A stretch of 32,000 nt of DNA, taken from the NCBI RefSeq assembly GCF_900083515.1, contig NZ_LT671858.1, forward strand, positions 360,001 to 392,000, in the 5' to 3' direction. A model generated the notes under the pieces. It ran no database searches. It saw nothing but the letters and a program-made list of their open reading frames with translations, and was not told the origin of the DNA. The position numbers were made by a program, and so were the translations under genes. This DNA is from Cuniculiplasma divulgatum. GTDB taxonomy: Archaea > Thermoplasmatota > Thermoplasmata > Thermoplasmatales > Thermoplasmataceae. This document shows, one piece after another, positions 1-32,000 of the stretch; position 1 is the stretch's first letter; every line of letters starts with the position of its first letter.

Positions 1-133
1 CGTAGTACTTACCTTTCTAGTCCTATTCAATCTCTTTACTGCAATCTTCATAATTCCAAGCTTTGTCCATCTTTGAGGCTAAAAATTAAAGAAAAACATT
101 ATTAATTTTATTGAAATAGCCAGTTGATGCTTT

Positions 134-1588
134 ATGCTTAAGTTTGATCGCGTCAAGATTCAAGAGGAAGATCCAAAAGAGAGAAGCAAAAGCTTTACTA
201 TAGAGCCAATGAAAGAGTATACCACGGAGGAGGCAACAGCTGAAGCATCAAGATGTATTGGCTGCAACATATGTACGCAGGCTTGTCCCGCTAGTCTTGA
301 TATAGGTGCATATATAAACAGTACAGCTGTGGGTGATCCCGCCCAGACTGTAAGAATTGTTTTTGAGAATCTACCATTCCCTGCAATAATAGGGAGGGTT
401 TGTACGCATAATTGCGAGGATATATGCGTGATGTATGACACCGGTGGACCACTTGCTATAAGGCATTTAAAGAGATACGCGGCAGACCAATTTGATGATT
501 ATGGAAAAATATTAAATGTAAAGAAGAGGTCATTCATAAATAAGAGGGTTGCAGTCATAGGTGCAGGTCCAGCAGGATTAAGCGCTGCATACTATTTATC
601 AATTCAAGGAGTAAGGGTAACTGTCTTCGAGTCACTGCCCGTTATGGGTGGGTTCATGAGAGTTGGAATTCCACGTTATAGACTCCCATTTGAAGTTATT
701 GAAAAGGAAACTGGTTATATAACCTCAAATGGAGTTGAGGTTAAATTAAATACAAAGGTTGGAACGGATATCACATTCAAGGAGATCCTGAATAGTTATG
801 ACGCAGTATTTCTTGGGGTAGGTACACATAAACCAAGAATGACTGGTACACCAGGTAGCGATGCAAATAATCTAATGCATGCAACAGAGTTTCTTAGAAG
901 AACAGCGCTGGGTGAAAAGTTACCGGTGGGCAATAAGGTAATTGTGATAGGTGGTGGATTTACAGCGAACGATGCAGCAAGATCATCACTTAGACTGGGG
1001 GCCAATGAGATAAATATAATGTACAGAAGGAGAGAGGTAGATCGTCCTGGTTACCCTTCAATGAATGCAGATGAAGAAATGGAAGAATCTCTTGGTGAAA
1101 GTGTAAATTATATGTGGGAAGTGACCCCTTTTGAATACGTGAAGGAAGGGGATAGAATAGTTCAGGTCAAATACTGGAAAAACCAGATGGTTCAGGATAC
1201 AGGTGGTAGAGCCAAACCTGTACCACAGAAGGAAAAGACATTCACGATGGATGTGGACTTTGTGATTGAGGCAACAGGCCAGGAAACAGACTTCTCATTT
1301 CTGGGTGAGGAATATGCAAGGCAGCTACGCTTAACCCCTCATGGAGGAATAATTGTGGATCAGAGGGGAATGACAAGCATAGAAGGTGTATTCTCAGGAG
1401 GAGATTCCACCAACATGACCCACGATCTGATCAGCGCAGTTAGAGATGGAGACATCGCAACACTCGGAATTTTGGACTATCTTAATCTTATGGACAAGGT
1501 AAATGAAGAATACCTGCCACTCCTTGACAGATGGAAAAAATTCTCCCCTATGGCTGCAAAACTTGCCTACGCAGATAGAGTAAAATAA
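134..1588 (+). CDS. Glutamate synthase small-subunit (GltD)-like FAD/NAD(P) oxidoreductase with an N-terminal Fe-S cluster motif
   Basis: 484-aa ORF. It has a CxxCxxCxxxCP ferredoxin-type motif (CIGCNICTQACP), a dinucleotide-binding GxGxxG (VAVIGAGPAGLSAAYYL), a second Rossmann motif (VIVIGGGFTANDAA) and a C-terminal GGD motif (VFSGGDS). This layout is typical of the GltD/SudA family. The antisense ORFs inside it are shadows. Confidence 0.8.
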   Translation: MLKFDRVKIQEEDPKERSKSFTIEPMKEYTTEEATAEASRCIGCNICTQACPASLDIGAYINSTAVGDPAQTVRIVFENLPFPAIIGRVCTHNCEDICVMYDTGGPLAIRHLKRYAADQFDDYGKILNVKKRSFINKRVAVIGAGPAGLSAAYYLSIQGVRVTVFESLPVMGGFMRVGIPRYRLPFEVIEKETGYITSNGVEVKLNTKVGTDITFKEILNSYDAVFLGVGTHKPRMTGTPGSDANNLMHATEFLRRTALGEKLPVGNKVIVIGGGFTANDAARSSLRLGANEINIMYRRREVDRPGYPSMNADEEMEESLGESVNYMWEVTPFEYVKEGDRIVQVKYWKNQMVQDTGGRAKPVPQKEKTFTMDVDFVIEATGQETDFSFLGEEYARQLRLTPHGGIIVDQRGMTSIEGVFSGGDSTNMTHDLISAVRDGDIATLGILDYLNLMDKVNEEYLPLLDRWKKFSPMAAKLAYADRVK

Positions 1589-1698
1589 AAAATCAACAGC
1601 CTCTATTTAACACTTTTAAGAGTAAATAGATTGCATGGAGATAATCTTAGGGTAACAGCGACAATGTTTTTAATCTTCTATGTTTCTCTTCCGTCATA

Positions 1699-2259
1699 AT
1701 GAATGCCAATCGCAGGATACTGGTAATTGGATCGCCAGGTTCAGGAAAATCAACATTTTCAAGAGAATTATCAGAAATAAGATGCATTCCAATATACCAC
1801 CTTGATAAAATATTCTGGAAGAGTGGATGGAATCCAATACCAGAGGAAGAATTTAAAGATAAATTGATAAAAATACTGCAAACTAATGAATGGATAATGG
1901 ATGGAAATTATTCACAAAATCTGGTCATGAGAATGAAGTATGCACAGACAGTTATATTCCTGGATATACCATGGATATTGTGTACATTGAGGGTTATTAA
2001 GAGGAACATTCATAACAGACACAATACCAGGAAAGACATTACAGAAGGTTGTGAAGAAAAATTTGATCATGATTTTTATGAATTGCTAAAATTTATCAGA
2101 CATTTTCCAAAAACAGATAGGGTTAAAATAATAAAACTGCTGGAAGTCAATGCATATGAAAAAGAAATCATCATCTTCAGCAATTCAAAATCCGTGAAGC
2201 AATATCTTCAAAAAATAAAGAATGAGGAAGAAACATCAAAGATAGTTAAAGTTGCCTGA
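1699..2259 (+). CDS. P-loop nucleoside/nucleotide kinase-like protein (adenylate-kinase-related, FlaR 'topology modulation' type)
   Basis: 186-aa ORF with a Walker A motif (IGSPGSGKSTF). The pattern YHLDKIFW...GW...WIMDGNY...VIFLDIP matches my memory of the FlaR/AAA_18 small kinase family. Confidence 0.7.
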   Translation: MNANRRILVIGSPGSGKSTFSRELSEIRCIPIYHLDKIFWKSGWNPIPEEEFKDKLIKILQTNEWIMDGNYSQNLVMRMKYAQTVIFLDIPWILCTLRVIKRNIHNRHNTRKDITEGCEEKFDHDFYELLKFIRHFPKTDRVKIIKLLEVNAYEKEIIIFSNSKSVKQYLQKIKNEEETSKIVKVA

Positions 2260-2263
2260 TCAC

Positions 2264-3586
2264 TCACTCTACTGATATATGATCAAATCCGGTATAGGGT
2301 ATCAGCGCTTTTGGAATTTCTATTCTGTTTTCCGTTGAAAAGTTCTCCATTATGGCCACCATGATTCTTGTAGTGGCGATTGCCGTTCCATTGAGAGTGT
2401 GTACAAACTGATTGCCATCAGGCGTCCTGTATTTAATGTTGAGAGATCTTGCCTGGTAATCTGTGTCATTTGAGATTGAAGCAAGTTCTCTGAATTTACC
2501 CTGATGAGGGAACCATCCTTCTATGTCATACTTCTTTGCTGCAAGACTTCCAAGTTCACCAGAACAGACGTTTATTACCCTGAAAGGAATTTCAAGGCTC
2601 TGCAATAAATCCTCAGTGTTCTTTAGCAATTCCTCAAGGTAGTCCCAGGAATCCTCAGGCTTGCAGAATATGAACTGTTCGACTTTCTTGAAATAATGGA
2701 CCCTAAATATGCCCTTTGTATCCTTTCCATGTGCTCCTGCTTCCTTTCTGAAACATGGAGAGAAACCTGACACCTTTAAAGGCAGTTCATTTTGATCAAG
2801 AATCTCGTTCATTAGCATTGCAGCTATGGGATGCTCAGAGGTGGAAATAAGATACAGGTCCTCCCCTTCTATCTTATAAACGGCTTCATTAAACGTCCCT
2901 TCATCAGTAGCCTTCCATATGGAATTTCCATTGATCATAGGTGGTGGTTCCACTATTGAGAAGCCTCGCTGGCCAATGAAATCTATAGCATAGTTAACCA
3001 GTGCAAGCTCCAGTTTCACCAGTTGATTTCTGGAAATGTAAAATCTTGCACCGGATATTTTACCTGCTCTTTCAAGATCCACAAGATTCATTCGCTCAGA
3101 AAGATCAATATGGCTGTATGTATTTTCTATAATTTCATATTTTCCAGAATTTTCAGTAAATTTGTTAAATTCATCTAAACTGTCCCTCCTCACTTTAGCA
3201 TTTCCTGAAAATTTTATAAATTTGCTGTTTTCATCTCCAAAACATATGGGTACAGATTCATCCAGTAGATTTGGGATTCTGGATACTGTTATATCTCTTT
3301 CTTTCTCGATTTCAGATTGCTCACTTTCCAGTAACTTCAGTTCCTCGTTTAATTTCCTTACATCGTCCTTTATTGATTCTGTTTCCTCACCATTTTTAAC
3401 TTTTCTGGATACATCCATGCTGAGGGAATTTCTCTGTTTTCTCAGTTCATTAATTTTTTTAACGTTATCTCTCCATTTTTGATCCAGTGAAAAAAATCTT
3501 TCAATAAGACCCTGATCCCCCCCTCTTCCCTTGAGAGATTTGATGTATTGTTCAGGATCCTCTCTTAGCCTTTTTATGTCAATCAT
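2264..3586 (-). CDS. serS: Seryl-tRNA synthetase
   Basis: 440 aa. It has an N-terminal coiled-coil arm (MIDIKRLREDPE..., a Lys/Glu-rich helix) and class II motifs (FRVHYFKKVEQF; GTAIATTRIMVAIMEN). Confidence 0.93.
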   Translation of the reverse strand: MIDIKRLREDPEQYIKSLKGRGGDQGLIERFFSLDQKWRDNVKKINELRKQRNSLSMDVSRKVKNGEETESIKDDVRKLNEELKLLESEQSEIEKERDITVSRIPNLLDESVPICFGDENSKFIKFSGNAKVRRDSLDEFNKFTENSGKYEIIENTYSHIDLSERMNLVDLERAGKISGARFYISRNQLVKLELALVNYAIDFIGQRGFSIVEPPPMINGNSIWKATDEGTFNEAVYKIEGEDLYLISTSEHPIAAMLMNEILDQNELPLKVSGFSPCFRKEAGAHGKDTKGIFRVHYFKKVEQFIFCKPEDSWDYLEELLKNTEDLLQSLEIPFRVINVCSGELGSLAAKKYDIEGWFPHQGKFRELASISNDTDYQARSLNIKYRTPDGNQFVHTLNGTAIATTRIMVAIMENFSTENRIEIPKALIPYTGFDHISVE

Positions 3587-3680
3587 AAAACAAGGAAATA
3601 TAAAGGCTATATTAATATTGCATCATATTCCAGTTCATTCTTACTAAATTTCAGTCATCATGCCGTAAATATACAGAATC

Positions 3681-3968
3681 CTAAGATTCACCAAAGATCT
3701 TATGTCTTGGAGTTGATTCAAGTATTGACTTCCCATAATCTACAGTTTTTTCATAATCCATTGTTCTAAGGAAAGCTTCAAATGATTTTTTGTCTTTCCA
3801 TACCGTATATATCATATATTCTTCAGGTTTCTTAACCTCTCTATACAGTTTACCTTCAAGAAATCCATTATCTCCATTTTCCAGGATTTTTACAACTCCA
3901 TTGAATCTTTCTTCGAAATCTGCCTCGTGACCCTTCTTGACTTTATAGTAGAGGCCAACATTTATCAT
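3681..3968 (-). CDS. ABM (antibiotic biosynthesis monooxygenase / Dabb) domain protein
   Basis: 95 aa, with the size and pattern of the ferredoxin-like ABM fold (..YKVKKGHEADFEERF....YTVWKDKKSFEAF). A TATA-like tttatatata lies about 20-30 nt upstream of the ATG on the minus strand. Confidence 0.6.
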   Translation of the reverse strand: MINVGLYYKVKKGHEADFEERFNGVVKILENGDNGFLEGKLYREVKKPEEYMIYTVWKDKKSFEAFLRTMDYEKTVDYGKSILESTPRHKIFGES

Positions 3969-4011
3969 AGTTCACCATTTTGTTACATTATATATAAATT
4001 TTTTATTTCTA

Positions 4012-4035
4012 GAATCTATTAAAAAGAATAGATTC
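4012..4035. terminator. Perfect 9-bp stem / 6-nt loop hairpin between the CBS gene stop and the ABM gene promoter
   Basis: gaatctatt (4012-4020), aaaaag, aatagattc (4027-4035), with A/T runs on both sides. It lies 21 nt downstream of the stop of the minus-strand CBS gene. A terminator or processing function is inferred only. Confidence 0.35.
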
Positions 4036-4055
4036 AATTTGAACTCTCTCTAAAA

Positions 4056-4586
4056 TTACTCTATGTATCCGCAATCCTCCCTGTCACATCTGAAAAATTT
4101 GATTTCGCCGTTATCATTGTAAACAGGCTCAAGTTTTCCACTGTTGCATTTTGGGCAAATATAAGTGTACTCATTGGTTTTATGGGAAAACAGAACCTGA
4201 TATATAGACTCAGCGGAGAGGTATCTTGCGAGGTCTGTAATTGTCACCATCCCGATTATATTATTATTTTTGTCATAGACAGCGCATCGGGTAAGTGCAT
4301 TTTTCGATAGAAAAGCAGCAACATCCTTAACATCAAAATCTGAGGATACCTGTGGAATATGATGACGCATTATGTATTTCACTTTAAGGGAATCTGGTTT
4401 TACATTTCTCTGTATAAAACGTCTTAATAAACTTCTCTCGCTAATCATTCCAACATATTTGCCATCAGCATCAACTGCCATTAAGCCATAAACATGATTC
4501 TTATTCATCAACGCAGATGCATCAAAAACTGTTGCATCTTCACTTATGGTTTGTATATTTTTATCAACAATTTTTCCAACCTTCAT
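4056..4586 (-). CDS. CBS-pair domain protein with a C-terminal zinc ribbon
   Basis: 176 aa. There are two CBS-like repeats (..TISEDATVFDASALMNKNHVYGLMAVD.. and ..VSSDFDVKDVAAFLSKNALTRCAVYD..) followed by CPKC...(17)...CDREDC. Confidence 0.75.
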   Translation of the reverse strand: MKVGKIVDKNIQTISEDATVFDASALMNKNHVYGLMAVDADGKYVGMISERSLLRRFIQRNVKPDSLKVKYIMRHHIPQVSSDFDVKDVAAFLSKNALTRCAVYDKNNNIIGMVTITDLARYLSAESIYQVLFSHKTNEYTYICPKCNSGKLEPVYNDNGEIKFFRCDREDCGYIE

Positions 4587-4654
4587 AATACAATAAATGT
4601 CGTATTAGATAAAAATATTACTGAAATGAAAAATTTAAAAGAATTATCCGGCTT

Positions 4655-5329
4655 TTATAGCTTGCTCAGAGTAATAGGATCTTCTTCCTCACGGCTCTGG
4701 GACCAGGAATTTATTTCCCTGCTCCTGGCACTGTATGGACTATCGTCATACTGTGAATATCCTCTTCCTAGGGGTCTAAGTTCCTCCCTTTCTTCCGGTC
4801 TTATATCATAATTTCTTCCAGCAGGAATTCTGAATCTTCCCTGTTCCTTTGCAGTAGTGCTCATGGTGCCTCCCAAAAATGACGTCGAGTTGAAGATTAT
4901 TAGACTGCTTGGAAGTATGAGACCCATAGACATCAGCACACCATTAAAGGTTTCAGTGTAAACTATGAGATTTGAATATGCTGCAAGTGGTGCCTTCGAA
5001 AATGCATAAATTCCATCCTTCAAATAGTACCCGGCAAAACTAACCGCCTGTAATCCGGTAGAGATCATATAAAGGGACACGAATATAATGACTGCGGACA
5101 TAATAAGCGAAACTTCCATGGCATTCCTTGCACTGCCTGATTTCCGTCCAGCTACGTAACCTGAAAGAAGCGGTCCCCCTATGGGTATCCACCAGAGTAG
5201 AGCTATGGCTATTATGGAAGTCAAAAATCCATTCCTGATCTCATTTGCCTCTTTTTTACCGCCAAGATCAATCTCTGCCCTGCTGCCACGTAATTTGTTT
5301 GGCTTACCGATGGCTGACACTCGTCGCAT
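4655..5329 (-). CDS. Hypothetical integral membrane protein with a charged, Arg/Glu/Ser-rich C-terminal tail
   Basis: 224-aa ORF with about 4 hydrophobic helices (IIAIALLWWIPIGGPLL; LIMSAVIIFVSLYMI; etc.). I recognise no family. Confidence 0.6.
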   Translation of the reverse strand: MRRVSAIGKPNKLRGSRAEIDLGGKKEANEIRNGFLTSIIAIALLWWIPIGGPLLSGYVAGRKSGSARNAMEVSLIMSAVIIFVSLYMISTGLQAVSFAGYYLKDGIYAFSKAPLAAYSNLIVYTETFNGVLMSMGLILPSSLIIFNSTSFLGGTMSTTAKEQGRFRIPAGRNYDIRPEEREELRPLGRGYSQYDDSPYSARSREINSWSQSREEEDPITLSKL

Positions 5330-5380
5330 ACATAACTGACATCATGAAAGTATATTAATTTTATGTTTACAAAAAAATAA

Positions 5381-6013
5381 TCATTCATCCATCTGGTGAA
5401 GGCCTATGATCGACTGTACAAATCTTTCACCAGATGTTATGTAACCTGCGATAAAAAACCAGATCAGCAGTATGTTAATTGGGGTAAAGTCAATGTAAAA
5501 GTTATAACTGAATGGGAAAATTATCTCTATAATTAAAATTACCAGCATCAACACTAATCTGTCAGCTCTTCCAAGAACCCCACCATAGTTTCTCTTTAAG
5601 CCTAGGGCCTGAGCCTGAGTGCCAAGATAACTTGTCATGAAAACACCACCTAAGGCCAGAATCCCTATGTATATATTGCCGTAAAGTGAAAAAGCGAAAC
5701 CTGTTATCAAAGCTATATCTGAATATCTGTCGAAAGTGTGATCGAGCATGTCTCCAGCTTTGGAACTGATATTCTTCTTTCTCGCAACAAAACCGTCGAG
5801 TGCATCCAGTGTTGATGAAAGAAGTATTAGGATAAAAGCAAGGATAAGAAAGTAGGATGAAATTATCCTTCCACTGATTGCTATAAAAACACCAGCAAGA
5901 ACGGCAAACAGGAAAGAAACTTCAGTTAAGGTGTTTGGGTTAAATCGCATGAAGGGCTTACTTAGTTTATCGAGGATCGGATTAACAGTTCCTCTCATTG
6001 AATCAAGTGCCAT
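5381..6013 (-). CDS. CDP-alcohol phosphatidyltransferase family protein (archaeal polar-lipid head-group synthase; specific substrate not assignable)
   Basis: It has a complete D-G-x2-A-R-x8-G-x3-D-x3-D signature (DALDGFVARKKNISSKAGDMLDHTFD). The protein is 210 aa and polytopic. The start overlaps the upstream kinase gene by 11 nt. Confidence 0.88.
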   Translation of the reverse strand: MALDSMRGTVNPILDKLSKPFMRFNPNTLTEVSFLFAVLAGVFIAISGRIISSYFLILAFILILLSSTLDALDGFVARKKNISSKAGDMLDHTFDRYSDIALITGFAFSLYGNIYIGILALGGVFMTSYLGTQAQALGLKRNYGGVLGRADRLVLMLVILIIEIIFPFSYNFYIDFTPINILLIWFFIAGYITSGERFVQSIIGLHQMDE

Positions 6014-6482
6014 TGTGCTTCATCTCCATTTTCCTGATAAAGTTAACTGCATCAACCAAATTCTTACTCTCTTTATTATCATCTGTATTCAATCTCAGTA
6101 TCCTGTTCCGTGGATAGTTTTCGGTGCATTCATACCCAATACAGTCACTCATAAGACAGTCCATGTTTTCTGTAATTTTTTTCCTATTGTAACCCCTTTC
6201 CATCAATCTTTTTTCCAGAACTTCGGGTGAACATTCCATCAATATTACTGCAAAGGAAGGTAACAGGTGAGAATAATGGGAATCAAGTATTTTTCCCATG
6301 TCTGATCTTATCCACTGTATAAGACAATCAAGGTCGACCTCATCATTTTGAGTACAACCAACCTTAATAGAAAATTTGTTCAGATCTATAACTTCATAAC
6401 CGCTACTTGCAAGTAAATTACAGAGAGTGCTTTTTCCAGTGCCTGGAACTCCAGTTACGGAAATATTAAAATTCATATTCAT
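6003..6482 (-). CDS. Putative adenylate kinase AK6/Fap7-like P-loop NTPase
   Basis: Walker A motif ISVTGVPGTGKSTL, followed by the ...VDLD...ILDSHYSHLL...VILMECSPEVLEKRLMERGY..KKITEN pattern typical of archaeal Fap7 homologues. The track ORF extends to 6539. I place the start at the ATG at 6482 (MNMNFNISVTG), which overlaps the tiaS 3' end by 17 nt. Confidence 0.8.
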   Translation of the reverse strand: MNMNFNISVTGVPGTGKSTLCNLLASSGYEVIDLNKFSIKVGCTQNDEVDLDCLIQWIRSDMGKILDSHYSHLLPSFAVILMECSPEVLEKRLMERGYNRKKITENMDCLMSDCIGYECTENYPRNRILRLNTDDNKESKNLVDAVNFIRKMEMKHNGT

Positions 6483-7803
6483 TGCTCCTGAAAGATGCAT
6501 TCTCAAGTTTCCACGGCATGGAAAGATGTCTCCTTGCATAGGCTGGCGGTTCTAACTTCATTGTCATTCTCTGGTAATTGGTTTTCACGTATTCCGGTTC
6601 CATTACATTACCACACTTAATACACCTGTATTTTAGTGATCCAATGTTCGACGTCCTTGAACCACATCTACTGCATAATGGTGACCTTCGTTCGTATATG
6701 ATGGAGGGGTGAATCAGCTCAAGTTTTTCAATCTTAATTGTTCCCTTAGCATACGAACCAAATAATTTCACGTGATCTCCAATCTCTAATTTTTCAAGTT
6801 CATCTCTGAAGCCCTTTGAGGGCTCAAATGCAACTGCCTTAATATCAGTAACTCCATATTTAATTCCAAAGAACAGGTGTCCCCCCTCCTTCCTTAGAGG
6901 CAATTCATTTACATAGCCCGTAATCTCATAGGATGAAAGTTCCCTTAACTCCATACCTGATTCCAGCCTTAAAATATGATCGTCCGTTCCCTGATTGGTA
7001 GCAAATATCATGTAATTTCTATCAAAATCTGGAAATCTTGAATTGATTTCTTCCTGTATCTGAATCAGGTCATCAAATACAAGTCCCCTTATTCCATAAA
7101 TAACTGGTGTTCTATCCTTTGGAAAAAGGCATACCTTTCCTTCTTTCGTTTCCATATTGTTGAATGTACTGTCATAAGATTCCGCAATTTTTCCAATGGT
7201 TGTCTTAACCATGTCATCCACATACCCTCCCCTTGGATATTTGTAGTTAAGTAACTCATAGGTTGTCCTATTTCTATCCCACGCTATGGAAGAAACAGCG
7301 CCAATGATACCTCTTCCACTTCCTATCTTACGATATATTGAATCAGTTTTCTTCAAAATTTCTTCTATGTAATCCATTGGGATATCGCGTTCAAGTGCAT
7401 TCCTATAAATGTCGGTGTCAAATTTTTTGTTAGAAAAAACAATTCCAGGGTTTGTATTTGTTTGATTTTTCTCATAATATTCCTCAACAATGCCAACAAC
7501 CTGTTCTATCATTGAGTTATCATAGGTTTTAGGAAAATCCGGCTCCATTTCATTGTTTTGCAAACCTAGTGAAATCTTCTTACCATCGGACTTACCAATT
7601 ACTGTTTTAGTTTCTTCTGTTCTATTTCCAATTCTGATGCTGAGTGCACCATTCCCTCTTGTCTTATATTTCAGGTTTGGATTTAATCTAACAAGTCTTG
7701 GAAGCGAAATTATTCTATCTGCAAAGGTAGAAACTATTCTAAAGGCTATGTAAGTAGTGCAACCGGCGTTTCTGGAATCTGTATCATCTATGCCTATCCA
7801 CAT
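6466..7803 (-). CDS. tiaS: tRNA(Ile2) 2-agmatinylcytidine synthetase
   Basis: The N-terminus WIGIDDTDS..AGCTTY is characteristic of TiaS. It is 445 aa with a C-terminal zinc ribbon (CSRCGSRT...RCIKCG). The start codon directly abuts the uppS stop. Confidence 0.88.
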   Translation of the reverse strand: MWIGIDDTDSRNAGCTTYIAFRIVSTFADRIISLPRLVRLNPNLKYKTRGNGALSIRIGNRTEETKTVIGKSDGKKISLGLQNNEMEPDFPKTYDNSMIEQVVGIVEEYYEKNQTNTNPGIVFSNKKFDTDIYRNALERDIPMDYIEEILKKTDSIYRKIGSGRGIIGAVSSIAWDRNRTTYELLNYKYPRGGYVDDMVKTTIGKIAESYDSTFNNMETKEGKVCLFPKDRTPVIYGIRGLVFDDLIQIQEEINSRFPDFDRNYMIFATNQGTDDHILRLESGMELRELSSYEITGYVNELPLRKEGGHLFFGIKYGVTDIKAVAFEPSKGFRDELEKLEIGDHVKLFGSYAKGTIKIEKLELIHPSIIYERRSPLCSRCGSRTSNIGSLKYRCIKCGNVMEPEYVKTNYQRMTMKLEPPAYARRHLSMPWKLENASFRSNEYEF

Positions 7804-8583
7804 TCAGGTGCCAAACCTCCTTTTCCTGGTCTGATATGATCTCACGGCCCTCAGGAAATCTAGTTTTCTAAGTTCTGGCCAGAAAACATCGGAAAAGTAA
7901 AGCTCAGAATAAGCACCCTGCCATAAAAGGAAGTTTGAAACCCTTTCCTCCCCACTTGTTCTAAGGATCAAATCTGGGTCAGGGATAGTTCCATCATAGA
8001 GATATTTCCTGAAATTCTCTTCAGATATATCCTTCATTTCGATCTTACCGGATTTGTATTCTTCTGCTATCTTCCTTATGGCCTCTATTATTTCTTCTCT
8101 TCCCCCATACGCAACAGCAATATTGAGCTTATATCCGTCATAGTCTTTTGTCGCATCTTCGACTTTCCTGATAGAATCCTGCAGGAATTTTGGAAGCGTA
8201 TCAATGCTACCAATAATTTTTACCCTTATCTTATTTTTCAGGACTCTCTCATCGCTTATAAGATTCAGAAGTGAATTGCTGATCAGTGTGAAGAGGAATC
8301 TTACCTCATCATTGTCCCTCTTGAAATTTTCAGTGGAAAACGCGTAAACTGTAACTACTCTGGTTCCTATTTCCATGCACCATTCAAGAACTTCTTCAAG
8401 TTTTTCCTTACCCTTCACGTGACCAAGATTAGAATCCATTCCATGAGAACTGGCATACCTTCTGTTTCCATCTGTTATTATTCCCACATGATACGGTATA
8501 TTTCCATCTTTCTTTATCTGCTCCAGAAGTACTTTTTCATATATTTCTTCTGTCAGATCTCCTATCTTTCTGCTAAGGCTCAT
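7804..8583 (-). CDS. uppS: Undecaprenyl (cis-prenyl) diphosphate synthase
   Basis: Motifs GIITDGNRRYA, AFSTENFKR and RTSGEERVSNFLLWQGAYSELYF. The start overlaps the trm5 stop as ATGA. Confidence 0.93.
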   Translation of the reverse strand: MSLSRKIGDLTEEIYEKVLLEQIKKDGNIPYHVGIITDGNRRYASSHGMDSNLGHVKGKEKLEEVLEWCMEIGTRVVTVYAFSTENFKRDNDEVRFLFTLISNSLLNLISDERVLKNKIRVKIIGSIDTLPKFLQDSIRKVEDATKDYDGYKLNIAVAYGGREEIIEAIRKIAEEYKSGKIEMKDISEENFRKYLYDGTIPDPDLILRTSGEERVSNFLLWQGAYSELYFSDVFWPELRKLDFLRAVRSYQTRKRRFGT

Positions 8584-9539
8584 GTCGGGTCCCTCCTGTA
8601 CTGAAGGCTGTACATGGACTTACTCTTAGAATATCCATGAACGACTCTCTTGGTTTCCAGAAACATCCCTTTGCCGATAAAATATTCCATCTTTTCCTCT
8701 ATTGTCTCCTGGTCTTCCACCATATAGATATTTAATCTTCCCCCATCAGTCAATGATTCTATTATTTCATCAAGGGATTCATATTGATTTACAGGGTTAT
8801 TCATAATAATTCTATTGAATGGTTTTAGTTCTTTTATAATTTTATAAGAATTTCCTTCATGAACTTCAACATCTGATAGAAGTTTATTGATAGACAGGTT
8901 ATACTTCAGTAATTCCACTGCATCACTGTTTATGTCGCATGCTACAATTTTGCATTTAGTCCTTTTAGCTATATTAAGGCTGAAAGGGCCTATTCCAGCG
9001 AACATATCAAAAATATATTCTCCATCTGTAACATTCCTTGAAACCAGATACCTTTCAGTTGATAGTCTTGGTGAGAAATAGGCTTTCTTCACATCAACCT
9101 TCATTATAATGTTGTTCTCCCTGTACATTGTTACAGGGTTATCTTCTCCATATAGAAGTTTAAGATCCCTGAGTCTGGTTTCGCCCTTTATCCCCATGTC
9201 AAGATATATGGTTCTAATGTTTCCCTTTGATTTCAATATGAACTGTACCATGAAATCATGATCAATCCTCTTTCTTTCGTGAATGATTGCTATGTCTCCT
9301 ATAAGATCAAAGGAACCTGCATGGCCCTGTGGCATTATTTTCATTTCTCTGGGCTCGCATTCAATTACTATATTCTCTTCTTTCTCCACGTTTCTGCTGA
9401 CAGGAATGAGGATGTATTCCCCATCCCTTTTTATTTCAAATTGTGGCAAAAAAAAGTCTAGTTTTTTCAGCCTTTCTAAAGCTTTCTGGGCTCTTTCCTT
9501 CTCTATCCTTACGTGAATAACCTCACTCAGAAGAATCAC
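8580..9539 (-). CDS. trm5: tRNA (guanine37-N1)-methyltransferase Trm5 family (Trm5/Taw22-like)
   Basis: SAM-binding motif IFDMFAGIGPFSL, acidic residue VACDIN, and the IIMNNP catalytic-loop motif, in 319 aa. A GTG start at 9539 overlaps the hel308 3' end by 17 nt. Confidence 0.82.
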   Translation of the reverse strand: MILLSEVIHVRIEKERAQKALERLKKLDFFLPQFEIKRDGEYILIPVSRNVEKEENIVIECEPREMKIMPQGHAGSFDLIGDIAIIHERKRIDHDFMVQFILKSKGNIRTIYLDMGIKGETRLRDLKLLYGEDNPVTMYRENNIIMKVDVKKAYFSPRLSTERYLVSRNVTDGEYIFDMFAGIGPFSLNIAKRTKCKIVACDINSDAVELLKYNLSINKLLSDVEVHEGNSYKIIKELKPFNRIIMNNPVNQYESLDEIIESLTDGGRLNIYMVEDQETIEEKMEYFIGKGMFLETKRVVHGYSKSKSMYSLQYRRDPT

Positions 9540-11580
9540 CCATAGTTTTAGCGCTTTTTATTATATTTTCCGCCAGAGTTTTTGAAAATCCCCTGAGTAT
9601 TGCTATATTCTGAACGGTTGATTTTGCAATATCTGACGGTTTTTTAAATCCATTCTCATAGAGTCTTCTTGCCCTAACTCTCCCAACTCCTGGAATTGAA
9701 ATAAGGGACATTATATCATCCCTCACACCTTCTTTCAATCTCAAACTCAGTACATCCAGTGGATAGGAAAGTTCCCTCCTAAACTCTGCTGCCAGTCTGG
9801 AAGCAGCCATTACTATCCATTCAGCAGAAGATTTTCTGGATTCTATATCTCCAGATCCAACAGAGTATTTCTCCTCAATCTCGTATATTGGAACTTCATT
9901 GATCCAATCCAGTAGGAGCATAGCAGTTTTTCCTGCAGCCATATCATCCTCATCCTCCGGGCTCTCTGATATTTCATCAAAAAAGGCACTCAGTGATTCA
10001 TAATCATCCCTGTTTACAAACAATGTAAATATATCTGGTGTTTTGCATATATTATAAAGAATTCTGGCAACGGACATCTCTTCTTCATTTTCCTCAAACA
10101 TATCCACTATAATTTTAGCAGTCTCCGGATCTATATACAGATTTGCAGTTATAGTTCCAAGTTTTTCTGCCTTCAGTATCTGTCCCTTGGTCTCAATGAA
10201 ACCATAATTCTCCAGATAGCCTGTAACCTGATCTACGTAATCCTTCAGTGTACCCTTTCCATTCTGAGATGCATACAGTGTTGAGTCGAAGAATGTGTAA
10301 AGTGAATCTAAGGTTGTACAGAAGTGGTTACTTATTAATGCTAGGGTGTTGAATCTAACAATCTTCTCCTTTCCCATTGCTGAAACAACAGGCTCAACTC
10401 CATTTTCAAACAGATCTTTAACCTTATCAATGGCCCCCTGGGAAGGACAGTAAATATAAGCCTCACCGTGATCATCATATTTTGGTCTGCCAGCCCTTCC
10501 AAGCATCTGTTCTATTTCCATATTTGAAATGTATGAGGAATAGCCATCAGAAAATCTAGTTAAATCCCTGATTATAACGGCTCTTGCCGGAAGATTAATA
10601 CCCGCGGCAAGTGTTGGCGTTGAAGTTATGACCTTTATTCTTCCGCTCTTGAAGTTTTCCTCTACAAATGTTCTGATTCTGGTATTTAGACCAGCATGAT
10701 GGAATGCGACACCTTTTTTCGCAATCCTGTTCACAACCTCTGCATTCCTGTCTCCATCTTCACTAATAATATCAATAGAACTGGGAAACATTCTTTCATC
10801 CATCTGTTCACTTATATCCATTGCAAACTTTTCAGCCCTTTTTCGTGTGTTAAGAAAGAGGAGTACCTGCCCCCCATCATAAAGAATTTTCCTTATCAGT
10901 TCATATATATCCTTTTTAAGAGAATCTATCTGCTGAAATTCATCATCCATCAATTTGTCTCTAAAAATGACGAATTTCTTTAGAGGTACAGGTCTAAAGT
11001 CACTCCTGACAACCGTTGCATCAAGCCATTCTCCAATTTGTGGCGCATTCTGAAGGGTTGCAGAAAGTGCAATGATCTGTATATCCGGATTCACAATCCT
11101 TGCAGTTGTGCATAAGATCTCAAGAGTTGGCCCTCTTGTCTGATCTCCTATGTTATGGATTTCATCCAGTACAAGCACAGCGATATCATTAAAATAATCT
11201 GGATTATGGTGCATTAGAGAATCTGCTTTTTCAGATGTGCAGACTATTACATCAAACCTGTTTATTATATCAGTTCCTGCATCAAGGTCTCCCACGCTAA
11301 GAGCTACTGTAAACATTCCCTTTCCTATTGCCCTGAGTTCATCAAATTTTTCCCTTGCCAGCGCCTTCAAAGGACATATATACATGGATTTCAATCCTTG
11401 TTTTGCAGCCCTTATTATGGCATAATAGGCTATGAGAGATTTTCCCGAGGCTGTTGGTACTGAAACCAGAACACTTCTGCCCTCATCTATTTCATCAATG
11501 GATTTTTTCTGGTGTTCATAGAGACTTACATTCTTACCTGAGAAATAGTAATTTTTAATAATATCCATTGATGTCTCCAC
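9523..11580 (-). CDS. hel308: Hel308/Ski2-like superfamily-2 DNA helicase
   Basis: Motif I VPTASGKS, motif II LVLDEIHNIG, SATL, HHAGL and GRAGRP, plus a C-terminal HhH-like tail (PGVGRVRARRLYENGF). The track starts at the GTG at 11580. The ATG at 11568 (MDIIKNYY...) is the more likely start, with ttaattaa about 35-42 nt upstream of it. Confidence 0.92.
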   Translation of the reverse strand: METSMDIIKNYYFSGKNVSLYEHQKKSIDEIDEGRSVLVSVPTASGKSLIAYYAIIRAAKQGLKSMYICPLKALAREKFDELRAIGKGMFTVALSVGDLDAGTDIINRFDVIVCTSEKADSLMHHNPDYFNDIAVLVLDEIHNIGDQTRGPTLEILCTTARIVNPDIQIIALSATLQNAPQIGEWLDATVVRSDFRPVPLKKFVIFRDKLMDDEFQQIDSLKKDIYELIRKILYDGGQVLLFLNTRKRAEKFAMDISEQMDERMFPSSIDIISEDGDRNAEVVNRIAKKGVAFHHAGLNTRIRTFVEENFKSGRIKVITSTPTLAAGINLPARAVIIRDLTRFSDGYSSYISNMEIEQMLGRAGRPKYDDHGEAYIYCPSQGAIDKVKDLFENGVEPVVSAMGKEKIVRFNTLALISNHFCTTLDSLYTFFDSTLYASQNGKGTLKDYVDQVTGYLENYGFIETKGQILKAEKLGTITANLYIDPETAKIIVDMFEENEEEMSVARILYNICKTPDIFTLFVNRDDYESLSAFFDEISESPEDEDDMAAGKTAMLLLDWINEVPIYEIEEKYSVGSGDIESRKSSAEWIVMAASRLAAEFRRELSYPLDVLSLRLKEGVRDDIMSLISIPGVGRVRARRLYENGFKKPSDIAKSTVQNIAILRGFSKTLAENIIKSAKTMGDSSE

Positions 11581-12560
11581 TTATCTCGGATTTGAAAAGT
11601 GTTAATTAAGATTTATGAATTATAATTAAAAAAAGCATAGCCTCATCCATAATATATGAGTCTCATTTATTTTTGATCTAAATCAGAGTAAATCTTGAAA
11701 TTGCATTAAGGGAACGCTGCACAAAATTTCCCCACCTCTTTTTCACATTTTTTCGAACGACAAAAAGTGGCAGTTAGACCATTTATCATCCTTTATTGTG
11801 ACTTTTTAAGTGATAAAAATGGTGCTTCCTGATATCCATTGCCCAACATTTAATTTTCAACGACTATACTAAGAGCACATAATAGATTGAAATGTTTACT
11901 TAGAGTAGTGAAACGTTTTGCCCTTTATCTAATTGTTTAATCTTGCTTTCATTCCTATTTCTTCGATTTAAATATTATTAGATAGAATACCGAATTAAAA
12001 GGTAAATAACTATATCTCTGGATTCCAGTACATACATAATTTGCACTCTATGTCAAAATCCGTTTTCAAATCAGGCCTCCGCCCGTATTAATTCATGGAG
12101 TCGGTTCAAGTAGTACCTAGAACATTTTACTGTTTTCCTTTATATTAACTCTTCTCGAACTACTATATTATAATTATTTATTGATGAAGAATCAAATACA
12201 AAACTACTGTGGACTTCCCCAAGAGCTGACAATTTAAAACGATAATACAAAGTAATATTAAAACCACCTTGGGCAATTCATCCACTTCATTCCACAGGGA
12301 AATTTTCGGATGCTTTAGTGATACTACTGGTCATTGTGGCTAACACGTTAGGCTTTTTGGTCGCAGGAGAGTGCCTAAAGGATTTAACTCTCCATAAAAA
12401 TCAGTGAAGTATAAATCGTTTTCAACTTTCCACTTTTATCCATATTGCTGATAATTATAGAGGAAAGTATTGTCTCACATAAAGCAAGAAATCAAATTAA
12501 AAATGCCTCCGTAATTGAATTAAAAGAGAAAAAATTGATGAATAATAAAGAGACAGAAAA

Positions 12561-12573
12561 ATATATATATATA
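12561..12573 (+). promoter_or_regulatory. TATA-box candidate, (AT)6A run, for the orphan cassette
   Basis: atatatatatata is centred about 23 nt upstream of the GTG start at 12590. This spacing fits an archaeal TATA box driving a leaderless or near-leaderless mRNA. Confidence 0.45.
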
Positions 12574-12589
12574 AAACTATTATAAACAT

Positions 12590-13777
12590 GTGAATATACG
12601 AAAGAAATTACTTGGAGTGGCTGCAGTTTTCATAGTCATCATGTTTTTAGGGATATCAATGCAGAGTTCAGTTGCATCCCATACGAACCATAAGCATACC
12701 ATCAACATGTCAGATCAAGTATCAAAGGGAAAATATTTGATCCAGAATCCTTCCAACACATCGGATAATTTATCTAACCTATTCAATTCATGGCTCATGA
12801 ATGATGAACATGCTGACACTCTGAGTGAAGGAAGAGCTATTAATTCTCATATGCTTGGAACTTCACAGGTTGAGGAACTGTTTCCAAAATTCATCAAGGA
12901 TAATCCTGTGGCAATAAGCATGATCAATAAGATTACCAATAGGGAAAAGATCAGATTCAGAATGGAGAACCAGGAGGCAGGACTTAAATTTATTAATTAC
13001 ATAAAAGAACATCCTAAAATGCCTGTCAACACAGTGTTAACATTATCATCAAACAATTCAAGGTATTTTGTCACTAAGGCTTCAACAGCATCCTATCCTT
13101 CAGGATTTCCCACATGGTCAGGTGAATTCACAATGGTATCAGTAAATTATTTTGGCATATCATGGTGGTATCCTGGACCATGGTATGCTCCATGGGCTGG
13201 TCACTGGGGGACGCTAAACTATGGTGAACATGATACAATTAACATACTATATGTTGGTTCGGACGCTCAATATTGGTATAATCATATGTACAATACAATA
13301 AACACTATACAAACATATGATGCAGTCGGCGGATTCTTTACAGCATCAATATCTGCTTTAGGAGGTTATTATGGAATAGGTGCCATTGCTGGGGAAGTTG
13401 GATCAGCAATTGCTGGGATAATTGCAGTCGCTGCTATTTCAATATACGCAATTCAGAGTTATATGGCAAATCAATTACATACTATGTATGATTCAACCTA
13501 TGCAAACCCAATTAAAGGAAATCCAAAATTTATGTGGGAATATTACGACATCAATTTCTTTTATCCGTGGATTACAGTAGTTGGAACCTTTGCATCATCA
13601 TTTTCCTGGAATGGATATACTAACACAGGCACAGTTTCTATTTTCCCATACATACCCGTTATAGGTAATAACCCTGCATTTGTAGTTGTTTCGAGTGCTC
13701 TTTCAGGAGAGACACATAATATAGCAAGTAGATTAGGGTGGAATACATGGGGGGAATATTACGGGTGGCAATGGTGA
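12590..13777 (+). CDS. Orphan secreted/membrane-anchored Trp/Tyr-rich protein with a glycine-zipper hydrophobic hairpin
   Basis: 395-aa ORF. GTG is the only start available after the in-frame TAA at 12572-12574. It gives a classical Sec signal peptide (MNIRKKLLGVAAVFIVIMFLGISMQSSVAS|H). There are 15 Trp, including WWYPGPWYAPWAGHWG and the C-terminal GWNTWGEYYGWQW. A Gly/Ala-rich segment with GxxxG spacing (GGYYGIGAIAGEVGSAIAGIIAVAAISIYAI) is present, along with four N-x-S/T sequons. I recognise no family. Confidence 0.75.
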   Translation: MNIRKKLLGVAAVFIVIMFLGISMQSSVASHTNHKHTINMSDQVSKGKYLIQNPSNTSDNLSNLFNSWLMNDEHADTLSEGRAINSHMLGTSQVEELFPKFIKDNPVAISMINKITNREKIRFRMENQEAGLKFINYIKEHPKMPVNTVLTLSSNNSRYFVTKASTASYPSGFPTWSGEFTMVSVNYFGISWWYPGPWYAPWAGHWGTLNYGEHDTINILYVGSDAQYWYNHMYNTINTIQTYDAVGGFFTASISALGGYYGIGAIAGEVGSAIAGIIAVAAISIYAIQSYMANQLHTMYDSTYANPIKGNPKFMWEYYDINFFYPWITVVGTFASSFSWNGYTNTGTVSIFPYIPVIGNNPAFVVVSSALSGETHNIASRLGWNTWGEYYGWQW

Positions 13778-14121
13778 TTGATCTTCGGCTCTTCCAAACT
13801 CTGTGGGTATTTCCCTATACTCTTATTTTCCTTACTTTCAGAAAGGAAATCTCAAAGAAAAATGTGAATGGAATTTCCACAAAGCTACATAATATAGTTA
13901 TAGTCGAGTATGCAACTATTCTGATTTTAGTTTCTATTGGGTGCCTGATTGCGATAATAGGTGGTCTTAATTATTTTTCAATTGTAAATCTGTCAATCAC
14001 AGAGTACTGGGGCTCAGAGTTTGAATATTTAATGCTTATTGTAATCCTAATATCATTCTTTGAATATGTATTCTTTAGTCTCAACAAATATCTCTTAAAG
14101 TCCTCACGATCACCATATTAA
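13771..14121 (+). CDS. Small hypothetical 3-TM membrane protein, translationally coupled to the preceding gene
   Basis: The ATG at 13771 overlaps the upstream TGA (caATGGTGAtt). At 116 aa it has three hydrophobic helices (LFQTLWVFPYTLIFLTF; IVEYATILILVSIGCLIAIIGGL; FEYLMLIVILISFFEYVFFSL). The track's earlier ATG at 13738 lies inside the upstream gene and encodes a non-hydrophobic extension. Confidence 0.6.
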   Translation: MVIDLRLFQTLWVFPYTLIFLTFRKEISKKNVNGISTKLHNIVIVEYATILILVSIGCLIAIIGGLNYFSIVNLSITEYWGSEFEYLMLIVILISFFEYVFFSLNKYLLKSSRSPY

Positions 14122-14754
14122 TTATTTCACATTTCCATTTTGCTTAATAAATACGATATCTGACGTGAATTCAATGGTATAATCCTCAAGATAATCTTTG
14201 AGGTACTTTATGTAAAGATTATTTCTCTTCACTGAACCGATTAATTTTTTTTGAAGTCTGAAGGGTCAATAAAATAAAATTTCATGTTAAAATTCCGATC
14301 TACAGTTGATTTTATGCCGTGTCAATAGAATCACAACCTATTTTCAGGATATCTTCTTAATGATCAGCAATAAGTAAAACTTCTCTTCTACCATTCTAAA
14401 AGCAAATTCTATCCACATCCTAATCTTATAAATTCAGGTTTCACAGCCTCAAATTTAAAAATTATATTTCATTGAAGCCTGGATAGATCGATATAATCAC
14501 ACATACCATCGACACTATAGAAACATGCAAAGCAGTTTAGGCCATTTTCAGAAAAATGGGTTCAGTAATTACAGGAATAATCCCAATCAATTTCATCTCA
14601 ATATTTGAATACGTTTAATGAAACTGGTCTAAAGAGATGGTATTGGATAAGGATAGAAATTCATGCAGGTTAACATGAACTGTCTTAAAATTCTCAGGAT
14701 TAAAGTTTCCAGAAGTATAGCTTCGACGAAATCTAAAAGTAAAAAAAGAATAGG

Positions 14755-15396
14755 ATGAAGGAATATAAGGAAACATTGAACAGACCTCATATCATATTAA
14801 ATATGGCACAGAGCATAAACGGCTACATCTCAAAAATTTCAGGGGAAAGGGCATATATATCATCTGAGGAGGATAACATAAGAGTCCAGACTCTAAGAAA
14901 TAACTCAGATGGAATACTGGTTGGGTATAGAACAGTAATCAAGGATAACCCATCGCTGATCGCGCCTAACAATAAGAACTCAATTAGACTCATAATAGAC
15001 CCACGCTGTAGTCTCACTCCAAATTACAGGGTAATGGATGGAAAGAGAAAAACCATAATACTTAACTCTGAAAAAAGTGAGAAATGTGAAGAAAATATAG
15101 AGTACGTAAACTGTGGTAAACCTTTCAATCTTGAAAAATCGCTGGAACTCATTTATGAAAAGGGAATTAGGTCAGTTCTCGTAGAGGGAGGCAGGGTTAC
15201 AGCAGAGGCATTTCTGCAAAGAGGATTTGTAGACGAAATGTATATGTTTATTGGGGATCTGTTTCTCGAGGATGGCGGAATACTTTCTCCAACCACAGAT
15301 AGGGAAATAAGAAATGTTATACTTGATGTGAGGATTATGAAAGGTGGGTTGTTGCTTAAGATTGACCCATCAAAATTTAAGAGGGAATGGAAATGA
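14755..15396 (+). CDS. RibD C-terminal-domain (DHFR-fold) reductase, probably 2,5-diamino-6-ribosylamino-4(3H)-pyrimidinone 5'-phosphate reductase
   Basis: 213 aa. Motifs ILNMAQSINGYIS, LRNNSDGILVGYRTVIKDNPSL and VLVEGGRVTAEAFLQRGFVDEMYMFI are typical of the archaeal riboflavin-pathway reductase / RibD_C family. Confidence 0.78.
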   Translation: MKEYKETLNRPHIILNMAQSINGYISKISGERAYISSEEDNIRVQTLRNNSDGILVGYRTVIKDNPSLIAPNNKNSIRLIIDPRCSLTPNYRVMDGKRKTIILNSEKSEKCEENIEYVNCGKPFNLEKSLELIYEKGIRSVLVEGGRVTAEAFLQRGFVDEMYMFIGDLFLEDGGILSPTTDREIRNVILDVRIMKGGLLLKIDPSKFKREWK

Positions 15397-16622
15397 AAAG
15401 TAATGGATATATGAGACTGGACTGGGCTAGAACACACATGCCGGTTGTAAATAGTATACGTGATAGAATGATAAGAGAAAAGCCATTCAAGGGTGTCAGA
15501 ATCGGCATGGCGCTGCACGTTGAAGCCAAGACGGGAATTCTTGCATTACTCATGCAGGAAGGAGGAGCTGATGTAACCATGTCATCCTGCAATCCTCTCA
15601 GCACGGATGATGCAGTTGTAAAATCCCTGAAGGAAGATTACGGAATGAAAGTTTTTGCAAGAAAGGGTGAAACAGAGGAAGAATATTACGAATATCTCAA
15701 CAAGGTAATAGACAGTAGGCCACAGATAGTTGTGGATGATGGGGGAGATCTAGTTAAGCTGTTACACACCAGCAGATCAGAAATGAGAGAAGGCGTAATT
15801 GGAGGAAATGAAGAAACAACTACCGGTGTGAATAGGCTCAGGAACATGGAAAAAAAAGGTGATCTGAAATTTCCAATGTTTGATGTTAATGATGCATCAA
15901 TGAAGCATCTGTTCGATAACAGGTATGGAACAGGACAGAGTGCACTTGATGGTATAATGAACGCGACAAACATACTTATTGCCGGGAAGAGGGTATCTGT
16001 CGTTGGATTCGGATACTGTGGCAAAGGAGTTGCACTGAGAATGAAAGGCATGGGTGCAAGGGTAACAGTAACAGAGGTCGATCCTGTGAAGGCCAACGAG
16101 GCAACAATGGAAGGGTATGATGTGATGCCAATAAAGGAAGCACTTAAGGTATCTGACATGGTTGTAACGGTGACTGGGGTTAAGTCCGTTGTTGATTTTG
16201 AAGCACTTTCAAACGCTAAGGATGGCATAATACTGTCTAATGCAGGACATTTCAACAATGAAATTGATCTGGATAAACTGGAGACGATGAGCAAAGAGAG
16301 TGAGCAGGTAAGAGATTATGTAAAGGGATACACACTGCAGAATGGAAAAAAGATTTACGTTATAGCCGATGGAAGGCTGGTAAATCTTGCCGCAGGACAG
16401 GGACACCCAGTGGAAATAATGGATATGAGCTTCGCAATACAGGCACTTACAGCAGAGCATCTCCTAAAGAACCACAAGAGTCTTGAGAACAAGGTATATC
16501 CGGTACCATATGAGGTAGATCAGGATGTTGCCAGGATCAGGTTGGAAAGCATCGGAATCAAAATTGATCAGCCAACTGAAGAGCAGATCAGATACAGTGA
16601 ATCATGGGAGGAAGGCACGTGA
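15387..16622 (+). CDS. ahcY: Adenosylhomocysteinase (archaeal short form)
   Basis: Motifs WARTHMPV, HVEAKTG, NEETTTGV, NRYGTGQS and the NAD-binding VVGFGYCGKGVA, in 411 aa. The start could be the ATG at 15387 or at 15393 (an ATGA overlap with the upstream stop). Confidence 0.93.
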   Translation: MEMKSNGYMRLDWARTHMPVVNSIRDRMIREKPFKGVRIGMALHVEAKTGILALLMQEGGADVTMSSCNPLSTDDAVVKSLKEDYGMKVFARKGETEEEYYEYLNKVIDSRPQIVVDDGGDLVKLLHTSRSEMREGVIGGNEETTTGVNRLRNMEKKGDLKFPMFDVNDASMKHLFDNRYGTGQSALDGIMNATNILIAGKRVSVVGFGYCGKGVALRMKGMGARVTVTEVDPVKANEATMEGYDVMPIKEALKVSDMVVTVTGVKSVVDFEALSNAKDGIILSNAGHFNNEIDLDKLETMSKESEQVRDYVKGYTLQNGKKIYVIADGRLVNLAAGQGHPVEIMDMSFAIQALTAEHLLKNHKSLENKVYPVPYEVDQDVARIRLESIGIKIDQPTEEQIRYSESWEEGT

Positions 16623-17839
16623 GTAAAAGGAAGTCTGTTGTTCTCATAATAATGGATGGTCTCGGAGATAGGCCATCTGCAAAACTTCACAATAAGACCC
16701 CAATGGAATCAGCCTATATGCCAAATTTGAACAGGATGGCCCGTAATTCCATATGTGGTCTTATGCATCCTTTCAGGGAAGGAGTTGTATGCGGGTCTGA
16801 TACATCTCATTTATCCATACTGGGATATGATCCAGAGAAATATTACACTGGAAGAGGTCCCTTTGAAGCACTGGGGCTTGGGATGAAAGTGGAACCGGGA
16901 GATATTGCATTCAGGGCAAACTATGCCACAAGAGATGGAAAAATTATAACCGATAGAAGAGCAGGGCGTATAGATAAGAGTACTGAGCAATTGAGTAAGG
17001 ATATATCATTCAAGATTGATGATGTTACCATACAGGTTGCTTCAGGTGTTGAGCACAGGGCAGCCCTACTCATGAAGGGTCAGGGTCTCTCTGATAAGGT
17101 CAGGGATACGGATCCACATGAAGTAGGTAGGGAATATAACGAACCTGAATTCATCGAAGAAGAGGGAAGAAAGACATCCTACATATTGAAAAATTATATG
17201 AAAAGAATGCGGTCAATACTTGACTCTCACCCATTTAACCTGGATCTGATCAGCAAGGGAAAGCTACCAGCAAACGAATTACTCATTCGTGGAGCTGGAA
17301 GTGCGCCAAAACTCGAACCGTTCGAGAAAAAGTATGGAATGAAGGCAGGATATGTTATCGGAATTCCAATGATTAAGGGACTTGCTGAGATGATAGGGAT
17401 GGAGAAGATCGCCGTTGATGGGATCACTGGTAGCACAAATACAAACTATATGGGAAAAATTAAAGCTGTGGCAGAGGGAGTGGATAATTACGAATTCATT
17501 CTGGTAAATATAAAAGCTACTGATGTTGCTGCACATGATAAGAATCCGCTACTAAAGAAAGAGGTAATGGAGAGAATCGATGAGGCAATGGAACCCCTGC
17601 TGGGTCTTAGGGACAGGGCGCTGTTCATCCTTACCGGAGATCATTCTACATCATCCGTAAATGGCGAACATACTGGGGATCCAGTTCCCATTATGTTTTA
17701 TGGAGATGGATTAAACAAGAGGGAAAGTGAAGCATTCAATGAAAAGTCATGTTCAAAAACAGGTTTTTCCCTTAGAGGATTAAACGTAATGGATTATGCT
17801 CTACAGCTTACTGACAGACTTGAAAAATATGGGGCATAG
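16604..17839 (+). CDS. apgM: 2,3-bisphosphoglycerate-independent phosphoglycerate mutase, archaeal type
   Basis: Motifs IIMDGLGDRP, GSDTSHLSILGYDP, TDVAAHD and LTGDHSTS, at about 410 aa. The start is either the ATG at 16604 or the GTG at 16619 (a GTGA overlap with the ahcY stop). Confidence 0.9.
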   Translation: MGGRHVSKRKSVVLIIMDGLGDRPSAKLHNKTPMESAYMPNLNRMARNSICGLMHPFREGVVCGSDTSHLSILGYDPEKYYTGRGPFEALGLGMKVEPGDIAFRANYATRDGKIITDRRAGRIDKSTEQLSKDISFKIDDVTIQVASGVEHRAALLMKGQGLSDKVRDTDPHEVGREYNEPEFIEEEGRKTSYILKNYMKRMRSILDSHPFNLDLISKGKLPANELLIRGAGSAPKLEPFEKKYGMKAGYVIGIPMIKGLAEMIGMEKIAVDGITGSTNTNYMGKIKAVAEGVDNYEFILVNIKATDVAAHDKNPLLKKEVMERIDEAMEPLLGLRDRALFILTGDHSTSSVNGEHTGDPVPIMFYGDGLNKRESEAFNEKSCSKTGFSLRGLNVMDYALQLTDRLEKYGA

Positions 17840-17931
17840 GGTCCAGGCAAAGTGACAGCTTAATCCTGAACTTAATTTAAAATAAGATGTCTTCATTATA
17901 TTTCTATAATTGAGGCAGAACAAAGTAATTA

Positions 17932-19278
17932 TCAAGATTTTGCAAGATTTTCCACATCATGAGATAGTTTCTCTGATCTTTTCAAATCTGAAGAATGGGT
18001 GAACAATCTTATAATAGGCTCTGTACCAGATGGTCTGGCAAGTATCCAATCATGGCCATTTCTTAACTTGATGCCATCCATTAAGGATATTTCCCACTCA
18101 GCATATTCATTCTTGAGTCTTTCCACCAGCGAGCTAAAATCAGATTTTGCGGGAATTGTCTTTCTTGTAATGTAAAATTGTGGAAGTGTGTCGATTAAGG
18201 TTTTTAGATCCTTATGTTCCTTGGCCATTATGTCCATAATTATTCCAAGGGACATGGCCCCATCCCTGCAGTACTGATGATCTCCATAAATTATGCCTCC
18301 ATTCTCTTCCCCACCCAGTCTTGCTTTTTCCTGAATCATTGTCCTGGAAACTATAGGTGCTCCAACCTTTGTTCTTATAACCGTTGCCCCTTCTTTCTTG
18401 CAAACTTCCTCCAGTGCATCTGAGGAACTGACAGGTGTTACAACCTTCTCTCCTTTTTTAATATAATATTTCACGAAAAGCGTTAATGTTTTATCGCCAT
18501 CGATAAAGTTTCCTTCCGAGTCTATGAAAACAGCCCTATCCGCATCTCCATCATGGGCAATCCCAAAATCAAAGCCTCCTGATCTTACGAGATCTATCAA
18601 ATACTTCAGATTAGCAGGTTTCGGTTCTGACTCTCTTGACGTGAAGAGACCATCTGGATTTGCATTAAGCGTAACCACAGTTGCTCCAAGTCTTGAAAGC
18701 AGTTCAGGAGTGGTAAGGTATGCGGCTCCATTTCCAGTATCCACTGCAACTCTGAACCTTCTTTCCCTTATTTTGGTAACATTTATCATGTTCATAACTC
18801 CATTAACGTACAGATCGAATCCTGAGTTATCATGAAAACTTCTTGCAATGTTGTTCCAGGTTGATACATTGAACGTTTTTGAATAATATATCTCTTCAAT
18901 TTTCTCTTCTTTTGTCCTCTCAAGTTCAGTCCCATCACTGTCAATGCACTTAATCCCATTGAACTGAGGGGGATTGTGAGAGGCAGTTATCATCACTCCT
19001 GGTAATGCATGTTTCTTGCAGTAATACTGAATAGCTGGGGTTGGCAAGACACCAATCATAACTGTTTCTGAACCTGTAGATAAGATTCCAGAATTTACTG
19101 CATTTATTATCATATCTCCAGAGAGTCTGTTATCTGAACCAATTACTATCTTTCCATTAAAAAATGTTCCTATGGCCTTACCTATCATCATGCAGAATTC
19201 TGGGGTAAGATCTTCGTTGGGAATCCCCCTTATACCATTAGTGCCGAACAATCTTTTATTTTTAGGATCTTCACTCAT
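17932..19278 (-). CDS. Phosphohexomutase (phosphoglucosamine mutase / phosphomannomutase family)
   Basis: Active-site loop TASHNPPQFNGIK, metal-binding loop GIAHDGDADR, sugar loop GGEENGG and phosphate loop ARPSGTEP, in 448 aa. Confidence 0.9.
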   Translation of the reverse strand: MSEDPKNKRLFGTNGIRGIPNEDLTPEFCMMIGKAIGTFFNGKIVIGSDNRLSGDMIINAVNSGILSTGSETVMIGVLPTPAIQYYCKKHALPGVMITASHNPPQFNGIKCIDSDGTELERTKEEKIEEIYYSKTFNVSTWNNIARSFHDNSGFDLYVNGVMNMINVTKIRERRFRVAVDTGNGAAYLTTPELLSRLGATVVTLNANPDGLFTSRESEPKPANLKYLIDLVRSGGFDFGIAHDGDADRAVFIDSEGNFIDGDKTLTLFVKYYIKKGEKVVTPVSSSDALEEVCKKEGATVIRTKVGAPIVSRTMIQEKARLGGEENGGIIYGDHQYCRDGAMSLGIIMDIMAKEHKDLKTLIDTLPQFYITRKTIPAKSDFSSLVERLKNEYAEWEISLMDGIKLRNGHDWILARPSGTEPIIRLFTHSSDLKRSEKLSHDVENLAKS

Positions 19279-19313
19279 AATACCCTATGGGCTGGTTCTA
19301 TTTTAAAATTATA

Positions 19314-20402
19314 TCATTTGTATAGGCTATATCTGTTTCCTCTCCAGGCAATCTCTTTGGTTTTGGATCCAACCACAAGATTCCAAACATAAAAGAATGG
19401 AAGGAGAATCTGTACCAGTATGTATATAGCCTGTTTGCTTCGCAATCTTTTGAACATCTTGATCTCGTTCATTATAAGAGGAATGAAAAGCACAAGGAAG
19501 TAAGCAGAAACAAACACCGATAGTAATATGGCTCCTATAAATAGTAGGGCTGAGGAACCGTAGAGCAGGATTCCTATATAATATGCATTTCTGCTTTTAC
19601 TCAGAAGGAGTGAAGTCTGTCTTATGGACCATTCCCTGAATACATGCCAATCGTCTGGAGAGTTTATGGTAACCACGCTTTCGGGAACATATGCTACTTT
19701 CTTTTCCCTCGCCCTGCAAAGATCTGTTATAGCCATGTCGTCAGAAACAGCTTCGGCGAAATCATTTAGACTCTTCTCATCAAACAGTCCTTTTCTGAAT
19801 GCAAGAGAGCCTCCCCAGCCGAATACTGTAATATCTGACTGCATCATACCAACTCCAACAAACCCCCAAGCGGTTTTAAATTTAGACCAGAAACCATTTT
19901 TTGGCTCAAAGTATGGGAATGTTGTTGATATACCGTTAGATTCATCTATTAGTGGACGAAGTAAATTTAAAAGCCAGTTTCTGTCTGCAAGCACATCAGA
20001 ATCAACAATTACATATGCATCATAATCGTCAAACTTTCTTAGGGCTGTTGCTATTGCCCTTACTTTTCCACTCCCACCTGATTGGCACTCGTTAATAACA
20101 TATTCAATTCCATTACTCCTGATATGATCAGTTGCCGGATCATCTTCTGAGTCTATAACCGCCATGATTTTGTAGTTTCCATAACTTTGATCCTTTAGGG
20201 ATTTCAGATTTTCATCTAATGTGTAGTCAACTCCCTTGCATGGGAGTATCACGAGAGTTTTAAAATCCGGTGTACCAATGTATTTTTTCCTAAACTTTCT
20301 AGGAAGTGAAAGATAGAGTTGAGACAAAAAAATTAAAACAATAAGGGCAAGGATAAAATAATATATACCTTCGATTAAATAATCTAGTATTAGCTGGGTC
20401 AT
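19314..20402 (-). CDS. Membrane-bound family-2 glycosyltransferase (GT2/GT21-like)
   Basis: It has an N-terminal TM helix, then ILPCKG...LKDQSY...AVIDSEDD and VIVDSD (DxD) motifs, and C-terminal TM helices. It lies 8 nt downstream of the EF-1beta stop. Confidence 0.8.
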   Translation of the reverse strand: MTQLILDYLIEGIYYFILALIVLIFLSQLYLSLPRKFRKKYIGTPDFKTLVILPCKGVDYTLDENLKSLKDQSYGNYKIMAVIDSEDDPATDHIRSNGIEYVINECQSGGSGKVRAIATALRKFDDYDAYVIVDSDVLADRNWLLNLLRPLIDESNGISTTFPYFEPKNGFWSKFKTAWGFVGVGMMQSDITVFGWGGSLAFRKGLFDEKSLNDFAEAVSDDMAITDLCRAREKKVAYVPESVVTINSPDDWHVFREWSIRQTSLLLSKSRNAYYIGILLYGSSALLFIGAILLSVFVSAYFLVLFIPLIMNEIKMFKRLRSKQAIYILVQILLPFFYVWNLVVGSKTKEIAWRGNRYSLYK

Positions 20403-20410
20403 TTCCTGGT

Positions 20411-20677
20411 TTAAACTAGACTCATGTCTTCTGCGTCTACCTGACCAACTCCACTTATGCCTCTTAGAATCTCCTCGATTTTATCCTGCTGTCCTTCATC
20501 ATCTCTCACGACAACTTCAAGGCTTATTTTTTTCAATCCAAAGGCAATTTCCTTGATCTCAAGGTTAGATATTCTGCACTGATCTTTCAGGGAACCTTTA
20601 ATTTTTTCAGACATCTGGTTTAAATCAGAGTCAGACTCTTCGGGCAAAACTGAAAATGTAATTGCAACATCCGCCAT
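20411..20677 (-). CDS. ef1b: Translation elongation factor aEF-1 beta
   Basis: 88 aa, with MADVAITFSVLPEE...ISNLEIKEIAFGLKKISLEVVV typical of archaeal EF-1beta. A GAGGT Shine-Dalgarno-like element lies in the 10-nt spacer after the upstream Zn-ribbon gene. Confidence 0.88.
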   Translation of the reverse strand: MADVAITFSVLPEESDSDLNQMSEKIKGSLKDQCRISNLEIKEIAFGLKKISLEVVVRDDEGQQDKIEEILRGISGVGQVDAEDMSLV

Positions 20678-20687
20678 ATTAACTACC

Positions 20688-20855
20688 TCACGGTCCCGTA
20701 AAGTTACATTTCTCGCATGTATAAGGTGTATTGTGCTCTCTGCAATTTCTGCATCTTCCTATAATGTTTTCCCCACAGTTAGGGCAGTCGAATATGGAAT
20801 AGCCCTCACCAATCAGACCTTTACCGCATGAACTGCAATCTTCTTTGTTTCCCAT
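20688..20855 (-). CDS. Small zinc-ribbon protein (four CxxC pairs), the conserved archaeal partner gene upstream of EF-1beta
   Basis: It is not in the supplied ORF track because it is under 60 aa. My hand translation gives MGNKEDCSSCGKGLIGEGYSIFDCPNCGENIIGRCRNCREHNTPYTCEKCNFTGP*. An AGAGGA motif lies about 8-13 nt upstream of the ATG, with atgtatataag further upstream. Confidence 0.8.
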   Translation of the reverse strand: MGNKEDCSSCGKGLIGEGYSIFDCPNCGENIIGRCRNCREHNTPYTCEKCNFTGP

Positions 20856-20985
20856 TGAACATCCTCTTAATCGGTCATAATTTCAATTTCTTATATACAT
20901 TTATTGTTTAAATCCAGTTTCATTCCATTGGATATCAACTTATACACAGTGAGAGAATTTTTAATCGACTAATACATGTACCTCT

Positions 20986-21264
20986 ATGTTCTTACAGGTA
21001 TCTAGCTCAAAGAAGTCAGATAGTTCAATCGAGGCAAAGGCATATACTGTTAGCGAAGTGCCACCTTACCTTGCTGTTCTAATAAAGCCACAACCTGGTA
21101 TATGGGATGAACTTATGGATATGGATATCATGTTTATCAAATTGAGAGAAAAGAAACTGATTGAGGTCAAAATAAAGCAACGTATAGAAGTTGGAGAAAA
21201 CTCAATATTTTTTGTCACATCTGACGATGAAGATTTTAAGGAAATATGTGGTGAACTTTCATAA
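20986..21264 (+). CDS. Hypothetical 92-aa protein, translationally coupled to fibrillarin (TAATG overlap)
   Basis: An ORF with tttttaat about 20-28 nt upstream of its ATG. Its stop TAA (21262-21264) shares one nt with the flpA ATG (21264). I recognise no family. Confidence 0.5.
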   Translation: MFLQVSSSKKSDSSIEAKAYTVSEVPPYLAVLIKPQPGIWDELMDMDIMFIKLREKKLIEVKIKQRIEVGENSIFFVTSDDEDFKEICGELS

Positions 21265-21932
21265 TGTTTCCAAAAAAGTTCCTGAATCAGAACATAAGGA
21301 TAATAAAAGGAAAGATTTACACAGCTTCTAATTACAGGGACAGTGTATATGGAGAAAGACAATTGAAGATGAATGGGGAAAACTACAGACTCTGGGACCC
21401 AAAAAGAAGCAAGCTTTCCGCTGCAATATACAATGGGTTCTCAGGCATGCCAATACTGGAAGATTCTGAAATTCTCTATCTGGGTGCCTCTTTCGGAACT
21501 ACAGTTAGTCATATATCAGATCTTTCACCAGATGGACACATATTCGCAGTAGAATTTTCTCCTGAGCCATTTTCTGGACTTTTAAGACTTGCAGAGAAAA
21601 GAAATAATATTTATCCTGTACTTTCAAATGCCAGGAATCCTGATAGATATTCTTTCTTTATGGAACGGGATCCGGAGATAATATACCAGGACATATCTCA
21701 GCGTGATCAGATCTCAATTCTCTTCAATAATCTTGATTGCTTTAACCACTGGCAGCACGCAATTTTTATTTTAAAGGCAACATCTATAGATTCCTCAATG
21801 AAGCCTTCAGAGATTCTTAATGAGGTTACAGGGCTTTTGAAAAAAAGAGCAGGAATTCATATAATCTCCATAACAGATATTTCTAATTACCATAAAGGTC
21901 ACTTTCTTTTGTTTCTGGAAAATACCAATTAA
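21264..21932 (+). CDS. flpA: Fibrillarin-like rRNA/tRNA 2'-O-methyltransferase
   Basis: Motifs YRLWDPKRSKLSAAI, ILYLGASFGTTVSHISD, FAVEFSP and IIYQDISQRDQ, in 222 aa. Confidence 0.9.
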   Translation: MFPKKFLNQNIRIIKGKIYTASNYRDSVYGERQLKMNGENYRLWDPKRSKLSAAIYNGFSGMPILEDSEILYLGASFGTTVSHISDLSPDGHIFAVEFSPEPFSGLLRLAEKRNNIYPVLSNARNPDRYSFFMERDPEIIYQDISQRDQISILFNNLDCFNHWQHAIFILKATSIDSSMKPSEILNEVTGLLKKRAGIHIISITDISNYHKGHFLLFLENTN

Positions 21933-22107
21933 ATTGAAAAGTAGTTATTTTCACCAATATTAGGTTTTAAAAATTTTTTAACATATTATTGTGAAGTTAA
22001 AAAATGCATATTGCCAAATAGTCTGAGATACCTAAATATGTAAAATTCTTTAAAAGCCTGATAAAAAAGATGAGAATAATTTAAGATAAGGATAGAATAG
22101 GGGGAAT

Positions 22108-24750
22108 ATGGATAATGAAATAGAAAGCGAAGGTCCATTTCAACTGGCATTTTTTAAGGAAAATGATTTTCACAGAAAACAATGCATATCATGTAAAAAC
22201 TTTTTCTGGACTCAGAGTTCTGACAGGGTGACATGCGGCGATCCTCCATGCGACTCCTATGGTTTCATTGGAAATCCTGCTGGTAAAGGGCCTCTATCAC
22301 CTGATCAGGTAAGGACAGAATTCATAAATTATTTCTCAAAGGATCATAGATACATAAAGCCGTACCCGGTGGTTCCAAGATGGAGAGATGATGTTCTACT
22401 GGTTAATGCCTCAATCTATGACTTTCAGCCTCATGTAACTTCTGGATTAGTCCCGCCACCAGGAAATCCGCTGGTCATGTCACAGCCATCTATCAGAATG
22501 AATGATCTGGACCTGGTAGGAGTTTCCGGTAGGCACTTAACATGTTTTGAGATGCTATGTCATGATAGTTTCAATAACAGCAGGGAAAGCCATTACTGGA
22601 AGGAGGGAACCGTTTCCAGATGTGATGGTTTTCTCTCTGAGGTAGTTGGAATAAAACGGGGAGAAATATCATACAAGGAGAAGCCATGGTCAGGTGGTGG
22701 AAATGCAGGGGATGCCCTGGAAGTTTTCGTTAGGGGTCTAGAGGTTGGAACTCTGGTTTTCATGGATTTAAGAGAAGATCCAGAAGGTCCCATAGAAATA
22801 GAAGGTTCAACCTATTCAAAGATGGAAATGAATATAGTTGATACTGGGTACGGGCTGGAAAGGATAAGCTGGGTTACTCAGGGTTCACCAACAGTATACG
22901 ACTCAACATATGGAAGCGTTATCTCTCATATACTCACCAGGTCAGGGGTTGAGATGGAAAACATCTCAGAAATGGGAGCAATAACTCAGATCTATTCCTC
23001 TGATCCAGACAGATTGCCCTCTGAGATAGAGAAAGAAGTTAGGAAGGTAGTAAGAGACGATCTGTCGTTCAGCTGGGATCATGTAGAGAAAATAAGACAG
23101 GCATATGTACTTGGAGACCACGCACGGTCTATATTACTTCTTTCAAGGGACTACGTTATTCCAAGTAATGTAAAGGTTGGTTATCTTTTCAGATTACTTC
23201 TCAGAAGATCTTTCAGGGCAATAGATCATCTTCATTTCAAAGGCTCACTGATGGAAATAATAAAACTTCAGGCATCAAACATGAAAGGTATAGTAGATGA
23301 TTTTCCGGAACAATTCCTTCAGGAAATAATTGATGAAGAAAGAGATAAATATGAAAAATCTCTTGAAAAGGGTATTGAGATCGTTAAGAGGATTCTTAAG
23401 AAAAAGGGGGCAATGGACTTCAGTGATCTGGAAATGCTCTATGATTCCCACGGGCTGGTTCCTGATTTTGTATCACAGATTATGAAGGAACAGGGAAAGG
23501 AATTAATAATTCCGCCTGATTTCCACGCAAGGATAGTTGAAAGGCACACAGGAAAGGAAAAAATAATCAAGGCTAAGGAAGAAGTTTCCATATTCAGAGG
23601 CCTCGAAACAAGGCCACTTTATTATGACGACCCAAACATGCTTGAATTCACCTGTATTATACTTGATTCTTCAGATGATTTAATAGTAACCAACCAAACC
23701 GCTTTCTATCCAACAGGAGGTGGCCAGCCATTTGACACAGGATATTTCCAGGTTGGTTCAAAGAAATACAGTGTAATAGATGTTTATAAGGATGGGAATG
23801 CAGTTGTTCACAAAATAGTTGGTCATATAGAAAAGGGCACAAGAGTAAAAGGATATGTTGATGGAACACGACGAAAACAGCTAATGGTTCATCACACATC
23901 AACTCATCTACTGCTTGGAACACTGAGAAAGCTACTGGGAGAACAGGTCTGGCAGGCAGGGGCCCAGAAGGGTGTGGAATCCTCAAGGATTGACATTACA
24001 TATAACGGAAAGATCACAGACGAAACCATCAGGCTCATAGAACATGAATGTCTTGCAAGAATTACCGAGAACAGGAAGGTAACTTCAAGATTCATGGACT
24101 GGAACAAAGCAATAGAAACTTATGGGTTCAGACTTTTTGAAGGTGGCGTTCCACTATCCGGGAAGCTTAGAGTCGTGGAGATCGAGGGTGTTGATGTTGA
24201 GGGGTGTGGAGGAACTCATCTATCTGGCACGGGAGAAATTGGATTTTTAAAGATTCTAAAGGTCGAAAGCATTCAGGAGGGCATATTTAGATTCACATTT
24301 GCCGCAGGAAATGCAGCACTAAACTATGTTGAAAGTATAGAATCGGATCTGACCAGGATAAAAAATATAGTAAGATCAACGGAGGACACTGTTCAAAAAG
24401 TGGAAAAGAGTATAGAAGAACTTATTCGCTTAAGAGAAGAAATTACAGTGGCAAACAAAGAAATACTAACACATCTCTTTGATTCTGCAAGAAAGTTGGT
24501 CTTATGTGGAACTAATGCATGGATAGTAGATTTGGAAAAAGATGAATTGTTAAAACTTGCAGTGCCCATTGCCCTGAGCAAACCAGATTCTTTTATTCTC
24601 TCCACAAAAGAAAAAAAGACTGTTGTTGGAAGGAATAAAGACGAACTTCAAAAGATAGTAAAATGTATATCAAAAATTGAGTGGGACGGTAAGGGTCAGG
24701 TTATCCCTATTGGTTTAAATCAGTTGAAAAGTGAAAATTTAATAAACTAA
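22108..24750 (+). CDS. alaS: Alanyl-tRNA synthetase (archaeal type)
   Basis: 880 aa. It has an archaeal N-terminal Cys cluster (CISCKNFFW...CGDPPC), the editing-domain HxxxH (HHTSTHLL) and CGGTH (VEGCGGTHLSGTGEIG). Confidence 0.93.
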   Translation: MDNEIESEGPFQLAFFKENDFHRKQCISCKNFFWTQSSDRVTCGDPPCDSYGFIGNPAGKGPLSPDQVRTEFINYFSKDHRYIKPYPVVPRWRDDVLLVNASIYDFQPHVTSGLVPPPGNPLVMSQPSIRMNDLDLVGVSGRHLTCFEMLCHDSFNNSRESHYWKEGTVSRCDGFLSEVVGIKRGEISYKEKPWSGGGNAGDALEVFVRGLEVGTLVFMDLREDPEGPIEIEGSTYSKMEMNIVDTGYGLERISWVTQGSPTVYDSTYGSVISHILTRSGVEMENISEMGAITQIYSSDPDRLPSEIEKEVRKVVRDDLSFSWDHVEKIRQAYVLGDHARSILLLSRDYVIPSNVKVGYLFRLLLRRSFRAIDHLHFKGSLMEIIKLQASNMKGIVDDFPEQFLQEIIDEERDKYEKSLEKGIEIVKRILKKKGAMDFSDLEMLYDSHGLVPDFVSQIMKEQGKELIIPPDFHARIVERHTGKEKIIKAKEEVSIFRGLETRPLYYDDPNMLEFTCIILDSSDDLIVTNQTAFYPTGGGQPFDTGYFQVGSKKYSVIDVYKDGNAVVHKIVGHIEKGTRVKGYVDGTRRKQLMVHHTSTHLLLGTLRKLLGEQVWQAGAQKGVESSRIDITYNGKITDETIRLIEHECLARITENRKVTSRFMDWNKAIETYGFRLFEGGVPLSGKLRVVEIEGVDVEGCGGTHLSGTGEIGFLKILKVESIQEGIFRFTFAAGNAALNYVESIESDLTRIKNIVRSTEDTVQKVEKSIEELIRLREEITVANKEILTHLFDSARKLVLCGTNAWIVDLEKDELLKLAVPIALSKPDSFILSTKEKKTVVGRNKDELQKIVKCISKIEWDGKGQVIPIGLNQLKSENLIN

Positions 24751-24772
24751 ATTTAGCATAACGAGTATATAT

Positions 24773-26500
24773 ATGGCTGGCAGCAGAAATCAGGATGAGG
24801 AAGAAATAAGAATATTCTCATCTTTTTTCACGATACTCAAGGTTGAAAGGGATAACAACATCCTTACTTTCAAAATACCTGAAAGTGAGTACAGCAGCAA
24901 AAAATTCGAGCAACTTTACAATGCCATGAAAGAAAGAGGGTTTTATTCATATACAAATGGAAAAGGGGAGATCATTTCTTTCAAGAAGGTAAATAACAAA
25001 AATAGAACATACCTGAAATTTCTACTTATAATCCTTACGATTCTATCCATAATATATGCAGGTTATTCATATTCAAACAGTTATTATTCCGGGATGAGAC
25101 CTATTTCGATCTTATCACTGAGCATCCTTTACTTCGTTCTTCCAGTGATATCAATTCTCATAATGAGGGAATTACCGAAATATCTTATCATGAAGAGCAG
25201 GAAGCAGAAATACTCTATACCTCTTTTTGTCCCAAACCCATTTCTGATGGGAACAATGGGAATAATAAATGCACCTGATGAACCCTATATGAATTCCGAT
25301 GATGAAATCCTGGCAGGGTTCTTTTCCCTCGTTACGGGTTTCATAATTTCAACTATTTTTCTAACCGTGGGATATCTCGGTTTATCATTATACACAGGTG
25401 CCAGCTATGTTACAAATGGAACAACAAGCATTATAAACATACCACTTCTCATCCAGATGATTACAGGTCATCTCATACCAAATTCTGGATTTCTGGACCC
25501 TATCAGCCTTGCAGGCTGGTCAGGGTTAATTTTCACATCATTCAATTCATTCCCAATTGGACTAATGGATGGTGGTATGATACTATCTGGATTTAACAGG
25601 TCTTTCAGAAAGAACGTTTCATATATTTTCATTACAATAATGATATTTATTTCTTTTACGTATCTTGCATGGTTGATTCTCCCAATGTTCCTTGCATTTC
25701 TTGGTATGGGAACAATTGAGCCAGTAGATACAAATTATCTGAGGGCGAGTAAGAAGGCATTTGTGGCCATAGGGATAGCAATGGCTCTTGCCATTATAGG
25801 CCTCACTCCCTATCCACTTCACCTATCCAGTCCAGAAATGGGCGTATTCTACAACGAACAGTGGGATGTTTCTTTGAACGGCTCTCACTCCATGAGCTAT
25901 TATGATATCATCATATCAAATTATGGTCAGAATAGCATTAATCCGGGGTTTTCCGTGTCACCTGCAATGGGAATATCAATCTCAACAAATAACACTCTTA
26001 TAAAACCGGGGGAGATGAATACTTTCCATATTGGAATAAATACAACATCCGCTCCGGCCGGTTTAAACCGCGCTGATCTGAGGATCTATGTGGGCAGTTC
26101 CGATAGATCTATCTCTCTTATATTTTTTAAAATTGATCCAGCAGAAAATATAGAGATGCAGTATCCTTCAGCTTCCATATCTAACAGGACGGCATTTATA
26201 GAAAATGTGACAGTATATAACACTGTAAATGCGAATGTTTCTGAGAATATCCTAATTGGTGCGCCTCAAAGCTGGCATTACGATGTACTTGTTAGCAACA
26301 CCACAAGGTTCACAAATTCTGTGCCACTGGAACAGAATGGATCCTATAGTTTTGGTACCTACCAGATCCAAAAGCCAACTCAGAATGGTCCAAGCTTTTT
26401 AAGTATCAGAATTTATTCAAAGTATCTGCCTGAATCGAACATTTATTTTGCTGTTTATAATAGCACTTATTACGGAAAAATGATGATGATGGAGAAGTGA
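24773..26500 (+). CDS. M50/site-2-protease-like polytopic membrane protein lacking the HExxH motif, with a sequon-rich C-terminal extracytoplasmic domain
   Basis: The S2P-like core is recognisable (..ILIMRELPKYLIMKSRKQKYSIPLFVPNPFLMGTMGIINAP... and FNSFPIGLMDGG). The position of HExxH reads RELPK, and no HExxH occurs anywhere in the 575 aa. The last ~215 aa carry 9 N-x-S/T sequons. Confidence 0.7.
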   Translation: MAGSRNQDEEEIRIFSSFFTILKVERDNNILTFKIPESEYSSKKFEQLYNAMKERGFYSYTNGKGEIISFKKVNNKNRTYLKFLLIILTILSIIYAGYSYSNSYYSGMRPISILSLSILYFVLPVISILIMRELPKYLIMKSRKQKYSIPLFVPNPFLMGTMGIINAPDEPYMNSDDEILAGFFSLVTGFIISTIFLTVGYLGLSLYTGASYVTNGTTSIINIPLLIQMITGHLIPNSGFLDPISLAGWSGLIFTSFNSFPIGLMDGGMILSGFNRSFRKNVSYIFITIMIFISFTYLAWLILPMFLAFLGMGTIEPVDTNYLRASKKAFVAIGIAMALAIIGLTPYPLHLSSPEMGVFYNEQWDVSLNGSHSMSYYDIIISNYGQNSINPGFSVSPAMGISISTNNTLIKPGEMNTFHIGINTTSAPAGLNRADLRIYVGSSDRSISLIFFKIDPAENIEMQYPSASISNRTAFIENVTVYNTVNANVSENILIGAPQSWHYDVLVSNTTRFTNSVPLEQNGSYSFGTYQIQKPTQNGPSFLSIRIYSKYLPESNIYFAVYNSTYYGKMMMMEK

Positions 26501-26504
26501 ACAT

Positions 26505-27560
26505 ATGAAGATAGGTTTCATGATAAATCCGAGAGCGGGTGAAGGTCTTTTTTACAGGACAAATGGATCAGATAGGTTAAGCACGAATTCAGATCAGAGC
26601 TATTCCATATCCAGAGCCATGAGATTTCTGGATAATCTGAACAGGTATTATGTTTTCCTGACTGCATCAGGAAATATGGGAGAGGATGCGCTATTGACTT
26701 CTGGGTTTGATAACGTGGAAGTCATATATAAACACGGGGAAGTTACAGATCGCCAGGACACCATTAATTTTGTTCGTGAAGCAGAAAAGAGATGTGATAT
26801 AATTCTGTTCGCAGGAGGAGATGGAACTGCTGGAGATATTCTATCTGTAAATCCTCAAATTCCTATTCTTGGAATTCCCGCAGGAATGAAGATGTACAGC
26901 TCTGTATTTGCCAAGGACCCAGAGGAGGCAGCAGAACTTCTGGATCAATTTGATTCAGGTAAAGCAGTCGTAGTAGATTCTCTCATAGAAGATGCAGATG
27001 AAGATAAAATGATGGAGGGAAAACTCCTGATTAAAAGAATTGGAACAGTCAGGTCAATATCATCTGAAACTCATTATCACGATCCAAAAATAGTTTCATA
27101 TGAATGGACAGAAGATAGTATTACAGAATATGTTAAGGATACCATGGATTCTTCCTATTACTTGATGGGGACTGGAACAACATGCAAGAGGATTATGGAG
27201 AATATGGGTATGAGTACATCAATGTTTTCAGTAGATCTCATTAAGGACAAAAAACTAATAAAAAGTAATTATTTTCCTGAAGATTTAGACAAATTTGTAA
27301 AGGAAGATGCAGAACTGAAAATAATTGTATCTCACTATGCAGGGAGTGGGTTCTTTCTGGGTAGAGGAAACAGACAGATCGACGCGAGGGCAATCAGGAG
27401 GGCCGGAAAAAAAAATATTATTATTATATCCTCCGAGACGAAATTATCAACAACAAAGGGATTAAGATTTGATGTGGATGGAATAAGTCCGGATTTTTTT
27501 GGAAAATATGTGAAAGTAATAGTAGGTTATGAAAGGTTTAGAATGATTCCGGTGCTTTAA
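26505..27560 (+). CDS. ATP-NAD kinase-like protein (COG3199 / AcoX-like family)
   Basis: Motifs IGFMINPRAG, SGNMGEDAL, ILFAGGDGTAGDI (the GGDGT motif) and ILGIPAGMKMYSSVFA, in 351 aa. It starts 4 nt after the upstream stop. Confidence 0.75.
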   Translation: MKIGFMINPRAGEGLFYRTNGSDRLSTNSDQSYSISRAMRFLDNLNRYYVFLTASGNMGEDALLTSGFDNVEVIYKHGEVTDRQDTINFVREAEKRCDIILFAGGDGTAGDILSVNPQIPILGIPAGMKMYSSVFAKDPEEAAELLDQFDSGKAVVVDSLIEDADEDKMMEGKLLIKRIGTVRSISSETHYHDPKIVSYEWTEDSITEYVKDTMDSSYYLMGTGTTCKRIMENMGMSTSMFSVDLIKDKKLIKSNYFPEDLDKFVKEDAELKIIVSHYAGSGFFLGRGNRQIDARAIRRAGKKNIIIISSETKLSTTKGLRFDVDGISPDFFGKYVKVIVGYERFRMIPVL

Positions 27561-27601
27561 TAATACAGTTTAAATGTCTAATTTTAATGGCTGTTGGTTA
27601 A

Positions 27602-29332
27602 ATGGAAAAAACATTTGCAGACCTTTCAAAATATGTTAAGAGATCACCGCCTTTCTGGTTATTGATAACTGTCCTTCTAATCATATTTTTCCTTGAATTT
27701 TTGAATTCAAGAAGTCTTTTAATGTCTTTTTTCATGATACCGGTTACCGCGGTTATTACAATAACAATAGACCAGATATTCTCAAAATATTTTAAATCTC
27801 ATCTCAATCTAAAGAAAAACCTCTTCCTCTTTGTGCTAACCTTCTTCATGTTCTTCATAATTTATATCATTCTTGACCTGATATTTCCTTTTTTTAGCAC
27901 ACAGAATATTGCCATTTCCCTTTCATTTGTTTCTTTCTTCAGATTTCTTGTGTTTTACGTCTACCTATCTGACAATGACAGGATCAACTATCTCAACTCT
28001 CTAAGCCTCACACTTTCATTTATACCATTTTTCCTGTTCTACGTTGATTATACAGTAATGGCTGAAGCCATCCTGTACAGTCTAATTTCAGCGTATCTTT
28101 CTTATTTCTTTGTTAACAGGGCAACATCTACTTTTAGAAGTGAGTTTCATGAGGAACCAAGACAGTTGATTAAATTCTTCCTTTATAGTGCAACAAGCAA
28201 GAAGTACTATGACGTTGGAGACAGATTCTTCAAAAGGATGTATTCAGAGCAGAGAACAGTTCCAGTGAATTTCATAAGAGTATTGAATGAAAAAGAAGAA
28301 AATGTTGTGACTATGGTGTTTCCATATATACATCCTGGACCATTTGGGTTGATTGGAACCAGTGATTTACCAGGAAGGTTGCAGGAGAGACTAACGGATC
28401 TAAATTCGGAATTCATGGTATTCCACACAAGTACAACAAACAATAACAACTGTTCAGGGAATGAGGACATAGATGCAATTGCGAACGCCATAAGGAATTC
28501 ATGGAATGGGATTTCCCAGTCAAAGATGATGTCACGAATCGTATCGTTGAAATCTTCAGGAATAATCCTTGATGGAATGAGATTTGGCAACTTTGGTTTC
28601 CTCGCACTCAATCCTGACAAGGTAAATTTTGATGATATACTTCTCACTGAAGGGGAAAAATTATGGAATTATATTGAAAAAGAATTCAATCTTCATTTCT
28701 CAATTCTGGACGGACAGAACAATTTTTCAAAAGGAGCAAAGGAGATAACTGATACCAATCCATATTTCAGATCTTCCTCAAAACTGGTTTCAAGAATGAA
28801 TGACAAGTACAGAGGAAAAGCAGGTTATTCTAGGAGCGTCTTGAATTTGAATTCTCTCGGAAAAATGGGAATACAGGCAATTGTATTTGATTATGGAGAT
28901 AAGAAAAATGCAATTCTCCTTACAGATTCTAACAATATAACTGGAGACCTTATGAAGGAAATAAGGGAAGGAGCAAAGCATATGGTCGATTACATTGCCA
29001 TATATACTACTGACAATCACATTGTGAATCAGGGATCACTAGATATGAATCCACTGGGTGAGAAAGACGATGTTGAAAGGATAAAAAATGTGGCAATTAA
29101 AGCTATTGAGGATGCAATTGACCATATTCAGGATGTATCGTTCGTATATGGGCACGTAGATGTAAATGTAAAAATGGGGAGTGAAGATTCATACAGAACA
29201 CTCATGAATACTGTTTTTGCATCCCTTAGGAAGGCAAAATATTATGCAGCATTTAGTGTTTCATTGACATTCCTAATTCCATTCATCCTTTCCATAACTG
29301 GATTCATTTACAAAATTCCCTTTATAAGATGA
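27602..29332 (+). CDS. Large archaeal membrane protein, DUF2070-like (assigned from memory of family architecture)
   Basis: 576 aa. The N-terminal ~170 aa form multiple TM helices, followed by a large soluble domain (FPYIHPGPFG..., HTSTTNNNNCSGNEDIDA, AIYTTDNHIVNQG) and a terminal TM helix. The CDS call is strong, but the family call is tentative. Confidence 0.6.
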   Translation: MEKTFADLSKYVKRSPPFWLLITVLLIIFFLEFLNSRSLLMSFFMIPVTAVITITIDQIFSKYFKSHLNLKKNLFLFVLTFFMFFIIYIILDLIFPFFSTQNIAISLSFVSFFRFLVFYVYLSDNDRINYLNSLSLTLSFIPFFLFYVDYTVMAEAILYSLISAYLSYFFVNRATSTFRSEFHEEPRQLIKFFLYSATSKKYYDVGDRFFKRMYSEQRTVPVNFIRVLNEKEENVVTMVFPYIHPGPFGLIGTSDLPGRLQERLTDLNSEFMVFHTSTTNNNNCSGNEDIDAIANAIRNSWNGISQSKMMSRIVSLKSSGIILDGMRFGNFGFLALNPDKVNFDDILLTEGEKLWNYIEKEFNLHFSILDGQNNFSKGAKEITDTNPYFRSSSKLVSRMNDKYRGKAGYSRSVLNLNSLGKMGIQAIVFDYGDKKNAILLTDSNNITGDLMKEIREGAKHMVDYIAIYTTDNHIVNQGSLDMNPLGEKDDVERIKNVAIKAIEDAIDHIQDVSFVYGHVDVNVKMGSEDSYRTLMNTVFASLRKAKYYAAFSVSLTFLIPFILSITGFIYKIPFIR

Positions 29333-30397
29333 CTGTCTTCTGAGGTATAGATCAAGCAGGGAGAGTGCTGTCACACATTTAACCACCGGGACAGCCCTTA
29401 TTGCTATGCAAGGATCATGCCTCCCCTGAACTCTTACGGTTGTATTATTCCAGTTTTTTATATCTACCGTTTCCTGTTCTTTTCTAATGGAAGAAGTGGG
29501 CTTGAATACAGTTCTAAATTCAATATCGTTTCCATAGGTTATTCCTCCAAGAATTCCACCGTTGTGATTTGACAGTGCCTTTACTTTTTCATCCTTCATA
29601 CGGAACAAATCATTGGATGTGCTTCCATTCATCCTTCCTAACTGGAATCCATCACCAAATTCAATGCCCTTAACTCCTGGGACAGAGAACATTAAGTGTG
29701 ATATGACCGACTCTACAGAATCAAAAAATGGTTCACCAATTCCAGCAGGAACATTTTTCACAACAGTCTTTACAATGCCACCGGTACTATCACCCTGGGA
29801 CTGTAAGTGTCTAATAAGTTCATCAGCCTTATCATCAGATACGGAATCCGGAATCCTTGACTTGGTTCCATAGACTTCCAAATCATCATAGAACCTGTCT
29901 TCCTTAATTCTTATATCTCCCATGCTCTGTAAATAGGATGAAATCTGGATGTCTTTTTCAGCAAGTAACTGGATTGCTATGGATCCTGCTGCAACCAGTG
30001 GTGCAGTCATTCTTCCTGAAAGAAAACCTCCGCCTGAATAATTTCTGAATGGTCCATACTTGAGAAACAGACTCAGATCTCCATGTCCTGGCCTGGGCCT
30101 TTCCCTTAACTCATCATAATGTCTTTCAATGACATCTTTGTTTCTTATAAGCATGGTAATTGGCCCTCCATCCGTGTAACTGTTATTAATTCCCGAAATA
30201 AACTCCACATTATCTGTTTCCTTTCTCTGGGTGGTAAGTGAACTCTGTCCAGGAGCCCTTCTTGTCATCCACAGATTAACAACATTCTCATCCACTTTGA
30301 AACCTGCGGGTATACCATCAAGAATGCAGCCTACTGAGGAACCATGGGAAGATCCAAATATTGAAATGGAAATTCTGTCCTTAAATGTAAAACTCAT
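29273..30397 (-). CDS. aroC: Chorismate synthase
   Basis: Motifs FGSSHGSSVGCILDGIPAG, RPRPGHGDL, GGGFLSGRMTA and GRHDPCIAIRAVPV, in 374 aa. Its non-conserved 20-aa tail overlaps the convergent upstream gene by 60 nt. Confidence 0.92.
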   Translation of the reverse strand: MSFTFKDRISISIFGSSHGSSVGCILDGIPAGFKVDENVVNLWMTRRAPGQSSLTTQRKETDNVEFISGINNSYTDGGPITMLIRNKDVIERHYDELRERPRPGHGDLSLFLKYGPFRNYSGGGFLSGRMTAPLVAAGSIAIQLLAEKDIQISSYLQSMGDIRIKEDRFYDDLEVYGTKSRIPDSVSDDKADELIRHLQSQGDSTGGIVKTVVKNVPAGIGEPFFDSVESVISHLMFSVPGVKGIEFGDGFQLGRMNGSTSNDLFRMKDEKVKALSNHNGGILGGITYGNDIEFRTVFKPTSSIRKEQETVDIKNWNNTTVRVQGRHDPCIAIRAVPVVKCVTALSLLDLYLRRQSSYKGNFVNESSYGKDEWN

Positions 30398-30465
30398 TAA
30401 GGAATGAAATACATATAGTCATAATAGACTTTTCACGGGTATCTAGGAGAGATAAACCCCCATCC

Positions 30466-31371
30466 TCAATTATTAGGGAGCCTTTTTCCCTCGACGGTTG
30501 AAATGAGCATCTCAAGTATCTTACCTCTTATTATTGATGGATCAATGGTGTTAAACTCTCCCTTTATTAGAATCACATATGTATTTAGAGTTGTTTCATC
30601 AATTGCCAGAAAAGGTTCGTTTTTTAACTCTGACATCTGTTTGAGGTTTTTCAGTATATCATCCTTCACAAGTTCAAACTTCAAATATTTTGGAATTTCA
30701 TATCTCACCTGTACAACTGGTGTTTTTGAAGTAATTCTATAGGCACCCTGTGTTAGGACATTATTCGCTATCTTTACTACTTCTCCTCCGTCTGTAACCA
30801 GAGTAGTATAATTTATGCTGATATCCTTTACCTTCCCAACAAATCCGTTGTTATAAAGGAAATCGCTCGAAAAATATTTTGGGGCTACCACTGCAAAGGA
30901 TATGCTAAATTGCCAGGCATGGATCCAGACCCTGTCACCTATCTTAAAGGGACGGGTGAGGATAAGAAGTAACCCTGCAAACTGATTAGCAAGAACACTC
31001 TGAGATGCAAGACCAATAACTGCAGCAAGGAACGTGCTTCCAAGTATGATTGATGAAATATCGATTCCGAAAGAAGCAATTACTGCCAGTGCTATTATGA
31101 AATATCCCACCATACGGACCATGAATACTATGGGGTGCAGTGTTGCCTCATCCATGAACCTTCCAAGGACCCTTCTTATGTATGTGAGCACAATTCTAAT
31201 AACAACATAGGAAATTATTGCTATAATCGCAGCATCAATGAACTTTGAATAAGCTGGAGGTATTATTTTCAATATTTGAGTTACAACAAAAACAACAATA
31301 AGAAGACCAGCAAGCAGGACGATTAGTGATCCCAGTGCAAGGAAACGGTCTTTTTGCTTCTTATTATCCAT
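30466..31371 (-). CDS. Small-conductance mechanosensitive channel (MscS family)
   Basis: Three N-terminal TM helices, then the pore-helix and beta-domain signature GLASQSVLANQFAGLLLILTRPFKIGDRVWI, in 301 aa. Confidence 0.82.
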   Translation of the reverse strand: MDNKKQKDRFLALGSLIVLLAGLLIVVFVVTQILKIIPPAYSKFIDAAIIAIISYVVIRIVLTYIRRVLGRFMDEATLHPIVFMVRMVGYFIIALAVIASFGIDISSIILGSTFLAAVIGLASQSVLANQFAGLLLILTRPFKIGDRVWIHAWQFSISFAVVAPKYFSSDFLYNNGFVGKVKDISINYTTLVTDGGEVVKIANNVLTQGAYRITSKTPVVQVRYEIPKYLKFELVKDDILKNLKQMSELKNEPFLAIDETTLNTYVILIKGEFNTIDPSIIRGKILEMLISTVEGKRLPNN

Positions 31372-31471
31372 CGCTGATTAATGCTTTTTTCCGTTAAATA
31401 CTTTTTAATGAAGAGTAATTTGTTAAAACACCCATATGAGTCCTCAATTGTGACAAACGAATATAAAGTAG

Positions 31472-32000
31472 TCAGGCTGTTTCTGGAAAGTATAACTTGG
31501 TTTTTCCATTCACAAATGGTCTTACTATGGTACCAACTTTAAGGCTATGGTAACCCATTACATGAATTATAACATTATTTTCACCACATATTCTGACTGC
31601 ATCCGGATGAATAATTCCACCCTTAATAGAATATTTTGTTGCCTCTTCATAGTCCATTTCACCAATGGGTGATATTGAACTGATCAGCCTTGGATCAGTT
31701 CTATAGATCCCATCAACATCCTTGAATAAAATAAGCTTATCTGCTCCGAATTTGACTGCAAGGACTGAAGCCACATAGTCACTGCTATTTCTTCCAGCTA
31801 TTGCAACCTTTCCAAATTCATCAAGTCCATAGAATCCAGTGGTTATTATTGTTTTTTTGCCGAGATATTCTTCTAATTTTTCATTTCGAAGTTGTATGGA
31901 TCTATCGAGATCAATTTTATTCACATCATCTACTCTCCTGATTAATATTCCAGTTTCTATGGAATCCATGTAAATCGCATCATAATGATCTTCCAAATAT
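31472..32000 (-). CDS. Aspartokinase-like amino-acid kinase, C-terminal part (5' end lies beyond the window)
   Basis: The reading frame is open to the window edge; the 'M' at 31996 in the track is a TTG. Motifs AGRNSSDYVASVLAVKFGADKLILFKDVDGIYRTDPR and MDYEEATKYSIKGGIIHPDAV match the aspartokinase catalytic domain. The protein ends about 20 aa after the domain. Confidence 0.75.
   Translation of the reverse strand, partial: YLEDHYDAIYMDSIETGILIRRVDDVNKIDLDRSIQLRNEKLEEYLGKKTIITTGFYGLDEFGKVAIAGRNSSDYVASVLAVKFGADKLILFKDVDGIYRTDPRLISSISPIGEMDYEEATKYSIKGGIIHPDAVRICGENNVIIHVMGYHSLKVGTIVRPFVNGKTKLYFPETA

Follow-up and report, generated by a model that had tools for sequence, protein, structure and literature searches.

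Colicin immunity proteins with three to four transmembrane (TM) segments recognise a hydrophobic hairpin. To our knowledge, mechanisms of conflict and of self/non-self discrimination are almost unknown in archaea beyond the halocins and a few predicted systems. For population genomics and recombination, the Thermoplasmatales of acid mine drainage serve as a classic model; they live in dense biofilms in which the lipid membrane alone lies between cells.

Immunity proteins of pore-forming toxins normally reside in the cytoplasmic membrane (PMC9558359). The Cdz bacteriocins of Caulobacter are surface-bound, contact-dependent glycine-zipper proteins encoded in the same operon as a small inner-membrane immunity protein (PMC5380434). 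Among archaea, VARTIG is a module resembling polymorphic toxin systems (PMC8416519). Halocin H4 is an archaeal protein antibiotic with an essential central transmembrane region, and homologues bearing Sec signals are reported from two Thermoplasmata MAGs (bioRxiv 10.64898/2026.07.27.741052).

We analysed a 32,000-nt stretch of DNA (the window) from Cuniculiplasma divulgatum, a member of a genus with neither cell wall nor S-layer (PMC5155288). It contains a chromosomal cassette of two unannotated genes, ~1.5 kb in all, whose recombination, movement and build-up of spare partner copies resemble those of bacterial toxin–immunity pairs, which points to an undescribed archaeal system of cell-to-cell conflict or recognition. 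Toxicity, pore formation, protection, physical interaction of the two products and a delivery route are putative; the genes themselves, the export signal, the composition and periodicity of the hairpin, the linkage, mobility and mosaicism of the pair, its arrays and the persistence of gene 2 without intact gene 1 are shown below.

Comparison with described systems

The locus shares with polymorphic toxin systems (CDI CdiA-CT/CdiI, Rhs and the archaeal VARTIG; PMC8416519) a conserved N-terminal part, a recombinogenic junction and a variable part, with a putatively cognate small gene directly downstream and tandem spare copies placed behind pieces of the large gene. Both also switch from strain to strain and move horizontally, although the locus has no homology to any of these systems. 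Instead of a soluble toxin domain at the C-terminus, the variable part here is a transmembrane hairpin inside the protein, with a conserved C-terminal domain after it. Gene 1 carries a plain Sec signal, and no T5/T6/T7-type machinery accompanies it. Also different are the spare modules, which mostly keep the gene-1 tail alone, and the host, a wall-less archaeon.

Like the pore-forming colicins, gene 1 encodes a hydrophobic, Ala/Gly-rich helical hairpin as a candidate membrane-inserting element, and its partner, like colicin immunity proteins, has ~110-130 residues and about three TM helices, here placed in the cytoplasmic membrane by prediction. As with colicins, specificity would plausibly be read by intramembrane helix packing. 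The locus differs from colicins in having no pore-domain fold or Pfam match and no receptor-binding, translocation or lysis functions, in the co-directional arrangement of gene 2 overlapping gene 1, and in its chromosomal location. The likeness to Cdz lies in the description of glycine-zipper proteins kept on the producer surface with a small membrane immunity partner; CdzC and CdzD, however, are peptides of 84-86 aa that aggregate and leave by type I export, whereas gene 1 encodes a 395-aa multidomain protein with no dedicated exporter (PMC5380434). Halocin H4 is, like the gene 1 product, an archaeal exported protein of comparable length (359 aa) with an internal hydrophobic region, in its case needed for killing, but this region is a single short TM stretch, and arrays of adjacent small membrane genes are not described in the section of the preprint consulted.

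An unannotated gene pair among housekeeping genes

The gene pair had been singled out as the sole clearly non-housekeeping coding DNA of the window, which agrees with the remaining gene content (SerRS, AlaRS, fibrillarin, chorismate synthase, Hel308, RibD_C, AdoHcyase and others). The features of the cassette are as follows.

12547..12589, + strand: promoter-proximal block that travels with the cassette (similarity to other loci, sequence reading)
12590..13777, + strand: gene 1, encoding a putatively exported, membrane-active protein of 395 aa without Cys (ORF, GTG start)
12590..12676, + strand: signal peptide, aa 1-29, MNIRKK followed by a hydrophobic core and SVA|S (Kyte-Doolittle; putative cleavage)
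12755..13009, + strand: N-terminal helical ectodomain, aa 56-140 (AlphaFold2 helices, pLDDT 80-90)
13163..13210, + strand: Trp/Tyr/Pro-rich loop WWYPGPWYAPWAGHWG, aa 192-207 (alignment, AlphaFold2, sequence)
13205..13309, + strand: junction motif, aa 206-240, containing LNYGEHDTINILYVGSDAQYWYN (conserved; recombination breakpoint)
13310..13459, + strand: variable Gly/Ala/Ser-zipper helical hairpin, aa 241-290 (identity, composition, Kyte-Doolittle)
13460..13753, + strand: conserved helix after the hairpin (YDSTYANP motif), then a beta-rich C-terminal domain that contains an amphipathic helix, aa 291-388 (identity, model)
13754..13777, + strand: gene 1 tail, EYYGWQW and stop (alignment, ORFs)
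13738..14121, + strand: gene 2, putative immunity-like membrane partner, 116-127 aa, three hydrophobic stretches (ORF, hydropathy)
14122..14236, + strand: conserved 3' flank of the cassette (76% identical to the related locus L007)

The initial annotation described an AT-rich stretch, which holds for the flanks (30-31% G+C) and fails for gene 1 itself: at 37.6% G+C, against a window mean of 37.7%, the gene is core-like and shows no anomaly, and we reject the suggestion that the cassette is compositionally foreign. The hand counts of G+C given for three 60-nt lines (14/60, 20/60 and 30/60) are exact.

Gene 1 encodes a multidomain protein with an internal hydrophobic hairpin

The gene 1 ORF is present as first described (GTG start, 395 aa), and Thermoplasmatales archaeon Gpl has an identical product (100%), recorded as a 'hypothetical protein'. 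Its N-terminus is hydrophobic (Kyte-Doolittle peak of 2.39 over residues 7-25, then S-V-A|S), a layout that recurs in aligned relatives and fits, by inspection, the Sec signal peptide originally proposed. Two N-x-S/T sequons, N56 and N60, precede the N-terminal ectodomain, and the alignment consensus retains one NxS motif there; the ectodomain is modelled as three helices, H57-72, H91-104 and H106-140 (AlphaFold2, pLDDT 80-90). The count of 15 Trp residues is exact and amounts to 3.8% of the protein, the highest value among the 22 window ORFs of at least 200 aa (gene 1 included), whose mean is 0.83%. The motifs WWYPGPWYAPWAGHWG, GIGAIAGEVGSAIAGIIAVAA and GWNTWGEYYGWQW begin at aa 192, 262 and 383, respectively. 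In the model the Trp-rich loop lies mostly at the tip of a long beta-hairpin (E178-194/E205-222) and extends into both strands, making it a candidate membrane-interface loop; some relatives carry shorter loops in its place.

The junction motif is among the best-conserved segments of the family, with D215 invariant. It leads into two hydrophobic helices joined by a short turn, GEVGS (Kyte-Doolittle peak of 2.24), a hairpin flanked by invariant polar residues in the alignment. The GxxxG spacing ascribed to this hairpin is exact only for G258-G262 and G264-G268, but a small-xxx-small periodicity extends across the family: Gly, Ala and Ser make up 41% of the hairpin on average, there are 160 small-xxx-small-xxx-small motifs where shuffles give 101.8±9.6 and 60 GxxxG motifs where shuffles give 34.4±4.8, and 0 of 1000 shuffles reach the observed values, with the 36 sequences being related rather than an independent sample. 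The C-terminal part (aa 291-388) has an identity of 0.58-0.64 and a model pLDDT of 76-94 over most of its range. Of the two AlphaFold2 models of gene 1, the earlier had a pLDDT of 62 and the later a pLDDT of 71 with a pTM of 0.71. The EYYGWQW tail is confined to the subtype in which gene 2 overlaps gene 1. In longer relatives the gene-1 module forms an N-terminal base that is followed by Ig-like repeat domains; these relatives and the two-helix hydrophobic hairpin argue against the description of the protein as secreted, and it is probably membrane-embedded at the surface rather than freely secreted.

Gene 2 encodes a small partner of predicted three-helix topology

The gene 2 ORF ends at 14121 and contains ATG 13771 within ATGGTGA, as proposed, but its start is ambiguous among four candidates (GTG 13738, ATG 13747, GTG 13765 and ATG 13771), all of which overlap gene 1, by 7-40 nt depending on the choice. 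GTG 13765 begins the 118-aa protein deposited at NCBI. The first of the three hydrophobic stretches falls under the Kyte-Doolittle threshold of 1.4. The N-terminus is predicted to lie outside and the C-terminus inside; a basic loop follows TM1, and the loop between TM2 and TM3 contains an NLS sequon. At 17/17 distinct gene-1 loci, an ORF of 107-139 aa with about three hydrophobic helices follows, starting between -40 and +12 nt of the gene-1 stop. Both genes are real and under purifying selection in C. divulgatum/'G-plasma', with dN/dS of 0.19-0.40 for gene 1 and 0.24-0.58 for gene 2.

Two small families within acidophilic Thermoplasmatota

The pair had been called an orphan, which is true of its annotation only, since small families exist: an exhaustive search gave 41 representative clusters of gene-1 relatives and a word-indexed profile search 21 of gene-2 relatives, and all named matches of both families are acidophilic Thermoplasmatota. 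The view that neither protein belongs to a known family held for every library tried and for both fold searches. Neither has a consistent match in Pfam, NCBIfam, PHROGs or PADLOC; Pfam matches none of 37 gene-1 relatives, and no colicin pore domain was found. Foldseek searches with both AlphaFold2 models against the PDB, and with the better model against BFVD, gave no match at E < 0.3; in the PDB none reached E < 0.5, and the top-ranked matches of gene 1 there have TM-scores of about 0.1, with no colicin-type helical bundle among them. Relatives are absent from 2.9 million IMG/VR contigs, GenBank phages, PLSDB plasmids and JGI metagenome contigs.

Weaker resemblances were followed individually. 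Comparison of profiles with PDB sequences gave IsdH as the best match to the gene 1 C-terminus, over 67 columns that include a shared IFPYIP string, but at a non-significant E = 0.08, and Foldseek found no NEAT fold in gene 1; we reject a NEAT (Isd) domain. Kinship with Halocin H4 is rejected as well: with the HalH4 sequence of Haloferax mediterranei, taken from pHM300, BLASTP gave E = 1.4 and hhalign with the 37-sequence profile a probability of 0.1%, and tblastn against a plasmid collection that includes pHM300 gave no match. Glycine-zipper models of Pfam and NCBIfam match below cut-off only, namely Gly-zipper_YMGG in one member (E = 0.05) and the zipper region of PdsO (E = 7.6e-6, 25.8 bits, the cut-off being 152). 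Profile comparison supports homology of the window-type gene 2 with the B/C types (probability 63%, E = 7e-5) and does not support it with the type of the L011/L012/L033 clade; a single gene 2 family across all clades is rejected.

Hairpin and gene 2 switch together at junction breakpoints in two pairs of loci

Mean pairwise identity is 0.62 in the junction, 0.29 in the hairpin and 0.64 in the segment after it. The hairpin, lying between the best-conserved motifs, is the most variable part of mature gene 1 apart from the post-signal linker (0.21), which makes it the second-lowest of eight segments; the signal peptide stands at 0.32.

Two natural pairs of loci show how this variability is distributed. 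The related locus L029 is 98-100% identical to the window in nucleotide sequence across the promoter and roughly the initial 630 nt of gene 1, beyond which identity falls to 50-75%; its 3' third resembles that of L004, while the hairpin is unlike either of the two and another gene 2 follows. In the sister strains L032 and L033 the flanks are 99.6-100% identical but a patch of junction and hairpin is only 70-85% identical, the intervening C-domain returns to 97-100%, and the gene 2 after gene 1 again differs. The breakpoints of both pairs lie at the YGExDxIN junction, and in both the hairpin and gene 2 switch together. Over 15 units, a global co-variation specific to the hairpin is not borne out: the Spearman coefficient with gene 2 divergence is 0.21 for the hairpin and higher for both the N-domain (0.33) and the C-domain (0.45).

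Gene 2 accumulates in arrays and outlasts gene 1

Several loci carry more than one gene 2 (four at L033, three each at L032 and L024, two each at L004 and L012). At L033, four gene 2 paralogs stand in tandem after gene 1, and a 45-aa gene-1 tail fragment precedes each of the last three; L024 has two decayed gene-1 copies with its three gene 2 copies, and L004 and L012 have one spare module each, that of L004 beginning at the junction, where its fragment is 96% identical in nucleotide sequence to the main gene. In 7/7 spare modules a gene-1 fragment stands beside an intact gene 2, and gene 2 is likewise intact beside all three disrupted copies of gene 1: L009 (two stop codons and loss of part of the hairpin by deletion), L011 (one stop codon) and L015 (frameshifted). 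L030/L031 carry a solitary gene 2, and such a gene adjoins an IS110-like remnant in a MAG with a full cassette elsewhere. The four L033 paralogs have dN/dS of 0.65-1.96 and pN/pS of 1.36 in TM1, 1.64 in TM2 and 0.55 in the basic loop, the elevated dN/dS values resting on few sites. Metagenomes contain deletion, inversion and fusion variants of gene 1.

The chromosomal site differs between lineages

The context of the cassette differs in every lineage (CysRS|GATase, rhodanese|EgtD-like, TopoVI|IF-2B and an A-ATPase subunit K-like ORF are examples), and the window neighbours recur near no relative; nucleotide similarity between the window and L007 is limited to 12561-14236. All C. divulgatum/G-plasma sequences share an identical pair, fixed at a single locus, at odds with the initial picture of a cassette alone in an island. 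IS-like remnants lie near L004 and L030. The L004 island is bounded by 390-nt direct repeats, 90-97% identical, and adjoins a remnant judged IS630-like by eye, for which Pfam gave no match. Viral genes, integrases and att-like repeats were found around none of the loci examined. Neighbours are housekeeping genes in every locus, and the search for a dedicated secretion or delivery apparatus or a trafficking domain yielded the Sec-type signal only.

Alternative explanations for the pair

The initial annotation held toxin/immunity-like and surface readings to be equal. We favour toxin/immunity-like logic, short of proof, because of the mosaic recombination at a conserved junction, because spare gene 2 arrays stand behind gene-1 fragments, and because gene 2 persists intact by disrupted gene 1 or on its own; these sequence patterns support it over a plain structural reading, with toxicity putative. 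That the pair is a mobile, polymorphic conflict module of wall-less acidophilic Thermoplasmatota we regard as an evenly balanced proposition. Against it, neither protein resembles any known toxin or immunity family, a Sec signal with a two-helix hairpin would be expected to insert in the producer's own membrane, and no release, lysis or delivery component is encoded near the cassette. TM segments evolve fast under weak constraint, the signal peptide and linker being as variable as the hairpin, and the global divergence test was not specific to the hairpin. The elevated gene 2 dN/dS rests on few sites, the homology of the window gene 2 with the L011/L012/L033 type is not supported, and both fixation at one C. 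divulgatum/G-plasma locus under purifying selection with core-like G+C and the adhesin-like Ig repeats of longer relatives weigh on the same side. A non-toxic identity or adhesion module would accommodate the Ig-like repeats, as well as the surface exposure, the Trp-rich loop on a beta-hairpin, the conserved sequons, the allele switching by recombination in which hairpin and gene 2 change together, and the wall-less host (PMC5155288). Gene 1 would then be a polymorphic surface receptor or fusogen-like adhesin and gene 2 its allele-specific membrane partner, matched alleles licensing and mismatches blocking adhesion, membrane exchange or DNA transfer. Analogous roles are played by Proteus IdsD/IdsE and Myxococcus TraA. 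We consider this unlikely: gene 2 arrays of up to four copies, solitary gene 2 and its retention by disrupted gene 1 fit protection better, and the variable part is membrane-buried rather than on the exposed ectodomains.

An ordinary lineage-specific envelope complex would be compatible with the purifying selection that acts on both genes, the core-like G+C and the fixation in C. divulgatum, as well as with the invariant polar residues flanking the hairpin and the use of the module as the N-terminal base of long repeat-bearing proteins. Gene 1 would be a membrane-anchored glycoprotein contributing to the glycocalyx or having a structural role, or possibly an ecto-enzyme using an invariant E213/D215 site, and gene 2 an assembly or anchoring subunit; drift in a dispensable gene would account for the variation, duplicates and pseudogenes. 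The different chromosomal site in every lineage, the sharp recombination breaks between near-identical strains, the asymmetric decay of gene 1 beside intact gene 2 and a gene 2 paralog dN/dS of about 1 or more in the TM helices all speak against this view, and we think such a complex improbable. Movement between sites, a spike-like protein paired with a small membrane protein, and the IS-like remnants near L004 and L030 might instead mark what was left of a virus, plasmid or vesicle element after integration, in which gene 1 would encode an envelope spike or fusion protein and gene 2 a small membrane protein of the virion. This origin appears very unlikely: the IMG/VR contigs, GenBank phages and PLSDB plasmids hold no relative, no PHROG family or BFVD fold matches, and no locus is surrounded by other viral genes, an integrase or att-like repeats.

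A possible mode of action for the proposed conflict module

As a conflict module, the pair could act as follows. The gene 1 product would be exported by Sec and lodge in or on the cytoplasmic membrane (a membrane that doubles as the cell surface in Cuniculiplasma), its two ectodomains flanking the zipper hairpin as the putative membrane-active, specificity-bearing part. The Trp-rich beta-hairpin loop and the conserved ectodomains may engage a neighbouring membrane, by direct contact or through vesicles, and the hairpin may perturb or permeabilise membranes via zipper-mediated oligomerisation. Gene 2, translated from the same mRNA, would supply a three-helix membrane protein that neutralises the cognate hairpin by intramembrane helix-helix packing, so protecting the producer and its kin. 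Homologous recombination at two conserved sites, the YGExDxIN...AQxWYN junction and the gene-1 tail, would generate new specificities by exchanging the hairpin together with the adjacent gene 2, and displaced or duplicated units of gene-1 tail and gene 2 would stay as spare immunity genes.

With somewhat less than even confidence, we propose that the pair is an undescribed archaeal inter-cell weapon or identity system that acts from the membrane of one wall-less cell on that of another. In it, a Sec-exported protein that stays at the surface and has a novel fold would damage or test the membrane of a touching neighbour with an exchangeable glycine-zipper hairpin, while a hypervariable three-helix protein would give allele-specific protection inside the bilayer, strains stockpiling spare protectors. 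Allele switching, spare-immunity arrays and effector loss together make up the full evolutionary signature of an effector-immunity arms race, and a variable specificity element in the form of an internal transmembrane hairpin is unusual for polymorphic systems. If this is correct, no polymorphic effector-immunity system would have been described for Thermoplasmatota before this one, which would also be a candidate determinant of strain structure, possibly of host-symbiont contact too, in acid-mine biofilms. With the pair come two newly defined protein families and a fold unmatched in the PDB. Comprising two genes in 1.5 kb, and amenable to experiment since C. divulgatum grows in culture, the locus would make it directly testable whether wall-less archaea fight or recognise each other by membrane contact.

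Flanks of the cassette

Searches of the 1-kb and 0.6-kb flanks in the window with all gene-1 and gene-2 variants (tblastn) found no spare fragments, and Rfam and tRNA scans no RNA genes in the region. As terminal repeats or target duplications round the window cassette, the only candidate was a weak 22-nt inverted pair (12436/14358) outside the conserved block, which we judged a chance occurrence. Similarity to related loci starts 5' at 12500 (L004), 12529 (L029), 12547 (L018) and 12561 (L007), and the DNA 5' of these points is unrelated between the window and each of them. A TA-repeat/TATA-like run lies at about 12561-12577, roughly 23 nt upstream of the gene 1 GTG, a spacing that suggests a leaderless or near-leaderless gene 1 mRNA; the conserved 3' flank probably holds the transcript end.

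A two-gene cassette of Cuniculiplasma divulgatum

The cassette consists of two genes on the forward strand of the window:

12590-13777, +, gene 1: GTG start, 395 aa
ends at 14121, +, gene 2: small partner ORF with candidate starts at 13738, 13747, 13765 and 13771, each overlapping gene 1

Both ORFs are as described in the initial annotation, and all of its counts were exact on recount. The window belongs to the C. divulgatum/'G-plasma' lineage. A hypothetical protein of Thermoplasmatales archaeon Gpl is 100% identical to gene 1, and a C. divulgatum hypothetical protein is identical to gene 2. A contig of GCA_022678495.1 (L028) matches window positions 11130-14792 at 100% identity, and both regions flanking the cassette are 100% identical to the window in a complete 1.93-Mb genome (L027; CP133596.1).

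On the sequence evidence, gene 1 and gene 2 are real genes, both under purifying selection (dN/dS between diverged copies: gene 1, 0.19-0.40; gene 2, 0.24-0.58). The neighboring genes in the window are housekeeping genes. The cassette had been considered compositionally distinct, but the G+C content of gene 1 (37.6%) is close to that of the window (37.7%), and the composition of the coding DNA is thus not foreign; the flanks alone are AT-rich (30-31% G+C).

Family searches and predicted fold

Neither gene matched Pfam, NCBIfam, PHROGs or PADLOC, whether searched singly or over all family members. An exhaustive HMMER search of 1.84 billion representative proteins gave only 41 clusters of gene 1 relatives, and a word-indexed profile search of a 5.8-billion-protein collection gave 21 clusters of gene 2 relatives. 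All named matches come from Thermoplasmatota or Cuniculiplasma genomes or metagenome-assembled genomes (MAGs).

An AlphaFold2 model of gene 1 built from a 37-sequence alignment (pLDDT 71, pTM 0.71) comprises, from N to C terminus, a helical domain, a long β-hairpin with most of the Trp-rich loop at its tip, a helical hairpin, and a β-rich domain with an amphipathic helix. Foldseek searches with this model revealed no similar fold in the PDB or BFVD. A marginal, non-significant profile match (E = 0.08) of gene 1 residues 300-366 (window 13487-13687) to the NEAT haem-binding domains of IsdH/IsdB, with the string IFPYIP in common, received no backing from the fold search. Sec-dependent homologues of halocin H4 have been reported from Thermoplasmata in a recent preprint (bioRxiv 10.64898/2026.07.27.741052), and halH4 from pHM300 was therefore compared with gene 1; the two proteins are unrelated.

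Predicted topology

The gene 1 N-terminus (basic residues, a hydrophobic core, then SVA|S) reads as a Sec signal, and the protein contains no cysteines. Residues 241-290 form two hydrophobic helices rich in Gly/Ala/Ser and separated by a short turn (hereafter the hairpin); both helices are plainly hydrophobic in the longer, high-G+C relatives. Four remote relatives of this kind (P0043, P0046, P0050, P0052), 582-1220 residues long, have the ~380-residue module as their N-terminal base, followed by repeated β-rich domains. The P0052 extension has weak Pfam matches to the Ig-like Big_1 family and ends in a segment that is Hint-like by eye (GGGCILNGTLV...). The layout of these long relatives argues that the two gene 1 ectodomains are exposed outward, with the hairpin dipping into the membrane, and the description of gene 1 as secreted is accordingly not supported. 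Cuniculiplasma has neither a wall nor an S-layer (PMC5155288), so the cell surface is the cell membrane. In gene 2, a basic loop follows the first of three hydrophobic stretches and the second loop carries an N-x-S site, a pattern that fits an N-out/C-in topology.

Linkage and chromosomal sites

At all 17 distinct gene 1 loci, an ORF of 107-139 residues with about three transmembrane (TM) helices directly follows gene 1, with a start between 40 nt upstream and 12 nt downstream of the gene 1 stop codon. The site of the cassette differs from lineage to lineage: none of the genes flanking it in the window recurs beside any relative, and the nearest other species shows nucleotide similarity only across 12561-14236. 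Within C. divulgatum/G-plasma, the order hel308, cassette, RibD_C is fixed.

In a related locus (L004), direct repeats of 390 nt (5502-5889 and 8522-8910; 90-97% identical) enclose the cassette together with a spare module and a truncated ORF, IS630-like by eye and without a Pfam match. The repeats contain duplicated 3' ends of the rhodanese and EgtD-like methyltransferase genes of the target region, from which the island looks like an import through homologous recombination.

A variable hairpin at mosaic breakpoints

Except for the linker after the signal peptide (0.21), no part of the mature protein varies more than the hairpin (mean pairwise identity 0.29), which is bracketed by the most conserved segments (0.62 and 0.64). 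Despite this variability it retains ~41% G+A+S, and its small-xxx-small periodicity exceeds that of every within-sequence shuffle.

Two comparisons locate the switches between alleles. Locus L029 is 98-100% identical to the window in nucleotide sequence from the promoter to ~630 nt into gene 1, and identity drops to 50-75% exactly at YGEHDTINIL, part of the junction motif (YGExDxIN...AQxWYN) that precedes the hairpin. Beyond this point L029 has a different hairpin, an L004-like C-domain and a different gene 2; its upstream neighbor, an ORF read as A-ATPase subunit K-like, also differs. The loci of two sister strains, L032 and L033, share their flanks at 99.6-100% identity and differ in just two places, a junction-plus-hairpin patch (70-85% identity) and the identity of the gene 2 placed after gene 1; L032 has its gene 1 fused to the counterparts of the first spare tail fragment and second gene 2 of L033. 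Identity across the intervening C-domain is 97-100%. In both of these switches, a change of hairpin thus came with a change of the adjacent gene 2.

Rearrangements within gene 1 also occur, with deletion, inversion and fusion variants in metagenomes. L004 carries a perfect 21-nt repeat within gene 1 (6221-6241 and 6911-6931) that encodes ANPLNG twice, and a 161-residue metagenomic protein (P0031) matches what deletion of the segment between them would leave. P0058 carries an inversion, and in P0027 gene 1 is fused to gene 2.

Spare modules, decay and gene 2 diversification

Five loci carry additional gene 2 copies or gene 1 fragments:

L033: four tandem gene 2 paralogs, with a 45-aa gene 1 tail copy ahead of each from the second on
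L032: three gene 2 copies
L024: three copies of gene 2 alongside two decayed gene 1 copies
L004: fragment carrying the junction motif and a different hairpin, with the stop region attached via 8-nt microhomology, then a second gene 2
L012: gene 1 tail fragment and a second gene 2

In L009, L011 and L015, an intact gene 2 adjoins a gene 1 that is broken by stop codons or a frameshift. In Cuniculiplasma sp. SKW4 (contigs L009 and L010), where one gene 1 copy is a type-A pseudogene with its type-A gene 2 intact and the other belongs to a second cassette, both gene 1 copies begin at contig ends, which suggests that the assembly broke in the conserved 5' part common to both.

One MAG with a complete cassette at another site also contains a solitary gene 2, which adjoins an IS110-like remnant. 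Beside this gene 2 (L030:1714-3975) lies a gene for a predicted 753-residue surface protein with a C-terminal membrane anchor and many repeats of the type SNGY(L/V)YV.N..SN.VSVINGATN. With this repeat-rich protein, the IS110-like remnant and a DDE transposase close to the solitary gene 2, the region appears to be a variable surface-protein island.

Among the four L033 gene 2 paralogs dN/dS is 0.65-1.96. Their pN/pS is 1.36 in TM1 and 1.64 in TM2, compared with 0.55 in the cytoplasmic basic loop; with few sites, the excess change in TM1 and TM2 is suggestive only.

Proposed function

Polymorphic toxin-immunity loci have been described for bacteria, and similar modules for archaea (PTS-like; PMC8416519). 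In common with them, the cassette has a recombinogenic motif at which its conserved and variable parts meet, and a hypervariable small membrane gene that is an obligate neighbor and also occurs in arrays and as solitary copies; the large gene has been lost repeatedly while the small one was kept. Its glycine-zipper helical hairpin and three-helix membrane partner recall pore-forming bacteriocins, whose immunity proteins are located in the cytoplasmic membrane (PMC9558359), and the surface-bound, glycine-zipper Cdz bacteriocins, whose CdzI is a small inner-membrane protein (PMC5380434). From these combined features we take the most likely mechanism, to which we give about an even chance, to be a membrane-damaging effector neutralized by its cognate gene 2, with recombining alleles. 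The gene 1 product would reside in the membrane and be delivered by contact or vesicles, the cognate gene 2 product would neutralize it within the bilayer, and new alleles would arise by recombination at two sites, the junction motif and the gene 1 tail. The toxin/immunity-like role proposed in the initial annotation is thus strengthened by comparative evidence beyond its view, but is not proven.

Several observations count against an effector-immunity pair. The cassette encodes no delivery or release function, and a Sec-exported hairpin would be expected to lodge in the producer's own membrane. The repeat-bearing relatives look adhesin-like, and a non-toxic identity or adhesion system is the foremost alternative, though a doubtful one. 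Within C. divulgatum the pair is conserved and fixed, fast evolution is usual for transmembrane segments, the global correlation of divergence between hairpin and gene 2 is no stronger than for other segments, and gene 2 homology is not demonstrable across the deepest split. An ordinary envelope complex is somewhat less probable still. A viral or plasmid remnant, despite the IS-like remnants at some loci, is quite improbable. In its logic the locus would be of a familiar type, a polymorphic effector-immunity module; the proteins, their fold, the internal transmembrane placement of the variable element, the lack of a dedicated secretion system and the setting in a wall-less archaeon are new.

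Spacers and neighboring ORFs

The cassette is bordered by AT-rich spacers (30-31% G+C) of ~1 kb (11581-12546) and ~0.5 kb (14237-14754), in which we found no convincing ORF, Rfam or tRNA match, or remnant of gene 1 or gene 2. Both are 99.8-100% conserved among C. divulgatum/G-plasma assemblies; silent spacers of such length are unusual in a compact genome. Elsewhere in the window, the housekeeping array includes a 224-aa ORF (4655-5329, -) with no Pfam family at E <= 1e-5.

A contig of GCA_027316515.1 (L018) is 99.95% identical to the window from 12547 onward, and its upstream DNA (L018:1-548) is completely different. The break lies 43 nt upstream of gene 1 and reflects either a breakpoint between strains or a contig-end assembly join. 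Upstream of the cassette promoter, L018:231-533 contains a 100-aa ORF without a Pfam family.
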